64,000 bases of DNA, taken from a virus (taxonomy: Duplodnaviria; Caudoviricetes). A program made the translations under genes and the position numbers. How positions within the stretch are numbered: position 1 is the first letter of the stretch; every line of letters starts with the position of its first letter. This document shows positions 1-64,000 of the stretch, one piece after another. The notes below the pieces were generated by a model, which was not told the origin of the DNA, searched no databases, and was given only the letters and a program-made list of their open reading frames with translations. Location: the IMG/VR virus record IMGVR_UViG_3300010149_000008; one strand, written 5' to 3'.

Positions 1-9
1 CAAACAGCA

Positions 10-1779
10 ATGAAAGGAGCAGGCCAATTAACTATAAGTGCAGGTGAAGCTTTAAAAATGACGGGTGCTTTTCTTAAAAGGTCTTGGGGCGCAACTTTTG
101 GTTATATGTTTACAGTATATCAAAGTGTTAGAAGCCATGGAGTTATAAGAGGCTTGGCTGTTGCAAATAAACAATTTACTTCTAAAGATAAACAGATAAA
201 AAACGAAATGAAAAGTTTAATAAAAGCTCAACCTGGAGCAAAAGATGCTGAGCTTTTTATAGGAATGACATGTCCTGCCGCAAGAGCTTTTGATGTTTTT
301 GTAGATAAAGATTTTAAACAAATCAATCTTCCCGGAAATACTGGCAAAGGTTCACGTGAAAGAGATAGAGAAAAATATAAAGCTTTTTACAACTTTGTTA
401 TGATAGTATCACATATTTCACATGGTACTAAATTGAAAGATTTCGAAGAAAACAATAAAAGACTGACTAGAAAACAAAGAGAAAAAAGTATAAAGAAAAA
501 ATATAAAGTTGACAAAGAAGCTCTGAAAAATTTACAAACAGAAAAGTTTGTTGATGTTTGTAAAGCAATAACTTTTTTACATAAGCCTAATAGAAATTTA
601 AGAAAAATTTTTAAAAAAAATGATGTTAGCTACCCAACTTTAAATACTTTACAAAATGGTTTTGTAAAATTTATGTTAAGCAATCAAGATAAAAACAAGT
701 GTTTAAAATTCATATCAGAAGGAGAATTAGAAAGCACAGTTGTGTCTTTGTCTAATTTACTATCTCTTGATGACTCAATAAAATGTGTTAAATACATACT
801 AAAAAACGAAAATCTATCAGATAGTGCTGATGATGAAGGGGAAGAGGAAGAGAGACTTAACTCAGGTTTTAGTCTTTTATTGAAAAAAAATAAAACTATA
901 ATCAAAGAAGCTGAAGAGGAAGAGGAAGAGGACGTAAGTAGTGAAAAAGTTAAAGATTTAAAGTCAGGAATGGCACTTTCTTTTGCAACTTTTTATATAA
1001 TGAGATCATCAATACTTTCTATATTATCTGACATTACTGTTTCTGTGTCTATAGCAATTAATACAGCAACTGATGTTGTTTTTAATAGTATACTTAGCGA
1101 AAAAAATGACATAAACATTTCAGAAAGTAAAAATATTCTATTAGAAAACAAAGAAAACTCAGCTGAGTTAAGTGGTAAAATTGAAAAAGTTAACAAGCAA
1201 ATTGATTTATTTAATAGACAATTTGAGTACTCAATTGAAAAAATTGATATAGGTATACTGAAGGATCTTCAAGGTTTTGCATCAAAAATAACAAAAGAAG
1301 TTGAAAAATCAGAGGCTGAGTTAGATTCTAAATTAAAAGATGATAAAGAAAAAAAAGTTGCTAGATCAACTGGGATAATTGAAATTTTAGAAAAAATAAA
1401 ATCTTCTGCTTCAGAGATAAATTTGTCTTCTGAGATATCTGTATCAATAAACAATGCAAAAAAAATAATAGAAGAAGACATGATGGACTTAGATGAAATT
1501 TTAATTTTAGTTGGAAAAAACAAAAACAAACTATCAGACGTAGGTCTAAGCGAGAATTCAATAGCTAAAATAAAAAATACAATTGACAAAGCAACAAAAG
1601 ACATTAATGACTTAAATGACATTGAAAATAAAATAACTAGTTATACAGATAGAATAGAACAGTTAAAATCTAGTTTAGATGAAGATATAAATAGTTTAGA
1701 TGAAGAAAAAAGCAAAGAAACAGACACAGAAACTATAGAAATACCCAAGGAAAAACTAGACATTGAAAAGGAGAAATGA
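10..1779 (+). CDS. Large acidic/coiled-coil hypothetical protein, probably 5'-partial
   Basis: 589-aa ORF; the frame is open back to base 1; Glu/Lys-rich heptad-like C-terminal half. Confidence 0.75.
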   Translation: MKGAGQLTISAGEALKMTGAFLKRSWGATFGYMFTVYQSVRSHGVIRGLAVANKQFTSKDKQIKNEMKSLIKAQPGAKDAELFIGMTCPAARAFDVFVDKDFKQINLPGNTGKGSRERDREKYKAFYNFVMIVSHISHGTKLKDFEENNKRLTRKQREKSIKKKYKVDKEALKNLQTEKFVDVCKAITFLHKPNRNLRKIFKKNDVSYPTLNTLQNGFVKFMLSNQDKNKCLKFISEGELESTVVSLSNLLSLDDSIKCVKYILKNENLSDSADDEGEEEERLNSGFSLLLKKNKTIIKEAEEEEEEDVSSEKVKDLKSGMALSFATFYIMRSSILSILSDITVSVSIAINTATDVVFNSILSEKNDINISESKNILLENKENSAELSGKIEKVNKQIDLFNRQFEYSIEKIDIGILKDLQGFASKITKEVEKSEAELDSKLKDDKEKKVARSTGIIEILEKIKSSASEINLSSEISVSINNAKKIIEEDMMDLDEILILVGKNKNKLSDVGLSENSIAKIKNTIDKATKDINDLNDIENKITSYTDRIEQLKSSLDEDINSLDEEKSKETDTETIEIPKEKLDIEKEK

Positions 1780-2048
1780 AATTGGACAAGTGGATTCCAG
1801 AGATATTTTACGAAGAAGACAATAAAGGTTTAACAGGCGGACTTCCTTTTATTAACGTGCCAAAAGATAGATCAATGCCCTCATGCATGTTTATATGTGA
1901 AGTCAGACCTGTTTATGAAGAAGACAATGAAATAGAAAAAGAAGTTATCGCTCATTCTTTAGCTAATATGTCTGTATTAAAACAAAAGCTAGACCAAGAA
2001 ACTTACAACAAAGTAAGAACTGCAATAGGTTTACAGCCTATAAAATAA
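1776..2048 (+). CDS. Hypothetical protein
   Basis: ATGA overlap with the upstream stop; no family recognised. Confidence 0.75.
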   Translation: MKLDKWIPEIFYEEDNKGLTGGLPFINVPKDRSMPSCMFICEVRPVYEEDNEIEKEVIAHSLANMSVLKQKLDQETYNKVRTAIGLQPIK

Positions 2049-2098
2049 AATTGTACAAATAAAATATTTTAATATAATAATATTAAAAGAGAGATTTT

Positions 2099-2551
2099 AT
2101 GTACGAAGTAGGCCAGTTAATATATACAATAATAGAAGAGAGACATAAAGTAATGCCTCTCAAAATATCAGAGCAAGTTACAACAAAAACGTTGGAAGGC
2201 GAAAAAACTGTATACAAAGCAGAACTGCCAGGAAATAAAAAAAAAGTTATATTAAGTAAACTGACAAATGTTTGGACAGATTTAGAAGATGTTAAAAAGC
2301 ATATGCTAAAAAACGCTAGTATTGCAATTGACAACATGCTTATTGAAACTGACGACATTAGAAAAAAATATTTTTTGGATCAAGAGTTAGTTGATGCGTG
2401 TAAAGAAGATTTAAGTCATGATATAATTGATAGTGACGTTGATGATGATTTAACTCTTAAAGTTGATCTAGGCGATGGACAAATTGGAAACTTAACAATC
2501 AACAACCAAGAATTGGATCAAAAAAAAAATGAAGAAAATATTACTTCTTGA
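2099..2551 (+). CDS. Hypothetical protein
   Basis: 150-aa ORF co-oriented in the operon. Confidence 0.75.
   Translation: MYEVGQLIYTIIEERHKVMPLKISEQVTTKTLEGEKTVYKAELPGNKKKVILSKLTNVWTDLEDVKKHMLKNASIAIDNMLIETDDIRKKYFLDQELVDACKEDLSHDIIDSDVDDDLTLKVDLGDGQIGNLTINNQELDQKKNEENITS
2398..2427 (+). promoter_or_regulatory. Promoter (GTGTAA-N18-TATAAT) inside ORF 2099
   Basis: Matches the recurrent motif; about 100 nt upstream of the exonuclease gene. Confidence 0.6.
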
Positions 2552-3344
2552 TGGTTATAACTTAATCTACAGAGCTAGATATAGCGGTATGAACAAAGGT
2601 GATCATTCTACAATATTTAATTTTTTTAGAGGTCTAAGACCTTTAATAGAGAAGTTTGATCCTGACATGGCCTATTTGGTTCTAGAAGGTGCGCCTAAGA
2701 AGAGACTTGAAGTTCAACCTGACTACAAAGGACAGAGAACTTACAATGACAAAGATAATTTTTCTTTGCAAAGAAAAACAATTATTTCTTTGCTTACAAA
2801 TTACTTTCCAATACAATTAGTAAAGCATGACGATTATGAATGTGATGATATAATTGGACACATTGCTGATGTTAACGATAAAAAAAATAATGAAGTAACA
2901 ATCATATCATCAGACACAGACTTTATGCAATGTATAAGTAAAAACGTATCTCTTTATAATCCTGTTAGAAAAAAGTACATAGAAAAACCTGATTATGACT
3001 ATGTTCTTTGGAAATCTTTAAAAGGTGACGCTTCTGATAACATTATAGGCTTTAAAGGCATAGGTGATAAAAGAGCAAGAAAGCTATGTGAAAACAAAGA
3101 TGAATTAGAAAATTTTCTTCTAACTGAAGGTTATAAAGACAAGTTAGAAGAAAATGTTTTTATGATTAAACTCCATACATTAGAAAGTGATGCAGAAAAT
3201 ATTAAATATTTTGACATGCCAAAATCACATATGTGGGAAGAATTAAAAAGTGTATTTGAGCAATATGACTTTAAGTCAATGATTTCAAAAGAAAAAACTT
3301 GGCAAAAATACACAAACACATTTGATAAATTATTCGAGAGGTAG
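2529..3344 (+). CDS. 5'-3' exonuclease / flap endonuclease (T4 RNase H / PolA N-terminal family)
   Basis: LLDGYNLIYRA, ECDDIIG, SSDTDF, LKGDASDNIIGFKGIGDK motifs. Confidence 0.9.
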   Translation: MKKILLLDGYNLIYRARYSGMNKGDHSTIFNFFRGLRPLIEKFDPDMAYLVLEGAPKKRLEVQPDYKGQRTYNDKDNFSLQRKTIISLLTNYFPIQLVKHDDYECDDIIGHIADVNDKKNNEVTIISSDTDFMQCISKNVSLYNPVRKKYIEKPDYDYVLWKSLKGDASDNIIGFKGIGDKRARKLCENKDELENFLLTEGYKDKLEENVFMIKLHTLESDAENIKYFDMPKSHMWEELKSVFEQYDFKSMISKEKTWQKYTNTFDKLFER

Positions 3345-3347
3345 AAA

Positions 3348-3557
3348 ATGATATATTCAGATACAACACAAAAAGTGTTAAGAGAAAACAATTTAATTAC
3401 TGAAGCTGAGATTGCACTACAATCAGGCGACTTAATTTTAGCAGAAAACGTTTTAACAAAAGAGAGAAGAATGCTAAACAAAGAAACTGTTTCAAGGTTT
3501 ATTAGTACAACAAACATTTCAGAATCAACAACAAAAACACAGTTGCTAAAGGGGTAA
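3348..3557 (+). CDS. Hypothetical protein
   Basis: 69-aa ORF between exonuclease and GroEL; not GroES-like. Confidence 0.65.
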   Translation: MIYSDTTQKVLRENNLITEAEIALQSGDLILAENVLTKERRMLNKETVSRFISTTNISESTTKTQLLKG

Positions 3558-3558
3558 A

Positions 3559-5217
3559 ATGTCTGATTTAATTTATTTTAATGCTGAAGCACAATACATG
3601 CTAAAAGAGGGTGTAAGAAAACTTTGTGCAGCTGTTAGCTCAACAATGGGGCCTCGAGGGAGATTAGTCCTTATTGAAAAAAATAATGAGCCTCCTCATC
3701 TTACAAAAGATGGCGCAACTGTTGCAAAAAACATTATACTTTCTGACAGGGTAGAGTCTTTAGGCGCAAGGCTTTTAAGACAAGCTTCAGAAAATACTGC
3801 TACAGTAGCAGGTGACGGAAGTACAACTGCGACAGTTTTGGCTAAAGAAATATACTTTAGATCTTCACAGGCATTGCAAACAGGAGTAGGATCGCCATCA
3901 GAGATTACTAGTCTTTTATCGAAAAAGTCTGAAGTAATTAAAGAATTTTTAAAAGAAAAGTCTAAAACTGTTTCTTCTAATGAAGAGATAAAGCAAGTTG
4001 CAACTATTAGCGCAAATGGCGATGATTATATTGGTGGTCTTATTTCTAACGCAATGGAAGAAGTAGGTACAAGTGGTTTAGTCACAGTTGAAAAAAGTAA
4101 AACAACAAGTACAGAGCTTAAGCTAGTTAGAGGAGTAAAGATAGATCGAGGATATATTTCTCCTTATTTTGTGACAGATACAGTAAAGTCCAGATGTATT
4201 TTAGAAGATCCTCTTGTTTTGATTACTAGCGCAAAATTGACTTCTTTGACACAAATATTACCAATATTAGAAAAAGCGCATCAAACAAAAAAGCCTTTGT
4301 TTATTATTGCAAATGATTATGATCAAGAAGCAATTCAAGCTTTAATAGCAAACGTTTCTAAGGGCTTGCTTCAAATATGTGCTGTTAGGTCACCTTTCTA
4401 TGGAGAAAAAAGAAATCAAGTTCTTAATGATCTTGCAGCAGCATTAGATACAAAAGTTTATTTTGATTTAGAAGAAAACGAAGTAAACAATATTCTACTT
4501 TCAGACTTAGGAAATTGCAAAAAGATTGAAACTAGTCATAATGAAACATTGTTTGTTGAATGTGCAGGATCAGCTGACAAGTCTAAAGAAAGCATTGAAA
4601 CTCTTGAGAGTATAGAAAATCTTCTTAAAGATAAGAATATTTCCAAAGAAGAAGAAGCTTATTTAAAACAAAGACTTGTTATTAACAAAGGAGTTGTAGC
4701 AGTACTTTCTATTGGAGCACACACTGAGTCTGAATTATTGGAGCTAGTTGACAGAATTGACGATGCACTTCATGCTACTAAAGCTGCAATGGAAAGTGGA
4801 TTTCTTCCGGGAGGTGGCATTGCCTTAGCAAAAGCTGGTCTAAAGCTATTAAGAGACTCAGAAGCTTTAGATGCAGAAAACAGTTTATTAGAAAGCACTG
4901 TAATAAAAATTCTTGCTGACGCATGTATTACACCACTTAGACAAATATTAAAAAACGCAGACTTATCTGTTGACTATATAATAGAGATGATTAAAAAAGT
5001 TCCTGACTTTAATCACGGATTTGATGTAAGAACTGAGACTTACATTGATATGATTGACAAAGGTATTATTGATCCACAGAAAGTAACAGCAACAGCACTA
5101 GAAAACGCAGTAAGCGTTGCAAACTCATTAATGAGTGTAGGTTGTGTTGTTTTAAATGAAGGTAATGCTTACGGTAATGACGTGCAACTAGTTCAGTTAT
5201 CTAATGATATGTATTAA
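3559..5217 (+). CDS. groEL: Chaperonin GroEL (phage-encoded, divergent)
   Basis: TMGPRGR, TKDGATVA, AGDGSTTATVLA, DRGYISPYF, PGGGIAL, GIIDPQKV. Confidence 0.95.
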   Translation: MSDLIYFNAEAQYMLKEGVRKLCAAVSSTMGPRGRLVLIEKNNEPPHLTKDGATVAKNIILSDRVESLGARLLRQASENTATVAGDGSTTATVLAKEIYFRSSQALQTGVGSPSEITSLLSKKSEVIKEFLKEKSKTVSSNEEIKQVATISANGDDYIGGLISNAMEEVGTSGLVTVEKSKTTSTELKLVRGVKIDRGYISPYFVTDTVKSRCILEDPLVLITSAKLTSLTQILPILEKAHQTKKPLFIIANDYDQEAIQALIANVSKGLLQICAVRSPFYGEKRNQVLNDLAAALDTKVYFDLEENEVNNILLSDLGNCKKIETSHNETLFVECAGSADKSKESIETLESIENLLKDKNISKEEEAYLKQRLVINKGVVAVLSIGAHTESELLELVDRIDDALHATKAAMESGFLPGGGIALAKAGLKLLRDSEALDAENSLLESTVIKILADACITPLRQILKNADLSVDYIIEMIKKVPDFNHGFDVRTETYIDMIDKGIIDPQKVTATALENAVSVANSLMSVGCVVLNEGNAYGNDVQLVQLSNDMY

Positions 5218-5229
5218 TATACAATACAT

Positions 5230-5415
5230 ATGGAGTTTATCATGGAAAACTTTGAAATTGACTTGATGGTTATAGAAGAACTTTTAGAAAAGAAAAAGTT
5301 AGAGTTAGAAAATGAAAGACCTTTTTTGCAGCTAGAAATAGAAAATTATCCTCCAATAAAAGAAAATACAAAAACAAAAAGTGAACCTAGACGTGTAATA
5401 ATTATTGACATTTAA
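5230..5415 (+). CDS. Hypothetical protein (start may be 5242)
   Basis: Short ORF; GGAG precedes the second ATG. Confidence 0.6.
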   Translation: MEFIMENFEIDLMVIEELLEKKKLELENERPFLQLEIENYPPIKENTKTKSEPRRVIIIDI

Positions 5416-5446
5416 TTATTATATACAAAAAAAGGAATAAAAATTT

Positions 5447-6193
5447 ATGTTAAATAATGCATTTAGTGAAATTATAAAGAAAAACCCACTACTTACTAAA
5501 AGGCAAGAGTTTGAACTTTCTAAGAAAGCAAAGAGCGGTGATCTAGAAGCTAGAAGAAAACTAATTGAATCAAATTATCGACTAGTTATTTCTATTGCAA
5601 AAAAATATCACAGAAAAAACGTTGACTTTGATGATCTTATTCAAGAAAGTACTACTGGTCTTCTAAAAGCAGTTGATAGATTTAATCCTGATTTAGGTCA
5701 TAAGTTTTCCACATACGCTTGCTGGTGGATTAAACAAGCTGCATTATCATATATTAACGAGCAAAGTGGGAGTATTAAAGTTCCTACACACTCGAGAATG
5801 CTTAATGCAAAAATTAGAAATAAAGTTGCTGAGCTTGAAAAAATTAAAGGTAAAAAACCTCATATCGAAGAAGTTGCAATTGCTTTAGGCGAGTCTGTTA
5901 ATAAGATTAATTACACAATAAAAGCAAACAAACCTTCAGTATCTTATGACAACGAAGACAACGAAAAAGCAACTTCAATAAAAAATAAGCTTCCAGACAA
6001 TAGCGCTTTTTCAGATCCTGCTGATGCGCTAGAAAGAAAAGAGTTAATGCAAATCATTAAAAACAATCTTCTTCTTTTATCACCTAAAGAAGAAAAGATT
6101 ATTCGACTAAGATTTGGCATCGAAGAAGATATTAATGATTTAGAAAATTTTCCAGTTACTGAAGAAATGAAAGGCTATCTTAATGAAAAATAA
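5447..6193 (+). CDS. RNA polymerase sigma70-family factor lacking region 4.2
   Basis: Regions 1.2/2: NYRLVISIAKKY, DDLIQE, KFSTYACWWIKQA; region 4.1 LSPKEEKIIRLRFGI; no HTH follows. Confidence 0.9.
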   Translation: MLNNAFSEIIKKNPLLTKRQEFELSKKAKSGDLEARRKLIESNYRLVISIAKKYHRKNVDFDDLIQESTTGLLKAVDRFNPDLGHKFSTYACWWIKQAALSYINEQSGSIKVPTHSRMLNAKIRNKVAELEKIKGKKPHIEEVAIALGESVNKINYTIKANKPSVSYDNEDNEKATSIKNKLPDNSAFSDPADALERKELMQIIKNNLLLLSPKEEKIIRLRFGIEEDINDLENFPVTEEMKGYLNEK

Positions 6194-6437
6194 AAAATAC
6201 GTTACAACAAATGACTATGACGGCTTAGACTATAGATCTATAGCAGAAATAATGACAAAAGATGGACACAAGATGAATCACTCATCTGTCAGAAACTATA
6301 TTACACGAGGATTTTGTAAAGTTGTAAAAGGTATAACTAAAGATTTCTCTATTAGCTATTCTGACGAAAAAATAAAAAAGATAGCTCAATCCCCAGACTT
6401 TCAAAGCTCTATAATTGAAATAATGAAAGGCAGATAA
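6183..6437 (+). CDS. Small HTH protein resembling sigma region 4.2
   Basis: GLDYRSIAEIMT...NHSSVRNYITRGFCKV; overlaps the sigma stop by 11 nt. Confidence 0.65.
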   Translation: MKNKKYVTTNDYDGLDYRSIAEIMTKDGHKMNHSSVRNYITRGFCKVVKGITKDFSISYSDEKIKKIAQSPDFQSSIIEIMKGR

Positions 6438-6817
6438 TGAAAAGTATAAAGTATAAAGTTTTTGCAAACCGTAAGAAATTTAATATTATTAATTGGATTA
6501 AAAATTCTTCAAGCAAAACATATGAAAGTTTTTCTGAGTTTTTAATAAAAAGAAATGTTTTCCCGCCAGATAATCAATACTGGAATAGTGCATTAGAGTT
6601 TTATCTTAAAAGTATTGAGACTAAAGAACCGGTTCAAGTAGAAGAGCCTGTTCAAGTAGAAGAACCTGTTCAAGTAGAAGAGCCTGTTCAAGTAGAAGAA
6701 CCTGTTCAAGTAGAAGAACCTGTTCAAGTAGAAGAACCTGTTCAAGTAGAAGAGCCTGTCGAAAAGCCTAAAAGGCGACGTCGCAAAAAAAACAGCTTTA
6801 AAGACATTCCAGAATAA
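6437..6817 (+). CDS. Hypothetical protein with (EPVQVE)7 repeat and basic tail
   Basis: TAATG overlap; tandem coding repeat. Confidence 0.75.
   Translation: MKSIKYKVFANRKKFNIINWIKNSSSKTYESFSEFLIKRNVFPPDNQYWNSALEFYLKSIETKEPVQVEEPVQVEEPVQVEEPVQVEEPVQVEEPVQVEEPVQVEEPVEKPKRRRRKKNSFKDIPE
6626..6760 (+). repeat. 18-bp tandem repeat x7.5 (GARCCKGTTCAAGTAGAA)
   Basis: Read directly; no spacers; in frame. Confidence 0.95.
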
Positions 6818-6969
6818 TGTTGTTTTTATGAAAACAAATTGGTTTGGTTTATTTCCTATTCATCAATTGCTTCATATATATAAAAAACAGAAGAAAATTG
6901 AAGAAATCAATAAGACTTCTACTCTTGACAAAGATAATGAAAAAGATACGTACGAAATTAGGAGAAATA

Positions 6970-7230
6970 ATGAAAAAGGAAGATAAACTTAACCTTGCAT
7001 TTGGCAAGTGTTTTGCAAAATCAAATCTTACTGAAGCTGAATGCGAAATGTTAAGGTCTCTAAGTTTATTAGAGCTTGTTTCAAAGTATGGTTTAAACGA
7101 AGTTCAGTCTAGAGAAATAATGTTATGGTGTCAAAGAGAATGTCAAAGAACAGGCTCTTCTGCGTTTGTTCCTAGTGAAGAACATGCTATAGAACAAATT
7201 AATTTAAATAAAAGACATTATAGGACATAA
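6970..7230 (+). CDS. Hypothetical protein
   Basis: GGAG RBS before ATG 6970 (MKKEDK), preferred over the 6844 start. Confidence 0.7.
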   Translation: MKKEDKLNLAFGKCFAKSNLTEAECEMLRSLSLLELVSKYGLNEVQSREIMLWCQRECQRTGSSAFVPSEEHAIEQINLNKRHYRT

Positions 7231-7233
7231 ATC

Positions 7234-8157
7234 ATGGAAGGTAGAAATTTTGACTATGGCCATCAAGCTTCTGATTCAAAAGAAGGACAGATGGCAAAGC
7301 GCGCATTGTTAACTATGGCAAAAGACTTGTATAATCTTTATATAACACTTAATGATCATGACGATTTACCTGAGTGGTGCCACTATAAGCTAGCAACAAG
7401 TAGAAAAGATCTTTCAGATATTACGGACTATTTAACTTCAAAAGTTATGAAGCATTGTCTAGATAAAGAAATGGGTTACGAAGATTTAAGGCTAGAAATA
7501 AAAAAGTCAATGGTAAATGATTTGCTAGCAGAAAGTAATCTTAACGAATTTTTCTTTGGCAAAAAAGGAAAGAAGAAACCAGATAATTCTTTTTCAAAAG
7601 AATATTTACCAAAGTCTGCAGCACATAGTGACTTTAGAAAAGATTACCAAAATCAAACAGTTCACTTTATAACTACTGCAAGAGAAATTGCTAGAAGAAT
7701 TAAGAGCTACGAGAGATCAAATTTAGATTTAGATATAATCGAATTGTTTAAAGGCGACGTAAGACTAAAAGTAAACCTGCAAGTAATAAACACAGAAATA
7801 CTGACATTAAAAAGAAGTATTGAAGAAATGCAAAATAATAAGTCGTTTAAACCAAAAGTAACTTCTGCTAGGATTAGTCCTAAAAAGAAAAGCTTTTTTT
7901 CTAGACTTTTTAATAGCAATGAATCAGTTTACAAAGAAGAAAAATCAAATATTGAACAGCTGATTAAAAGATGCTACGAATATATGTTAGATGTAGAGCA
8001 ATATGCTAATAGAGACTTAAAACAAATTATAGCTTTTAAAGATGAAAAAACTTTAGAACTTTTAAAAACACAACTAAACGAGATCTATAAAACTATTTTT
8101 AATTTTTTAAATAAAGTTGAAAAAGATTACAGTATTACGAGAAATAAAGAAAGATAA
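7234..8157 (+). CDS. Hypothetical protein with conserved large-phage N-terminal domain
   Basis: EGQMAKRAL...DDLPEWCHYKL resembles a motif recurrent in large phages. Confidence 0.7.
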   Translation: MEGRNFDYGHQASDSKEGQMAKRALLTMAKDLYNLYITLNDHDDLPEWCHYKLATSRKDLSDITDYLTSKVMKHCLDKEMGYEDLRLEIKKSMVNDLLAESNLNEFFFGKKGKKKPDNSFSKEYLPKSAAHSDFRKDYQNQTVHFITTAREIARRIKSYERSNLDLDIIELFKGDVRLKVNLQVINTEILTLKRSIEEMQNNKSFKPKVTSARISPKKKSFFSRLFNSNESVYKEEKSNIEQLIKRCYEYMLDVEQYANRDLKQIIAFKDEKTLELLKTQLNEIYKTIFNFLNKVEKDYSITRNKER

Positions 8158-8166
8158 AAAGCAAAC

Positions 8167-9908
8167 ATGATCAATTTAATTAAAAATTTTTTTTTGTTTT
8201 ATTAATAACATATGGATGTGCACAAGACTATTCTGTAGCATTACCTGACATAGAAGTAAATGACAGGCTTTACTCGGGAAGTCAAGTAAAAATAAAATAT
8301 TCTAACAACTTAGAATATGATAATGTAAGTGTAAAGCTAGTTGATAGCAGTAAACATTTAGTTGAAAATTACGGTACACAGTTTTATGACAAAATATTCT
8401 ACATAAATAGATTTGTTAATTCAAGGATAATGTTTTATGAGAATTACTTTTTTAAAATAGAATTCTTAAGAAAAGATGAAACCTATGTAGTTTATCATCC
8501 TGTAGAAATAGAGCCTTCAATTATTGTAAAAAGTTTTTGTGTAACCAAAGACTGTCAATCTTTAACAGGGAACGTTGTTCAAAATACTTTTTCAAAAATT
8601 AGTATAAGTACTTATAAGATTGCTGCAAATAGTATTACATATAATTTTATTACACCTTATGAAAACTTTTCTATTGAACATAAATTTAATGATGCAGTCA
8701 GTGAAGATTGGATAGAAAACATATCGTTTAAAAGTGTTCCTAAAGAATATTCTTCTTATATAGGAACATTAATGATAGAAGCAAAAGATACTGAAGGAAA
8801 CATTGTTGAAACTGCTTTGCCTTTTAAAGTAGTAAGACCTATAGAAATTAAGCATTATGGAAAGCATGAGTTAGCTGAAGTCTATGAACCTGTTCCTGTT
8901 ACAGGTTGTATACCCGGTTCAATAGGCAACAACGTTCAATATTCAGAATCTGTGTCAGAAACAAGACAAAATAGTGTTTCTATAACTATAGACAATAGTT
9001 GGACAAACAGTAACATTTTTAGCACATCATCAGGCCAAACAGAAGGTATATCTATTGGCGAGACAGAAAGTACTATACTTTCATCTTCTTTATCTGAGGC
9101 TGAAACTTTTGGTCAAACAGAGGCTAATGAATACATTGATAGTGAAACATCAAACATATCTTATAGTACTAATGATGGAGAAAATTGGACTTGGTCGTTA
9201 GGTGAATCTGAAACTAATGGTACATCTAATACTACTACAGACAGCTCGAGCACAGGTGTAGATGGAAGGGTAACAACCGGATTTTCAGGAGAAGGATCTT
9301 TACCTTTTTTAGCAAAAGCTAGCGGAAAAGTAGAAGTAAGTGCAGGAGTAAATGCAGGATGGGGAAATTCTAATTCTGACACAAATTCTGAAACTGACAC
9401 TACTTCAAGAGGATATTCTACGGGAGGAAGCTCACAATCAGGCAGGTCTTACGGCAGTGCCCAGAATAGCGCCAGAAGTCATTCTTTAAGTGGTACATAT
9501 GTTTTATCAAGTTCTACGTCAAATACAATAACAGAGACATCTGCTTTATCTTCAAATAGAATATGGAACATGTCAGAAAGTGTAACTAGCGGCAAAACAG
9601 TATCAGAGGCAAATTCAGAAAGTCTTGCTAAGACAGTTGTTGATTCTTCTACAAGCAGCACTACTTTTAGCTATAGTGCATATATTCCTAGAGGAAGATA
9701 CGGAGTTTTTTTTAGACAGACTAGCAGGTATGTCAAGCTATCTGAAATCGTTGTATATGATTTAAACGGATATCCTTCTCACAGCGGATTTGTTGCTATG
9801 AATACGTGGTCGTGGGCACCAGAACTATCAGTAGCAAATAGTTGCGAAGAAGCAATGGAAAACAGGCTACCTGATTCTGAGTGTATAATTCAGCCTTGTG
9901 GAGAATAA
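8167..9908 (+). CDS. Putative lipoprotein with aerolysin/ETX-MTX2-like beta-pore domain; frame break at the T9 tract 8187-8195
   Basis: The 8430 frame is open back to 8184; one extra T or a -1 slip gives MINLIKNFFFVLLITYG|C; amphipathic hairpin GSLPFLAKASGKVEVSAGVNAGWG in a Ser/Thr-rich stem. Confidence 0.6.
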
Positions 9909-9937
9909 TTAGTTTGCAAATTAAAAACGAGGAACAT

Positions 9938-12361
9938 ATGAAAAATAATATTACATATTATATTAAAAAATTATTTGATAATAAAAGAAAAAACAGACAT
10001 TCTATTATTGATATCATGCTTGAAGGTGGCGCAGGCGGCCACATGCAACATCCTTATGACGACAATGAACTTACCCTACAAGAGATAAAGGAAATAATAA
10101 TTGATGCATCAAGTGGAATGATAGATGACAAAGGAAAGTCTAAAGCAGTAGAAAAAATTGATGGCTTTAACATGCACTTTGCATTGTTTGTTGATGCAGA
10201 ACACGGTAACGTTGATTTTAACAACGATGTTTATTTTCTTAGATCTAAAACTAAAGTAGGAGATAGATCTTTAAATTTAAACGGAATAAAAAAAGAATAC
10301 GAATCACATCCAGCAAGTGAAGTTTTTATACTAGGATGTGAAGTTATTGCAAGAGCTTGTGCTAGAATTCCTACTGATACTTTAAGAGCAGTTTTTTCTG
10401 AGCCCTCAGCAGAAGACTCAGCAGAAATACCTGATGGTGCAACATTCGCAGGTACATATGTAAATACTGAAATTGTTTTTCCTAAAAGACCAATACAAAT
10501 AAAATATGACAGCCCTACAATATCTTTTCACGAATTAAAAGATTATTATACAAAACCTTCTGGAAAAAGAGTATCAGTTACAGAATTCAATTACAATGAT
10601 GAAAGATATAGCAAATTCATCAGATCTTTTAATTCACAAAACTTAAATAATATTATTCGAATTTCTAGCTCAGCTGTAAAAGGAGTAGAACACGATCCTA
10701 ATCAACACGAAGAGTTTGATTTTAATTTAATAGGTTCAACTGAAAACAAAATTATGTTAAATCAATTAGAAGATTTACAAGTTCAAGAATTATTAGGAAT
10801 TATTGACAATGTTAAAAGAAAATCAGGTTTAACAGATGAAGCTACATTAAGAGACGTAAAAGTTTCATACATACAAGCAGTATGTCAAGATCAAGCAGAG
10901 TCTGTGAAAAATCTATTGATTGCAGATTTTTCAGACAAAGGAATGACCGAAGAAAACGCAAAACTACTATCAGGGTTTATTGTCTATAATATAGCAATGA
11001 AAGTAGGAAGACTTCCAGCAACGAATCAGGACTTTAAAGATCTTAAGAGCACAGCAATAAAAAAAGCTTTTACCGATAAAGATTTGAAAAAAGCAGTAGA
11101 GTCAACTGGTGCATTTAGGCAAAAAGATAACAAGTATTTATCGTCTGCTATGCCATCTATAATGAGTACATTTAACAATTCTTTTAAAGAAATAACAGAG
11201 CTATTTTTTATTTTAGGAGTAGAAATGCTTCAAGGTAGAAAGTCTAACTTGATGTCAAAAGAAACTGCTAAAGCGCAGTCTGAAAAAATGACTGCTGATT
11301 TGGTTTTAGCTCTACAAGACTTTTATGATCTCAGAGATGATGATCCTATGAAGTTAAAGCTAAACAGACATGTTAGTAAAATTGAATCACTTATTGTTAG
11401 ACAAAACACAAAACTAGGAATTCAAGTTGACAGATCAAATAAAAGTGATATCGTGCAAAAAGCATCTAACATTTCTATAGAAGCAATAGAAGGTATTGTA
11501 TATAATTTTAAAAACAAAAGATTTAAATTTACAGGAACTTATGCGCCTATTAATCAGTTGATGGGTTTTAATACTGTCGGACTTTTTCCGTCAAGGTTTC
11601 CTAGAGTTTATAGTCAAAGAATAAACTGGGACATAAAAGAAGATACAAAAACAGTTTTAATACTACCAGGTTCATTCAAACCTCCTCATGTTGGACATTT
11701 ACAATTGCTTAAACATTATATGGACCAAGGTGTTGATCAAGCTCTTATATTGGTCACAGACCCAAGAAATGAGCAGTCTGTTAGAAGAATTGGTAATAAG
11801 TCAATTGACGGTAATGTTGCGACTGTTTTATGGAAAATATTAGCAAAAGACTTGGTTGACTCTGGTAAAGTTAGTGTTATAGTTAGTCCTGCTTCTAATC
11901 CTATAGAAGTTGCTGTATCGATGTTAGTAGAAGGCTCTGACAAACTTAAACAAGGCACTAAAGTTTATCTAGGCTCTTCTTCAAAATTAACTTACGATAA
12001 AATTAAAGGAACATCAGAAAAAATTATAGGAACAGAACAAGTACAATCTGATGACTCTGATAGATATGATAGACTTTTAGAGTACGCAAACATAGCTGAT
12101 TACTTGGACATACAAGATCCTAGACAGAATGCATGTCCACCTGTGACATTACCTGCTGAGTACGTACAAAAATGTCAAGATCTAGGAATATACGAAAGCT
12201 TACCTTCACAAATAGATGGAAAAGATTCATCACAATATCACGCTTCTGATCTAAGATACTTACTAGCAGCTTCACAAGAAAGTGAAGAATTAAAAGAATT
12301 GCTTGTTTATTTCTTAGGAAGCAAACAAATTATAAATCAATATATTTCTTATATTTTTTAG
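9938..12361 (+). CDS. Fusion of ligase-like (KxDG) domain and HxGH nucleotidyltransferase (phage cytidyltransferase type)
   Basis: EGGAGGHMQHPYD, VEKIDGFNMHF, ILPGSFKPPHVGH; GAGG RBS before 9938. Confidence 0.75.
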   Translation: MKNNITYYIKKLFDNKRKNRHSIIDIMLEGGAGGHMQHPYDDNELTLQEIKEIIIDASSGMIDDKGKSKAVEKIDGFNMHFALFVDAEHGNVDFNNDVYFLRSKTKVGDRSLNLNGIKKEYESHPASEVFILGCEVIARACARIPTDTLRAVFSEPSAEDSAEIPDGATFAGTYVNTEIVFPKRPIQIKYDSPTISFHELKDYYTKPSGKRVSVTEFNYNDERYSKFIRSFNSQNLNNIIRISSSAVKGVEHDPNQHEEFDFNLIGSTENKIMLNQLEDLQVQELLGIIDNVKRKSGLTDEATLRDVKVSYIQAVCQDQAESVKNLLIADFSDKGMTEENAKLLSGFIVYNIAMKVGRLPATNQDFKDLKSTAIKKAFTDKDLKKAVESTGAFRQKDNKYLSSAMPSIMSTFNNSFKEITELFFILGVEMLQGRKSNLMSKETAKAQSEKMTADLVLALQDFYDLRDDDPMKLKLNRHVSKIESLIVRQNTKLGIQVDRSNKSDIVQKASNISIEAIEGIVYNFKNKRFKFTGTYAPINQLMGFNTVGLFPSRFPRVYSQRINWDIKEDTKTVLILPGSFKPPHVGHLQLLKHYMDQGVDQALILVTDPRNEQSVRRIGNKSIDGNVATVLWKILAKDLVDSGKVSVIVSPASNPIEVAVSMLVEGSDKLKQGTKVYLGSSSKLTYDKIKGTSEKIIGTEQVQSDDSDRYDRLLEYANIADYLDIQDPRQNACPPVTLPAEYVQKCQDLGIYESLPSQIDGKDSSQYHASDLRYLLAASQESEELKELLVYFLGSKQIINQYISYIF

Positions 12362-12373
12362 TCATGCTTTGAA

Positions 12374-14245
12374 TTAAACATCAAAATTTATTTGACTTAG
12401 TATGTCTTTTATGCTTTTTTGAAAATAAGGAGCACTTTCTTCTCCACTTATATTTAGTCTTCTACTTTGTGTATTTGCTTTTGCATTTATGTCATTAGCT
12501 ATACTTAGAATTTCTTGAAAGCGTTTGTCTTTTTTATTCTGCAAGCTTAGATTATTCATTATTGTTATAACTAAAGTAGAATTATAAAAATAACGCTTGT
12601 CTGTTGTTGTTTTTTTATTCTTCTCCGCCTCAGTAGGCACAGTTCCTCCTTTCTTTTGAGTGGGAGGATCAGGATTATACTTGATTATTTTTTTTCCTTC
12701 TATTACAAAAGCGTCTATTATTCTAATTTTGTTTTCGTCACTGAATATTTGTGTTTGCGGGTAATTATTAATTACTGAAGAGCTGACGATTGCTTTTACA
12801 GCATTGACAAATTTCTTTTTTTCATTTTCGCCATTCAATATAATTTCTGCAGGAATAACAATTTTATTGTCAATAAAATCAAAATAATCTTCTGCATTTT
12901 TAGACCAAGCATTAAACATATCATTATAAGAACTTTGTACATCAATGTTGCGATAGCTTTGTGTTACTATTTCATTATTGTTTATTTCTTTCATGCTAAT
13001 AGTTTTTTTACTGTCTGTTAGCTTCAAGCTTGAATTTGTATCTGCTTTTATACTACTTACAAAATCTTCTACACTATCATACCTTATTTCAAATCTATTA
13101 ATTTTTATATTTTTGTTAGAAATTTCCCAACTAACTTTAAACAAACCAATGCTATTAAATTGTAGATTTTCATATTCATCGTTGTTATTTATTACTTTTA
13201 ATATAGAATTTAAAAAGTGTATGGTGTTAGTTGAAATAGAATTAGTATCAAAACCTGATATAGAGCTTTCATGGTGTGTTTTTAAATCAATTATACTACC
13301 ACGGTTATTAGATCCTAACATTAAAAAGTCAAAACCGCAATTGTGTTGTATTGAATTAGCGTCAATTATTTCAATGTTATTTTCGTCATCAAATAATGTT
13401 TTTCCAATCTTTTCTTTTCTAGGTAAGCCTATAACTTTTGCCTTGTGCATCTTTAACATATTTTCATAATTAATAGCATCAAAATTATATCCAGAAATTT
13501 TATTAAAAGATTCTGAAAAATTCATTTTACTATAATTACGTCTTCCGTCATATTTTAATAATATTGTAATAATTGAAGCAATTTTTTCTTTTGAAGAGCT
13601 TGATCTTAAATTTATTTCATCATTGTCTGAGTATATACTCATTAGCAAATCTTCAAAATAAAATCCTGCATTTCGTTTAATAAATGCAGAACGACTAACT
13701 AATTGTTCAAAGTCACGACTTATACTTACATTAACTTCAGGTGGATCTCTATCTTCTTTTTTACCAGTATAATTTCCTGGTGTTGTCATTTCAAAGAAGT
13801 CACATTCAAATTTACTTATGTTGCGTTCTTCTTGAAATTGCCAGACTGGTTTTTTTATTTCCATACCAGAAATTTTATGCACTAAACTTCTTATAAAAGA
13901 AGAAAATTTATTAATAGAAAATTCTTCTGTTCTAGTAATCTGTTCAAACAAAAAAGAAAATTCTTTCTTAATTGAATTTTTTAATGTAACTGTCTCGTTT
14001 AATTTGTCATTTTTTAACTCTTCTAATAGACAACAAATTAATAAAATTTCTTTAAAACTTAAGTAATTATAGCTGCTGTTGTTTTCCATATTAAATATTA
14101 TTTCATTGTTTTCAATACTTCTAAAAAACAAATCAATATCATTTAAACTAACTGTAGCATTACTTAAACTTATTGGGGTACTTGACATTTGAAATTCATT
14201 TAGTAGATTTAAAGAATTTTTTAAACTATAAGATTTTTTATTCAT
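12374..14245 (-). CDS. Large protein with putative PD-(D/E)xK nuclease domain
   Basis: GFYFEDLL ... GFDFLML ... IIDLKT. Confidence 0.5.
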   Translation of the reverse strand: MNKKSYSLKNSLNLLNEFQMSSTPISLSNATVSLNDIDLFFRSIENNEIIFNMENNSSYNYLSFKEILLICCLLEELKNDKLNETVTLKNSIKKEFSFLFEQITRTEEFSINKFSSFIRSLVHKISGMEIKKPVWQFQEERNISKFECDFFEMTTPGNYTGKKEDRDPPEVNVSISRDFEQLVSRSAFIKRNAGFYFEDLLMSIYSDNDEINLRSSSSKEKIASIITILLKYDGRRNYSKMNFSESFNKISGYNFDAINYENMLKMHKAKVIGLPRKEKIGKTLFDDENNIEIIDANSIQHNCGFDFLMLGSNNRGSIIDLKTHHESSISGFDTNSISTNTIHFLNSILKVINNNDEYENLQFNSIGLFKVSWEISNKNIKINRFEIRYDSVEDFVSSIKADTNSSLKLTDSKKTISMKEINNNEIVTQSYRNIDVQSSYNDMFNAWSKNAEDYFDFIDNKIVIPAEIILNGENEKKKFVNAVKAIVSSSVINNYPQTQIFSDENKIRIIDAFVIEGKKIIKYNPDPPTQKKGGTVPTEAEKNKKTTTDKRYFYNSTLVITIMNNLSLQNKKDKRFQEILSIANDINAKANTQSRRLNISGEESAPYFQKSIKDILSQINFDV

Positions 14246-14607
14246 CTTTTACCACCACTATACACTTTTGCAAAGCCTTCAGATATTAATTTGCCATTAT
14301 AGCTATTTTCGAACTCAAGTTTATCTTCTTCAATTTCCCATATTGTACCTAGCCATCTTCCGAATTTACCTTTTTTTGCAGTATGAAGCATAACTTTTTT
14401 ACCAAGAATTTTTTCTCTTAGCCAATCACGTGTTTCATATCCTTTTTTCTTTTCTTCTAAGTCTTTAGTTCTAATTTCAGGTGTGTCAATACCTACGAGT
14501 CTGACTTTGATTCTTGCTGATAGCTTAAAACCTAAGTCTACAACGCATGTACATGTATCACCATCGTAAACTTTAACAACTTCAGCAATATAATAATATG
14601 GTTTCAT
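14242..14607 (-). CDS. Thermonuclease (SNase-like)
   Basis: VVKVYDGDT, VRLVGIDTPE, GKFGRWLG. Confidence 0.92.
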   Translation of the reverse strand: MKPYYYIAEVVKVYDGDTCTCVVDLGFKLSARIKVRLVGIDTPEIRTKDLEEKKKGYETRDWLREKILGKKVMLHTAKKGKFGRWLGTIWEIEEDKLEFENSYNGKLISEGFAKVYSGGKR

Positions 14608-14661
14608 TTTACCTCTCTAGATTCATATTTATAAATATGAATTATAAAAGGTATTATATAA

Positions 14662-15222
14662 ATGTCTAGTCTAATAAAAGCTTATATTAAAGTATACTTA
14701 AATGAAAATAATTTACAGACAGCTGTAAAAAGTATGACAGAAGATATTAAAGTGCAAGATGTTATTGACACTTTAAAAGGAGATATTTCAAAAAAAAGAT
14801 TTAAAAAAATAGGCTTAGGAATATTTAAATTTTGTTCTTTAGGCACCTTAGATGTATTTGATGCTATAAGTGATGTAGGTGAGATAGTTGATCCATCTGG
14901 TGCAATAAAAGATACTGTTCTTGATGCTTTAGTTCAAAAAGCAGGAAGTATGGGTCTTGCTAAAACAATAGACAGTCTAAGGCCTAAAAAGCAAACACAA
15001 AAAAATGAGCCTTTAAATATCGACCCATACTACTCAAATATAATAGACGACAAAATAGAAAAAAAGTTCATCGTCTATTATATTGGTGAACTAGAAAAAT
15101 CAAAAAACATGAAATTAAAAGATTTTATTTTACAACGTGGTGATATTTCAAGTATACTTGAAATATGGTTAAAAGATAATTTTGGAGGAAGAAGTTTAAA
15201 TACACAAGAAAAAAAAGATTAG
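14662..15222 (+). CDS. Hypothetical protein, possible virion-internal protein
   Basis: 186-aa ORF with N-terminal YLNE. Confidence 0.7.
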   Translation: MSSLIKAYIKVYLNENNLQTAVKSMTEDIKVQDVIDTLKGDISKKRFKKIGLGIFKFCSLGTLDVFDAISDVGEIVDPSGAIKDTVLDALVQKAGSMGLAKTIDSLRPKKQTQKNEPLNIDPYYSNIIDDKIEKKFIVYYIGELEKSKNMKLKDFILQRGDISSILEIWLKDNFGGRSLNTQEKKD

Positions 15223-15238
15223 TCTTTAATTTTTTTTA

Positions 15239-15577
15239 TTATTTTTTCTTTTTAGCTTTTGATTTTTTAACTACAGCCCATGCCTTAGAAGGATTTGCTG
15301 AATTAACTCTTGCGTGTGCCCATTGATGTTGTGACATGCCTTTTCTACTACCACTAGTTGCCCAAGCAGCCAAACCTTTTCTATACTCAGCATAAACAGA
15401 GCCAGGAGTTAATCCACGTTTTTCAGCTTTCTTTTTTAAAGTAGCTTTAGTAGTATCTGATAATTTTCCTGATGAAGAGCTCTTTTTCTTTTTACTGGAT
15501 TTTCTTTTCTTTTTTTTACGTGCTTCGTCAATTAATGCTTCTCTAATAAATTCTTCTAATAAAAATAAATCATTCAT
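15239..15577 (-). CDS. Basic protein, DUF5824-like
   Basis: YRKGLAAWATSGSRKGMSQHQWAHARVNS. Confidence 0.7.
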   Translation of the reverse strand: MNDLFLLEEFIREALIDEARKKKKRKSSKKKKSSSSGKLSDTTKATLKKKAEKRGLTPGSVYAEYRKGLAAWATSGSRKGMSQHQWAHARVNSANPSKAWAVVKKSKAKKKK

Positions 15578-15586
15578 GTTACTACT

Positions 15587-15874
15587 CTACTTTTTTGAAT
15601 CATGTCTTGGGACGTTTTTAAATCCTTTTTTCTTACGTTCAGACTTTTCCATTCTGTCACGCATCTTGTAAGCTCTTTGCCGATCAGCTTCGCTGTCACT
15701 CTTAGCAAGTCTAGTTGCTGTGTCTAGTTTCTTTCTTCTTTTACCTTTTGCCTTATACTGGCTTGGATATTTAGTACTTTTCTTTTTAGACTTTCGCTTT
15801 TTGCGCTTTTTCTTACGAGCTTCGTCTATCAAAGCTTCTTTTATAAATTCTTCTAATAAAAACAAATCGTTCAT
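15587..15874 (-). CDS. Basic hypothetical protein sharing its N-terminus with 15239-15577
   Basis: MNDLFLLEEFI(R/K)EALIDEARKKK in both. Confidence 0.75.
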   Translation of the reverse strand: MNDLFLLEEFIKEALIDEARKKKRKKRKSKKKSTKYPSQYKAKGKRRKKLDTATRLAKSDSEADRQRAYKMRDRMEKSERKKKGFKNVPRHDSKK

Positions 15875-15899
15875 AATAACCTCTTGTCTATAATAATTA

Positions 15900-16292
15900 T
15901 TACTTATTTTTAGTTTTATTCATTCTTTGCGTTTTTCTTTTAGACGCTTCTTTTCTTTTTTTTGCATAATCATATGCTTTTTTAAGTCTAGCTTTTACTT
16001 TTGTGTCTTTTGCATTTTTATAAGCAGCTCTTACTCTTTGATGAATTAAGTTAATTATTTGCGATTGTCTTGCATGAGATTTAGATTTAAAAGTCTTTTT
16101 AGATAAAGTATCTCTAATATCAGTCACAGTTCTAAATTTAACGCTAACAGTGTCTTTAGGATTTTCGTCTGTGTATAATCTTCTGTCACTTCCTTTTGGC
16201 TTTTTTCCAGTTCCAACTTTAGGGTCTGCTTTTTTCTTTTTTTTAGCTTCTTGAATTAAAATTTCAAGAATATAATTTTCTAAACTATTCAC
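15900..16292 (-). CDS. Basic conserved phage hypothetical protein
   Basis: DPKVGTGKKPKGSDRRLYTDENPKDTV. Confidence 0.75.
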   Translation of the reverse strand: MNSLENYILEILIQEAKKKKKADPKVGTGKKPKGSDRRLYTDENPKDTVSVKFRTVTDIRDTLSKKTFKSKSHARQSQIINLIHQRVRAAYKNAKDTKVKARLKKAYDYAKKRKEASKRKTQRMNKTKNK

Positions 16293-16614
16293 TTTCTTTC
16301 ATTCCAAAATCAATACAACACTGTGGAAAACTTTGTTCTACTTTTTTACCTATGTCAACCATTACAAAATTAACTTTAGTATCTTTTTTATCACCATCGA
16401 ATCTAACGTTTCTATTGTTTAAATCAGCTGAAACAACATTGCCTTGAAAGATTTCATTTTTTTTAGCATTAAATTTTTTAGTACTTGCTGCTTTAGCACA
16501 ACCTCCGCAACAAATTTTTATTTTTACTTTTTGCCCAGCTTTATACTTGACATCTGTAAATTTGTTTTCATTTAAAAATATTCGCCACTCGTTTAAAATT
16601 TCTTTTGTTTTCAT
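16285..16614 (-). CDS. Hypothetical protein with TKEILNEW N-terminal motif
   Basis: Overlap-coupled ORF; CC pairs. Confidence 0.7.
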   Translation of the reverse strand: MKTKEILNEWRIFLNENKFTDVKYKAGQKVKIKICCGGCAKAASTKKFNAKKNEIFQGNVVSADLNNRNVRFDGDKKDTKVNFVMVDIGKKVEQSFPQCCIDFGMKESE

Positions 16615-16922
16615 TTGTATTTTCTCACATTTATTATTAGATTTGTTCCGTTTTTATTAACTATACGGTGCCATGTTTCTTTAGGTATTTTAAAAATAGA
16701 ACCTTTCTGCATTAACTGGGGCAGCTCATTGTCTCTCTGTACGTACCAGCCGTCACCTTCAACTAAAAAAATGTCACGATCTTCTTTATCCCTATGCCAA
16801 ATAAGCTCTTCTTCACACAAGTCTTTACAAAAACTTCTTTGTACAATAAAATAAGTAGGAGTTTCTTCTATGATAGTCTCCTTAAATACTTGTTTGTAAT
16901 CATAAACAGTTTTTTCTCTCAT
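16611..16922 (-). CDS. Small cupin-like protein
   Basis: LIWHRDKEDR...GDGW..QRDNELP...IPKETWHRI; TAATG coupling at 16922. Confidence 0.65.
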   Translation of the reverse strand: MREKTVYDYKQVFKETIIEETPTYFIVQRSFCKDLCEEELIWHRDKEDRDIFLVEGDGWYVQRDNELPQLMQKGSIFKIPKETWHRIVNKNGTNLIINVRKYK

Positions 16923-17551
16923 TACCACCACCCAGGAATGTTTCTTCCAAATAACTTTGTAGCTCTACACGACCAATATCCAGCTTTAGTCTTGTCTTTT
17001 TTCTCGCTGCATTTGTGTCTATCACCAAAAGACTTCCTCCTTTTTTTATGGGCTTCGCTTTTTCCCATAGCCATAGACATTGAAGATCCAAAAGTAACTT
17101 TTTTAACTTTAATTCTTCCTTTTTTATCTTTTTTTCCAGAATTAACAAAAACAACAGCCTTGCCGTTTCCTGCTCTTTTAACACCGGCTTTTCCTAGTTT
17201 AACTTTTTTACCTTGATACTCAGCTTCAGCGATTATGTCATCTTCTAAATAATAGTCTTCTAATAAAAATGGGTAATCTAGTGGAACCATTTGACCTTCG
17301 TAGCTAGCCCATTGTCCTACTTCAAGCTCTTTTATGTACATTTTATCAATTTCATGTAGTAAGTTTATTTTACCACTTTCATATAATTTTCTAGCTTCAT
17401 TAAATAAGTTAAAATATTCTTTTGAGCCTCTTCTGTATACATTAGTGCTAATAGGTATATTTTCTTTAATATGAAACTTAAGTCCTTCTGATAGTAAATT
17501 CTCCTCTGACTTTACTATTTCAACAACATAATCTTTTAAATTTATAGTCAT
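16922..17551 (-). CDS. Conserved large-phage hypothetical protein
   Basis: EAEYQGKKVKLGK...RRKSFGDRHKC...KTKAGYWSC. Confidence 0.75.
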   Translation of the reverse strand: MTINLKDYVVEIVKSEENLLSEGLKFHIKENIPISTNVYRRGSKEYFNLFNEARKLYESGKINLLHEIDKMYIKELEVGQWASYEGQMVPLDYPFLLEDYYLEDDIIAEAEYQGKKVKLGKAGVKRAGNGKAVVFVNSGKKDKKGRIKVKKVTFGSSMSMAMGKSEAHKKRRKSFGDRHKCSEKKDKTKAGYWSCRATKLFGRNIPGWW

Positions 17552-17573
17552 GTTTTTCCTTGTTAATTTGTGC

Positions 17574-17602
17574 GTGTATTTTTTAATAATAAATATTATA
17601 AT
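17574..17602 (+). promoter_or_regulatory. Promoter (GTGTAT-N17-TATAAT) for uvsE
   Basis: Recurrent motif 24 nt before the ATG. Confidence 0.75.
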
Positions 17603-17626
17603 AATATAAAAAAAAGGTTTATTATA

Positions 17627-18538
17627 ATGAATAGATTTGGATATGCATGCATTAATATGAAATTGAGAGAAAAAGGTATTTTTAATTCTAGAACAATGCG
17701 CAAAAAAACATTTCTAACAAAAGGTTTACCTTATGCTTCACAGCTAGTCTTGCAAAATGTAAAAGACCTTTTACCTATATATAACTGGAATTATAAGAAT
17801 AATGTCAAAGTTTTTCGAATGTCTTCTGAAATTACTCCATGGGCTTCTGAATATGAATTGCATGATTTACCCGACTACGAAGAAATTTGTCATTACCTGA
17901 AAATTGCAGGTGATTATACAAAAGTTATTGGTCAACGTGTTTCATTTCACCCCGGACAATTTAACTGTCTAGCTTCAGAAAAAGATTATGTTGTTGATAA
18001 CTGTATTAAAGATTTAGAAATTCACGGCAAGCTGTTTGATCTTATGGGTCTAGACCAAAACCACTGGTCTAAAATTAATATACACTTAGGGTCGACTTGT
18101 GGTGGGGATCTTCAAAAAGCAGCAGACAACTTCAATAAAAACTTTATGCGCTTGTCTGACTCTGTAAAGTCTAGACTTACTGTAGAGAATGATGATAAAC
18201 CTGCTATGTTTAGCACAAAGTTTCTATATGACAATATCTACAAGGTATCTGGTGTGCCTATTGTGTTTGATTCACATCACTTCGAAATTGGCCCGCAAGA
18301 TGTAGACTATGTCTCTAGTTTCCAGATGGCATATGACTCATGGCCAAAAGGTATACGCCCAACTTGTCATCATTCAAACGGCAAAAAAGTGTATGAAGAT
18401 AAAACTATTAGTTCAAAAGCTGCACACTCTAATTACTACTATAAAAAATTTAATAGCTGTGGCAAATCAGTTGACGTCATGTTAGAAGCAAAAGCTAAAG
18501 AAAGAGCTCTTAAGAAATACTTAAAAGATTTTTGTTAA
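17627..18538 (+). CDS. uvsE: UV damage endonuclease UvsE/UVDE
   Basis: RFGYACIN, FRMSSEI, SFHPGQFNCLAS, LTVENDD, PIVFDSHH, DVMLEAKAKE. Confidence 0.93.
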   Translation: MNRFGYACINMKLREKGIFNSRTMRKKTFLTKGLPYASQLVLQNVKDLLPIYNWNYKNNVKVFRMSSEITPWASEYELHDLPDYEEICHYLKIAGDYTKVIGQRVSFHPGQFNCLASEKDYVVDNCIKDLEIHGKLFDLMGLDQNHWSKINIHLGSTCGGDLQKAADNFNKNFMRLSDSVKSRLTVENDDKPAMFSTKFLYDNIYKVSGVPIVFDSHHFEIGPQDVDYVSSFQMAYDSWPKGIRPTCHHSNGKKVYEDKTISSKAAHSNYYYKKFNSCGKSVDVMLEAKAKERALKKYLKDFC

Positions 18539-18598
18539 AATATAATTTATAAATTGTATCTAATTATAATATAATAATACTAACTTAATGAGGATATA

Positions 18599-19669
18599 AT
18601 GAAAATATTAAATAACAAGGCAATAAGTTTTGATGATATTGTTTTAATACCACAACATTCTGACATAAATTCTAGAAGCGAAATTAATACTACCGTAAAA
18701 ATAGCTCATGAAAACAATACTGAGACATCTTTTAAGATACCTATAATTAGCAGTCCAATGTCAACAGTTACAGAAGCACACATGTGTAACGCAATTAGAA
18801 GTCAAGGAGGCTTAGGGATTATTCACAGATACAATACGATTGAATATCAGACTAGACTTTTAAGTTTTGTAAGCGACAATGAAACAAAGGCAGCTGCAAT
18901 TGGAGTTTCTGGTGACTTTAAAGAAAGACTTTCATCTCTAGTGGAAAAAGGATTAAAGATTGTATGTATTGATATTGCTCATGGTGATCACAAATTAATG
19001 GAAAACGCTATCGAATTTGTAAGATCAGAGTATAATGATTTATTTGTGATTGCTGGAAATGTTGCAACTGGTTCAGGATACAAAAGATTAGCTTATGCAG
19101 GAGCTCATGGAATACGAACTTCTGTAGGCAGCGGAAGCATATGTACTACAAGAATTCAAACGGGACATGGCATGCCAACTCTGAGTGCAATTATTGAAAT
19201 TTCCAAAGCAAAAAAAGAGTTAATAACAGAGCTAAATTATACTTCAAAAAGCTTGCCTTTTGTAATAGCTGATGGTGGCATTAAGAATAGCGGTGACATA
19301 GTAAAGTCTCTTGCAGCAGGAGCTGACTTTGTAATGTTAGGATCAATGTTAAGCGGGACAAAAGAAACGCCTGGAAAGATTATTTTAAATAGTGAAGGAA
19401 ATAAAATAAAAAGATACAATGGAATGGCTTCAAAGTTAGCTCAAAAAAACTGGAAAGGATCTTACTCTTCTATAGAAGGTGTAAGCTCTTATGTAAATTA
19501 CAAAGGAACTGTTTCGAAAGTAATAAACGAAATAATGTCAAACGTAAGAAGTGGCATGTCTTATACAGGAGCTAGATCACTAAAAGAGTTAAGAGAAGAA
19601 GCTATTGCTATTATTCAAACTAATTCTTCACATTCAGAAGGTAACCCACATATTTTTAATAGAAGGTAA
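18599..19669 (+). CDS. IMP dehydrogenase / GMP reductase family protein (no CBS domains)
   Basis: SFDDIVLIP, SSPMSTVTE, DIAHG, GSGSICTTR, ADGGIK, GADFVMLGSML. Confidence 0.9.
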   Translation: MKILNNKAISFDDIVLIPQHSDINSRSEINTTVKIAHENNTETSFKIPIISSPMSTVTEAHMCNAIRSQGGLGIIHRYNTIEYQTRLLSFVSDNETKAAAIGVSGDFKERLSSLVEKGLKIVCIDIAHGDHKLMENAIEFVRSEYNDLFVIAGNVATGSGYKRLAYAGAHGIRTSVGSGSICTTRIQTGHGMPTLSAIIEISKAKKELITELNYTSKSLPFVIADGGIKNSGDIVKSLAAGADFVMLGSMLSGTKETPGKIILNSEGNKIKRYNGMASKLAQKNWKGSYSSIEGVSSYVNYKGTVSKVINEIMSNVRSGMSYTGARSLKELREEAIAIIQTNSSHSEGNPHIFNRR

Positions 19670-19672
19670 AAC

Positions 19673-20872
19673 ATGCCAACAAAAATAGTTTTAGGTCTTC
19701 AACATGGAGACGAAGGTAAAGGAAGAGTTGTAGATGACTTAGTTCAGACTTGGGCTGACGTAGTTGTAAGGTTTCAAGGAGGAGGAAATGCAGGTCATAC
19801 AGTTTATGATAAAGAAGGAAATAAGTTTGTAACACATATTTTACCGGTAGGCGTTTTAAATAAAAGTAAATTTAATTTCATAGCTAAAGGTTGTGTAATC
19901 AACATTATCGATTTATTTAAAGAAATAAAAGAATTAAACGTATTGCCTGAAAATCTATTAATTTCAGGCAACTGTCCTTTAATAGAACCTACTCATTTAA
20001 TCAAAGATAAGATTAAGTATCAAGGCAAGTTAGGTACTACAGGAAGAGGAATTGGCCCAGCTTACTCTGAGTTTTATGCAAGAGATTCTATACTTTTTAA
20101 AGATTTTATTAAAAGTCCAAAAGAAGTAGCTATTAAAATACAAGACAAATTTTTTGACTATCAAACATTTTTAGCTGAATTAGGTATTGAAGGAAATTCT
20201 GATGTAATAGAAGAAAACTTTAGATTATTTAATAAATGGTTTAATGAATATAACAAAGCACATAAATTATTAGAAGCTTACCTTTGTAGCAACGAAAATA
20301 TTATACAAGAAATATACAGTAGAAATTCTAATATTCTTTTAGAAGGAGCTCAAGGAAGTGGTCTAAGTATATATTCAAACAACTACCCAGATGTTACATC
20401 TTCATCACCTTCAGTCGGTGAAGCTTTAAACTCTACTGGTCTTAATCATAAACAAATTGACGAAGTAATCGGCGTAATAAAGTCTTATAAAACAAAAGTA
20501 GGAAGTGGATCTTTTCCTAGCAGATGTGATCCTGTTTCTGAAGATGTTTTGTCAAAAATTGGTAAAGAATTTGGAGCAACAACCGGTCGACCTAGAAAGT
20601 GCGGCTGGCTAGATCTAGATGAAGTTATAGATGCAGTCAACATAAACGGTGTAGATCATATATGTGTTATAAAATCAGATGTTTTTTGCAACATAAAAGA
20701 ACCTTACGTTTACCATGAAAAAGAGCTTAAATCTATATCTAAAATAAACTCTGTTTCTCTTGAAGACAGCGCTTTTGTAGATTTATTAAATATTATTAAA
20801 ACAAAAACAGGCGTCAACAAAGTGTCATTTACAACAGGACCAAAAAGAGGAGAAATAGTTTGGAATGTTTAA
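19673..20872 (+). CDS. purA: Adenylosuccinate synthetase
   Basis: GDEGKG, RFQGGGNAGHT, GTTGRGIGPAY, EGAQG, GATTGRPRKCGWLD. Confidence 0.93.
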   Translation: MPTKIVLGLQHGDEGKGRVVDDLVQTWADVVVRFQGGGNAGHTVYDKEGNKFVTHILPVGVLNKSKFNFIAKGCVINIIDLFKEIKELNVLPENLLISGNCPLIEPTHLIKDKIKYQGKLGTTGRGIGPAYSEFYARDSILFKDFIKSPKEVAIKIQDKFFDYQTFLAELGIEGNSDVIEENFRLFNKWFNEYNKAHKLLEAYLCSNENIIQEIYSRNSNILLEGAQGSGLSIYSNNYPDVTSSSPSVGEALNSTGLNHKQIDEVIGVIKSYKTKVGSGSFPSRCDPVSEDVLSKIGKEFGATTGRPRKCGWLDLDEVIDAVNINGVDHICVIKSDVFCNIKEPYVYHEKELKSISKINSVSLEDSAFVDLLNIIKTKTGVNKVSFTTGPKRGEIVWNV

Positions 20873-21092
20873 TTTTAAAAAAGGAGACTTAATACAGTTT
20901 AAAATTTCTAAAGAACTCTGTATTATAATTGACGATTTTGATCAAGAAAAATTTGAAGCTTTAAATACAACTGTAGTTTCTAATATGTCTAGAAAAATAT
21001 TAACGTTTACAGAAAGAGGTCCTGAAATTAATTTTACACCAAACTTTAATATAGCTTTAATTAAAAGTGAAAAGGAAGAAAATGATACCTAG
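20865..21092 (+). CDS. Hypothetical protein
   Basis: Overlap-coupled between purA and purB. Confidence 0.65.
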   Translation: MFNFKKGDLIQFKISKELCIIIDDFDQEKFEALNTTVVSNMSRKILTFTERGPEINFTPNFNIALIKSEKEENDT

Positions 21093-22233
21093 ATATAAAG
21101 TACAAGAAATTCATGATATATGGAAAACAGATAATAAGCTAAAAACATGGCTAGCTGTAGAAATTGCTCATTTAGAATCATTAGCTAATAGCATTACTGA
21201 TAAGACTATTAGTAATGAAAGCTTTGAAATTATTAAAGAAAACGCAAAGATTGATATTGATAGATGGAAAGAAATAGAAAAAGAAACTAGACACGATCTT
21301 CAAGCTTTTGTGCAAATGCTTGAAGAAAGTATACCTAAAAACGAAGGAAGATGGATTCATTACGGACTAACGTCTTCTGACATTTTAGATACTTCTCTTT
21401 CAATAATGTCAAAGAAAAGTCTGAACGTGATCATAAATTATACTGCAAAAGTTTTATATACACTTAACAAACTTTTAAAATCAGACGTTTATAAAAAAAA
21501 TATCTTAGCAAGAACTCATGGAAAATCTGCAGAAATACAAACGTACTATGATGTTTTTTATAGATGGATTAGCTTTGTAAGAAAAGGCCATGATTCACTA
21601 GTTGAAGCAAAAAACAAGATAAGCGTTGGAAAATTAAGTGGTGCAACAGGAAATTATAAATTTAACACTAAACAATGTGAATATAATGCATTAGATTCTT
21701 TAGGACTTAAACCAGTTGTATCTTCTCAGATTATATCGAGGCAGTATTATCTAGACTATTTTTATGGAATATTGCAAGTTATTTTAGCTGTAGAAAAAAT
21801 TGCATATGACATCAGGATTTACAGTTTAGATGGCATTAATGAAATGTCTGAACCCTTTAGAAAAGGACAAAAAGGTTCAAGCGCAATGCCACACAAGAAA
21901 AACCCTATATTAACAGAAAATATATGCGGATTGACACGTTTATACAAAGCTTATTTTTCAACAGCTGTTGAAAATTGTACGACTTTGTTAGAGAGAGATA
22001 TCTCTCACTCTTCTTCAGAAAGAATTATTTTCAAAGACTCAGCACATATTGCATGCTTTACATTAGATAGGCTAGACAAAGTATTAAAAGGCTTAAACAT
22101 AGATACAGTTAACGCAAAAAATAATTGCAAAAAAATGGAATCTGCTACAAACTCACAAAAATCAATGAACGATTTAATAGAACAAGGTTATAGCAGAAAA
22201 GAAGCACATGATATTACACAGTCAAACATATAA
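21082..22233 (+). CDS. purB: Adenylosuccinate lyase (short C-terminus)
   Basis: TRHDL, IHYGLTSSDILDT, RTHG, GSSAMPHKKNP. Confidence 0.93.
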   Translation: MIPRYKVQEIHDIWKTDNKLKTWLAVEIAHLESLANSITDKTISNESFEIIKENAKIDIDRWKEIEKETRHDLQAFVQMLEESIPKNEGRWIHYGLTSSDILDTSLSIMSKKSLNVIINYTAKVLYTLNKLLKSDVYKKNILARTHGKSAEIQTYYDVFYRWISFVRKGHDSLVEAKNKISVGKLSGATGNYKFNTKQCEYNALDSLGLKPVVSSQIISRQYYLDYFYGILQVILAVEKIAYDIRIYSLDGINEMSEPFRKGQKGSSAMPHKKNPILTENICGLTRLYKAYFSTAVENCTTLLERDISHSSSERIIFKDSAHIACFTLDRLDKVLKGLNIDTVNAKNNCKKMESATNSQKSMNDLIEQGYSRKEAHDITQSNI

Positions 22234-22266
22234 TTATATAATATAAAAACTATAGAAAGTAATAAA

Positions 22267-22707
22267 ATGAAAAGATTTAGTGAAAGAAGCATTGCAAGAA
22301 ATTTTCTAAATGAGATAGCTGATTCTAAAATATCATTAGGTACAGCATTCATTTCTGACGACGATACTGTTAAAGGCCAATCACATTCAGAGCTCGATCC
22401 AGACAACGACGGATATATAACACATGAGGATTTGTTTGGTCATTTCGATGTTGATAACGATGGTTTCGTTACAACAGATGAGTATGTCGACCATATTCAA
22501 TACCATGCTGATAATCCTGAGACACTTGATCATTACAGAGACGATGTACCTTGCAATACTTCTTATAACACATGTAGAACACATTATGACAATGATGATG
22601 AAGTCTTAAGGCGTTGTATTTCAAATACAGGTGCAACGTGTATGCAATCAGGAATTCAAGCTCTCATCGATGTGTTAACTGCAATGAAAAAATCAGGTAT
22701 GATTTAA
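22267..22707 (+). CDS. EF-hand calcium-binding protein
   Basis: DPDNDGYITHED and DVDNDGFVTTDE loops. Confidence 0.8.
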   Translation: MKRFSERSIARNFLNEIADSKISLGTAFISDDDTVKGQSHSELDPDNDGYITHEDLFGHFDVDNDGFVTTDEYVDHIQYHADNPETLDHYRDDVPCNTSYNTCRTHYDNDDEVLRRCISNTGATCMQSGIQALIDVLTAMKKSGMI

Positions 22708-22727
22708 TTTTAAGGAGAAATCAATAC

Positions 22728-22925
22728 ATGTTTAAAATAGGACAAAAAGTTTCGCATTTTATGACGACGCATAAGGTTGGAACTATAGTTAACATTGAAT
22801 ATACTAGAAATAATTTTATGACAACAGGTGGTACAACACAACATAAAGTTTATATAGTTGTAAAATATACAGAAGAAGACATTCAAAAATATGATTCAGG
22901 AGACTTAATAAAGATATATGATTAA
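22728..22925 (+). CDS. Hypothetical protein
   Basis: AGGAG RBS before MFKIGQKV. Confidence 0.7.
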   Translation: MFKIGQKVSHFMTTHKVGTIVNIEYTRNNFMTTGGTTQHKVYIVVKYTEEDIQKYDSGDLIKIYD

Positions 22926-23469
22926 AGAAATGTTTATTTGCTTGGCGCTGTTTGACATGAATGGTGTTGTTAATGAAAAAAATATTTGTGAAAACATAGA
23001 AACACTTTCACATATCTCTAAAGAATACAACATTGATACATATACATACGTCTCAATGTTATGGATTGAAAGTAATTTTAACAAAGAAATTGTAAGTTAC
23101 ACAGGTAAAGCTTGCGGTATATCACAAGTTGTACCAAAGTGGACAAGACCTAAAAAGTCATGCAAAGATTTAAATTCAGATATAAAATCAGCTATGATTC
23201 AAGGAGCAAGAATATTTAAAGGCTTTAAAAGATATGGTGGTAAAAGTTTAGACATTAGTTTATGTGGATATAACCAAGGATATCGATGCAAAGGTGAAAA
23301 AGAAGTCAAAAAAGGCGGTTATGACTACAGAAAAGAAGGTCTAATATACGCAAAAAAAGTTAAGTCATTTAGAAAAAAGTTGAAGTATAATGTTAGGAAG
23401 CAAAAGAGAAAAGTAAATTTATACAAAAAGAAATTAGAGCGTGCATTAAGATTATTTTATAGACTATAA
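22918..23469 (+). CDS. Lytic transglycosylase (SLT domain)
   Basis: WIESNF, GISQV, GYNQG. Confidence 0.8.
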   Translation: MIKEMFICLALFDMNGVVNEKNICENIETLSHISKEYNIDTYTYVSMLWIESNFNKEIVSYTGKACGISQVVPKWTRPKKSCKDLNSDIKSAMIQGARIFKGFKRYGGKSLDISLCGYNQGYRCKGEKEVKKGGYDYRKEGLIYAKKVKSFRKKLKYNVRKQKRKVNLYKKKLERALRLFYRL

Positions 23470-23491
23470 TACTTTAAAAAAGGAGTGTTTA

Positions 23492-23962
23492 ATGTCAAAA
23501 TTATTATATGAACCCGGTTTTTATCACTTAACTTCACATCTAAACTTATACTATGATATAGATGTAATTCTAAAACAGTTTGAAGAAGATGCATATTATC
23601 CTAACTTAAACAAGATTTACATAGACAGAAATAATCATTGGAGAGATCGTCTTATTGCTTTAATACACGAAGCAGGTCATGTATTAATCGATTTTAACAA
23701 CCTCCAGACTAAAAGTATGAAAGCAAATTTATCAACATATGAAGAGCATATTAGATCTAAGAGACAGTTAGTTTCACTTTTAAATGAAGAGATTTCTGCT
23801 TGGAATGTTGGAAAAAAGCTAGCTATTGATTTAAATATTAAATTTGATCATGCTAGAATGGATGAAGTATCTACAAATTGCATTATGTCTTATGTTAAAA
23901 AAGGTTTGTTAAATGTATACGGTTCGACAATTGATATATCATGTATTGACAGTAGGACATAG
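23492..23962 (+). CDS. HExxH metallopeptidase-like protein
   Basis: LIHEAGHVL ... EEISAW. Confidence 0.65.
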   Translation: MSKLLYEPGFYHLTSHLNLYYDIDVILKQFEEDAYYPNLNKIYIDRNNHWRDRLIALIHEAGHVLIDFNNLQTKSMKANLSTYEEHIRSKRQLVSLLNEEISAWNVGKKLAIDLNIKFDHARMDEVSTNCIMSYVKKGLLNVYGSTIDISCIDSRT

Positions 23963-23980
23963 AAAGTTAGATCTTTTTGC

Positions 23981-24009
23981 GTGTACACTTTGTAAATATT
24001 GTTTATAAT
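23981..24009 (+). promoter_or_regulatory. Promoter (GTGTAC-N17-TATAAT)
   Basis: Recurrent motif, followed by AGGAG and ATG. Confidence 0.75.
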
Positions 24010-24031
24010 AATAATATAAGGAGAATATATA

Positions 24032-24340
24032 ATGTCCTACTCAAAAAAAGACTTAAAAGATATAAAAAACAAATTAAAAAAAGAAAATCCTAGCTTTTTT
24101 AATAATTCTTCTATAAAAAAACAAAAAAAATCAATAGTAAAAAGTCAACCTAGTAGAAAAAAAATAGTAAAGTGGAATTATAAAGTAAATGATGTTGTTA
24201 CATGTATACATTCACAAAGAATAGGTCTGATTGTATCAGACAATACGTATTTTGGCCGTAAACTAGAAAAAAACTATTATTTTGTATTGTTTGGATGTAG
24301 AGTACAGAAATATGATGGTTCTTATTTAAGGGCTTTATAG
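24032..24340 (+). CDS. Hypothetical protein
   Basis: Promoter and RBS upstream. Confidence 0.75.
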   Translation: MSYSKKDLKDIKNKLKKENPSFFNNSSIKKQKKSIVKSQPSRKKIVKWNYKVNDVVTCIHSQRIGLIVSDNTYFGRKLEKNYYFVLFGCRVQKYDGSYLRAL

Positions 24341-24343
24341 TGC

Positions 24344-24373
24344 GTGCAAATATTGTTTTACTTGTATTATAAT
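24344..24373 (+). promoter_or_regulatory. Promoter (GTGCAA-N18-TATAAT)
   Basis: Recurrent motif. Confidence 0.75.
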
Positions 24374-24421
24374 TAACAAAAAACATTTAAACATTTAAAC
24401 ATTTAAGGAAAATACAAAAAT

Positions 24422-25171
24422 ATGAAGCTTAACGTTAAAAACGACAAAATTGTTTTTGGAACAAACATACTTGACATTAACATACCAAACAAATTACGAG
24501 AAAGAAACAAGTGTGGCGTAGATTATATTGATGATGCTTTTGGAGGAGAAGGATTTACACCTTCTACTATTTCTTTGTTTACTGGTGAGCCAGGAGCAGG
24601 AAAAACAACTCTAATGTTGTCGCTAGCTGATTCTTTAACTAGCCAAGGTTACGTTTGTCTTTTTAATACAGCTGAAGAAAGCTTGTACCAAATTAAGCTC
24701 ACATGCGAAAGGCTTGATCTAAGGAACGGATTTGTTGCAGGGCAAGAAAGCTACGTTCCAAGGCTTATTAAACAATGTGACTCTTTAAGACATAAGTACA
24801 AAGGAAAACCTTTCTTTCTTATTGTAGACTCTTTGCAAACTCTTAATGACGGAAAATACGGAGAAGAGCACACTAACACACAATCAGCTGTTAGATCTTT
24901 ACAGATTCTAACTGACTATGCTAAAGAACATTACATAAATGTTATTTGCATTGGGCAGGTAAATAAAAGCGGAAACATGGCAGGTAGTCAAAAGCTTAAG
25001 CACATGGTTGATGCTATGCTTCATCTTTCTATTGAAAGAAAAGACGAAGATTTCAAGGGCTTACGAGTTCTAGAAACTGTAAAGAATAGATTTGGTGGAG
25101 CAGGATGGACTTTCTTTTTAGACTTGAAAAATAACGGCTTTAATGAAGTTGCTAGAATTGGAGTGAGATAA
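24422..25171 (+). CDS. RadA/Sms-like RecA-family ATPase (no Zn finger or Lon domain)
   Basis: GEPGAGKT, AEES, VDSLQT, HMVDA, KNRFG. Confidence 0.85.
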   Translation: MKLNVKNDKIVFGTNILDINIPNKLRERNKCGVDYIDDAFGGEGFTPSTISLFTGEPGAGKTTLMLSLADSLTSQGYVCLFNTAEESLYQIKLTCERLDLRNGFVAGQESYVPRLIKQCDSLRHKYKGKPFFLIVDSLQTLNDGKYGEEHTNTQSAVRSLQILTDYAKEHYINVICIGQVNKSGNMAGSQKLKHMVDAMLHLSIERKDEDFKGLRVLETVKNRFGGAGWTFFLDLKNNGFNEVARIGVR

Positions 25172-25172
25172 C

Positions 25173-25505
25173 TTGTTTGTAGCTTTAATATGCTATCTGC
25201 TAGGATCAGCAGGTGTTTTCTTTCAACATAACTTACAATTCATAGATGATTGGTGGAAAGATAAAACTGTATTAAATGTTTTTTTATTTTCAATACCTAT
25301 AGGCTTCTTATATTTGAAGTCTTGGACTTATTTTGTACAACAGCTAGGATCTGTATGGTCTGCAAGATTTTTGTTTTTTGGTTTTTCTTATCTTGTTTTC
25401 CCTTTGTTAGCTTACATATTTTTAAACGAAACACCCTGGTCACTAAAAACTGTTCTTTGCACACTTCTTAGTATAGTAATAATATTAATCCAATATAAGC
25501 TATAA
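25173..25505 (+). CDS. Small multi-pass membrane protein
   Basis: Four hydrophobic segments; TTG start. Confidence 0.7.
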   Translation: MFVALICYLLGSAGVFFQHNLQFIDDWWKDKTVLNVFLFSIPIGFLYLKSWTYFVQQLGSVWSARFLFFGFSYLVFPLLAYIFLNETPWSLKTVLCTLLSIVIILIQYKL

Positions 25506-25507
25506 GC

Positions 25508-25537
25508 GTGCAAAATAGATCTATATTAAATTATAAT
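25508..25537 (+). promoter_or_regulatory. Promoter (GTGCAA-N18-TATAAT)
   Basis: Recurrent motif. Confidence 0.75.
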
Positions 25538-25568
25538 AATCAAAACAACATATAATAAGGACTTTAAA

Positions 25569-26663
25569 TTGAACATTGATACTTTTATTAATATTGCTAA
25601 AGATCTTCCTCCACATATTGCTGTTCTTATAAGAGGTGGAACAGGAATTGGCAAGTCTGCTATTACAGGACAGATTTCAAAAAGCTTGAAAAAACCTCTT
25701 CCACTTATCGATGTACGTGGTTCTACAATGTCTGAAGGTGATACTGGAGGTTACCCAGATATTGAGGGTATGAAGAAAAACGGAGTTATGACTTTTTGCA
25801 TGCCCGCTTGGTTCATTAGGGCTTGCAACGAGCCTGTTGTTTTATTTTTAGACGAACTTAATAGATCTTTACCCGCAGTCCAACAATCCTTCTTTCAGAT
25901 TGTTTTAGATAGACAGTTAGGAAATGATGAAAACGGCAATCCATATAATTTACACCCAGAGACTCGCGTCTTTGCAGCTGTAAACCACGGATCAGAATAT
26001 GATGTAAACGAAATGGATCCTGCTTTATTAAGACGATTTTGGACTGTTGACCTTAAGCCCGATATTGATAGCTGGATTTCTTGGGCAACAAAAAACAATA
26101 TTGACAATATGATTATTGAGTTTCTAAAAACTAGATCAATAAATTTTGCTCCTGATGCTAGTTCCATTGAGCCAGGAAACGTATTTCCTACTCCAGCTTC
26201 TTGGACTAGGTTAGATGAAGCTATAAAGTTTATGGCAATTGACTTAGAAAAAGAAGGAAAGCTAGATAAACCTCTGATATATAACATTGCTTCAGGTTTC
26301 GTTGGCACACCCGTAGCAATTGAGTTTTCTGACTACGTAGAAAAATACGAGGCTAATGTAACTCCTCAAGATATTTTAGACAGATATGATGATCTAACTA
26401 ATAAAATTAATAGATTAAGTAATGATAGACTCAATCTGCTAATTGAACGTCTAGGTGAACATGGAAGACAAAATAACTGGACTGTAACACAAGCAGAAAA
26501 TGCAGCAAAGTTTGGAAAAAGTATATCAGAAGAAATGCTTATTCATATGTGGAGCAAAATTTCTGAAACTAAAAACATTAAAACAATTCAAAACTTTCAC
26601 AAATTTATTGGCCAATACTTAGTGAAAGTTGTTAACTCAAACAAAGATTTACTAAGTAATTAA
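25569..26663 (+). CDS. MoxR-like AAA+ ATPase
   Basis: GGTGIGKS, LFLDELNR, AAVN, MDPALLRRF, PTPASW. Confidence 0.88.
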   Translation: MNIDTFINIAKDLPPHIAVLIRGGTGIGKSAITGQISKSLKKPLPLIDVRGSTMSEGDTGGYPDIEGMKKNGVMTFCMPAWFIRACNEPVVLFLDELNRSLPAVQQSFFQIVLDRQLGNDENGNPYNLHPETRVFAAVNHGSEYDVNEMDPALLRRFWTVDLKPDIDSWISWATKNNIDNMIIEFLKTRSINFAPDASSIEPGNVFPTPASWTRLDEAIKFMAIDLEKEGKLDKPLIYNIASGFVGTPVAIEFSDYVEKYEANVTPQDILDRYDDLTNKINRLSNDRLNLLIERLGEHGRQNNWTVTQAENAAKFGKSISEEMLIHMWSKISETKNIKTIQNFHKFIGQYLVKVVNSNKDLLSN

Positions 26664-26688
26664 TAATAAAGTTTATAGTTTTGTATGC

Positions 26689-26718
26689 GTGCAAATGACT
26701 ATAAAATTAGTGTATAAT
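26689..26718 (+). promoter_or_regulatory. Promoter (GTGCAA-N18-TATAAT)
   Basis: Recurrent motif, followed by AGGAGG RBS. Confidence 0.75.
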
Positions 26719-26735
26719 ATCATTAAGGAGGATAA

Positions 26736-28040
26736 ATGAAAAAAGAAACAACTTCTAATGGAATTAGTAGATCAATAAATGTTTCCCAATCAGATATTGA
26801 TAACTTTAAACTACAAAGTCATCTAGTAGACCTACTTTGGGACGAACCTTTTTATAGTAGAATTTTAAGAAGCTTAAATAAAATTGAAACTGAAGAGATA
26901 CCAACTGCAGGAGTTCTTTGTAAAGACGGCGAAATTACAATGTGGTGGAATAGAAGATTTCTTGCTTCACTTCCAAAAAACAAAGTTAAAGGTTTAATTA
27001 AACATGAGTGTCTTCATCTAGCTTTTAAGCATACAACTGATAGAAGAAATTCTCCTCATATTATTTGGAACTATGCAACTGATTTAGCTATTAATTCAAT
27101 TATACCCTATGATGAGTTACCTAAAGGTGGTTTAGTTCCTGGATATCATTTAGAGCCTTTAACAAATGATGATATGGAAAATATGACAAAAGAAAACATT
27201 GACATGTTTAATGTTCTTTCAAGTCTTATTGCATCTTTTCCTCAAAACAAAACTTCTGAATATTACTTTGAAAAACTCATGCAAAATGAAACAATCAAAG
27301 AACATGCAGAAAAATCAAGTAGTTTCTTATCAGATGGCTTTCCTGATGTTGGCTTTGATGACCATGAAGGTTGGGATGAGATGAGTGCTGAAGCACGAGA
27401 AATGATGAAAGAAAAGTTAGGAGAAATATTAAAGTCTGCCGTAGAAGAATCAAATCAAAAAGGATGGGGTTCAATATCTTCTCAAGTCGCAATTACTCTA
27501 AACAAAATGATATCAAAGACAATTAAATGGGAAGATGTTTTAAAAAGATTTTGTGGTTTTACGAGAAGAGACGATAGACAATCATCGACTAAGAGGCTTA
27601 ACAGAAAATATCCTGCAATACATCCAGGATCAAAAAAAATATACAAACCTAGAATTGCTGTATATGTTGATGAAAGTGGTTCAATGCCAGCATCAATACT
27701 TGAAAATTTCTATGGAGAGCTAAATAGTTTAAGCTCTAGAACAGACTTTTATATGTATAAGTTTGATGCTGTAGTAGATGACAAGTCAGGTTTTCTTTGG
27801 AAAAAAGGTAAAAGACTTAAGATAGAAAGGACAATGCACGGAGGCACAAGCTTTCAATCTGTAACTAAACATGCAATCAAAAACAAAAAGAACTTTGACG
27901 GCTATATAATCTTTACAGATGGTTGTGCACCTAAACCTTCACCTTCCCATGGCTTAAAGAGATGTTGGCTCTTGATGCCTAATTGTGAACTAAGTTTTAA
28001 AAAAAATAATTCAGATATTTTAATTCAAATGAAAAGTTAA
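26736..28040 (+). CDS. HExxH metallopeptidase + vWA domain protein (DUF2201-like)
   Basis: KHECLH, WNYATDLAIN, VYVDESGSM, GGTSF, FTDG. Confidence 0.85.
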   Translation: MKKETTSNGISRSINVSQSDIDNFKLQSHLVDLLWDEPFYSRILRSLNKIETEEIPTAGVLCKDGEITMWWNRRFLASLPKNKVKGLIKHECLHLAFKHTTDRRNSPHIIWNYATDLAINSIIPYDELPKGGLVPGYHLEPLTNDDMENMTKENIDMFNVLSSLIASFPQNKTSEYYFEKLMQNETIKEHAEKSSSFLSDGFPDVGFDDHEGWDEMSAEAREMMKEKLGEILKSAVEESNQKGWGSISSQVAITLNKMISKTIKWEDVLKRFCGFTRRDDRQSSTKRLNRKYPAIHPGSKKIYKPRIAVYVDESGSMPASILENFYGELNSLSSRTDFYMYKFDAVVDDKSGFLWKKGKRLKIERTMHGGTSFQSVTKHAIKNKKNFDGYIIFTDGCAPKPSPSHGLKRCWLLMPNCELSFKKNNSDILIQMKS

Positions 28041-28052
28041 CAAAGGATAGAT

Positions 28053-28217
28053 ATGTTATACCATTATAACGGCGAAACTTTTAAAATTAAACAGGAAAAC
28101 AATAAGAATAAATTATATCATAAAGCTGTTAATAAATGGTCGTCTGGTTGGACGTACATTGGCAACTTTAAATCACATGATCTGGCTCAAGCTGCAGCTA
28201 GAAAATATACTTTCTAA
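28053..28217 (+). CDS. Small hypothetical protein (54 aa, not in ORF track)
   Basis: AGGA RBS; MLYHYNGETF...KWSSGWTYIG...ARKYTF. Confidence 0.6.
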   Translation: MLYHYNGETFKIKQENNKNKLYHKAVNKWSSGWTYIGNFKSHDLAQAAARKYTF

Positions 28218-28225
28218 GAGGAAAA

Positions 28226-28453
28226 ATGAGAAAAGAAAGATTTAAGATTACAATTAGATATCACGGACTAAGAGACTACGATGTGGAAAAAGTAAACTAT
28301 GTTTTTGATGCGTCTTCACCTAAAGACGCTATTAGAAGAGTAAGCAAAGTGTATAAAAGAATTGAAGACTCTGGCGGAAGGCTTTCATATTATGCAAAGC
28401 AATTTCTAGAAGCTGTAGCAATTTCAGCAGAAACTGACCTACTTAACCCTTAA
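28226..28453 (+). CDS. Hypothetical protein
   Basis: GAGG RBS; co-oriented. Confidence 0.7.
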   Translation: MRKERFKITIRYHGLRDYDVEKVNYVFDASSPKDAIRRVSKVYKRIEDSGGRLSYYAKQFLEAVAISAETDLLNP

Positions 28454-28467
28454 AAAAAAGCAGATTA

Positions 28468-29778
28468 ATGTATAGAAAAATTATTTATGAATTTCTAAAC
28501 AATATGAAACAGACAACTTCTACAAACGATAAAGTAGAAGTTATGATGCATTCTGAAAAGTCTGTTTTAAAAACTCTATATTATACTTACAACACATTCA
28601 TACAATTCGGTATTACAGAAAAGGTTCTAGAAAAAAGAAAAGATCTATGCAATATAAATTCTGAATTTAAAGAAGACAAAGGAATGTTTAGTTTACTTGA
28701 TTCTTTAAATCACAGAATGTTAACAGGTCATAATGCAATAAAAGAAGCGAACGGATTTCTCTACAACAATCCAGACTTAAAGGAAATATTTTATCTTATA
28801 TTAGGTAGAAATCTAAAATTGCGAGTTTCTGTAAAACTTATTAACAAAGCATGTCCTAACTTAATACCTACGTTTAATGTAGCACTTGCTAACAAGTACG
28901 ATGAAAAAACAAAAAAGAAAGTAGACTTGCAGAAAGATGTTTGGTATGTATCAAGAAAACTCGATGGTGTTCGCTGCCTTGTTGTGGTGGACGAAAAAGG
29001 AAAAGCTAAATCATTCTCCAGAGCAGGAAAACAATTTCATACGTTATCCTTGGTAGAAAAAGAAATAGAAAGTTTAGGCTTTAAAAATGTAGTATACGAC
29101 GGAGAAATGTGCATTGTAGACAATGATGATAACGAAGATTTTCAAAGTGTAATGAAAGAAATAAAAAGAAAAAACCACACAATTAAAAACGGTTTGTTTC
29201 AAGTATTTGACTATATACCCTACAGAATATTTAGCAAAGGCCACGGTGAAGTTGGTACTTTTTCTCAAAGAATAAACACTCTTAACAATATTATTTATAA
29301 TACAGACGTAGAGTTAAAGCACGTTAAACTTTTACAACAAACGCCAATAAACAATTGGAGCGAATTTAATGTATTAAACAGCAAGGCATCTGATTTTGGC
29401 TGGGAAGGTCTCATGTTAAGAAAAAACAGCTTCTATAAAGGAAAAAGATCTAATGACATTTTAAAAGTTAAAACTTTTTTTGATAGCGAGTATAAGGTTG
29501 AAGGATTGAATTTTGGACCTTTTAGATACATTAAAGAAGGAAAAGAAGTTGAAGAGGAAATGCTTACTGCAGTAACAATAAAGCATAAAGAAAATACTGT
29601 TAATGTAGGAAGCGGATTTACTATAGAGCAAAGACAAAGATTTTATAGTAATCCTGCAGAGATAAAAGGAAAAGTTATAACTGTACAATATTTTGAAGAA
29701 TCTCAAAATCAAAACGGCGAGTACTCACTAAGATTTCCTGTCATAAAGGCTATACATGGAGATAAAAGAGAAATTTAG
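28468..29778 (+). CDS. ATP-dependent DNA ligase
   Basis: SRKLDGVR, YDGEM, WEGLMLR, LKVKTF, VGSGF, SLRFP. Confidence 0.93.
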   Translation: MYRKIIYEFLNNMKQTTSTNDKVEVMMHSEKSVLKTLYYTYNTFIQFGITEKVLEKRKDLCNINSEFKEDKGMFSLLDSLNHRMLTGHNAIKEANGFLYNNPDLKEIFYLILGRNLKLRVSVKLINKACPNLIPTFNVALANKYDEKTKKKVDLQKDVWYVSRKLDGVRCLVVVDEKGKAKSFSRAGKQFHTLSLVEKEIESLGFKNVVYDGEMCIVDNDDNEDFQSVMKEIKRKNHTIKNGLFQVFDYIPYRIFSKGHGEVGTFSQRINTLNNIIYNTDVELKHVKLLQQTPINNWSEFNVLNSKASDFGWEGLMLRKNSFYKGKRSNDILKVKTFFDSEYKVEGLNFGPFRYIKEGKEVEEEMLTAVTIKHKENTVNVGSGFTIEQRQRFYSNPAEIKGKVITVQYFEESQNQNGEYSLRFPVIKAIHGDKREI

Positions 29779-29944
29779 CATAGGTGACTTAATAAAGTTT
29801 CCTTACGGCTTTGACATTAGAAAGAAAACTTACTACTTAGGAATAATAGTAGGAAAAAAAGTTACCAACAATATAGTTACTTATAAGTGTTTTACTAATA
29901 ATAGCTTTGAATATGTTCAAGAAGCTGTTATTATAAACGTATAA
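29756..29944 (+). CDS. Hypothetical protein
   Basis: FSIGDLIKF small-phage-protein pattern. Confidence 0.6.
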   Translation: MEIKEKFSIGDLIKFPYGFDIRKKTYYLGIIVGKKVTNNIVTYKCFTNNSFEYVQEAVIINV

Positions 29945-29976
29945 AACACTAGAAATAAAGCATATTGTTATATTAT

Positions 29977-30001
29977 AAAAACCAGCTAAAAGCTGGTTTT
30001 T
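29977..30001 (+). terminator. Intrinsic terminator, possibly bidirectional
   Basis: AAAAACCAGC-TAAAA-GCTGGTTTTT followed by more T. Confidence 0.8.
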
Positions 30002-30115
30002 TTGTGTTTGAAAAAAGTATTGTAGTTTTGACGAAGCAGCGTATGTACACCGCAAGTCACAATTAGATTTATAAAAAATAGAATATATTTATAGTATAGA
30101 TACATAGGAGATATC

Positions 30116-30943
30116 ATGAAACTTATATTATTATTAATTTTTTCGTCTTTACTTTTAAATTGTTCTGACGAATTGTCAAATTATCAAGGTTACGAAAATG
30201 ACTTTAGGAGTAAGTCATACTTCGAAGTTAAATATGTTGGTGCTACTTGTGATTCGCAATGTATCTATTCAAGTTACGCTGTAACTTATAATTTGCAAGA
30301 AAAACAGTTTGACTGTGTTGAAGGACCTTGTGCTTGTGTAAAAGAAGGTGATGCACATACTTTATGTAGTGATAAGCCGTTAGCTGAAGATTTGTGGTCG
30401 CAACAAGAAAGCATACAACCACATAATAATCAAGTAATAGAAATACCTTATTATAATCAATATGACAACGCTAACTACCCGCATTCAACATGTCAAAATA
30501 CTAGTATTGCAATGGTATTAAGCTACTTTCAATATAACATTCAACCAGATGAGATATTTTATAGGTGGGGTAAAGATATTGCACAGTCGCCTTCCGGATT
30601 AAATCAAGTATATACAAGCTATTCTGCAAACAGTGAAATTAATACTTATACTAATGCTACTCCTGAAGACTTGCGATCTGCGTTAGATAAAGGTTACATT
30701 GCAATTGTTCACGGATATTTTACATCATCAGGACATGTAATTGTCGTTAGGGGCTATGATAAGCAGCATTACTACGTTAATGATCCTGCAGGCAAATGGG
30801 ATGGTTGCTTTAAATGTGGATACACTACAGGCAATTACAATGGTATTACTAAATACTCAAAAATATCATTTGAAAACGCAGTATTCACTTCAAATGGCAG
30901 CTCTTATTTACCCGGTTGGATCCATCTTATAAAAGGTAGTTAA
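30116..30943 (+). CDS. Lipoprotein with C39-like cysteine peptidase domain
   Basis: Lipobox-like LLLNC; IPYYNQ, TCQNTSIAMVL, GHVIVVRGYD, VNDP. Confidence 0.8.
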   Translation: MKLILLLIFSSLLLNCSDELSNYQGYENDFRSKSYFEVKYVGATCDSQCIYSSYAVTYNLQEKQFDCVEGPCACVKEGDAHTLCSDKPLAEDLWSQQESIQPHNNQVIEIPYYNQYDNANYPHSTCQNTSIAMVLSYFQYNIQPDEIFYRWGKDIAQSPSGLNQVYTSYSANSEINTYTNATPEDLRSALDKGYIAIVHGYFTSSGHVIVVRGYDKQHYYVNDPAGKWDGCFKCGYTTGNYNGITKYSKISFENAVFTSNGSSYLPGWIHLIKGS

Positions 30944-30944
30944 A

Positions 30945-31619
30945 ATGAAGATTTTATTTAATGTCTGTTTAATTTTTATTATGTTCATGATTAATTTATC
31001 ATACGGTCAAAGTTATGAATGCGACAATAATTTTGGTGATTGTGGAACACCAAATCAAAGTGGTGGAGGAGGTGGAGGTGGATCGATACTAATTGCAAAT
31101 ACTGATTTAGGCGACACCTACCAGCATGCTGACGACTATGATGATGACGGTATTGAAGATCCTTCTGACAATTGTCCTAGGATTATGAATCCTGATCAGC
31201 TTGATCGAGACGGTGATGGAGTAGGTGATAGCTGTGATAATTGTCTTTCTATATGGAATAAAAAGCAAGAAAACACAGATGGCGATGACAAAGGAGACTT
31301 TTGCGACGAAGACATTGATAACGACAGCATATTAAACTATTATGACGAATGTCCTTATCACTGGGGTAACGATACATGTTTCGCATTAAATGTTTTAGAA
31401 AATTTTAATAACAATAGTGATTACGAAGATGAACACGCTGAAATAGGAAATACAAAAAGTTTTAAAGAAAATGACATGTTTATCAAAGCAAGTGATAAAC
31501 ATGTCAAATTAAATCAAAGCTGTAATTCATCGAGATATCCAGATTTTTTCAATGTTTTTGCTTTAATCTCTATAATAATGCTAGTTATTAAAAAGAAATG
31601 TAATGAACGAAAAATTTAA
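30945..31619 (+). CDS. Secreted thrombospondin type-3 repeat protein with C-terminal membrane anchor
   Basis: Signal peptide; DDDGIEDPSDNCP, DRDGDGVGDSCDNC; SC...ALISIIMLVIKKK tail. Confidence 0.8.
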   Translation: MKILFNVCLIFIMFMINLSYGQSYECDNNFGDCGTPNQSGGGGGGGSILIANTDLGDTYQHADDYDDDGIEDPSDNCPRIMNPDQLDRDGDGVGDSCDNCLSIWNKKQENTDGDDKGDFCDEDIDNDSILNYYDECPYHWGNDTCFALNVLENFNNNSDYEDEHAEIGNTKSFKENDMFIKASDKHVKLNQSCNSSRYPDFFNVFALISIIMLVIKKKCNERKI

Positions 31620-31953
31620 TGTAGGTGACTTTGTCTATGTTAAGTCTTACTATATTAAAAACAATTTTAGTAAGCATGAGATACTTTATCTTAATAAAAG
31701 TTATGCGCTGATAAAAAACAAAAAAAATGGTGAACTTTATAAAAAAGTTGCAATAAAGGATATCACAAAAAGTAAAGAAACAGCAGTAATAACTGAAGAT
31801 ATTGTAAAAGGTGATCTTGTAAAATGCATTGTTGACAACAGCAGAATAGAACAAGGTATCGTAATTGATGCATATGAAAACTTTGTTCTTGTACTTATAT
31901 CAACTAAAAAAAAGAAAGTTTCTAAAAACAGAGTTATTGTTGTTAATAATTAA
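31603..31953 (+). CDS. Hypothetical protein
   Basis: Co-oriented ORF. Confidence 0.65.
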   Translation: MNEKFNVGDFVYVKSYYIKNNFSKHEILYLNKSYALIKNKKNGELYKKVAIKDITKSKETAVITEDIVKGDLVKCIVDNSRIEQGIVIDAYENFVLVLISTKKKKVSKNRVIVVNN

Positions 31954-32029
31954 CCCAATTCTAAGTACTTAATCTGTATAGTAAAATATACATGCAATAG
32001 CTGCGGCTTGACGAAGCAGAAGGTATACT

Positions 32030-32239
32030 GTGAAAGTAAGAAACAAGTTAACAGGTAAAATTGGTATAATAAAAGACTGGAATAAAAGTTTAAACGGTAA
32101 AGTCTGTATTGTTGTTTATGAAATAAACATATCATACAACAAAAAGTATGACATATGTAAAGTATTAATTGACAATAAAATACACACGGTTCCAAAACAC
32201 TTTATAAAAATTTGTACAAGTTTGAGCGCTGACTTATAA
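32030..32239 (+). CDS. Hypothetical protein
   Basis: GTG start; co-oriented. Confidence 0.55.
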   Translation: MKVRNKLTGKIGIIKDWNKSLNGKVCIVVYEINISYNKKYDICKVLIDNKIHTVPKHFIKICTSLSADL

Positions 32240-32411
32240 TTACACATTAATATTTAAAAAGAAAGAGTGAACGAGCAATGAAAAATAAAAAAGAAGATAA
32301 AGATTTAAAAACAGTACTAATAATATCGTTTTCATATTTTGCATGTTTTTTAATACCTGCAATTACAAATTGTATCCAGTAATAAGAAAAGTTTCTATCA
32401 AACCATACTAA

Positions 32412-32434
32412 AAAACCAGCTTAAAGCTGGTTTT
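32412..32434. terminator. Bidirectional terminator between convergent gene blocks
   Basis: AAAACCAGC-TTAAA-GCTGGTTTT; near-copy of 29977. Confidence 0.8.
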
Positions 32435-32481
32435 GTTTTATAGATTATTTGTTAATGTTACTGCGGAATACTTATACTGAA

Positions 32482-32856
32482 TTAAAAGTTAATATCAAAT
32501 CCTGACTTACTTTTTTGCAAAGGAAGAATTATAGTCAATACTCCCTTTTCTAATGAAGCTTTAACTTCTTTTTTTTCTATGTTTTCACCTACGTAAATTT
32601 TATGATTTAAGTTTGAAACAAATTGAGAATTACTTTCCTTGCTTTTACTTGTCACACTAAGATGTTTGTCTTTAAAAGTCATTTGAATTTCGTTTTGAGA
32701 AAGTCCCATAGCTTCAGCAGCAAATACAACTTTATCTTTTTCGTTTTTAATACTATAGCTAGAACTTGATGCTAACCCATGCTTTAACATAACTACGTCT
32801 CTTTTTAATAGCGGCGAGCTCGCTTCAAGTATTTCTTCGATAAAAGATCTGTTCAT
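32482..32856 (-). CDS. Small heat-shock protein (Hsp20)
   Basis: VKASLEKGVLTIILP. Confidence 0.85.
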   Translation of the reverse strand: MNRSFIEEILEASSPLLKRDVVMLKHGLASSSSYSIKNEKDKVVFAAEAMGLSQNEIQMTFKDKHLSVTSKSKESNSQFVSNLNHKIYVGENIEKKEVKASLEKGVLTIILPLQKSKSGFDINF

Positions 32857-32932
32857 TTATAAATTACCTTTCTAGTTTGTTTTTGTTAGTGTGTATAATA
32901 TAAACACCAAAATTTAAATTGTAACCCTTTTA

Positions 32933-33172
32933 CTAAAATAAAATATTTTTATAGTAACTTTCAATTAATGTTTTAACTGGTATCGATCTAATTTTACCTC
33001 CCCAGCTATTTACTAAAGTTTCTAGTTCTCTCATAGGCATCGTGTTTTTTTCAAGTAAAGAATAAACTTCTTCTTCATAGCTAGATATGTTTTCAAATAT
33101 ATAAATTATACTTGAATTTCCAATGTCTGTAATCTCTTTGTTTTCGTTAATAGTAATAATAAACTTTTTCAT
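32933..33172 (-). CDS. Hypothetical protein
   Basis: Co-oriented ORF. Confidence 0.65.
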   Translation of the reverse strand: MKKFIITINENKEITDIGNSSIIYIFENISSYEEEVYSLLEKNTMPMRELETLVNSWGGKIRSIPVKTLIESYYKNILF

Positions 33173-33202
33173 AACATAACCTCCTATATTAATAGGTAGG
33201 CA

Positions 33203-33457
33203 TTAATTTAAAAATTCTATACTGTTGTAACTTTTTAACCTCAATAAAACAATTTTGTCTTGAACAAGTATGTCCATAAAAATATTGTTACTACTTTCGT
33301 CAATAAAATAGTCTGTGACAAGATAAAAACCTTTGCTTACTTCAACATTTATTGCTGTTACATCTGAAGGTGTAATTACTCCTATAAAGTTTTTATGTAA
33401 ACAAAGAAGCTTGCCTATATATTTCAATTTAATAGTTCTTTGTATATACGTCTGCAA
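33203..33457 (-). CDS. Hypothetical protein
   Basis: Co-oriented ORF. Confidence 0.55.
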   Translation of the reverse strand: MQTYIQRTIKLKYIGKLLCLHKNFIGVITPSDVTAINVEVSKGFYLVTDYFIDESSNNIFMDILVQDKIVLLRLKSYNSIEFLN

Positions 33458-33902
33458 TACCTGAAGCTACAAAAGAATCTGGTTTTACTTTGCACACAAA
33501 TCCACAACCTGTAATGTAACCTTTTATCATGCTTTCGTATCTAGAAGAATTGTGCTGTTTATTAGTATTAATATCAGCATGTATTTCTATGTTTGCACAA
33601 TTAATTTTTTTTCTGATTTTAAAAGCAATGTCTATAGAATCAGTTGTTTCTTTAAGTAGTCTTTTTGATAAATCATAATACGAATCGTCAGAAACTTTTC
33701 TCTTAGTATAAAAAAATCTTCTATCATAAAAGCTGTTGTCATTTATTACGCATATTGCGTTTGCAAAAACAAATTTTCCTCCGAGCTTAACACTATCAGT
33801 ACCTACAATAATTTTATGATTTTTGTTTTTTACAACTTTTTTTAATATTTGTATTACTTCTGTTTGAGTAAATATTTGTTTTTTGCTGTTTTTCCATTTC
33901 AT
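33429..33902 (-). CDS. RNase H-like protein (YkuK/DUF458-like)
   Basis: IIVGTDS, EIHADIN, KPDSFVAS.IAD. Confidence 0.75.
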   Translation of the reverse strand: MKWKNSKKQIFTQTEVIQILKKVVKNKNHKIIVGTDSVKLGGKFVFANAICVINDNSFYDRRFFYTKRKVSDDSYYDLSKRLLKETTDSIDIAFKIRKKINCANIEIHADINTNKQHNSSRYESMIKGYITGCGFVCKVKPDSFVASGIADVYTKNY

Positions 33903-34181
33903 TTTATCACCTATATGATTGATAATTGACTTCGTTTGTTTTTAAACTAAACTTTAAACAAGTATTACAGCTCGAGCTTTTTGTTTTTATTGATTTCATA
34001 CGTTATATATAACGCTAACATATATGATTTTAATTGTAAAAGCTTATTGTTAAATAAACTGTAATGAAAACAAGCAATATTGAAGCTAAGTATTTACCTA
34101 AAAAAACATAAAAAGGTTCTTTATGATAGTAGTAGTAAAAAAAAGAAAAACATATTGTTAGAAAAAAAGAGTATATTAAAT

Positions 34182-34748
34182 TTACCAATTATCTTTAACC
34201 TTTACTACTGTATAGCCGTGTGGAAATAAAACTTTTCTTTTGTACTCTTCATGAGTAAGACCTGAGCTTTTTATTTCTTCATGCCATTCTTTATACATTT
34301 GATAACCCAACTCAGTCAGCTCTTCTTCAATTGGAATATCTGAGTTTGAAGGATCTACGAAACCATCATTAGGTTTAACCCATTTACCTTTATTACTTTT
34401 ATTCTCGTTCTTGAAAAGCTTTAAGCTTTTTGGTGTTCCTTCTAATAAGGAAGCATTTAAAATAAATTCGCAGCTTACTTCTGTTTTTATTTTTGAGTTT
34501 TTTCTTGTAATAACTTCACATAAACAAAAAAGGTTTTTTCTGCCTTTAACTGATATTAATTTGATCCATGCTTTTTTGTTTCTCTTAAAAGCTTTTATAA
34601 GATCAATTGCGTCTGCTGAAGAAGTTTCACCTTTCTGTATAGAAGTTGTTATGTTGTCCAGAATGTCTGAAAATACTTTTGACTTTAAAGAAACATACAT
34701 CCACTTTTGTTTTACGTCAAAAAACTTTAATTTAATTTTTTCTCTCAT
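34182..34748 (-). CDS. Hypothetical protein
   Basis: Own promoter upstream. Confidence 0.75.
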   Translation of the reverse strand: MREKIKLKFFDVKQKWMYVSLKSKVFSDILDNITTSIQKGETSSADAIDLIKAFKRNKKAWIKLISVKGRKNLFCLCEVITRKNSKIKTEVSCEFILNASLLEGTPKSLKLFKNENKSNKGKWVKPNDGFVDPSNSDIPIEEELTELGYQMYKEWHEEIKSSGLTHEEYKRKVLFPHGYTVVKVKDNW

Positions 34749-34767
34749 GATATTTCCTTTTTTTATT

Positions 34768-34796
34768 ATTATACATTTAAAAAGAAAATATTACAC
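34768..34796 (-). promoter_or_regulatory. Promoter (GTGTAA-N17-TATAAT)
   Basis: Recurrent motif. Confidence 0.75.
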
Positions 34797-34797
34797 G

Positions 34798-35022
34798 CTA
34801 GTCAACATACTCCCATTTAGCTGCTTCAAATCCAAAGTTTTCAAATAAATAGCTTTCGATTTCATCTTCATCTTCATCAAAAAGCTCTATTGATAAAGTC
34901 TTAGGCAAGCCAGCATTTACTCTAGCTTCTTCGTATTGCAAGTAATCAAACTCTGTGTCTTTAAAACACCAAGTAACTTTAATTGTATTTGTTTCTGTAT
35001 TACTTTCTTGAGACATTTTCAA
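34798..35022 (-). CDS. Small acidic protein, similar to the N-terminal module of 63012-63986
   Basis: IKVTWCF...GLP...SYLFENFGF...W vs IQIIWDF...GIP...DALSDEHGW...W. Confidence 0.65.
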   Translation of the reverse strand: MKMSQESNTETNTIKVTWCFKDTEFDYLQYEEARVNAGLPKTLSIELFDEDEDEIESYLFENFGFEAAKWEYVD

Positions 35023-35049
35023 ACCTTTCTGTTTTTTGTCTATATATGT

Positions 35050-35274
35050 CTATGATTTTTGTTTTTTTGCTTTTTTGTCTATTTCGAATTGAATAAACCA
35101 TAAAGCCTTACTCAAATCTTCTTCTGTTTTTTCTTTGTTTTTTTTGCCTGCTCGAGCAATATATTTTATAGCACTTCCTAACTCAAAATTTAAAGACCAT
35201 GCATTTATAACATCAATTACTTCGTGACCAGTATCTTTTAAATAATGTGTAGGATGATCCACGTTTTCTTTCAT
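35050..35274 (-). CDS. DUF3310-like protein
   Basis: VDHPTHY, GSAIKYIARAGKK, EDLSKALWFI. Confidence 0.85.
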   Translation of the reverse strand: MKENVDHPTHYLKDTGHEVIDVINAWSLNFELGSAIKYIARAGKKNKEKTEEDLSKALWFIQFEIDKKAKKQKS

Positions 35275-35311
35275 CTTTTTCCTTTTTAATTTATTATATG
35301 TAAATCTTAAA

Positions 35312-35926
35312 TTAAATTAAGTCTTCTATCTTTTGTATGCCAAAACTTCTTAACTCTTCCGGTTGAACTTCAATATCAATAAACTCTTTTTTAGCTTTAT
35401 GCTCTTTAAAGTCACCACTTTCTAGACCTAACTTATGAGGTACACCTTCTAAATTAGCAATATTTCCGTTAAGTAAATCAGATTGATCAATATAGATTTT
35501 TACATGATGATCGAGTTTAGAACCTTTTGTTCTCAAATGAAATCTTACTTTGTCTTTAGAAGCAGAGCCAAATCTCATCCATGCAATACCTGTGCTGTTA
35601 AAAGTATCTAAAAGATTTGAACATTCCATAAAATTTTCTGAATTTGTATCAGAAGATAATATTTCTTCGTTTAAAGTATTGAGTATGTTAAGCCACACTA
35701 TATTATCTTCTGACACTTTTGTTTTTGCCCATGCTCTTCCTCTGCCTGAAAACATTGCTTTTATACTTGCATTGCTTGTATGACTAATGTTTAGATGACA
35801 ATTGATTGCTTCGTTAAATATTTCGCGAAGTAATGTAAGTTTAATTTCGTGCTGATCTTCTTCAAGCTTAGAAATAATATTATGTACACCAGGAAAAATA
35901 ATTTCTTTGATTAATTGAATGTCCAT
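35312..35926 (-). CDS. Paralog family A member 1
   Basis: FSGRGRAW, GIAWMRF, GSKLDH. Confidence 0.75.
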   Translation of the reverse strand: MDIQLIKEIIFPGVHNIISKLEEDQHEIKLTLLREIFNEAINCHLNISHTSNASIKAMFSGRGRAWAKTKVSEDNIVWLNILNTLNEEILSSDTNSENFMECSNLLDTFNSTGIAWMRFGSASKDKVRFHLRTKGSKLDHHVKIYIDQSDLLNGNIANLEGVPHKLGLESGDFKEHKAKKEFIDIEVQPEELRSFGIQKIEDLI

Positions 35927-35992
35927 TTGTTAATCACCTCCATAGAAATATTATATTTAAAAATTAAACTTTTTACATGCATAAACAACTAA

Positions 35993-36175
35993 TTAATTTT
36001 TTCCAGAAATTAAATTTTCTGCATATTCTTTGTTGCATTTCATACATAGATTATCGCAATTATTACAACCGTAATACTCATGAAAAGCATATTTGCATTC
36101 ATGAAAATAAAAGTCATATTCCTTTTTACACTTATCACACTTAAGATTGTTTTTCATTTTTCTTAACACTTTCAA
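35993..36175 (-). CDS. Small Cys-rich protein
   Basis: CxxC motifs. Confidence 0.5.
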   Translation of the reverse strand: MKVLRKMKNNLKCDKCKKEYDFYFHECKYAFHEYYGCNNCDNLCMKCNKEYAENLISGKN

Positions 36176-36332
36176 TTATGTTTTCTTCTAAATCTAAAAT
36201 TTGAACTTCATCAATGTAAGTTACTATTTCATAGTCGTTGTTTTTAGTTCTAAACAAAGAAGTTATTTGAATGTCTAGGTCTAAGACTAGTTGTGCAAAT
36301 TTTTTTAACTTTAAACTTTCTTTTTCAATCAT
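36141..36332 (-). CDS. Hypothetical protein
   Basis: ATGA overlap. Confidence 0.6.
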   Translation of the reverse strand: MIEKESLKLKKFAQLVLDLDIQITSLFRTKNNDYEIVTYIDEVQILDLEENIIESVKKNEKQS

Positions 36333-36595
36333 CTTTTATTTCTCAATAGCTCTCTAACTTCTTTTTGTGTCTGTGACATTTTGCCAACCATTCTTGCACC
36401 CGGCTTTTCTATTACATTTGATACTTGGCCAGATCTTAAACCACCATTAACTAAACAATAAAAATCAAAATAATCTATCTTAGTCTCTTCATCTCTCCAT
36501 AGATTTACAACCTCACCAAATCCATAGTTTTGATCTGCCCCTTTTAGTGAAACCCATAACATATCGCCTAGTTTAATTTCAGTAGTTTTCGACAT
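36329..36595 (-). CDS. Hypothetical protein
   Basis: Co-oriented ORF. Confidence 0.7.
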   Translation of the reverse strand: MSKTTEIKLGDMLWVSLKGADQNYGFGEVVNLWRDEETKIDYFDFYCLVNGGLRSGQVSNVIEKPGARMVGKMSQTQKEVRELLRNKR

Positions 36596-36911
36596 AAGGC
36601 AAATGATTTTCTGGTTTTGAAAAATATTTATGCAAGTGATATTCGTTTACAATACAAGCTTGATTTGTCTTAAGTCTTGTCAAGCTAATCCTGACCATCC
36701 TTGTCGCACCTTTAGTTTCTAGTACTTCGCTTCCTAGATAAACAAAAGGTTCGTTTAACTTAATAGGTAACTTTTGCCCGTCTAATCTTAGCTCTCTTTT
36801 TGCCGGCATAAAATAATTACCTTTGTTCCTAAGATAAACAAAGGATCCAGAGCCTGATTTGCTATTAAAAATAATAATGTCGCCTTTTCTTATTTCAACG
36901 TATTTAACCAT
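36579..36911 (-). CDS. Hypothetical protein
   Basis: Promoter and AGGAG upstream. Confidence 0.7.
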   Translation of the reverse strand: MVKYVEIRKGDIIIFNSKSGSGSFVYLRNKGNYFMPAKRELRLDGQKLPIKLNEPFVYLGSEVLETKGATRMVRISLTRLKTNQACIVNEYHLHKYFSKPENHLPYVENY

Positions 36912-36930
36912 TATTGTCTCCTTTTTATAT

Positions 36931-36959
36931 ATTATAACAAAAATTTTTACTATTTACAC
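36931..36959 (-). promoter_or_regulatory. Promoter (GTGTAA-N17-TATAAT)
   Basis: Recurrent motif; overlaps the last codons of 36950-37879. Confidence 0.75.
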
Positions 36960-37879
36960 GTATTAACTAACTCATTCGTTGCCCAATCAACATTTCTATA
37001 TTTATTTGAAAAATATACACCGTATCCTGAACTGTTAGGTTGCTGGATTTTCTTATCCAATACTTCCTCTTTTGCAAAACCGATAAACATAGTAAGTAAA
37101 TTATCTGGCAGCCTAACAGTCTTATGCAGCCTTTTAACATTTACTTTAAAGATTTCTTCTTTGATGTTGTAATGGCTTGGCCAGTTGTTTTCAACAGCTT
37201 TGTAAAGGCATTCTAAAAATATGCTTTGTGTTTTTTTGTCTTCTGATATATTTTCTAAATTTCTATACTTTAAATATTTTATTATCCTTGCTATTGTAAA
37301 AGGAGAGTCTGAAGAGCTTAGTTTAAGTATTTTTTTTGCATCACACTCTAATGCTTCTTCTTCATAATAAACTATGTAATCATTTTTTTCTTTTAAAATT
37401 CCATACTTACAGTTTAATACGTCAAAAGAGTTAAAACATTCTTCGATATTTTTGAAGAAAAATTTATTTACCAACTGTACTTTTATATCTTTTATTTCTG
37501 AAATGTTATCATCGAAATAGTCAAAATTTAATGCAAAGTCGCTAGTGTAACAATTTAATTTTGGATGTTCAAAAACGTTATCATAGTGACTTAAATTTTT
37601 CATATGTCCTGATATTTTTTTATATGCAAGATCATATTCGTTTTTTGAGTTGCAAAATAAGTCTATGTCCCCTGAGCTGTAATATTCTGATAGGTAATTT
37701 ATAATTCTATTAGTCTTTTTATTATTGCTATTTATATCAAAATGTGCATGACAAACTTCTCTTGCAAAACCTCCAGCTATCCAAAAGTTTGAGTCAAATG
37801 CTATTTCAATAACTGGGTTTCTAAATATATTATTTAACTGTTCTTTGTGTATACCTTCGACAATAAAAGACTTGATCAT
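36950..37879 (-). CDS. Nucleotidyltransferase (Pol beta / CCA-adding head superfamily)
   Basis: WIAGGFARE, GDIDLF, SFDVLNC. Confidence 0.7.
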   Translation of the reverse strand: MIKSFIVEGIHKEQLNNIFRNPVIEIAFDSNFWIAGGFAREVCHAHFDINSNNKKTNRIINYLSEYYSSGDIDLFCNSKNEYDLAYKKISGHMKNLSHYDNVFEHPKLNCYTSDFALNFDYFDDNISEIKDIKVQLVNKFFFKNIEECFNSFDVLNCKYGILKEKNDYIVYYEEEALECDAKKILKLSSSDSPFTIARIIKYLKYRNLENISEDKKTQSIFLECLYKAVENNWPSHYNIKEEIFKVNVKRLHKTVRLPDNLLTMFIGFAKEEVLDKKIQQPNSSGYGVYFSNKYRNVDWATNELVNTCK

Positions 37880-37928
37880 TTTTTCTCCAGAAAAGTGTTA
37901 GAAAGAAAAGAGTTTTACTATGAAAAGT

Positions 37929-38477
37929 TTAATAAGTATACTCAAGCAATCCTTCAAGCTTTAGAAATTTCTCCCATTCTTTAAGCTCGAGCTCAGTACA
38001 GCTTGAAAGCTTAGCCTCTTTTATTATCTCATTTGTTTGTCTAACAATTTCTTCAGCTTCTCCATTATTAATTGTACTGTTTTTTGTTTTTCTTCTTTTA
38101 GGCAAAGGCTTTTCTTGCTTTTTCTTTCTATCTTCTGGATTGATTTCTAACTGCATCTTTACTGGTGTATTTCCAAGCAAAGGTAAATCCTTGACTTGAT
38201 TATCATTTATAATTAATACACAGTCTGGGTGATCAATTTTTGAACCTCTTTTCCTTACTTCGAAAATAACTTGAGGATTATCTTCGCTTCCTGTAGGTTT
38301 TGAAAATCTTATCCAGGCAAAACCTTCTCTTTCAACATGCCTTACATACTCAATACCATCAGGAGAATTTGCAATTGTCATTACTTTATTATACACATTA
38401 GAATCATTAGGTACCTTTACCCAACAATTACCTCTGCCTTTATATCGATCTCTTATTGTATTTTTAAAATTTGACAT
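37929..38477 (-). CDS. Paralog family A member 2
   Basis: YKGRGNCWVK, GFAWIRF, FEVRKRGSKIDHP. Confidence 0.75.
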   Translation of the reverse strand: MSNFKNTIRDRYKGRGNCWVKVPNDSNVYNKVMTIANSPDGIEYVRHVEREGFAWIRFSKPTGSEDNPQVIFEVRKRGSKIDHPDCVLIINDNQVKDLPLLGNTPVKMQLEINPEDRKKKQEKPLPKRRKTKNSTINNGEAEEIVRQTNEIIKEAKLSSCTELELKEWEKFLKLEGLLEYTY

Positions 38478-38519
38478 ATTAAAGTTACCTTTTTAAGTTT
38501 TGTTGATGTTGTTTTGTAT

Positions 38520-38549
38520 ATTATAAATTAAAGTTTATCTAATATACAC
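38520..38549 (-). promoter_or_regulatory. Promoter (GTGTAT-N18-TATAAT)
   Basis: Recurrent motif. Confidence 0.75.
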
Positions 38550-38552
38550 GCA

Positions 38553-38810
38553 TTAAGAAATTAACTTTGATTTTCCTTGCCCAGGACCTACTGTTTGACC
38601 AGTCTGTGCAGCAGGTGTTCCTGCTGTTGCAACAGGAATTCCGGGAAGAACGTCTATTAAAATATCTGCAGATGTTACAAACTCGTGTATTGCTTTAGCA
38701 ACTGCATCACATCTTTGCTTTACTTTAGCTTTAGCTTCGCTTGTCATTTCAGTATCTTTTGTTTCTGCTTCAAAGAGTTCACTTGACAATTTTTCTTTTT
38801 TTAAAGCCAT
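38553..38810 (-). CDS. Small protein, possibly baseplate/spike-associated
   Basis: AKAIHEFV...PGIPVATAGTPAAQTGQTVGPGQG. Confidence 0.45.
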   Translation of the reverse strand: MALKKEKLSSELFEAETKDTEMTSEAKAKVKQRCDAVAKAIHEFVTSADILIDVLPGIPVATAGTPAAQTGQTVGPGQGKSKLIS

Positions 38811-38813
38811 TAT

Positions 38814-39095
38814 CTATTCCGTTTCTATAATATTGTAGCTGAAAATGATGAAGCTTTCTTTTGTATTAGTATCTTTTACTTCAAGCATAACATCACAATC
38901 TGTAGTTACTGTGACTTCTTCAACTATTCCAGTTTTAACGTTTTCTTTAATTACATCATCAACGACTACAGGCACATTAAATTTTATTTGTTTGTTTAGC
39001 AAGTAAGACTTTGAAATTTTATTGACATCTAAATAGTACAGTTCATGTTTACTTTTTATTTCTTTTAACAGATTTTCTAATAAGTCTTTGTTCAT
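38814..39095 (-). CDS. Hypothetical protein
   Basis: Co-oriented ORF. Confidence 0.65.
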   Translation of the reverse strand: MNKDLLENLLKEIKSKHELYYLDVNKISKSYLLNKQIKFNVPVVVDDVIKENVKTGIVEEVTVTTDCDVMLEVKDTNTKESFIIFSYNIIETE

Positions 39096-39098
39096 TTT

Positions 39099-39344
39099 TT
39101 ATTTACCTTTTTTAAATAAGTTTTCAATAACTACTAAAAACTTTAGCATTGTTATTTCAACGTAAATTAAAGTTTTTAATACTAAAGAAGGATTGTTTGA
39201 AACTACATACATTTTTTGAAATTGTTTGTTTTGTTTTTTTGTTGGTTTACCTGAAACGATCCATGATAGTTCTCCTTCTTCACTAACAATAGCTAACATA
39301 ATGCTACCAGATAAAATTTGTTTTTCTAAGTTTTCATCTAACAA
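39099..39344 (-). CDS. Hypothetical protein
   Basis: TTG start with GAGG. Confidence 0.6.
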   Translation of the reverse strand: MLDENLEKQILSGSIMLAIVSEEGELSWIVSGKPTKKQNKQFQKMYVVSNNPSLVLKTLIYVEITMLKFLVVIENLFKKGK

Positions 39345-39409
39345 TTTATTTCCTCATATTTATTATTATATTATTTATATGAAAATTTACAACACAGAAA
39401 CGAAATAAA

Positions 39410-40249
39410 ATGAAATTTATAGTATTTTTTTTGAGTTTATTATTATTAGCTTTTGACATTCCAATTGAAAAGATAAAGTCTTCTTACGGTCATATAGAAG
39501 CTTATTATAAAGTTCAACCGAAACAAAGTTTGGATTGTGAAAATTGCTTTACATCGATGGAGGCTTTTCAAGAGATAAGATCAATAAACAAAAAGCTAAT
39601 GCAAATGGCGTATGTCAAAGCTTCTTCTTTTATAGTTAAAAAGAAAAAATCAGAAACTATTTCTATTACTTCTGAACATGTTTGCAAAGAATTAAGCGTC
39701 TTTTTAAGAGATCAAAAGTTCAAAGCTTTAGCAAAAGATTTGATGAAGACAATGGCAAAAACATATGCAGACAGTGCTTTATATTCAGAGATATACAGAA
39801 CTTATGAAATCGTTCCAAAAGCTTATATATATTCTTTTGAAGGAGTAAAGCATGAAATAACATCGATAATACTCTCAGACAGTAAAATTGATACATGTGC
39901 AATTAAATCTTTAGGCGTCTGGGGAAAAGAAGTAACTTTTGCAAAGAGTGGTTGTTTATATGAAAAAATATTTAATATGTCTAGCTCAGGGGGATATTAT
40001 CATAAAGGATCAGTAGCTCTAAGAGAAGGATATGTTAACGGAAGAGTTGAAGAGTTAAGAATACAAGAAAGAAAGTTTAAAGAAGTAAATCTGTATACTT
40101 TGCTAGTTAAACCAGGCGCATCAGGATCTGCTGTATTCAATGTTAAAGGAGAAGTATGTGGATCAGTTAATATATCTTTTATAAAAGTTGATTTAAGTGC
40201 TGGTGCTTCTTATTCTGATCTAACTCAATTTTATAAACAATTGCGTTAA
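39410..40249 (+). CDS. Secreted trypsin-like serine protease
   Basis: Signal peptide; ITSEHVC, IDTCAI, PGASGSAVFN triad. Confidence 0.8.
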   Translation: MKFIVFFLSLLLLAFDIPIEKIKSSYGHIEAYYKVQPKQSLDCENCFTSMEAFQEIRSINKKLMQMAYVKASSFIVKKKKSETISITSEHVCKELSVFLRDQKFKALAKDLMKTMAKTYADSALYSEIYRTYEIVPKAYIYSFEGVKHEITSIILSDSKIDTCAIKSLGVWGKEVTFAKSGCLYEKIFNMSSSGGYYHKGSVALREGYVNGRVEELRIQERKFKEVNLYTLLVKPGASGSAVFNVKGEVCGSVNISFIKVDLSAGASYSDLTQFYKQLR

Positions 40250-40397
40250 AATATTCTTCAACGTTCCAGTTATGTCTAGAAGATAAAAGATTTCCTTTTC
40301 TATCATAAACTGAGCTGCAAATCTTGCATTGAACAATATCACTATGAAACTTTAAAATAACAGCACCACACTTACATTTTGTTAACATACTTTTCAC
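40179..40397 (-). CDS. Small Zn-ribbon-like protein
   Basis: CKC...CKIC; convergent overlap with the protease. Confidence 0.5.
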   Translation of the reverse strand: MKSMLTKCKCGAVILKFHSDIVQCKICSSVYDRKGNLLSSRHNWNVEEYFNAIVYKIELDQNKKHQHLNQLL

Positions 40398-40481
40398 TCT
40401 TCCTTAGGATTAAATATTTCGTATAGATTGTTATCTATGTCACAGTCTTCATTGCTTATGAAAAAACACCATAAAAACATG

Positions 40482-40733
40482 TTATTTTACCTTTCTTGCG
40501 CAATTTTTTGAATTCTGTATTTGACTAACATTATGTCCATGAAGAACTAAAAGTCTGCATACTTTTATTAGACTACTAGCTTGATACTTTGATTTAATTT
40601 TACAGCTTTTCTTTACATTATGTATGCACTTATGATACGCTGGTTTTCTTTTTAAATTATTCGTATTTAATCCATACTCAGCCAAAGCAGTTGCTGATAT
40701 TGACAACGATAAAAAAACTATTAATTTCATCAT
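40482..40733 (-). CDS. Small secreted hypothetical protein
   Basis: Signal-peptide-like N-terminus. Confidence 0.6.
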   Translation of the reverse strand: MMKLIVFLSLSISATALAEYGLNTNNLKRKPAYHKCIHNVKKSCKIKSKYQASSLIKVCRLLVLHGHNVSQIQNSKNCARKVK

Positions 40734-40993
40734 TCTATATTCCAGTTTTTACCGGGTAGATTATATTCACCGTCATCTTCCTTAAATCTATTTTTAATAT
40801 CAAACCTTTCAGCAACTGTCTGAGAAACATTGACAGCGACTTTGTGACTAGAAAAAGTTTTTGTAATTACTTTGTTTCTAAAAGTTACAGTAAGAAGATG
40901 ATCATTACTTAAGTGCATTGTACCCCAATTTACGTTTGACCTTTTATGTAAATTATATCCTTCTTCTGTTTTCATCCAGATTAATCTTTTCAT
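40730..40993 (-). CDS. Hypothetical protein
   Basis: ATGA overlap. Confidence 0.65.
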   Translation of the reverse strand: MKRLIWMKTEEGYNLHKRSNVNWGTMHLSNDHLLTVTFRNKVITKTFSSHKVAVNVSQTVAERFDIKNRFKEDDGEYNLPGKNWNIE

Positions 40994-41039
40994 ATTATGA
41001 AACCTTTCACATTAATATTATTATAAAAACTAGCTGAGA

Positions 41040-41381
41040 TTAATAGTGTTCTTTAAAAAGACTGTCTACTAGCCCAGGCATAAAAAATTGTTTTGCATGT
41101 GTTAAACATGTAATTTCTTTATTGTATAAAGCTTTTTGTCTTGTTTTTTCTGAATATGCGTAAAATGTTTTGCTTGACACATTAAAGCATATACTTTTGT
41201 AAGCCCCTCTACAATAGTTGTCTGATATTGTCCAGACATCATCATCCACATTGAATTTAACAAAAATACATTTATCACCTTGACTAAAAGATTTTCCGTG
41301 ATTAAAAGCTAATTTTGCTAATTCTTTTATTCTTTGTGGTGGGCTTCCGAATTCTTTTATAGACTTATTTTCAAAAATCAA
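41040..41381 (-). CDS. Hypothetical protein
   Basis: Promoter upstream at 41411-41439. Confidence 0.7.
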   Translation of the reverse strand: MIFENKSIKEFGSPPQRIKELAKLAFNHGKSFSQGDKCIFVKFNVDDDVWTISDNYCRGAYKSICFNVSSKTFYAYSEKTRQKALYNKEITCLTHAKQFFMPGLVDSLFKEHY

Positions 41382-41410
41382 ATTATTCTCTTTTTTGTTT
41401 AAGAAGATTA

Positions 41411-41439
41411 ATTATATCAAAATTAAAACAATTCTACAC
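41411..41439 (-). promoter_or_regulatory. Promoter (GTGTAG-N17-TATAAT)
   Basis: Recurrent motif. Confidence 0.7.
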
Positions 41440-41470
41440 GCTTAAATACTTTTAATTAAAACTAATTATC

Positions 41471-42067
41471 TTAGCCCCAAGCACTTCCTTGTTTGTTTTT
41501 AAATGACTTTTTACTTTTTGAAGTAGCTGAATTACGTACGTCAGGCCATAAATAATATACTGTATAACCATGTTCAGACTTATATACAGCTTTTTGTTTT
41601 CTACCGTTAATATCAATTTCTCCATAGTAATATTTTTGCGGGTCTCCTTGATAAGGTCCAGCTGGCCATGGTACGTCGAAGCTTCCATCATTACTGACAC
41701 CTATGCCATTATTTATTCCAGCTTCGTATATTAAATCGTCTTCTGTCATTACAATATCACCAACATCAACATCACTGGGGAAGCCAGACATACCTTTGAT
41801 ATGCTTTGTTAGACTTTCAATTTCAATTTGATAACCATATTCTTCATTAATCATTTCTTCATCACCATGCTGATCAAACCTGTCGTAGCAATAAAAAATA
41901 TCTTTACCATGAATATCTTCTAACTCTTTCAACAAATCTTTTGCTTTTTTTGTAGGATTGTGTCTAGTTCTTGTTATAGATCCTCCTTGAGATTCGTTAA
42001 CTTTACTTTTAAATTCGAACTTTCGCCATTCTTTTAAGATTTTTTTTGTCTCATTAGTTTTTTTCAT
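41471..42067 (-). CDS. Hypothetical protein with TKxxLKEW N-tag and GSAWG C-tag
   Basis: Termini shared with 42964-43707. Confidence 0.75.
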   Translation of the reverse strand: MKKTNETKKILKEWRKFEFKSKVNESQGGSITRTRHNPTKKAKDLLKELEDIHGKDIFYCYDRFDQHGDEEMINEEYGYQIEIESLTKHIKGMSGFPSDVDVGDIVMTEDDLIYEAGINNGIGVSNDGSFDVPWPAGPYQGDPQKYYYGEIDINGRKQKAVYKSEHGYTVYYLWPDVRNSATSKSKKSFKNKQGSAWG

Positions 42068-42104
42068 GTTGCATCCTTTATTTGCTTTCTATAATAAATA
42101 TAAT

Positions 42105-42335
42105 CTATATATATAAAATTACGTATTTACCAAACCATATATCAAAAGTACTAATTAAATCTTCATAGTTACTCATCTTCATTGTTTTGATAATATCTTC
42201 TATTATTATTTTGTCATAACCTAGCTGTTTTCCCAGGCTTTCAGCAAGTGACATCAAGTAATATGCATTACCATTAGGCCCACTAAGGTCAACTTCTATG
42301 TGTCTGGCAGGTTTTTCTTCTATACTTTTAATCAT
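42105..42335 (-). CDS. Conserved small phage protein
   Basis: DLSGPNGNAYYLM...NYEDLI..FD..FG. Confidence 0.75.
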   Translation of the reverse strand: MIKSIEEKPARHIEVDLSGPNGNAYYLMSLAESLGKQLGYDKIIIEDIIKTMKMSNYEDLISTFDIWFGKYVILYI

Positions 42336-42338
42336 ATT

Positions 42339-42602
42339 TCATTCCTTAAAGCTTATAAGTTTAAACATGTCATTTGATTTGCTGCTAAATAACTCACTTG
42401 CATACACTGACTTAAATTTAATCTTTCTGTTATTTATTAAGAATACTAAAGACCTTTCTTTATAGGTTGCTCCAAAGTTATTATCTAAAACTAAAAGTAT
42501 ACTTCCTTCTTTTATTACTTTATGATTAAAATGATCTTGCCAAAAGTTAAAAGTTTTTTTAACAAACAACAAGTCGTTTTCTTTTACTTCGTTTATGATC
42601 AT
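42339..42602 (-). CDS. Hypothetical protein
   Basis: Co-oriented ORF. Confidence 0.6.
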   Translation of the reverse strand: MIINEVKENDLLFVKKTFNFWQDHFNHKVIKEGSILLVLDNNFGATYKERSLVFLINNRKIKFKSVYASELFSSKSNDMFKLISFKE

Positions 42603-42610
42603 AAAATTAT

Positions 42611-42877
42611 CTATTTAACTATAAAACTATTCTTGCCTTTTTTAAAGCTTTGATAAACTGATTTTTCTACTAAAGCCCAGTATTTTTTACAACTTACATT
42701 AGCAAACATTTTTTCTCTATTTCTATAATGATCTATACCATTAAGAAACTTAATGCAGCCTAAAGTTTTTACTTCTTTTTCAAAGACACCTATACATACA
42801 GCATAAACATAATCTTCTAACTCTAGACAGCTTTTTAGATAGTTTATTTCTCGAGAAAGCTGTTTATAATTATTCAA
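42611..42877 (-). CDS. Hypothetical protein
   Basis: AGGAG upstream. Confidence 0.6.
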   Translation of the reverse strand: MNNYKQLSREINYLKSCLELEDYVYAVCIGVFEKEVKTLGCIKFLNGIDHYRNREKMFANVSCKKYWALVEKSVYQSFKKGKNSFIVK

Positions 42878-42963
42878 TACATATCTCCTTAATGTTATGT
42901 CAAATCTAATTAAACCTAAAATAGATAGTTATAGATATACTATGAAAAAGGTAATAGACGATT

Positions 42964-43707
42964 ATGAGAAAAGTCATTCAGACAAAAGAAGTTTTAAAAG
43001 AATGGAATTCTTTTTTAATAAAAGAATCAAATGCTGATAGAGTAAAAAGGATGATTGATGATCTAGAAAGCTTTGGAAAACAAATTCATATTACAGAGCC
43101 AAGTAAAAGCGTTATTGTAATTACTTATGGAAAAAATTACACTAGCGGTAATCGAGATGCATCAAAAAACTTATTTGGACAGATACGCTGTTCAGACACT
43201 TCAGCGTCATATGATGATAAACAAAAAGGCATTGGAGCAGGAGAAACAAACTCTTGTTGGGAAGTTGATTTAACTAGTCACACTACTAAGGGAATGGGTC
43301 CTTTGCTTTATGAAGTGCTTATTGAATATATTAGCAATATAAAAAGAGCTTCGCTTAAACCAGATGCATCCTCAGTTTCTGATTTAGCAAAAAATGTGTG
43401 GAATAAGTTTAACGATAGACCGCAGAACGATGTTAAAAAAATTCAGTTAGATGTTGGTGAAAAAACTGTATATAGATTTAAGAGATACAAAAACCAAGAT
43501 GTTAAACAACTAACACCTGACAATGTTGAAGATGATACGATGCAGGATTCATCAATAAGAGACAAAGGTTTTGATGCTTGGGAAGAAAGTGCTTTAAGTA
43601 AAGCCTATAAAAAACTAGATATGCCGATTATAGATGAACTTAAAGCTAGAAATCTAATTATAATGCCTAAAACATTTAAAAGCAAACTAGGCAGTGCATG
43701 GGGTTAA
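42964..43707 (+). CDS. GNAT-like protein with TKxxLKEW N-tag and GSAWG C-tag
   Basis: KGMGPLLYE, SVSDLAKNVW, QLD, LTP..DD, SALSKAYKK. Confidence 0.6.
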   Translation: MRKVIQTKEVLKEWNSFLIKESNADRVKRMIDDLESFGKQIHITEPSKSVIVITYGKNYTSGNRDASKNLFGQIRCSDTSASYDDKQKGIGAGETNSCWEVDLTSHTTKGMGPLLYEVLIEYISNIKRASLKPDASSVSDLAKNVWNKFNDRPQNDVKKIQLDVGEKTVYRFKRYKNQDVKQLTPDNVEDDTMQDSSIRDKGFDAWEESALSKAYKKLDMPIIDELKARNLIIMPKTFKSKLGSAWG

Positions 43708-43725
43708 TTTTAAGTGATATGAGAA

Positions 43726-44562
43726 TTAGTAATTTGTGATATAAAGATGATTAACTTTTCTTTGAACTTTATTTCTATCTTTAAAAGCAATATTGTAATT
43801 AAACTTATTGCTTTTAATGTTAAATTTCTGGTAAAGACTCTCATATAAAACATCTTCGCAGTGCACAATCATCCAATTTGCATGCTTTATATTAGCTACC
43901 TCATGAAACAATTCAACGTGATGTCTATCATTCCACTCTTCAACAGGATATCCTGCCCTATTTCTGTAGGGAGGATCTATAAATATAAAGTTGTCTTTTT
44001 TGTCGTTTGCCCTAATACACTTTTTATAGTCTTCACAAGTTATAACTGTTTTGTTCTTTAGAAAGTCATGATGCTTTTGTGTTAGATTATTAGTAAACTT
44101 TTTATACCATCCATAGGGTACATTAAAGTTTTTTGTTTTTTCGTTGACTCTTAACATTCCGCTAAAGCATAGCTGTCTGATTATGAAAAAAGCGTATGCA
44201 GCTTCTGCTCTTTTAGAGTAATCTTTATTGTTTAAAATATCACGCTGCTTATAGAACTCGTCTTCCAGAGAATGTAGATTAGCTCTGTTTGGGTCATCTT
44301 TTCTAGCAAAGGGTATATTAGAATATGCATTTCTAATTAAACTGTCAATCTTTGAGTAATCGCTAGGGTCTGCTATCGCTTCGTAAAAATTACTAATGTC
44401 TTTGTCTAGATCGTTAATAACAGATTTTTTTTCCAAGTGAAAAGCAATTGCAGCGCTTCCTGCAAAAGGCTCTACTACAGTATCAATAGTTTGAGGAAGC
44501 AATTCTACAATTCTTTTAGTCTCTTGCTTTTTTCCACCTGGCCACTTAAACAACTTCTTCAT
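43726..44562 (-). CDS. Dam/DpnM-family N6-adenine DNA methyltransferase
   Basis: KWPGGK, EPFAGSAA, NDLD, NVPYG, FIDPPY. Confidence 0.92.
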   Translation of the reverse strand: MKKLFKWPGGKKQETKRIVELLPQTIDTVVEPFAGSAAIAFHLEKKSVINDLDKDISNFYEAIADPSDYSKIDSLIRNAYSNIPFARKDDPNRANLHSLEDEFYKQRDILNNKDYSKRAEAAYAFFIIRQLCFSGMLRVNEKTKNFNVPYGWYKKFTNNLTQKHHDFLKNKTVITCEDYKKCIRANDKKDNFIFIDPPYRNRAGYPVEEWNDRHHVELFHEVANIKHANWMIVHCEDVLYESLYQKFNIKSNKFNYNIAFKDRNKVQRKVNHLYITNY

Positions 44563-45256
44563 TTAATAAGCTTTCTAAAACACTTATGTGTTTTTTAATA
44601 TTTGAAGTTAACTTAGTTTTTCCGTCTTTTTTAGTACGAGAAGCAAAATTATCTGTATCAAATCCCGGAAACATTTCTAAGAATTCTTTTGAACCAATCC
44701 TTACACAATCTTTATGAGTAATTTGATTTGAAATGTTTAATTCAACAAATGTTTTCCAATAACTTTGACTTTGATCACCAACAGTCAATATAACAAATTT
44801 ATTACAACCAGACTTTTTAAATCTTTGAATATAATCGTCAGCTTTAAATTTACTGTCAAAAGTACCATTTTCACCACCATTTTTAACTTCACAGTAAGTC
44901 TTGATGCCTGTTTCATTGTGTATTACTAAAACGTCAATATATGATTTTTTTTCTTTAGTTTTACCATTACTATCTTTCATTGTATATTTGTTTAATACAT
45001 GAGAAGTAGCTGTAAAATCTTTACAATATGTGTTTATTGTTTCTTCGATAATACTTTCTAAAGTAAAAGAGTTAGAAATATTTGAACCATGTATAAGTCC
45101 TCTTAAAGCATTACATAATTCAAGATCATTTGTTTCACTTAAGTAACATGAAAGAGAATTAAACATATCAATTCTCTTTTGTAGGTTTTCATTTGATATG
45201 TCGTAGTAACTTTTAACTTTAGTGTCGCTAGATGATGTTTTATTCCATTTATTCAT
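44546..45256 (-). CDS. Putative type II restriction endonuclease (PD-(D/E)xK)
   Basis: YIDVLV...YCEVKNG; overlaps the MTase start by 17 nt. Confidence 0.6.
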   Translation of the reverse strand: MNKWNKTSSSDTKVKSYYDISNENLQKRIDMFNSLSCYLSETNDLELCNALRGLIHGSNISNSFTLESIIEETINTYCKDFTATSHVLNKYTMKDSNGKTKEKKSYIDVLVIHNETGIKTYCEVKNGGENGTFDSKFKADDYIQRFKKSGCNKFVILTVGDQSQSYWKTFVELNISNQITHKDCVRIGSKEFLEMFPGFDTDNFASRTKKDGKTKLTSNIKKHISVLESLLNEEVV

Positions 45257-45294
45257 GTTGTTTCCTTAAATATGTAGGTTTGTTGTTATGATTT

Positions 45295-45323
45295 ATTATA
45301 TTACAATATTGATTATTTTACAC
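45295..45323 (-). promoter_or_regulatory. Promoter (GTGTAA-N17-TATAAT) for the endonuclease-MTase operon
   Basis: Recurrent motif. Confidence 0.75.
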
Positions 45324-45447
45324 GCAATTGTTTTTAAAAAGGATGTTTACTATAACAATTAAATGCATGAGATAAATAGCATATTAACTTAGAGAAAATG
45401 TGTATTGCAGATAAAGAAAAACATAATAATGAGTTAGTAATCAAAAA

Positions 45448-45530
45448 TACCACCAGCCGGGATCGAACCGGCACGACATAATGTCGGGGGATTTTAAGTC
45501 CCCTGCGTCTACCTATTCCGCCATGATGGT
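45448..45530 (-). tRNA. tRNA-Leu(TAA), no encoded CCA
   Basis: Acceptor ACCATCA/TGGTGGT; GGGGA-CTTAAAA-TCCCC; long variable arm; GGTTCGA. Confidence 0.95.
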
Positions 45531-45534
45531 GTAA

Positions 45535-45607
45535 AGCTAATAAAGGGACTCGAACCCTTAACCTGCTGATTACAAATCAGCTGCTCTGCCAATTGAGCTA
45601 TATTAGC
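45535..45607 (-). tRNA. tRNA-Thr(TGT), no encoded CCA
   Basis: Acceptor GCTAATA/TATTAGC; GCTGA-TTTGTAA-TCAGC; GGTTCGAG. Confidence 0.95.
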
Positions 45608-45614
45608 GATATAG

Positions 45615-45686
45615 TACACCCGGTAGGATTTGAACCTACGACCAATGGCTTAGAAGGCCACTGCTCTTCCACTGAGCTACGAGTGC
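45615..45686 (-). tRNA. tRNA-Arg(TCT), no encoded CCA
   Basis: Acceptor GCACTCG/CGGGTGT; GTGGC-CTTCTAA-GCCAT; GGTTCAAA. Confidence 0.95.
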
Positions 45687-45713
45687 TTATTGAGCATTAT
45701 ATGATACTGTATT

Positions 45714-45878
45714 TTAAGTAAATAATTTATTTATAATGTAAATTAAAAAAATAGAAACAAACCCAGGAGTATAAAAAACAATGCAAAATCTGAAGGATAG
45801 GTTTAATACTTCAAGATAAGTTAACTTTTTATCTTTTATAATATAGTCTTTAATGTCATTTATTGTTTTTTTATACAT
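45714..45878 (-). CDS. Small membrane protein (start revised to MYKKT)
   Basis: Hydrophobic C-terminus; the longer start overlaps the upstream gene. Confidence 0.45.
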   Translation of the reverse strand: MYKKTINDIKDYIIKDKKLTYLEVLNLSFRFCIVFYTPGFVSIFLIYIINKLFT

Positions 45879-46260
45879 GCTTTTTTTTCGGTATATGCTG
45901 AAATATAATGTATGGATACCACTGGTCTGCATATGAAGTACCAATTCTAAGCCATATGTGCTCATCTTCAATATCTCTAAGAACGTAACCAGAAAATTCA
46001 TCATCTATATCAGAATTAATATTTTCCATTCGTACTTTTGCTAAGTTTTTTTGCGCAATAAAACTTTTGTTTTGATTAGCATCAGCGTAAAGCACGTAAT
46101 CAAGCATGCTCCTGTATCCATCCATCTCATCTTCTACAGCTAACCACAATATATTGTCAAATTTAAAGGTATGTTCTTGTTCGTTTGCACCTTCGTAGTC
46201 TCCTACAACGCCAACGAGATTATGAAAGTGGTATAAAATTGATTTTTCTATACATTCCAT
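45871..46260 (-). CDS. Hypothetical protein
   Basis: AVEDEMDGYRSML...IGTSYADQWYPY. Confidence 0.7.
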   Translation of the reverse strand: MECIEKSILYHFHNLVGVVGDYEGANEQEHTFKFDNILWLAVEDEMDGYRSMLDYVLYADANQNKSFIAQKNLAKVRMENINSDIDDEFSGYVLRDIEDEHIWLRIGTSYADQWYPYIIFQHIPKKKHV

Positions 46261-46581
46261 TTAAAGTGTTTCTTCGCTTTCTAGAGTAATTCTTTCAATC
46301 TCTTTTTTAAATGCATTGTTATATGAAATAGTATTGGTTTGCGGCATATTATCTATCAGCTGTAAAGACAATTCAGCATACTCAGTAGTTGCAATTACTG
46401 GAAATGTTAAAATTAGATTGTCATCTTCTATAAAAGACTGACAAAATCTACAAGTTAGTTTATCAAAAAATTGTTCAGGATCTATTTTTGTTTTATGCTT
46501 TTTATTAATAGCACTTATTGTTGAGTATATGATATTGTCAGAAAGTGTTGGATGTCTGTTGATCTTTAAACTTTTATTCAT
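46261..46581 (-). CDS. Hypothetical protein (start revised to MNKSLK)
   Basis: GAGG RBS; the longer ORF runs through a tRNA. Confidence 0.65.
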   Translation of the reverse strand: MNKSLKINRHPTLSDNIIYSTISAINKKHKTKIDPEQFFDKLTCRFCQSFIEDDNLILTFPVIATTEYAELSLQLIDNMPQTNTISYNNAFKKEIERITLESEETL

Positions 46582-46610
46582 ATTTACCTCGTAAAATTTA
46601 AAATTATAAA

Positions 46611-46683
46611 TGGGCCCGGTGGGGATTGAACCCACGACCGGCCGATTATGAGTCGGATGCTCTAACCACTGAGCTACAGGCCC
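46611..46683 (-). tRNA. tRNA with CAT anticodon, probably Ile2 (lysidine type); no encoded CCA
   Basis: GGGCCTG/CGGGCCC; CCGA-CTCATAA-TCGG; overall sequence resembles bacterial Ile2 more than Met. Confidence 0.9.
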
Positions 46684-46691
46684 GTAAGATA

Positions 46692-46817
46692 TTGAGGTTC
46701 CCAACTTCCTCAACTAGACACAGCCTAAATGATCATTACTTCGATCACGCTTCCGCAACCACAAAATAGCATTCTGCTAGTAATGCATGCTAACTATAAT
46801 GATGGTCTGTGTCCCCC
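46692..46817 (-). ncRNA. Candidate structured RNA immediately 5' of the CAT tRNA
   Basis: GACACAG/CTGTGTC closing stem, three internal hairpins, TTGAGG/CCTCAA hairpin. Confidence 0.45.
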
Positions 46818-46832
46818 ACATATTATATTTAA

Positions 46833-47213
46833 TTATCGAGGTGTTACTAAAATAGTATTTTCTCCGTTTGTATACACATTAGTAATTTCAGAGCTATCAT
46901 AGTTTTCTGCTACTTGCTGAATTCTACGAAGTTGATCATTTAGTCTAAACAAAGGAGTAAACTGTGATGTTCCGTTTTGACGATAGTTGACCTTAGTATA
47001 TCGGGTCTTTTTATGAGTTGTTGTTACTGTTGTTTCATTAGATCCTGTTTTGACGTTTTGCTCTGTTGTCTTAATAATTCTATGAACGTTTCCATTTCTA
47101 TTAGCTGAGTAGTATACTCCTGGGTTTAGTGTATCCATAAACATTGTTGTTCCGTTTTCAATTTGTCTTGCAGTTGAATTTTCAATAAATCTATTAGTAT
47201 TAAAGTTGCTCAT
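46833..47213 (-). CDS. Hypothetical protein
   Basis: AAGGA RBS. Confidence 0.7.
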   Translation of the reverse strand: MSNFNTNRFIENSTARQIENGTTMFMDTLNPGVYYSANRNGNVHRIIKTTEQNVKTGSNETTVTTTHKKTRYTKVNYRQNGTSQFTPLFRLNDQLRRIQQVAENYDSSEITNVYTNGENTILVTPR

Positions 47214-47285
47214 AAATAATTCCTTTTGTTTAATTGGTTAATGTTTCCATTATAACTGTGTTGTGTTTAATTTACAAAATTTAAT

Positions 47286-47504
47286 TTAACATACCATATC
47301 AGTAATATAGTACCACGGATATACGCTAGAACTCTCAAAAAGTTTGTGATCAATAAACTTAGCAGTCTCTTCTTCACTTAAACCTTTAGGCACTTCGATA
47401 TACTCATTCTTTTGTAAAGCGTTGACGTTAATGATTTCTTCTTTGTTTGTTTCTTGCCAACAAATAGATGAAATATAATAAAGTGATTGTTTTGAATTTT
47501 CCAT
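47286..47504 (-). CDS. Hypothetical protein
   Basis: Promoter-like motif upstream. Confidence 0.65.
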   Translation of the reverse strand: MENSKQSLYYISSICWQETNKEEIINVNALQKNEYIEVPKGLSEEETAKFIDHKLFESSSVYPWYYITDMVC

Positions 47505-47585
47505 TGTAAAATCCTTGTTGGTTGGTGTTGATATAGTATTATATAATTAATTTAATCTAAATTACACTTGATAAGACATATTATA

Positions 47586-47882
47586 TTATAATACATCTAA
47601 CCATCGAGAACAAACTATAAAGAATTCTTTATCTTTTGTTTTCATTAAGATTGCTCTTTTTTTATTTCTATTATGTATACACATAATTATTTGAGCAGTC
47701 TTATCTTTTGTTTTAACTGACGCAATGTTTATAAAACTTTTTCTCAGTTCAGACTTACAAAAATCGATGTTTTCTTGAGACTTATCGAGACAATACAAGT
47801 CTTTACTACTTAAAGCAATTTCAGCTGAAGTCAATTGACTTTTTGTAAGATCAGATGTTGATAATTTTTTAAACTTGCACAA
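47586..47882 (-). CDS. Hypothetical protein
   Basis: Co-oriented ORF. Confidence 0.55.
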   Translation of the reverse strand: MCKFKKLSTSDLTKSQLTSAEIALSSKDLYCLDKSQENIDFCKSELRKSFINIASVKTKDKTAQIIMCIHNRNKKRAILMKTKDKEFFIVCSRWLDVL

Positions 47883-48166
47883 TGTTGTTGCCTAGCTTTT
47901 CAATTTTTGTTTTTTACGTTGATAAATATAACATGATCAGACATGTCATAATGTTGTACTTTAACATCTTTATTACTGTTTAAATCATTTTTATCATAAA
48001 CGTAAATAGAATTTAAACATAAAAATGCTGTTAGCGTTGTTATGACGCAATAAAAAGTTTTCATATTTCCCTCTTTTAAATTTTCATAATGAACTTTAAT
48101 TATATTATACCACAGTTTTTTAAAACAATTTTTAAAATATACTGATTTTTTAAAGCTTAGCTTTTA

Positions 48167-48475
48167 TCAAGCGTTAAGCTGAGAGCCATTGTGAATTAAA
48201 AACTTATTGTCAATATGTCTGACTAATACTTCATTATAATAAAACTCTTCTATCTCAGATTTTGGATTTAAAATCTTCAATTCACAAGATCCTTCTTCTA
48301 CTTCGAAGTTAAAAACCAAGCTACATTCAACAACCCCCACTGCTCTACTATTGTAAACAAAATTAAAATAATTTGAAAGATCATTTGAAAACATATCAGA
48401 AAGATTCATATCTATTTCTATCATGTCTTCTATTTCAATTGCGTAATCTGCAATTTCGTGGTCTGAATTGAACAT
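48167..48475 (-). CDS. Acidic hypothetical protein
   Basis: AAGGA RBS. Confidence 0.65.
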   Translation of the reverse strand: MFNSDHEIADYAIEIEDMIEIDMNLSDMFSNDLSNYFNFVYNSRAVGVVECSLVFNFEVEEGSCELKILNPKSEIEEFYYNEVLVRHIDNKFLIHNGSQLNA

Positions 48476-48664
48476 ACTTTATCCTTTAATTGCTTTATAT
48501 TAAAAAAATGTTTAGTAGTTTTTTTTATTTATGAAGTCTATAAAGCTATATAAAATAGCAAATGTAATAGGAATAATTATTGTTATAGCACTATAGCGAG
48601 TTAAGGCTAAAAAAACAATAATTAAAAAAACATACAATATAGTTTCTGCTTTCATGTTGTATTT

Positions 48665-48892
48665 CTAGTAGTCTTTATTATTAGAAATTTTATTTAAATA
48701 GTTTATGTTTATACTATCACCATCATCAAATTGTTCGTGATCTTCGTGTACACATCCGTAATCTTCATTTTCATCTTGAAAACTTAAAACTTCTTCTTTA
48801 AAAGCTTTATTTCTCGTATTGTTAGTAGTATCGAATATAAAGCCTGTAACTAATGTTATTGATAATAAGGTTACTAAAATTAAACGAAGCAT
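48665..48892 (-). CDS. Small protein with N-terminal hydrophobic segment
   Basis: GGAG RBS; signal/anchor-like start. Confidence 0.6.
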   Translation of the reverse strand: MLRLILVTLLSITLVTGFIFDTTNNTRNKAFKEEVLSFQDENEDYGCVHEDHEQFDDGDSININYLNKISNNKDY

Positions 48893-48919
48893 AATATCTC
48901 CTAATAAGTTTTTAAAAAT

Positions 48920-48991
48920 TGGGTCGCCCGGGACTCGAACCCGGAACCAATGGATTAAAAGTCCACTGCTCTACCATTGAGCTAGCAACCC
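48920..48991 (-). tRNA. tRNA-Lys(TTT), no encoded CCA
   Basis: GGGTTGC/GCGACCC; GTGGA-CTTTTAA-TCCAT; GGTTCGAG. Confidence 0.95.
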
Positions 48992-49131
48992 ATATGTTTT
49001 ACTTTTCGTAGTTAATGATGTTATGTTTAAATAAATTAATTAATTCGCTATGCTTTTTATATTAGACCTATATAACTTGAAGATTTATATACATGATTAT
49101 ATTATGTTATTTACATTTGTATAAATTATAT

Positions 49132-49434
49132 TTAAAAACATTCAGGAAAAGTCTCATTAAAAGTTTCTGACCAATAATGCTTCTTGTTCGAATGCAAATT
49201 ACCTTTAATACAGTCTACTTTAGGTTCATTACCACCTACATACTTTGAGCAAGAAATAATAATATCTTTTTCTTTATATCTGCAAAACAAACTGTAAGTA
49301 TTGATTTCGTAATAAGCATGATACCCAGTCTTTTTATTAATATACTCTATGCTTGAACCAATTGGTATATCAATTAACCCTGTATCATTATTTGTTCTTG
49401 CGCATAATTCAATTTTGTTAGTTAAAACTGTCAT
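49132..49434 (-). CDS. Hypothetical protein
   Basis: AGGAGG RBS. Confidence 0.7.
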   Translation of the reverse strand: MTVLTNKIELCARTNNDTGLIDIPIGSSIEYINKKTGYHAYYEINTYSLFCRYKEKDIIISCSKYVGGNEPKVDCIKGNLHSNKKHYWSETFNETFPECF

Positions 49435-49470
49435 TTTAAAAACCTCCTGTAAATGGAATTCCGTAGTACC

Positions 49471-49680
49471 TTAATTAAATTGATTTGTTGTAATCATAAG
49501 ATACGTTTCTTTTTCTCCAGTATTACAAACTGAATTATCGGCATCTGTTAAGTCTGGGTACAACTCTTTTGTTTGAACTTCATCTTCTTTGACAAGTTCA
49601 TAAAAAGCACCTTCAGGAGAAATAACTTGCATTGTCGGGTCATACGTCTCTAGGAGTTTAATAAGTTCTAAAACTGTCAT
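49471..49680 (-). CDS. Small phage protein (MTVxELIxxL family)
   Basis: MTVLELIKLLETYD; similar start in 55054-55257. Confidence 0.65.
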   Translation of the reverse strand: MTVLELIKLLETYDPTMQVISPEGAFYELVKEDEVQTKELYPDLTDADNSVCNTGEKETYLMITTNQFN

Positions 49681-49721
49681 TTTTTTCCTTTGTAAAAACA
49701 AATAATATATCCAACTCTTTT

Positions 49722-49751
49722 ATTATAATAAATAATAGATCTAATTTACAC
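49722..49751 (-). promoter_or_regulatory. Promoter (GTGTAA-N18-TATAAT)
   Basis: Recurrent motif overlapping the upstream stop. Confidence 0.75.
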
Positions 49752-50145
49752 GCTTTGTAAAATCTTTTTCATATTCTTTATCAACTGAAATGTATAAAAC
49801 TCTATGATCTATAAATTCTTTGAATTCTTTAAACACATAGTCTCCTTTGTAATCTTTTACTATAGAAGAAATATATCTTTGACATACAATTTTTTTTCTT
49901 TTAATTTCTAAGTTTAGCAAACAACTGTCTTTGTCAAAGCATCTAGCTACAAGATAAGATTTTAACTCATGCAAGTTTTTGTTTACTTCTACAACTGTAG
50001 AACTTTTATTTTTATATCTTGTTACTTCGTCACATGTTACTTCTTTATATCCACTTTCTTTTAAGTAAATTATGTCCAAGACTTTTTCGTTATCACAAGA
50101 AAAAAGCAAAGATAAAGAAAAAATTAACAATAGCACTTTACTCAT
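49741..50145 (-). CDS. Putative lipoprotein
   Basis: MSKVLLLIFSLSLLFS|C. Confidence 0.65.
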   Translation of the reverse strand: MSKVLLLIFSLSLLFSCDNEKVLDIIYLKESGYKEVTCDEVTRYKNKSSTVVEVNKNLHELKSYLVARCFDKDSCLLNLEIKRKKIVCQRYISSIVKDYKGDYVFKEFKEFIDHRVLYISVDKEYEKDFTKRVN

Positions 50146-50202
50146 TTAAACCCTTACAATATTGATATTGTTTTTCATATAATTTTAAAGCCTGTTTAAA
50201 AT

Positions 50203-50586
50203 TTAGCCTCCGTATATATCGTTATATCTTCTAGCTTCAGCAAAACCTGGAGTCATCCATGCCATTTTACTACTAATAGATCTAGCTGCTGCAACATGCC
50301 CATCATGCCAACCAGCATTTTCTGGATACTGTTCAACAATCATTTTGTGAATAGCTTTTAAAAATGGTCTCATTGAGCCACATTTTTCATCCCAATTTTT
50401 CTTGATTACGCTATTAACAATAGGATCGTATCTATAAGAAGAGCTGTAGTCTTTGTTGCTGCACTCTTTAACTAGATCATCAACAATATGCTGCAGTTTA
50501 GATCTACTAAATGATATTTCAACATAGTTGTTAAACCAAGGTGACTGTTCTGTATCGAATTTAATTGTGAATAAATCTTTGCTCAT
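50203..50586 (-). CDS. Hypothetical protein
   Basis: Co-oriented ORF. Confidence 0.7.
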   Translation of the reverse strand: MSKDLFTIKFDTEQSPWFNNYVEISFSRSKLQHIVDDLVKECSNKDYSSSYRYDPIVNSVIKKNWDEKCGSMRPFLKAIHKMIVEQYPENAGWHDGHVAAARSISSKMAWMTPGFAEARRYNDIYGG

Positions 50587-50724
50587 TTTTTTACCTTTTG
50601 AAATGAAATTTAAAGAAAGAAGTTAAAAGATAGAGATTAATCAAATATGATAACCCAGAGTAAAAGTAATATTGCTAATAAAAACATAGTTTGTTCCTTT
50701 GTTGTTGTTTCCCCTTATATCATT

Positions 50725-50754
50725 ATTATAATATATAATAATTCCAAATTACAC
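50725..50754 (-). promoter_or_regulatory. Promoter (GTGTAA-N18-TATAAT)
   Basis: The TAA of the -35 box is the stop codon of 50749-50982. Confidence 0.75.
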
Positions 50755-50982
50755 GCATGTATTAACTACACCGTTCTTTATAACATTTGAAGCATAACAT
50801 GAAAGCGGTATTGCTTGAGATCTATAACCGTTATATTTATCTATTCCGACTTCTAGCTTTTGTTCTTCAGTAAACTTGTGGACATCATCTAAGCCTAAAC
50901 AGAACATGCTTTTGCCTTTGTTTTTTCCTGAAAGTATTATTTCAACCTTAAACATTATTAGTGGGTATTTGTTTGTTTTCAT
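50749..50982 (-). CDS. Hypothetical protein
   Basis: AAGGA RBS. Confidence 0.65.
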   Translation of the reverse strand: MKTNKYPLIMFKVEIILSGKNKGKSMFCLGLDDVHKFTEEQKLEVGIDKYNGYRSQAIPLSCYASNVIKNGVVNTCV

Positions 50983-51438
50983 ATTTGCTGTCCTTATTAC
51001 TTAGTCATATAAATTAGCCATAAATACTTCTTGCTGTAATAGCTAAAGAAATTTGCAAAAAAAGATATACGAATACTGACAAGGAAATATACGCTGTTTT
51101 TTCGTAAACATAAAAACATATTACTAAAGGCACAATGAATAATATTGCAAACTGCGGCGGTACATAAACTGTTTCCATATCTTTATCCTGCTATTTGAAA
51201 GTGATTAAAATGATCGATAAATAAATTAAAAATGAATATAAAATTGTTTTAAAAATAGATAAATTGTAATTTGAAAAAACTGTAACAGGAATCATAATAA
51301 ATAAAACATTAAGCATTGATGGAACAATAAAGCTAGCTGATAACATTATATCTAATCCACTTTTCATTATTATTTCCTTTTTCCGATTGCCTTATGAGTT
51401 ATTATACCATTAATTAATTTCATGTTGCACGCTTTAAA

Positions 51439-51621
51439 TTACTCTGGTATATCAATCTTAAATGCTGCTGCTATACATGAAAATATTGTTGCAGTCAAAG
51501 TAGTACATAAGATTTGATCTATAAAGTTTGTTATACTAAGAGCTTCGATTAATTGAACGTTAACAATAAAACCTGATAATAGTGCTATTACAAACGTTAA
51601 AGGTGTTATAACTTTTTTCAT
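51439..51621 (-). CDS. Small membrane protein
   Basis: Two hydrophobic segments. Confidence 0.55.
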   Translation of the reverse strand: MKKVITPLTFVIALLSGFIVNVQLIEALSITNFIDQILCTTLTATIFSCIAAAFKIDIPE

Positions 51622-51777
51622 TTTTCTAACTCAACAAGTGAAAAGTAAAGATACCAATTAAGATTCCTAACAATTGTTCAGGAAACATAAAAGATAAAAT
51701 CATGCATAAAGCAATTGCTGTTAACCAATAAAAAGCTAACAAAAAACAAATTAATTCTCTAGTAATAATGTTCATCA

Positions 51778-52017
51778 TTAAAAAGTGTCCATATCTTTAA
51801 TTAAACCTGCACTACGACATGCAACCCAATATATCGAGTAGATAAAAATTACTGTTGACATTATAACAGGAAAAGAAGCACCTAATGTTTCAAGATATAC
51901 TCCTAAAATCCACGGTAACATAAAAGCTGAAATGCAGAGGATAACTGACATCATTAACATAGTTACACTAAAAAGCAAAACAAAAAACTCTTTTAAATAA
52001 ATTAAAGCCACAAGCAA
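51778..52017 (-). CDS. Small membrane protein
   Basis: Two hydrophobic segments; start uncertain. Confidence 0.5.
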   Translation of the reverse strand: MLVALIYLKEFFVLLFSVTMLMMSVILCISAFMLPWILGVYLETLGASFPVIMSTVIFIYSIYWVACRSAGLIKDMDTF

Positions 52018-52244
52018 TTTCCTAACTCCATACCAACACTTTTAATCTCTTCATCTCTTGTTTCATGTAATGATCTATATGCAAGTTTTGATGCAATTGC
52101 ATAGTCATCATGATCTGGGCTGCTATTTAAATCAATGTATATATTACAATGCTTTTTAAATTGTTTTAAAGTAAACCCATCTTCTATTGACTTTGATTGC
52201 CAGTAATTGTATATTTCAATATATTTTGATATGCTCATTTTCAT
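52002..52244 (-). CDS. Hypothetical protein
   Basis: Promoter upstream. Confidence 0.65.
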   Translation of the reverse strand: MKMSISKYIEIYNYWQSKSIEDGFTLKQFKKHCNIYIDLNSSPDHDDYAIASKLAYRSLHETRDEEIKSVGMELGNCLWL

Positions 52245-52273
52245 CCTTGTTTGTTGGTTGGATTATATGGTTT

Positions 52274-52303
52274 ATTATAAGACAATATTAAACTATTTTA
52301 CAC
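52274..52303 (-). promoter_or_regulatory. Promoter (GTGTAA-N18-TATAAT)
   Basis: Recurrent motif. Confidence 0.75.
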
Positions 52304-52321
52304 GCAATTAGAAGTAAAACT

Positions 52322-52810
52322 TCACCTATCTTCCGGTTTTACGAAAGCCATTCCTAAAAGCATGTAGATTTCTTCTTCAGACTTGTTTTTAGATATATTG
52401 TTTTTTTCGCTATCTATCAGACCGTTTTGACTTAATTTAAGGCCCAGCTTGTTTGCTTTTTTTCTAAGCCTTACATTTTCTTTAGTCGAACCTGTCCAGT
52501 GTAAAAGGTAAGAACCTTTAATTTCAGAATTGCAAATGTTTAAGTCAATCTGTACATCTTCAAAAAGAAAACTGCATGACTTTCTCTTGCTCAGATCTTT
52601 ACCCGTCAATGTCTCAAGCTTTTTGTCCAAACCAATTTCAGCTTCTTCTCTTACTACTATCAAGTCTAAATCACCTACTTCTTTTTTCTTCCTCCTTAGA
52701 CTTCCTGCTACGTAAACTCCTTTTTCTCCAATAACTTTTTTTACTTTACAGATTATCTTGTTTGCATTTGCTGAAGATATTTTTTTGCCATTTGATAGTT
52801 TGCCGCCCAT
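52322..52810 (-). CDS. Minimal X-family DNA polymerase (palm + thumb only)
   Basis: VAGSLRR..VGDLDLIV, QIDL, LLHWTGS..NVRLR..A..LGLKLSQNGL, SEEEIY..LG..FVKPEDR. Confidence 0.88.
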   Translation of the reverse strand: MGGKLSNGKKISSANANKIICKVKKVIGEKGVYVAGSLRRKKKEVGDLDLIVVREEAEIGLDKKLETLTGKDLSKRKSCSFLFEDVQIDLNICNSEIKGSYLLHWTGSTKENVRLRKKANKLGLKLSQNGLIDSEKNNISKNKSEEEIYMLLGMAFVKPEDR

Positions 52811-52885
52811 AATTTATCCTTTTTTGGTTGGTATGTATTATGTTTTATTATAAATAATTAATTAACTTTTTTACACGAATAGTGT

Positions 52886-53173
52886 CTAGTCTACAACATA
52901 AATAATATCACAATCGCTAGATAGCGTTGCAGGTGTTACGTCACCTTTTTTTGCATGAATATAGTCAGGAGCTTCAACAACCTTCCACTTTGCGTAATAA
53001 CCATCACTATTTTTTTCATTACTCACTTTTCCTGTTGATATACCATGAAAAGTTATTTTGCCTCCACTTCTACATATAATCTCAGCACGTTGGCCAAACG
53101 TTGTATACTTACTCCATTCAGCATCTGTACAAGAGAAAAATAAAGCTGTAATTAAAATTAAGTATTTCTTCAT
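52886..53173 (-). CDS. Putative lipoprotein
   Basis: MKKYLILITALFFS|C; leader cassette upstream. Confidence 0.7.
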   Translation of the reverse strand: MKKYLILITALFFSCTDAEWSKYTTFGQRAEIICRSGGKITFHGISTGKVSNEKNSDGYYAKWKVVEAPDYIHAKKGDVTPATLSSDCDIIYVVD

Positions 53174-53179
53174 ATTGTG

Positions 53180-53247
53180 TCCTTTTAAATGAATGATTGT
53201 TAATGCCTTATGGATTATTATAATATAGTATTAATCTAATTTACACT
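53180..53247 (-). repeat. Promoter-leader-RBS cassette copy
   Basis: Near-identical to 58935-58997. Confidence 0.75.
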
Positions 53248-53265
53248 TAATAAGTTCTGACATTT

Positions 53266-53580
53266 TTATTTACTATAGTCATTTAAATAATTCTCTGTTA
53301 TTAATATCATTTCTTTTAATGTAGCTACACTATTTGCTAAAGGTAAAACAAACTTATCACGGTCAGAAACGCCTAACCTGTTCATCTTATTAACTACTCT
53401 TATCATACGTGTTTCTACCTCTTTTAAAGAAACAGTCATGTGCGCTATATTTTGATGCAAAGTTTCTACTAAAGGTACATCATCAGAATTTTCAGCGTTT
53501 TTTACAGCTGTATCTAGAATTTTGTAGTGATCAATACTTTCTTTTATAAATACTTCTAACATTACAGGCTTTTTAATCAT
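53266..53580 (-). CDS. Hypothetical helical protein
   Basis: GAGGA RBS. Confidence 0.65.
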   Translation of the reverse strand: MIKKPVMLEVFIKESIDHYKILDTAVKNAENSDDVPLVETLHQNIAHMTVSLKEVETRMIRVVNKMNRLGVSDRDKFVLPLANSVATLKEMILITENYLNDYSK

Positions 53581-53824
53581 AATACTTATCCTCTTTACTA
53601 TATAAGATATATATTATCTATGTCTATAACAAAAGCACTAACACTACTTTGACCAAACAACCTTTATATTACTCATTTCTTGATGCCACTTTGCCTCCTG
53701 CTTTTCACAAAGTCCGATAGCCATTGATGAAAAGCTTATTAGACACTCATTTGTTTCTAAACAGATTAGACTGACTGTGTATACTTTCACGTAATACCTT
53801 TCTTTACTTTGTATATAAAAATTA

Positions 53825-54355
53825 TTATATGTATGATACTTCTAATAAAACTGCAGTATTCTGCAGCCTTGCTGAAACTGAGTACTTGAAGTCGTATACT
53901 TCACTAAACTCGTCTACATAAAAGTTAACGTCTTTCTTTTTCATAGAGTCCTGTGCCCACTGTTTAATATCTGATGTTATTAAACCCATCAAACTATCAG
54001 GCCCATTAGGATCGACGCCTTTAATTTTTCTTGTTAGCTCTTCTTTAAGATCAGATGCGTTAACTCCTGTAAAGGGTTCATCATGTGGAATCTTCCAACA
54101 AAAAGCATGTGTATAATCGATTAAACCTTTAATGAATCTCTTGCTAGATGCTTTATGCATCTCACCACGTGCTGTAAACAAAGCTGAATAGTTTTCTGTA
54201 TTCAATGTCAACTCCGGGTTTTTAAGAGTAGCTTTAGGTAGTTTATTCTTTTTCATTTGTTTTAACTGCTGTAGATTAACAGGCAAATCATCAGGTAGAT
54301 TATTTAAAAGAGCTTTAAGCTCGCCTATGGTTTTAGCTTCTTTAAATATTGACAT
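53825..54355 (-). CDS. Hypothetical protein
   Basis: Co-oriented ORF. Confidence 0.7.
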   Translation of the reverse strand: MSIFKEAKTIGELKALLNNLPDDLPVNLQQLKQMKKNKLPKATLKNPELTLNTENYSALFTARGEMHKASSKRFIKGLIDYTHAFCWKIPHDEPFTGVNASDLKEELTRKIKGVDPNGPDSLMGLITSDIKQWAQDSMKKKDVNFYVDEFSEVYDFKYSVSARLQNTAVLLEVSYI

Positions 54356-54358
54356 AAC

Positions 54359-54988
54359 CTACACTTTAATATCTAAGAATTCTGTAATGAACTTAGCAAG
54401 CGTTAATTGATTTTTGAGAGTTGAAAACTTAACAATCTCTACATTGTTATTTAATAAAATTTGCTTGAGGACTTGATTGCTTAAGTTGGTATGTTCTCCT
54501 ATGTCTAGAGGAATATGAATGCATGTATCTGGGTCTGTATCATATCGACTGTTATAAACCTCTGACTGCGTTTGGCTATCCCAGACTTTGGTAATATCGC
54601 TAAGGTTGTCATCATAATCTTCACATATAATGTCATGTGTTATCATAATAACTTCAATACCCTTGTGCATTGAACCATCACTCATTTTTACAGTTTCTTG
54701 TTTATGTATTTCTCCTACTACACACTGATTGCTGTGATGGCCATGATAGTAAACAATCTTATCTGGTTCTTCTTCTTCTTGAACACCATTTAATTCAGGA
54801 TCTTCATCAGGAAATGTTTCATAGTAATCATCAACAAAACACTGATCGTTATCAATATAGTGATTGGTCAAACCTTGATAAGCTGATTGCCACATAGTAT
54901 CAAAATCCATTTTCTCCAAAACTTTTCTAACAAGTTTTTCTACATATACTTCAGTATTAGGAATGTATTTATCTCTTGAAAGTGTCAT
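54359..54988 (-). CDS. Acidic hypothetical protein
   Basis: Leader cassette upstream. Confidence 0.75.
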   Translation of the reverse strand: MTLSRDKYIPNTEVYVEKLVRKVLEKMDFDTMWQSAYQGLTNHYIDNDQCFVDDYYETFPDEDPELNGVQEEEEPDKIVYYHGHHSNQCVVGEIHKQETVKMSDGSMHKGIEVIMITHDIICEDYDDNLSDITKVWDSQTQSEVYNSRYDTDPDTCIHIPLDIGEHTNLSNQVLKQILLNNNVEIVKFSTLKNQLTLAKFITEFLDIKV

Positions 54989-54996
54989 ATTTAATT

Positions 54997-55066
54997 TCCT
55001 TTTTGATTGAATGATTGAATGTACCTTATGATGTATTATACCATGAAGTTGAACTAAATTGCACGT
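54997..55066 (-). repeat. Promoter-leader-RBS cassette copy
   Basis: GTGCAA-N18-TATAAT-ACATCATAAGGTACATTCAATCATTCAATCAAAAAGGA. Confidence 0.8.
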
Positions 55067-55257
55067 ATAACAACTATATGCTTTACATCTTTATCTTCCT
55101 CAAATGCTCGAACTGTAGAGTTGTCAAATCTTACAAGTGAATTTTCTACAGCATTGTCATTTATCTCTACTAACATATCATGATTTACTTCAATCAAAAC
55201 TTCAGTATTAACATCATACTTTTTTAGCTTTTCAATCATCTCTATAACAGTCATCAT
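55054..55257 (-). CDS. Small phage protein (MTVxExIxxL family)
   Basis: MTVIEMIEKLKKYD. Confidence 0.65.
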   Translation of the reverse strand: MMTVIEMIEKLKKYDVNTEVLIEVNHDMLVEINDNAVENSLVRFDNSTVRAFEEDKDVKHIVVIRAI

Positions 55258-55299
55258 ATTTTCCTTTTAAATAAGAATTGTTTATATTTGTTTATTACA

Positions 55300-55815
55300 C
55301 TACTTAACTACAGACTTGTCATCAAGTGTTCCTTTTGAATGTTTTAAAACTAGTTCAGAAAAACCATTGAAATACAACTCATTTCCAGACAAAGTTTGTG
55401 AAGTGCCAAATATATAAGTTTCAGATCTAGCTTGTCTGCCTTTACTGTCTTTTGTATAGTCTAAAGAAAAGTCAAGATTTTGATTAAATACTAGAAAAAC
55501 TTTACCAAATTCTAAATCACTTAAAGGCCTGTGTACTATAGTAACCCACATTCCTTTTTTATAATCTTTAATCATACTTATTTCATCACAAATTTTCCTG
55601 CATTTGTCTATAATGTTTTGTTTGACGTTTCCCGATAGTAAAGGCAAAAGGTACTTTCTGTATTTAATTTTTTCATTTTCTAATGACTTAATAATATCGT
55701 AGAACTCATCCTCACAAATACCTATCCTATGCTTAAACTGGTTATTGTTCATCATTTTCTTCTTTTCAAATGTGATAATGTAAATTAAAAGTACTATAAC
55801 AAGCTGTATAAACAA
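55300..55815 (-). CDS. Hypothetical protein
   Basis: True start probably MMNNNQF. Confidence 0.6.
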   Translation of the reverse strand: MFIQLVIVLLIYIITFEKKKMMNNNQFKHRIGICEDEFYDIIKSLENEKIKYRKYLLPLLSGNVKQNIIDKCRKICDEISMIKDYKKGMWVTIVHRPLSDLEFGKVFLVFNQNLDFSLDYTKDSKGRQARSETYIFGTSQTLSGNELYFNGFSELVLKHSKGTLDDKSVVK

Positions 55816-56003
55816 TACTCTGTAATGTCACATGCGTTTGTTATCTCTTTAACAGTCTTTAGCTTTGTTTTAAGTGGCTTTACAATTTTAAGAGAAAAAC
55901 TTTCACCTGGATTGCTTTGGATGTGTTTGCTTATCTTGAAAGCGTGCTCTTTTAAAACACCTTCGAAAACTTTTTTATCGTTGTGAGTAAATATAAAAAA
56001 CAT
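55794..56003 (-). CDS. Hypothetical protein
   Basis: Leader cassette upstream. Confidence 0.65.
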   Translation of the reverse strand: MFFIFTHNDKKVFEGVLKEHAFKISKHIQSNPGESFSLKIVKPLKTKLKTVKEITNACDITEYCLYSLL

Positions 56004-56009
56004 ATTGTT

Positions 56010-56078
56010 TCCTTTTTGATTGTATGATTGAATGTATCTTATGATGTATTATAATACACTTTTAATCTAGCTTACACG
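56010..56078 (-). repeat. Promoter-leader-RBS cassette copy
   Basis: Near-identical to 54997-55066. Confidence 0.8.
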
Positions 56079-56265
56079 TTAATAACTTTATAAGCGTAAT
56101 TTTACTTTTTGAATATAAAATGTTTAGTTGCCTAACATGATTACTTTTATTTAGAACTAATAAGTAAATAGAATTTATGTCATGTCGTTCTGAAACTATT
56201 AATCCATAATAGTCGTTGTCACGTGATATGATATCTCCAACTTTAAAATGTTTGTTAGCATTCAA
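56062..56265 (-). CDS. Hypothetical protein
   Basis: FKVGDII small-protein pattern. Confidence 0.6.
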   Translation of the reverse strand: MNANKHFKVGDIISRDNDYYGLIVSERHDINSIYLLVLNKSNHVRQLNILYSKSKITLIKLLTCKLD

Positions 56266-56480
56266 TCATCATTTCCCACTTCCTCATTGCTTGCATCTAA
56301 TGCATCATACTTTGCTTTATATTCAGCATTGGTTGCTACGTCATATTCATCCTGACTAAACTCATATACATCATCTTCTGGTAGCCAATTTAAAAGACTG
56401 AACAGAACTTCTTTAGGATCTAATGTCTCGTTTTCTACTAAGTCTCTCATAATAATTGTATATTCTCTAGGCATTGGCAT
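56262..56480 (-). CDS. Acidic hypothetical protein (start revised to MPMPREY)
   Basis: AAGGA RBS. Confidence 0.6.
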   Translation of the reverse strand: MPMPREYTIIMRDLVENETLDPKEVLFSLLNWLPEDDVYEFSQDEYDVATNAEYKAKYDALDASNEEVGNDD

Positions 56481-56484
56481 ATTA

Positions 56485-56670
56485 TTATTTCCTTTCTTTT
56501 TTAATGACTTGTTTGTTTCGATCAATAGCTTCTTCTAGTTTCAAAGCTTCAACATGAACACCTTCATAACCTTGATCAGTATAGTCTCGAGCATATTCTC
56601 TTGCTTCAATGATGCTGTCGAAATAGTAATCATTAACTTCTTGTCCACCAACCCAAACAGTATACAGCAT
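56485..56670 (-). CDS. Conserved small phage protein
   Basis: YTVWVGGQEVNDYY. Confidence 0.7.
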   Translation of the reverse strand: MLYTVWVGGQEVNDYYFDSIIEAREYARDYTDQGYEGVHVEALKLEEAIDRNKQVIKKERK

Positions 56671-56900
56671 TAGTCTTCATCCTCTTCATCTTCTACATCA
56701 TCGAACTCTTCCAAGGTATCTTGCATGCTACACATACTGCCGCCAAGATAGCCATGATCTTCATCTAAAGCCATAGATATGTGTGCATACCAATAAGACT
56801 CAGCTCGAGCTCTTGCATGATCAGGAACAAGATCAAATGCCTCATCAAGTAGTTCTTTGATTTGCTCTTTTATTTCTTCAAATCTATATTTGTCTGACAT
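56670..56900 (-). CDS. Acidic hypothetical protein
   Basis: TAATG coupling. Confidence 0.7.
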   Translation of the reverse strand: MSDKYRFEEIKEQIKELLDEAFDLVPDHARARAESYWYAHISMALDEDHGYLGGSMCSMQDTLEEFDDVEDEEDED

Positions 56901-57355
56901 TACTTGTCCTCCATTTCAACTAACTCTTTAATCAAGTCTAAATCAATTAGTCTATCATTAACTTTAACTTTTATATGTGTATACTGATTGTAAAGATTTA
57001 CTTCACCTTTTTTCCAAAGCTCAACCTCTTCTTTAGAAGGATCATTAAAACTTTCTGTAACATTTCTCAATACAATAAAGTCACAGTCAGAATAACTAAA
57101 GTTTTCTTTTATAAACTCTTCAAAAGTATCGTATTGTGAATAGTTTTTTAACACATTTTCAATGGCAGCTTTTAGACCTGAGCTTAAAAAGTCAGGATTA
57201 GTATCAAATGATCTTTCGTAAAATGATGTAGTATGATAAACTTCTTCTAACTCTCCTTCTTCATAAGTGTCTAGTATAGTAGATCTATCACAAACAATAC
57301 TTACAGTATAGTCTTCACATATTGCATTGTTTAGTTTTTGAATTGTTGAATTCAT
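56900..57355 (-). CDS. Hypothetical protein
   Basis: Leader cassette upstream; TAATG coupling. Confidence 0.7.
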   Translation of the reverse strand: MNSTIQKLNNAICEDYTVSIVCDRSTILDTYEEGELEEVYHTTSFYERSFDTNPDFLSSGLKAAIENVLKNYSQYDTFEEFIKENFSYSDCDFIVLRNVTESFNDPSKEEVELWKKGEVNLYNQYTHIKVKVNDRLIDLDLIKELVEMEDK

Positions 57356-57363
57356 ATATTATA

Positions 57364-57433
57364 TCCTTTTTGATTAAATGATTGAATGTACCTTATGATA
57401 TATTATAATATGAAATTAATCTTACTTGCACGT
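57364..57433 (-). repeat. Promoter-leader-RBS cassette copy
   Basis: Near-identical to 54997-55066. Confidence 0.8.
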
Positions 57434-57512
57434 AATTAAGCTAAAATAATTCTATCTTTTTTAAGATGACACAAACTATGAGACTGTTGACGATACAGGA
57501 GCTTAATACTTT

Positions 57513-57839
57513 CTAGTCACTTTGCTTTAAGTCATCTAAACATGTAATACTAAAGCATTTTTCGTTTTTGTAAACGCTTAAGCAATAAGTGTCGTTGTTT
57601 TTATCAATCCATAAGATCATTCCAGCTAAAAATCTTGGCATGCCAAAGTTTTTCGTATATTCATCTATCATATTATTTACTTCTGTAAGGCTTAAATTCT
57701 TAAATAAGTTACTAGTGCCTAAATTGTTTTTACCTCTAACTATGTCAGAAGTAAAGTCTATGTCATAGATGTTGTTCATTCTAATGTCACATGCTCCAAT
57801 AAGTTTCTGAACTGGGTGAACAGTAATAAGGTAAATCAT
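57513..57839 (-). CDS. Hypothetical protein
   Basis: Start uncertain (likely MNNIYD). Confidence 0.55.
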   Translation of the reverse strand: MIYLITVHPVQKLIGACDIRMNNIYDIDFTSDIVRGKNNLGTSNLFKNLSLTEVNNMIDEYTKNFGMPRFLAGMILWIDKNNDTYCLSVYKNEKCFSITCLDDLKQSD

Positions 57840-58098
57840 ATCTTTCTTGGTATTCTTTTCCAGACATTAAGTTCTTTTTTGTCACATAAGTCTCATGAAT
57901 TTCTGTAACAAACTTTAAACGTTCTGGATAACCAGTTCTACAAAGTTCTTCAAGCTCTTCTCGAGTCTTGCCTTCATAGTCTTGTTTTAAAACAAATCTT
58001 AATCCGGGCTTGTTGTTTCCCCATCTAACAGACTCAGAACGATTAGTAATACGCTTGTCTTTTTTGTAGACTTCAACAGTAAGATTTTTGTTACTCAT
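57787..58098 (-). CDS. Conserved small phage protein
   Basis: C-terminal KKNLMSGKEYQE..DLPYYCSPSSETYWSM. Confidence 0.75.
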   Translation of the reverse strand: MSNKNLTVEVYKKDKRITNRSESVRWGNNKPGLRFVLKQDYEGKTREELEELCRTGYPERLKFVTEIHETYVTKKNLMSGKEYQERYDLPYYCSPSSETYWSM

Positions 58099-58167
58099 TA
58101 TATTTTCCTTATAAATGTTTGTTTTGTATACATCTTTTGTTTTATTATAACTATAAGTTTATATAAA

Positions 58168-58620
58168 TTACATGCACTCAGTCCAATGCTCTCCTGTTTC
58201 CTCTCCCCAGAAATTTCTAGGTGCAAGTAGTTGTCCGCTACTATTGTAATCTGCTCTACACTTACTACAAGTATTCGTAAAGCTGCCTAAACTCAACCAT
58301 ACATCACAACACTTAATTTGTGCTGATACTCTGTAAGAAAATTCGTTTTCATAATAACCTAACTTGTAATCTCCACTCTCTAACACCTCAAGATAATTCT
58401 GATAACCTAAATCGTTCTCTTCTTTCCACTTGCCTAAACCCATATCTTTAAAAAGCTGCTTGCGAGAAGCAACATAAGATTTATGAAAAACATCAACACT
58501 TTCAGAATAATCATCTCCATGCACCTCAAAGTTACAGATACCTTCGAAATCATGACTCATGTAAGTTGTTCTCTGATAACTCGTCTTTGTATGTGCAGGT
58601 ATAAAATTATCGTTGCGCAT
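58168..58620 (-). CDS. Hypothetical protein with C-terminal Zn-ribbon-like motif
   Basis: CC...CSKCRADYNSSGQLLAPR.FWGEETGE. Confidence 0.7.
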   Translation of the reverse strand: MRNDNFIPAHTKTSYQRTTYMSHDFEGICNFEVHGDDYSESVDVFHKSYVASRKQLFKDMGLGKWKEENDLGYQNYLEVLESGDYKLGYYENEFSYRVSAQIKCCDVWLSLGSFTNTCSKCRADYNSSGQLLAPRNFWGEETGEHWTECM

Positions 58621-58686
58621 TTTATTATCCTTTTGAATGAATGATTGTTTTACCTTATAATATATTACAAAAGCTTCTTGATCTGT

Positions 58687-58926
58687 TTATTCTACACTCG
58701 CCCAAATATCTTGCTCAAGATCAAAAGACACATAGCCTTCTTGCAATAACTCATCAAGCGAATTAAAAACATGAGACTTGTTAATCTGAGCATGTTCTTC
58801 AGAGTCTTTCTTATTAAAAACTTTATCACATATTTCGCTTAGAGATATACCTTTTACTCCACCAGAGTTGATAGCATTAAATACTCTATTTTTAATCTCT
58901 TCTTTCATATTATTTAAAATTGCCAT
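58687..58926 (-). CDS. Small winged-helix-like protein
   Basis: GISLSEICDKV...VFNSLDELLQEGYV. Confidence 0.5.
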   Translation of the reverse strand: MAILNNMKEEIKNRVFNAINSGGVKGISLSEICDKVFNKKDSEEHAQINKSHVFNSLDELLQEGYVSFDLEQDIWASVE

Positions 58927-58934
58927 AATAAAAA

Positions 58935-58997
58935 TCCTTTTTGTAAATGTTAATGCCTTATGGTATATTATAATATGATATTAATCTAATTTACACG
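58935..58997 (-). repeat. Promoter-leader-RBS cassette copy
   Basis: Near-identical to 53180-53247. Confidence 0.75.
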
Positions 58998-59010
58998 ATG
59001 AGAGTTAATC

Positions 59011-59391
59011 CTATGATTTAATATCTCGAGCTTTAAACCAGTTTTGCAAAGTAAAGACATGTTGTTCCATACTTGATACAAGGTCTTCTCGTTCATAAGC
59101 AAGTTCAGTATCAATTACATATTCTACTTTATGAGTACATAGAATAGCTTTTAGAGCTGCTTGTCCTTCTTCCCAATATTCACCCATATGAAATGGAATG
59201 TTGTTAACTGAAGATGGCCAGCATTCTTCATTAAACATCTCTTTAGCTTCAGCAAGATCTTGTGGACCACTGCCTGCTTCTGTTACAAGAACAACATCAC
59301 CACTTTCGTAGTTGATATGACCTATACCAGATGGAATTGATCGATAGTCAACTCTAAAATATGTAGAACTTAGTAGACGCTTAATAATCAT
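59011..59391 (-). CDS. Hypothetical protein
   Basis: AAGGA RBS. Confidence 0.7.
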   Translation of the reverse strand: MIIKRLLSSTYFRVDYRSIPSGIGHINYESGDVVLVTEAGSGPQDLAEAKEMFNEECWPSSVNNIPFHMGEYWEEGQAALKAILCTHKVEYVIDTELAYEREDLVSSMEQHVFTLQNWFKARDIKS

Positions 59392-59448
59392 TTAAAATCC
59401 TTTGCTTGTTGCTGTTGATGATGTATTTTAATATAAAGTTAATCTTAC

Positions 59449-59733
59449 TTACACGTTACTTAGTTCTCTCCAGACCCAACCAAATCTATTACTAAGATCT
59501 TCAATGTCTTCTCCTAAAAACAATTCAACACCACTGTTGTTAGGATATACTATAAACTTTATGCTGCTAATAGCTCTATAACTATTCAGCATATCAATCT
59601 CACGCATTAAAGTATCAGCTATTAGCGAGGCAAAGAAATAGTTTGATGATTTGTTTCTATTTGTTTTTACTTCTAATAACTTTTCTTTAAACTCTTCAAC
59701 TGAAGAGACACTAAACAGTATATCCTTAATCAT
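59449..59733 (-). CDS. Hypothetical protein
   Basis: Stop embedded in the next promoter's -35 box. Confidence 0.65.
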   Translation of the reverse strand: MIKDILFSVSSVEEFKEKLLEVKTNRNKSSNYFFASLIADTLMREIDMLNSYRAISSIKFIVYPNNSGVELFLGEDIEDLSNRFGWVWRELSNV

Positions 59734-59787
59734 GTCTTTACTCTTTACTCATTTAATCTTAATTTAAACGAATTCATATTAAATTAA

Positions 59788-60168
59788 TTAGAATACGCTA
59801 GCATTTCCATTCATAACCCATTCACAGACTATTTCTTCTCCCATTTGACCACCGTACTCATTAAAGAAGTTTCGTGCAATCTGTTTTCCCTCTTCTAAGT
59901 TAATAGGAGCTCGAGCCATTTCAGACCCATTGTATACTGTAAGATTACCATACTCAGCGTTATCTGTGACAACGAAGTCTAGACCCGGAATATAATAACG
60001 ATCGTAGTTGTCGTAGCAAAAGTAACGTTTTGAATTACCAGAGTTGTGCGAACCAATATAGAGAGTGTCGTCTGATTCGACTTGAGTACTTGGTGAGTTC
60101 TTTACTGTTTCAATAAGATCATTCCACTGTGTTAAAGTAATTTGATTATTTGTTGCTTCACCATTCAT
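59788..60168 (-). CDS. Hypothetical protein
   Basis: Promoter and AAGGA upstream. Confidence 0.7.
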   Translation of the reverse strand: MNGEATNNQITLTQWNDLIETVKNSPSTQVESDDTLYIGSHNSGNSKRYFCYDNYDRYYIPGLDFVVTDNAEYGNLTVYNGSEMARAPINLEEGKQIARNFFNEYGGQMGEEIVCEWVMNGNASVF

Positions 60169-60210
60169 AAATTAATTCCTTTTGTACATTATATGATGCG
60201 TTGATATATT

Positions 60211-60240
60211 ATTATAATAAATTAATAAACAAATATACAC
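60211..60240 (-). promoter_or_regulatory. Promoter (GTGTAT-N18-TATAAT)
   Basis: Recurrent motif. Confidence 0.75.
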
Positions 60241-60242
60241 GC

Positions 60243-60557
60243 TTAATTAACTTCTTTAATCTTGCCTTCTATATTAACTCTTAACTTGTCGTTAGTATAA
60301 CATCCCATGCTGTTCTCATGATAAATACCTTCTAAATCTCTAAATCTATATACACCACTTCTTGATCCATAACTATTTCTCCAAGACTTACTACTAACTA
60401 CATGTCTCATAACATGTCCTAAAGGATGCTTGCAAAAGATTACATAGTTAATAAACTCTTCTTCTTCCACTTCTTCAACATTAGAATCAGAATGATTGCA
60501 TGCAGCTGTAAATAATAACATCAAAATAATAAAAACCTTACTCATCAAATACTCCAA
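60243..60557 (-). CDS. Putative lipoprotein
   Basis: MSKVFIILMLLFTAA|C. Confidence 0.65.
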   Translation of the reverse strand: MEYLMSKVFIILMLLFTAACNHSDSNVEEVEEEEFINYVIFCKHPLGHVMRHVVSSKSWRNSYGSRSGVYRFRDLEGIYHENSMGCYTNDKLRVNIEGKIKEVN

Positions 60558-60571
60558 TCAGATTAGATACA

Positions 60572-60859
60572 CTATTTTAAACTACTAACACCATAATCCA
60601 CAGATAACTTTTGCAAGTCATACTCGAGTCTATGCAAACCTAAACCATTAGAAGTCTCCATGAAAAGCTTAAGCAATCCTGCAACAGCAAAATCATTTGC
60701 TTGAACATCATCATATCCATCCTCTTCAGAATTATTCACTATCTGCATAACTACATCAGATAACAAATCTTTAGACACTTCAATATGCTCATGTCCAGCA
60801 TAAAGCCCTAATGCTCTATCTCCAACTTCATTGCTATATCTCATACTAAAACCTTTCAA
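60572..60859 (-). CDS. Hypothetical protein
   Basis: Co-oriented ORF; start uncertain. Confidence 0.6.
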   Translation of the reverse strand: MKGFSMRYSNEVGDRALGLYAGHEHIEVSKDLLSDVVMQIVNNSEEDGYDDVQANDFAVAGLLKLFMETSNGLGLHRLEYDLQKLSVDYGVSSLK

Positions 60860-60890
60860 AAGCTGTTAAAATAAAAATATATAAATTACT

Positions 60891-61115
60891 CTACTTCATC
60901 ATCCTCTTAAGCTCATAATACTCGCTGTTAAACATACTATGCAAACTACACTTACCTAACTTCAACCTATCACCAGGCTCCATCTTACCCACATACGTAG
61001 TCAATCCTCCACTCTCACAAACTGTTACCTTAACTTCATTATTCAAGTCTAACCAAACTAAAAACACAACCAATAACAAAAAACATACTATACTAAATTT
61101 CTCGCTAAACATCAT
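60891..61115 (-). CDS. Small membrane-anchored protein
   Basis: N-terminal TM segment. Confidence 0.6.
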   Translation of the reverse strand: MMFSEKFSIVCFLLLVVFLVWLDLNNEVKVTVCESGGLTTYVGKMEPGDRLKLGKCSLHSMFNSEYYELKRMMK

Positions 61116-61379
61116 AATCTAATCTCCAATCATAAATAATTAAAATAACTAAATACACCTAACTCTCTCATTATAAACAAATATATGTCTACTTAACACG
61201 CACTCAATTCAAATCTCATATCCCTTCAATCCACAATATCAACGCTAAAAAACTAAACGTCACTAACATCACTTCTAAAAACTCATACATCACCTCATCT
61301 CAACCAGTAATGTAACTCTTCAAAACTCCTCAACTCAGGCTCAATACTTCCACTCATATCTCTTTATAACCCTTCTTCT

Positions 61380-61620
61380 TTATTACCACCTGTCAACAAC
61401 AAGTGGCTGTATTTAATCTCTGTTAACGTTAATATATAAACACAACAGTTAATACATAAACGACGTAAAATGTAAAACAGAATAAACCAGAGAATAACTG
61501 CAATATAATCTGACTAGCACACGGGACTTAGCTCTAGACACACTCTGATTTGATTAGACTTTTATATATAAAATGACTGGGCGACGCGTGAGAGCGTGCG
61601 ATGTCATGGCGGTGTGTCAG
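61380..61620. other. Non-coding interval at a G/C skew inversion (candidate origin or genome-end junction)
   Basis: Skew flip; palindromes TTAACGTTAA (61423-61432) and TTTTATATATAAAA (61560-61573). Confidence 0.45.
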
Positions 61621-61850
61621 TGATGTGTTTTGTGGTATTCTTCGAAGTCGTAGTTTACGTTTTCAAAGCTTTCTTGAACGTGTACAGACTTTCCGCTATC
61701 GAAGTGTACCCAGCAGCTTTCATTGCTTGTTTCTGAATTGTTATTTTGTGTTTGTGGTGAAACATGTTCGATAACGTGAGAGACGCTAGCCATTGATACT
61801 GTCATTCTGCTGCCGCTATTAACTGTGACGTATGAAGTAAGTGATGTCAT
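61617..61850 (-). CDS. Small protein, FlbD-like beta fold possible (start revised to MTSLTS)
   Basis: AAGGA RBS; VSHVIE...VHFDSGKSVHVQESFENV. Confidence 0.55.
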   Translation of the reverse strand: MTSLTSYVTVNSGSRMTVSMASVSHVIEHVSPQTQNNNSETSNESCWVHFDSGKSVHVQESFENVNYDFEEYHKTHH

Positions 61851-61921
61851 ATGTATAATCCTTTGATATGTATGTTTTGTTGTTTTGTACAAATAAGTTT
61901 TGTTTGTTATAGTATAATAGA

Positions 61922-62182
61922 TTAAAGAGATAGAAAAGATGTATTAGCTGTTTCTACAGTTTCGTTTGTTTCATTATCGATGACCGTCATTTCTATCTGT
62001 TTGTTTTCCAAGTCCCATCTTAAACAGTTGTGTTCGTCTGTTATAGGTGAAGTAAGTTCGCATAACAAGTCAATTTTTTTATTAACAGCTTCTTTATTAA
62101 CCCTAGGGTAATATTCAGTTTTAGGAAGTTGTTTTTTGTTTGCCGGTAATGAAGTGTGTATGATGTATACTCTGTATTGCAT
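61922..62182 (-). CDS. Hypothetical protein
   Basis: Promoter motif at 62228-62257 upstream. Confidence 0.65.
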   Translation of the reverse strand: MQYRVYIIHTSLPANKKQLPKTEYYPRVNKEAVNKKIDLLCELTSPITDEHNCLRWDLENKQIEMTVIDNETNETVETANTSFLSL

Positions 62183-62461
62183 ATAGTTAATATTCTTTTT
62201 GTAGATTTGTTTGAATGATGTTATATTATATAATGATGATTAAACAATGTGCACGTATTGTGCGAGGACGAAGCTGGAGGTGGCTGAGCCGAATAAGCTA
62301 TTAGCCGGGCTCGGAGTGAGCATTGTGAATGTGTGCACTGAGAAGAAAAGCTGCTTTCTCGTTGTGGAGGTACAATAGAGCGTTTATTATTTTGTTTGCG
62401 CTCATACATAGCAAGCTTATAAAAGAATTCTTTTGCGTCACAGTTTAAAGAAAAAAGGTTC

Positions 62462-62490
62462 ATTATAATCTCTTTTAGCTAATATTACAC
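62462..62490 (-). promoter_or_regulatory. Promoter (GTGTAA-N17-TATAAT)
   Basis: Recurrent motif. Confidence 0.7.
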
Positions 62491-62540
62491 GCCGCGCGAC
62501 GACGCGAAAGGTTAGAAACACGGTTAACGTTGGCATAGTG

Positions 62541-62569
62541 AAGCAGCTCAGTTCGCGATAGAGCTGCTT
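62541..62569 (-). terminator. Hairpin after 62597 ORF
   Basis: AAGCAGCTC-11nt-GAGCTGCTT 9-bp stem. Confidence 0.55.
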
Positions 62570-62596
62570 GATTACTGCTTTTTGCGGGGGCTGGAG

Positions 62597-62866
62597 TCAA
62601 TTATTGTTTAGATACATATTGCTGAACTTTATCTGCATCTCTGTAGGGACATCGTACGAGTCTTTACTGACTGCGAGCGGGATATCGCCGAACGTGTCGA
62701 AAGCTTGGATGACTGATAAGACTGTTGCGACATTGGGGATAACGCGCGTTCCGTCTTTAAGATAGTGAGGAATGATAAAGCGATAATGTTGAGCACGTTC
62801 TATGATGTTATCTTTTTTAGAAGCTGATAGACCTTGTGGTATTGACCACGTTGCGAAGTCAGACAT
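62597..62866 (-). CDS. Hypothetical protein (start revised to MSDFATW)
   Basis: Promoter at 62910-62939 and AAAGGA RBS lie inside the longer ORF. Confidence 0.7.
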   Translation of the reverse strand: MSDFATWSIPQGLSASKKDNIIERAQHYRFIIPHYLKDGTRVIPNVATVLSVIQAFDTFGDIPLAVSKDSYDVPTEMQIKFSNMYLNNN

Positions 62867-62909
62867 AGATATATCCTTTGTGTGTTGGTATGTATAGCCT
62901 AGAGAGTAT

Positions 62910-62939
62910 ATTATACTTCTAGGTAGTGTCACTGTGCAC
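62910..62939 (-). promoter_or_regulatory. Promoter (GTGCAC-N18-TATAAT)
   Basis: Recurrent motif. Confidence 0.7.
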
Positions 62940-62992
62940 GTCACGTGACGACGCAGCGGGTGGTAGTTATGCCGGGAAGATGAGTTATATTA

Positions 62993-63006
62993 AAGGCCGT
63001 AGCCTT
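62993..63006 (-). terminator. Terminator hairpin with C(UACG)G tetraloop
   Basis: AAGGC-TACG-GCCTT just after the 63012 stop. Confidence 0.65.
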
Positions 63007-63011
63007 AAGAC

Positions 63012-64000: not shown

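What the first reader, a model, noticed from the sequence alone, without database searches (positions are those of the whole stretch)
41471..43707. Two proteins with different cores share both an N-terminal tag and a C-terminal GSAWG tag
Seen: 41471(-) begins ...TKKILKEWRKF...NES and ends KSFKNKQGSAWG-stop; 42964(+) begins ...TKEVLKEWNSF...KES and ends KTFKSKLGSAWG-stop. I see no similarity between their cores (one GNAT-like, one unknown); 16285 shares the N-tag only. Inference: a modular addressing system with an N-terminal packaging/cleavage signal and a C-terminal aromatic docking or ejection signal grafted onto interchangeable cargo enzymes. I know of no description of this C-tag.
Basis: partly seen in the sequence, partly recalled or inferred. 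Interest (0 to 1): 0.75.

Follow-up and report, generated by a model that had tools for sequence, protein, structure and literature searches.

The report
Shared two-ended tags on phage proteins
In an uncultured marine jumbo phage, three proteins with apparently unrelated cores carry the same short N-terminal leader and the same roughly 12-residue C-terminal tail; the tail changes on all of them together between phage lineages, so it is probably a docking handle for one common, still unidentified partner.

Summary
The ORFs at 41471-42067(-) and 42964-43707(+) share an N-terminal helix (TKxILKEW..F...E) and a C-terminal K-x-F-K-x-K-x-G-S-A-W-G-stop. Profile comparison aligns nothing else.

- **Cores:** the 247-aa core is GNAT-like. 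The 198-aa core matches no known fold.
- **Third carrier:** a third family with both tags lies about 7.6 kb beyond the window end. ORF 16285 has only the leader.
- **Tags as appendages:** both tags are low-confidence add-ons to confident AF2 cores. They are conserved across marine metagenome homologues, while the linker before the tail is variable.
- **New result, tail versions by lineage:** one relative carries P-L-D-F-E-G-S-A/V-W on three genes, encoded by an identical 21-nt block with unrelated flanks. An acidic version (RFGDIEDGxGWD) occurs in two families. The constant part is F...G-x-x-W.
- **No further carriers:** none was found in 1.84 billion representative proteins, IMG/VR, JGI metagenomes, prokaryote genomes or deposited phages.

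Best reading (about 0.4): the leader is a T4-type capsid-targeting and protease-cleavage signal, and the tail is a tethered docking peptide that stays on the mature cargo. No partner was identified and no packaging was shown.

This stretch was also read in another window of the scan (e1-5335457). Different shared C-terminal tags were noted in other genomes.

The parts
41471..42067 (-). Family 1 gene (P0001, 198 aa): leader, polar linker, core of unknown fold, Ser/Lys-rich linker, C-terminal tail
   Evidence: 17 homologues aligned. AF2 pLDDT 72, core residues 30-177. No fold match: Foldseek E >= 0.05, VIA best Z 3.1.
41993..42067 (-). N-terminal leader of P0001 (residues 1-25), ending V-N-E; Glu25 is invariant
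   Evidence: 27 bits. Predicted helix 3-21 with pLDDT 56-59, followed by a low-confidence linker.
41471..41509 (-). C-terminal tail of P0001 (KSFKNKQGSAWG plus stop)
   Evidence: 19.3 bits. Disordered, pLDDT about 41.
42964..43707 (+). Family 2 gene (P0002, 247 aa): leader, GNAT-like core, short Pro linker, C-terminal tail
   Evidence: AF2 pLDDT 82. Nearly all of the VIA top-50 hits are GNAT-fold acyltransferases, Z 5-6.6. Foldseek hits are weak but mostly GNAT. No Pfam hit.
42964..43026 (+). N-terminal leader of P0002 (residues 1-21), ending I-K-E
   Evidence: 31 bits. Helix 4-20 with pLDDT below 50. This is the only part aligned to families 1 and 3 by hhalign.
43669..43707 (+). C-terminal tail of P0002 (KTFKSKLGSAWG plus stop)
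   Evidence: 23.8 bits. Coil, pLDDT about 40.
16285..16614 (-). P0003 (109 aa): same leader class (residues 1-16, ending L-N-E), no C-terminal tail
   Evidence: 22 bits for the leader; no tail hit.
42086..42102 (-). Promoter-like 17-mer ATATTTATTATAGAAAG, 20-27 nt upstream of P0001. It is identical to the one before another leader-bearing gene outside the window.
   Evidence: Function not tested.
42929..42937 (+). Related TTATAGATA motif 35 nt upstream of P0002
   Evidence: Function not tested.

Best explanation
Three proteins of this phage carry two independent short address peptides: family 1 (unknown fold), family 2 (GNAT-like acyltransferase) and family 3 (unknown fold, outside the window).

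The N-terminal amphipathic helix ends in hydrophobic-x-Glu. It works like the T4 capsid-targeting sequence: it takes the protein into the assembling prohead core and is then cut off by the head protease (inferred).

The C-terminal tail sits on a disordered polar linker. Its core is Phe, a few residues, then Gly-x-x-Trp at or near the end. It has no protease site, so it stays on the mature protein. It acts as a tethered short linear motif that plugs all three proteins into one common site. That site is most likely inside the virion (capsid inner wall, core or portal), where it would hold or position the cargo after the leader is removed (inferred).

The tail evolves as a unit across the three genes. 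Lineages carry different versions, and short-patch DNA copying spreads one version to all carriers (shown).

Shown: the tags exist, are conserved, are modular and evolve in concert.
Inferred: cleavage, packaging, and the nature and place of the partner.
For: - The tags are specific and conserved.
- The cores are not detectably related. One is GNAT-like and the other is not.
- Both tags are low-pLDDT appendages to confident cores. The tail follows a variable polar linker, which is the usual layout of a docking peptide.
- The Glu that ends the leader is invariant or nearly so (Glu25, Glu21, Glu20), with V/L/I three residues before it. This fits cleavage after Glu by T4-type proteases (PMC5694885) and the T4 capsid-targeting sequence (PMC3012670).
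- Concerted evolution of the tail. The window genome has the basic version on all three families. L040 has PLDFEGS[AV]W on one family 1 gene and two family 3-type genes, encoded by an identical 21-nt block (including a CCG Pro codon, which I judge unusual in this AT-rich DNA; codon usage was not measured) with unrelated flanks. The acidic RFGDIEDG[ED]GWD version occurs in family 2 (P0019/21) and family 3 (P0095).
- In the window and in L012 the tags differ at many synonymous sites yet keep the peptide. That is selection on the peptide, not only recent copying.
- The leaders do not change with the tail version, so the two ends serve different partners.
- Precedents for short C-terminal capsid-docking peptides shared by unrelated proteins: 80alpha scaffold and SaPI1 CpmB (PMC5644958), and encapsulin targeting peptides (PMC8346489).
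Against: - There is no protein-level data of any kind.
- I did not see the head protease, capsid, scaffold or portal genes of this genome. They lie more than 80 kb from the window. Their T4 type rests on earlier unchecked notes.
- The tail resembles no known capsid-docking motif.
- Its charge flips from +3 to about -5 between lineages. A single conserved pocket explains that only if the charged flanks do not matter.
- Family 2 has lost the tail in several lineages, so it is dispensable for that enzyme.
- Only three families carry it, while the earlier notes report a dozen or more (in one note dozens of) leader-bearing proteins in this genome, so it is not a general loading signal.
- The layout (short C-terminal epitope on a divergent linker, partly acidic and hydrophobic) fits clamp-type hub binding in the infected cell equally well (PMC2988020).
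Confidence: 0.4

Rival explanations
1. The tail is a hub-binding epitope used in the cytoplasm, before packaging or after injection, not in the virion. It would recruit the three proteins to a phage or host hub. Candidates are a sliding clamp, an SSB-type partner, the phage GroEL, the phage MoxR-VWA pair, or a host target. This is how T4 gp43, gp33 and gp55 share one interchangeable clamp-binding C-terminus.
For: - The architecture matches the T4 clamp epitope: a short conserved C-terminal segment after a divergent, unstructured linker, shared by unrelated proteins (PMC2988020).
- Several tail versions are acidic and hydrophobic and end in an aromatic residue.
- The tail is retained on the mature protein.
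- The window encodes candidate readers: GroEL, and an AAA_5 MoxR-type ATPase next to a DUF2201 VWA-like protein.
- Different tail versions in different lineages would fit a fast-changing host target.
Against: - All carriers also bear the capsid-type leader.
- The split sigma factor and the other DNA-handling proteins in the 84 kb I could scan do not carry the tail.
- The window version is basic, unlike clamp or SSB-type tails.
- No host-genome protein ends in the motif.
- No candidate reader was tested successfully.
Confidence: 0.25
2. The shared ends have no separate function as addresses. They would be leftovers of common ancestry (families 1 and 3 as very distant paralogues) or of mosaic recombination that happened to fuse the same gene ends to different bodies.
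For: - Families 1 and 3 have the same length and layout. hhalign joins them end to end when the tags are kept (probability 85%).
- MAFFT stacks their cores.
- The 21-nt identical block in L040 shows that the tail spreads by DNA copying.
- Family 2 can lose the tail.
Against: - With the tags trimmed, all core pairs have about 1% probability.
- Family 2 is GNAT-like, and no GNAT appears among the family 1 fold hits.
- The tail peptide is kept through many synonymous changes, while the adjacent linker drifts freely.
- A new version replaced the old one on all carriers in a lineage. Neutral relics would not do that.
Confidence: 0.1
3. The tails bind one another, so that the three proteins form one hetero-oligomeric complex. 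Only the tails themselves would then have to change together.
For: - Each lineage has one tail version on all carriers.
- No separate receptor has been found.
- The carrier genes are neighbours: families 1 and 2 in the window, and families 1 and 3 in L040 and L041.
Against: - Tails of like charge (all basic or all acidic) would repel each other.
- A stable self-interface from ten disordered residues would be unusual.
- Family 2 occurs without the tail, with no family 1 gene in the fetched ±10 kb neighbourhood of those contigs.
Confidence: 0.05

Closest known systems
T4 capsid-targeting sequence (CTS) of internal proteins IPI-III and Alt, removed by prohead protease gp21 (PMC3012670, PMC5694885); also the N-terminal capsid signal of P1 DarB (PMC9024508)
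   Same: A short N-terminal peptide is shared by unrelated proteins and ends in a hydrophobic-x-Glu site. It is a flexible appendage before the folded body.
   Different: The sequence differs: here a helix of about 20 residues built on [LI]-x-E-[WF]-x-x-[FY]. The CTS says nothing about a C-terminal tail. Cleavage, packaging and the protease of this genome were not verified here.
C-terminal 'helix-and-hook' (RIIK) capsid-binding motif shared by the phage 80alpha scaffolding protein and SaPI1 CpmB (PMC5644958)
   Same: Two otherwise different proteins share a C-terminal peptide of about 16 residues, and it is interchangeable between them. In the known case it docks on the major capsid protein.
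   Different: There is no sequence likeness. Here the carriers look like enzymes or cargo, not scaffolds. There are three carriers, and the tail comes in several lineage-specific versions. Binding to the capsid is only a hypothesis.
Encapsulin cargo-loading (targeting) peptides, family 1 consensus SDGSLGIGSLKRS (PMC8346489)
   Same: A short, Gly-containing C-terminal peptide on a flexible linker addresses diverse enzymes to the interior of an HK97-fold shell.
   Different: The motif is different (F...G-x-x-W). The shell here would be a DNA-filled phage head. The carriers also have an N-terminal leader.
T4 sliding-clamp-binding C-terminal epitopes of gp43, gp33 and gp55 (PMC2988020)
   Same: In a T4-type phage, unrelated proteins share a short, interchangeable C-terminal epitope that is joined by a divergent, unstructured linker.
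   Different: Those epitopes are acidic and hydrophobic and sit on replication and transcription proteins without leaders. The window version is basic with a Trp and sits on leader-bearing proteins. No clamp gene was seen in the sequence available.

Membership tests
T4-type capsid-targeting / prohead-protease propeptide | Short peptide at the extreme N-terminus, outside the folded body | tested here: met
   Predicted helices 3-21 and 4-20 with low pLDDT precede confident cores. hhalign aligns only this part between families.
T4-type capsid-targeting / prohead-protease propeptide | Ends in a (L/I/V)-x-Glu cleavage motif | tested here: met
   V/L/I-N-E in family 1, I/L/V-K/N-E in family 2, L/I/M-N/K/S-E in family 3. 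The Glu is invariant or nearly invariant. The motif is as given in PMC5694885.
T4-type capsid-targeting / prohead-protease propeptide | The genome encodes a gp21-type (S77) prohead protease and T4-type head genes | not tested
   These genes lie more than 80 kb outside the window. The record could not be searched. The claim rests only on earlier notes e1-5335408, e1-5335444 and e1-5335458.
T4-type capsid-targeting / prohead-protease propeptide | The leader is cut off and the protein is found in the head | not testable with these tools
   This needs proteomics or reporter fusions.
C-terminal shell-docking peptides (scaffold/CpmB hook, encapsulin targeting peptide) | Short conserved peptide at the extreme C-terminus on a flexible linker, shared by different proteins | tested here: met
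C-terminal shell-docking peptides (scaffold/CpmB hook, encapsulin targeting peptide) | Sequence likeness to a known motif (RIIK hook; GSLGIGSLK) | tested here: not met
   Compared by eye with the motifs given in PMC5644958 and PMC8346489. No Pfam or PHROG hit covers the tail.
C-terminal shell-docking peptides (scaffold/CpmB hook, encapsulin targeting peptide) | Binds the major capsid protein | not tested
GNAT acyltransferase superfamily (P0002 core) | GNAT fold | tested here: met
   Nearly all of the VIA top-50 hits are GNAT-fold acyltransferases: Z 5.0-6.6, 100-145 residues aligned, rmsd 3-5 A for most. The Foldseek list is dominated by GNATs at E 0.03-0.5. The Z values are modest, so the fold assignment is probable rather than certain.
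GNAT acyltransferase superfamily (P0002 core) | Sequence-profile membership and the acetyl-CoA loop Q/R-x-x-G-x-G/A | tested here: inconclusive
   No Pfam family at E <= 1. An invariant T-x-x-G-M-G-P-L-L-Y-E stretch sits at the matching place, but with Thr instead of Gln/Arg.
Clamp- or SSB-type acidic C-terminal tails | Acidic and hydrophobic tail on replication or transcription proteins | tested here: not met
   The window version has net charge about +3. Its carriers are a GNAT-like protein and two unknowns, all with capsid-type leaders. Some other lineages do have acidic versions, so a working likeness is not excluded.

The most novel reading that the evidence does not exclude
A tailed phage uses a second, C-terminal address code. 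This would be an encapsulin-like cargo-docking peptide that fixes a chosen subset of injected enzymes to a site inside the DNA-filled head after the N-terminal loading leader is cut off. The peptide and its pocket would change together between phage lineages, and the new version would spread to all carriers by short-patch recombination.
Probability: 0.2. Interest if true: 0.8.

Novelty: new variant of a known kind. Interest (0 to 1): 0.55.

Why it matters
N-terminal capsid-targeting leaders are known from T4 and P1. Short C-terminal docking peptides are known from scaffolds, encapsulins and clamp clients.

I found no description of the combination seen here: a small set of phage cargo-like enzymes with both a leader and a concertedly evolving C-terminal handle. 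If the handle docks cargo in the head, it would show how large phages sort and hold different classes of injected proteins. It would also give a second, orthogonal tag for loading foreign proteins into capsids.

If the handle instead reads a cellular hub, it marks an unrecognised recruitment site in an abundant, uncultured group of marine phages. In both cases the lineage-specific versions give a ready-made covariation signal for finding the partner.

Tried and rejected
- **Family libraries:** Pfam and PHROGs gave nothing for P0001, P0002, P0003 or P0047.
- **Deposited phages:** tblastn of P0001, P0002 and the last 24 residues of P0002 found no match.
- **IMG/VR:** the basic tail pattern gave 0 hits. 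The PLDFEG version gave 1 chance hit. The acidic version gave 0 hits. Only two distant family 2 relatives were found, both without the tail.
- **JGI metagenome scan** for K.FK...G.AWG-stop: 16 loci. Three are family 1 or 2 members and the rest are chance matches in short ORFs, with no new core.
- **Prokaryote genome scan:** 2 loci, neither in frame. So there is no sign that the tail copies a host motif.
- **Profile of all three families against 1.84 billion representative proteins:** 40 hits, all distant members of the same three families.
I could not scan the other ~170 kb for more carriers, nor fetch the protease, capsid, scaffold, portal or polymerase genes.
- **Complex prediction** on the three tagged proteins together returned 'no answer'. 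This is not evidence either way.
- **ESM Atlas:** nothing usable for P0001 or P0047.
- **Fold of P0001:** no match by Foldseek or VIA.
- **Further lineages:** contigs with P0110 and P0093 were too short to show a second carrier. The large contig with P0095 had no DNA available.
- **Ideas considered and dropped:**
  - A double-glycine (C39) cleavage site in the tail: the hydrophobic spacing is wrong, and cleavage would release only three residues.
  - A MinD-like membrane-targeting helix: the acidic versions do not fit.
  - A prohead-protease site inside the tail: the basic version has no Glu.
  - A nucleic-acid-level element: the window copies differ at synonymous sites.
- **Promoter-like motif:** I did not pursue an enrichment test. 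Hydrophobic-x-Glu in the first 30 residues is too common by chance to serve as a label.
Full report
**What the window is.**
The window is AT-rich (about 30% GC). It carries five tRNA genes and densely packed small ORFs. Its phage-type genes include:
- GroEL;
- a sigma-70-type factor, a 5'-3' exonuclease, an ATP-dependent DNA ligase, and a MoxR-type AAA_5 ATPase;
- a D12 adenine methyltransferase;
- a UvdE endonuclease, an SLT lytic transglycosylase, and a VWA-like DUF2201 protein.

The window is part of a 256,231-nt marine metagenome contig, in reverse orientation. Its large proteins have only distant relatives among deposited phages. It is therefore an uncultured marine jumbo phage.

**The observation.**
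ORF 41471-42067(-) gives P0001 (198 aa) and ORF 42964-43707(+) gives P0002 (247 aa). BLASTP aligns only the first ~30 residues and the last 12 residues (9/12 identical). A six-frame motif scan of the window finds the C-terminal G-S-A-W-G-stop only in these two. It finds the leader only in these two plus ORF 16285-16614(-) (P0003).

I built HMMs from the tags and ran them over all six-frame ORFs of the window and 19 related loci. The leader scores 20-33 bits and the tail 19-24 bits on true carriers. Everything else scores 7 bits or less. At the DNA level the two tail-coding stretches differ at five positions, three of them synonymous.

**A third carrier.**
I therefore fetched the DNA beyond the window end. 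The tail HMM picked out L018:1750-2343(-), protein P0047 (197 aa). It starts M-D-N-K-E-F-K-L-L-I-E-G-F-D-K-F-L-L-S-E and ends K-K-Q-F-K-S-S-L-G-G-A-W-G. Its leader belongs to the same class, with Phe in place of Trp, and hhalign aligns it to the family 2 leader. The gene lies about 7.6 kb past the window end, between two kinase-like paralogues.

**Conservation.**
All homologues come from marine metagenomes (Tara, GOS, ENA, JGI).
- Family 2 (21 aligned): the leader is present in all. The basic tail is present in about half, is replaced by an acidic tail in three, and is absent in the most divergent members.
- Family 1 (17 aligned): 14 have the basic tail and three have an acidic one.
- Family 3 (28 aligned): 20 have the basic tail. 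Others have Phe for Trp or two to four extra residues.

In tail-bearing members the tail has a mean major-residue frequency of 0.73-0.83. The 12 residues before it score 0.37-0.58, and in families 1 and 3 those residues are about 85% polar or small. The Glu that ends the leader is invariant in families 1 and 3 and nearly so in family 2.

**Are the cores related?**
hhalign of the family profiles aligns only the leader between family 2 and the other two families. Families 1 and 3 align end to end (probability 85%), but that alignment is pinned by the two tags. With the tags trimmed, all three core pairs fall to about 1% probability.

The AF2 models show the following:
- P0002 has a confident core (pLDDT 82). 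Residues 1-22 form a helix with pLDDT below 50, and residues 238-247 are coil with pLDDT below 50.
- P0001 has a moderately confident core (pLDDT 72). It has a leader helix, a low-confidence linker and a disordered tail from residue 178.

The P0002 core matches GNAT-fold acyltransferases almost exclusively (VIA Z 5.0-6.6; weak Foldseek hits). The P0001 core matches nothing, and no GNAT appears among its hits.

**Are there more carriers?**
No further core turned up in any search:
- A profile of 30 members of the three families against 1.84 billion representative proteins gave 40 hits, all distant members of the same three families.
- DNA-pattern scans for the tail found only family 1 and 2 members in JGI metagenomes.
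- The same scans found nothing in IMG/VR and nothing in frame in 185,579 prokaryote genomes.
- Deposited phages have no match.

I could not scan the remaining ~170 kb of this genome.

**The new result: tail versions are shared across families within a lineage.**
The distant hits showed that the tail comes in several versions. On contig L040, four adjacent leader-bearing genes include one family 1 gene and two family 3-type genes. All three of those end in P-L-D-F-E-G-S-[A/V]-W, one of them followed by 20 further residues. The DNA for P-L-D-F-E-G-S is an identical 21-nt block in all three genes and includes a CCG Pro codon, which I judge unusual in this AT-rich DNA (codon usage was not measured). 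The flanks on both sides are unrelated.

An acidic version, R-F-G-D-I-E-D-G-[E/D]-G-W-D, occurs in family 2 (P0019/21) and in family 3 (P0095). The family 3 gene there sits next to a family 1 gene of the type that ends in an acidic tail.

Where families 1 and 2 share a fetched contig (the window and L012), both carry the basic version; three more family 1/2 pairs that appear to share a contig, judged only by matching longest-contig lengths, also do. There the codons differ at many synonymous sites.

Three conclusions follow:
- The peptide is under selection.
- New versions spread among the carrier genes by short-patch DNA copying with sharp borders.
- A lineage ends up with one version on all carriers.

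The constant features are a Phe, then a Gly-x-x-Trp (rarely Phe) at or near the C-terminus. The flanking charge ranges from about +3 to about -5. The leaders are the same whatever the tail version, so the two ends are read independently.

**Interpretation.**
The leader has the formal features of a T4-type capsid-targeting and protease-cleaved propeptide: an N-terminal helix ending in hydrophobic-x-Glu and shared by unrelated proteins (PMC3012670, PMC5694885, PMC9024508). Earlier notes of this scan say that the genome has T4-type head genes and many such leaders. I could not check the protease myself.

The tail has no such cleavage site, so it should remain on the mature protein. Its layout is a short conserved peptide on a variable disordered linker, shared by unrelated proteins and interchangeable as a cassette. 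That is the layout of a docking motif. Three known examples share it:
- the T4 clamp-binding epitopes of gp43, gp33 and gp55 (PMC2988020);
- the 80alpha scaffold / SaPI1 CpmB capsid hook (PMC5644958);
- encapsulin targeting peptides (PMC8346489).

All carriers also bear the capsid-type leader. I therefore favour a docking site inside the head (about 0.4 for the whole reading, including that the tail is a functional handle). A cytoplasmic or host hub is the main rival (0.25). Neutral relic (0.1) and tail-to-tail assembly (0.05) are less likely. The window offers candidate readers that remain untested: GroEL, the MoxR-VWA pair, a C39-like peptidase and a syntenic trypsin-like protein.

**Novelty.**
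Shared terminal address peptides are a known kind of system. This scan has also met other shared C-terminal tags in other genomes, and this very stretch was read in another window (e1-5335457). I did not find this motif in print, nor its pairing with a capsid-type leader, nor its concerted, cassette-like evolution across three protein families. I rate it a new variant of a known kind, of moderate interest, limited by the small number of carriers and the unidentified partner.

Noticed in passing
window 25569-28040 (+): An AAA_5 (MoxR-type) ATPase is directly followed by a protein with a DUF2201_N metallopeptidase-like domain and a DUF2201 VWA-like domain. This is a phage-encoded MoxR-VWA pair and a possible reader of terminal peptides.
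   Followed up: partly
window 30116-31619 (+): A 275-aa protein with a Peptidase_C39-like domain (E 9e-17) is followed by a 224-aa protein with thrombospondin type-3 (calcium-binding) repeats.
   Followed up: no
window 39410-40249 (+): A trypsin-like (Trypsin_2) protein has a hydrophobic, signal-peptide-like N-terminus. In the window it is encoded against the direction of its neighbours. It stays close to the tagged genes in all related contigs that cover the region.
   Followed up: partly
window 42086-42102 (-); L018:3700-3725 (-); window 15880-15893 (-): An identical 17-mer, ATATTTATTATAGAAAG, lies 20-27 nt upstream of P0001 and of another leader-bearing gene outside the window. A close variant lies before ORF 15587-15874. 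It is a candidate shared (late?) promoter of leader-bearing genes.
   Followed up: partly
L018:906-1718 (-) and L018:2400-3239 (-): Two paralogous proteins of about 275 aa (called kinase-like in earlier notes; no Pfam hit here) have a different leader class. They flank the third tail-bearing gene.
   Followed up: partly
L018:1-749 (+) and L018:3990-4360: An ORF of the DUF481 family (a family I know as bacterial outer-membrane proteins) lies on the phage contig. There is also a stretch whose spurious-ORF translations look GC-rich, unlike the AT-rich rest (GC not measured).
   Followed up: no
window 22267-23469 (+): An EF-hand protein that starts with an F-L-N-E-type leader is followed by an SLT lytic transglycosylase. 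PHROGs links the latter to internal virion proteins with an endolysin domain.
   Followed up: no
L038:6861-9784 (+): In a more distant relative, the family 2 gene (acidic tail) sits in a row of leader-bearing genes: one kinase-like gene and two with R-R-x-I-x-x-V-I-S-E leaders. The tagged genes therefore move between the two gene clusters in different lineages.
   Followed up: partly
window 40730-40993 (-): A small ORF (87 aa) ends in G-K-N-W-N-I-E, a loose match to G-x-x-W near the C-terminus. It has no leader and no tail HMM hit, so it is probably chance.
   Followed up: no

Follow-up and report, generated by a model that had tools for sequence, protein, structure and literature searches.

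A patchily distributed structured RNA family of large uncultured phages, with one member directly upstream of a tRNA-CAU gene

The 64,000-nt stretch of phage DNA analysed here (the window), part of a 256-kb marine metagenome phage contig, carries on its minus strand a 128-nt element (46819-46692) that belongs to an RNA family with a conserved fold and fixed unpaired words, found patchily in differing gene neighbourhoods of large uncultured phages. On the evidence of its own sequence and that of its homologs, the element is almost certainly a real conserved RNA. The first-pass annotation had proposed a novel structured non-coding RNA on the minus strand at 46692-46817, and this proposal draws support from covariation among homologs and from the absence of an Rfam match to the element. 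The sequence words quoted for it are all present where they had been placed, and the element is indeed GC-rich against its background (G+C 43%, compared with 30.5% for the window); its 5' boundary moves outwards by 2 nt to take in a conserved GTGGG that begins at 46819. The region had also been described as free of open reading frames, which needs qualifying: short mechanical ORFs do overlap it, none of which is preserved in the homologs.

The window contains many small genes, five tRNAs and, named by inspection, genes for GroEL, a sigma factor and purine metabolism; none of the cultured phages is a near relative, the best GroEL identity being 40%. A gene run at 18599-22233 resembles, also by inspection, an IMP/GMP-type dehydrogenase, adenylosuccinate synthetase and lyase, and two unrelated-looking proteins (41471-42067 and 42964-43707) each have a C-terminal GSAWG and a similar LKEW motif at the start. 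An AAA ATPase gene with an adjoining peptidase-like gene (25569-28040) has counterparts of 31-34% identity in two loci that carry distant homologs of the element, L240 and L241, and this gene pair marks the broad phage group of the window and both loci. The element lies between a 126-aa gene (46833-47213) and a tRNA gene with a CAU anticodon (46611-46683), all on the minus strand. The upstream gene, which has 55 homologs and served as the anchor for collecting relatives, has no Pfam domain and no Atlas match. The tRNA gene does not encode CCA and has C4-G69 and C5-G68, which we take to be TilS determinants and hence a mark of an Ile2-like tRNA. An AT-rich spacer past the stop codon of the upstream gene (46820-46832) may contain a -10 box; no sigma-70 site scoring at least 9/12 was found upstream of the element, and the TATAAT at 46827-46822 is too near the conserved lead and is lost in the related locus L009. 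On the other side, an 8-nt spacer (46684-46691) takes the place of a U tail and forms the tRNA 5' leader, with a putative RNase P site at its end; four of its seven aligned bases are common to the window and L009.

Comparison of the homologs gives a common plan of a GUGGG lead, a closing stem (P1), a long arm (P2), a GNRA hairpin (P3), an optional hairpin (P4), the strand UUUAGG, the 3' strand of P1, three bases and a last hairpin (P5). The lead (46815-46819) is single-stranded and invariant in all five sequences. In P1, GACACAG (46807-46813) pairs with CUGUGUC (46717-46723) over 7 bp, with two-sided changes at two pairs, and the homologs confirm this part of the annotated closing stem. The CC/GG extension that had been drawn on it is rejected: it competes for bases with the ACCA stem, which makes the two mutually exclusive, and L240 and L241 have G-G at its second pair. 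RNAalifold run on the raw alignment predicts the extension over the ACCA stem; we prefer the 4-bp ACCA/TGGT stem because its pairs covary. This stem forms the base of P2 (46758-46806), an irregular arm of 49 nt in the window and 34-93 nt in the homologs, from which the annotated TAGCAT/ATGCTA pairing drops out, being broken in the closest homolog with just ATAG/CTAT left. The 24-nt distal loop of P2 contains a GA(A)U(G) word and accounts for seven of the 13 differences between the window and L009. Within this loop, positions 46780-46788 of the window hold a 9-nt word that forms the tRNA leader of L009, and the L009 loop holds 7 nt of the window leader (46684-46691); both coincidences may be chance. 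A short reading frame from an AUG in P2 is not conserved, and the word AGCAGAAT is not enriched in the window.

P3 (46748-46757) is a hairpin of 2-3 bp whose annotated GNRA loop is upheld by the homologs, reading GGAA in the window and GUAA in the three distant copies (L240, L241 and L280). P4 (46730-46747) had been described as GTGATC/GATCAT; it stands as TGATC/GATCA in the window, has a counterpart of other sequence in L280 and is absent from L240 and L241. The junction strand UUUAGG (46724-46729) is invariant. P5 (46692-46713), the TTGAGG/CCTCAA hairpin that ends 8 nt before the tRNA, recurs in the homologs as a stem of 6-8 bp with two-sided changes at three pairs and a loop of 10-11 nt in which G(U/A)UGGG is preserved. 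It is followed by 7-8 U in the three distant homologs, a run missing in the window. The smallest natural copy of the RNA is ~107 nt.

The fold energy of the element on the minus strand is -36.3 kcal/mol. Both strands fold better than shuffled controls (z -2.6 on the minus and -4.0 on the plus strand), and the multi-stem part alone reaches a modest z of -2.8 in the window and -1.8 in close homologs. As the plus strand scores better than the minus strand, energy alone leaves the strand undecided, and the annotated minus strand is retained because of the GNRA loops and the promoter and U tails of the homologs. Conservation is stronger evidence for the element than folding energy.

Scanning with a 16-nt word from the last hairpin led to L229/L240, a locus of a complete 186-kb phage. 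Its agreement extends to the 5' lead, the GNRA hairpin and UUUAGG, none of which was part of the query. The pattern scan that found this locus gave one true homolog among 13 matches, and other pattern scans gave chance matches only. L241 and L280 were found among loci collected via the downstream gene of L229/L240. L241, outside the training set, has a profile E of 6e-9, and L280 is weak on the 3' core (E 0.16) and has 16/17 identical bases at the 5' end. A first model built from close copies alone had failed to find the distant family. Proteins near these three copies are mainly 31-36% identical to window proteins. In the alignment 80/81 cells are paired, against 26-53% in slid controls, and seven of 17 scored pairs, in P1 and P5 among others, show two-sided changes; these counts come from five sequences with the structure drawn from the same sequences and are not independent, because only about three deep lineages are represented, so they lend support to the predicted fold and are no probability.

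The family model has true matches in three of 50 related virus records (one of nine that are near-complete), with one copy each. L240 and L241 come from related phages, with shared proteins at 63-74%, yet have the RNA at different places. No match was found in cultured phages or plasmids or in 28 further virus records, and none in 151 sampled genomes of one bacterial phylum, which is not the likely host and was searched with stricter filters, so that absence there is not proven. Six low-scoring loci (L165, L083, L306, L307, L238 and L239), most of them inside apparent coding DNA, were discarded.

We also compared the spacer before the tRNA-CAU gene in ~40 distinct loci, anchored on the upstream 126-aa gene. 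The element is carried only by L009, L014 and L215-L217, and ~35 relatives with the same tRNA lack it; in these, the tRNA is preceded by an AT-rich, promoter-like stretch and a single hairpin whose sequence is free. The cassette of promoter-like stretch, hairpin and tRNA-CAU follows the 126-aa gene in L008, L015, L022-L070, L079-L082 and L205. A leader hairpin at or below -7 kcal/mol precedes 39/40 CAU tRNAs, compared with 16/36 other cluster-leading tRNAs. Phages whose upstream protein matches that of L009 at 123/128 residues (96%) are without the element, so that its gain or loss must be rapid. Among near-identical phages (L043, L047, L052, L059, L014 and L212) the CAU tRNA at this site switches between Ile2-like and Met-like, and four loci have a 5' half-tRNA remnant before the full CAU tRNA gene. 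We dropped the idea that P5 is nothing more than the leader hairpin seen throughout the family, as L229 keeps its loop far from any tRNA; at most the last hairpin doubles as one. Between the window and L009, identity is 87% over the element and 96% over the last hairpin; four-fold sites in three flanking genes agree at 31/43 (72%), 6/12 (50%) and 9/23 (39%) and the spacer after the tRNA at 63%. Against the most conservative rate, the conservation of the element has a binomial p of 3e-4, and recent cassette exchange could add to the similarity.

The three distant copies have no adjacent tRNA, and in each a run of 7-8 U (T8 in L241) starts one to three bases past P5; the terminator scan did not call the P5 hairpin, whose loop exceeds 8 nt, and hairpin and U run were seen by inspection. 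In L241 a near-consensus sigma-70 promoter, TTGACA-17-GATACT, ends 9 nt before the lead. In L280 an identical 12-nt word lies upstream of both the RNA and the next gene, with no other exact copy in 66 kb, as expected for two separate units. In L240 the RNA ends a structured stretch that begins ~270 nt upstream at a strong promoter, and this position within a longer structured transcript counts against a stand-alone RNA. Part of the DNA upstream of this copy (L240:5620-5810, equal to L229:5990-5805 on the minus strand) can be drawn as a tRNA-like cloverleaf with a T arm, on which ARAGORN and Rfam are silent, and has two copies of an 18-nt word opening hairpins, with no match in other loci; these structures are possibly further undescribed RNAs. 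The downstream neighbours of the element vary by lineage, being a tRNA and three unrelated small ORFs. In contigs from RNA libraries the element is covered at a depth of 2-4 with a single variant, at a bulged P2 position; neighbouring coding DNA is covered too. Assembled contigs at such low depth indicate presence only and carry no information on ends, strand or level.

Against Rfam 15 the window element has no match at the gathering score or at E 10 and the three distant homologs have none at E 5-10, and we found no published papers containing the 5' word of the element. The RNA family is absent from Rfam; it may overlap one of the 10,006 candidate structured RNAs of Fremin et al. (PMC10690425), many of which hold terminators and which were drawn from IMG/VR, also the source of our three distant copies. 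The first-pass annotation had recognised no tmRNA, RNase P, hammerhead or tRNA pattern, and Rfam, ARAGORN and pattern tests agree. There is no T-loop word of a tRNA, tmRNA, tRNA-like or Y RNA, and ARAGORN is silent; the SRP RNA helix-8 motif and conserved regions I and V of RNase P RNA are lacking; a T-box pattern is absent from all five sequences and a K-turn pattern occurs in two only. The complete carrier genome G007 has no Ro60 (TROVE) gene, though its host may have one, and no reverse transcriptase (PF00078) of the retron or DRT kind is present in five records including the complete carrier or, by inspection, among the window ORFs. The consistent downstream gene function of a riboswitch was not found. 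Apparent likenesses to pistol, TPP, SRP helix 8, RNase P, telomerase P6.1 and c-di-GMP-I RNA were not borne out.

The RNA forms a new family of a known broad kind and belongs to none of the families tested; our best guess, by analogy, is that it works like T4 RNAC/RNAD or like P4 CI and P1 C4. RNAC and RNAD of T4 (species 1 and 2) are small RNAs from the tRNA region whose role is unknown (PMC3014915) and which are detected as late RNAs (PMC9697503). The window arrangement shares with them a small RNA in a phage tRNA region, but our element has no match to cultured phages and its tRNA link is confined to one lineage. The CI RNA of P4 and C4 RNA of P1/P7 are substrates of RNase P without a T loop (PMC5499578) and are multi-stem phage RNAs of ~80-130 nt freed from precursors, as the element would be; the element differs in having no C4-type match in Rfam and no antisense target in the window, and its proposed cut is at the neighbouring tRNA rather than at its own 5' end. 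Theta (HDV-like) ribozymes are likewise small structured RNAs beside phage tRNAs (PMC10879173), but they follow the tRNA and have a nested double pseudoknot and a catalytic C in J4/2, whereas the window element precedes its tRNA, three homologs have none, and our own descriptor of this topology has matches in L280 alone and none in the other four sequences. With transcriptional riboswitches, T-box leaders and HK022 put RNA, distant copies of the RNA share a structured stretch near a promoter that leads into a hairpin with a U run. There is some likeness between the last loop and the T-box bulge, and four sequences have an AUG in the long arm; the T-box consensus is absent, however, and L009 has AUU in place of the AUG. 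The RNA also differs from these systems in having no Rfam match and no common downstream function.

With moderate confidence we propose a stand-alone small RNA whose copy in the window has lost the U tail, shares a transcript with tRNA-Ile2(CAU) and is released by RNase P. Because only the lineage of the window has the tRNA next to it, the element is probably the gene of a stand-alone RNA rather than a device for processing the tRNA, and we count in favour of this the retention of the core though nearby proteins are only 31-36% identical. The gene would be one of a family, so far undescribed, whose members large phages acquire, discard and relocate. Its usual form would be transcribed by the host RNA polymerase from its own promoter and end at the last hairpin and U run, giving a trans-acting transcript of 110-170 nt. 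Scaffolding would fall to the variable arm and the optional hairpin, and the lead, five P1 pairs, GNRA hairpin, UUUAGG and UGGG loop would most likely make up a surface to which a protein of the host or phage binds, with the RNA as its decoy or modulator. In the lineage of the window, the RNA gene would have replaced the simple leader hairpin before tRNA-CAU and lost its U run; with an 8-nt tRNA leader in place of that run, the RNA would be made with the tRNA. RNase P matures tRNA 5' ends (PMC10879173), and its cut at the 5' end of the tRNA would make the 3' end of the RNA.

It is possible, if doubtful, that the RNA instead acts in cis as an attenuator or riboswitch-like leader, in which the P1-P4 junction would sense a ligand or protein and the invariant GUGGG would pair with the 3' strand of P5 to block termination and so let RNA polymerase proceed into the genes downstream; in a variant it would be a put-like modifier of RNA polymerase. 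The order of promoter, structure, hairpin, U run and ORF in L240 and L241 fits such a switch, and with the next ORF there beginning ~20 nt past the U run, too close for a promoter of its own, the layout suits a cis element. All five sequences allow the alternative 5-bp helix, which correctly pairs the one mismatch of the last hairpin in L241, and conserved sequence inside a terminator loop is unusual. However, adopting the alternative fold costs 5-10 kcal/mol, the helix is also available to 27-29% of shuffled strands of equal composition, the downstream genes have no common function, the core is still conserved in the window and L009 where the U run is lost, and the next gene in L280 seems to own a promoter word. 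That this switch, or a new small ribozyme, represents a new functional class carried as a mobile module among large aquatic phages is a lesser possibility.

The annotation had also suggested a ribozyme. That the RNA represents a new self-cleaving class and trims phage transcripts is improbable. Typical of small ribozymes are a small multi-way junction, unpaired positions that do not vary, peripheral helices that may be missing and a gene context that changes, all of which the element shares. No tested catalytic motif is common to the homologs, however: the core words of hammerhead, pistol, twister and hairpin ribozymes, sought by pattern tests, are absent, as is any Rfam ribozyme match even at E 10, the HDV-like topology is limited to one of five sequences, and we found no conserved pseudoknot in the element or its homologs. 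The patchy distribution, with differing positions in related phages, would also suit a structured element that is mobile or selfish, or a signal acting at the level of DNA, without RNA function for the phage, but each genome has one copy, the G-U pairs and GNRA loops are as expected for RNA from a single strand, a promoter and U run flank the element and the complete carrier genome has no reverse transcriptase, and we consider this hardly likely. Least probable, and very unlikely indeed, is a leader element that processes or stabilises the tRNA, the other role put forward by the annotation. It would account for the position 8 nt before the tRNA in the window and L009/L014, with P5 where relatives keep their leader hairpin, but three of the five lineages have no tRNA beside their copies and the ~35 relatives with the same tRNA, including those with the 96%-identical upstream protein, do without the element.

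The element adds to phage biology an RNA family with a defined, short, synthesisable consensus, and its natural variants, with or without P4, U run and tRNA and with a short or long arm, are ready-made controls for direct in vitro tests. That the consensus stayed fixed while proteins diverged to ~30% identity points to a conserved host or phage partner. The window also illustrates how a small RNA gene may come to be part of a phage tRNA transcript, as in the arrangement of T4 RNAC and RNAD.
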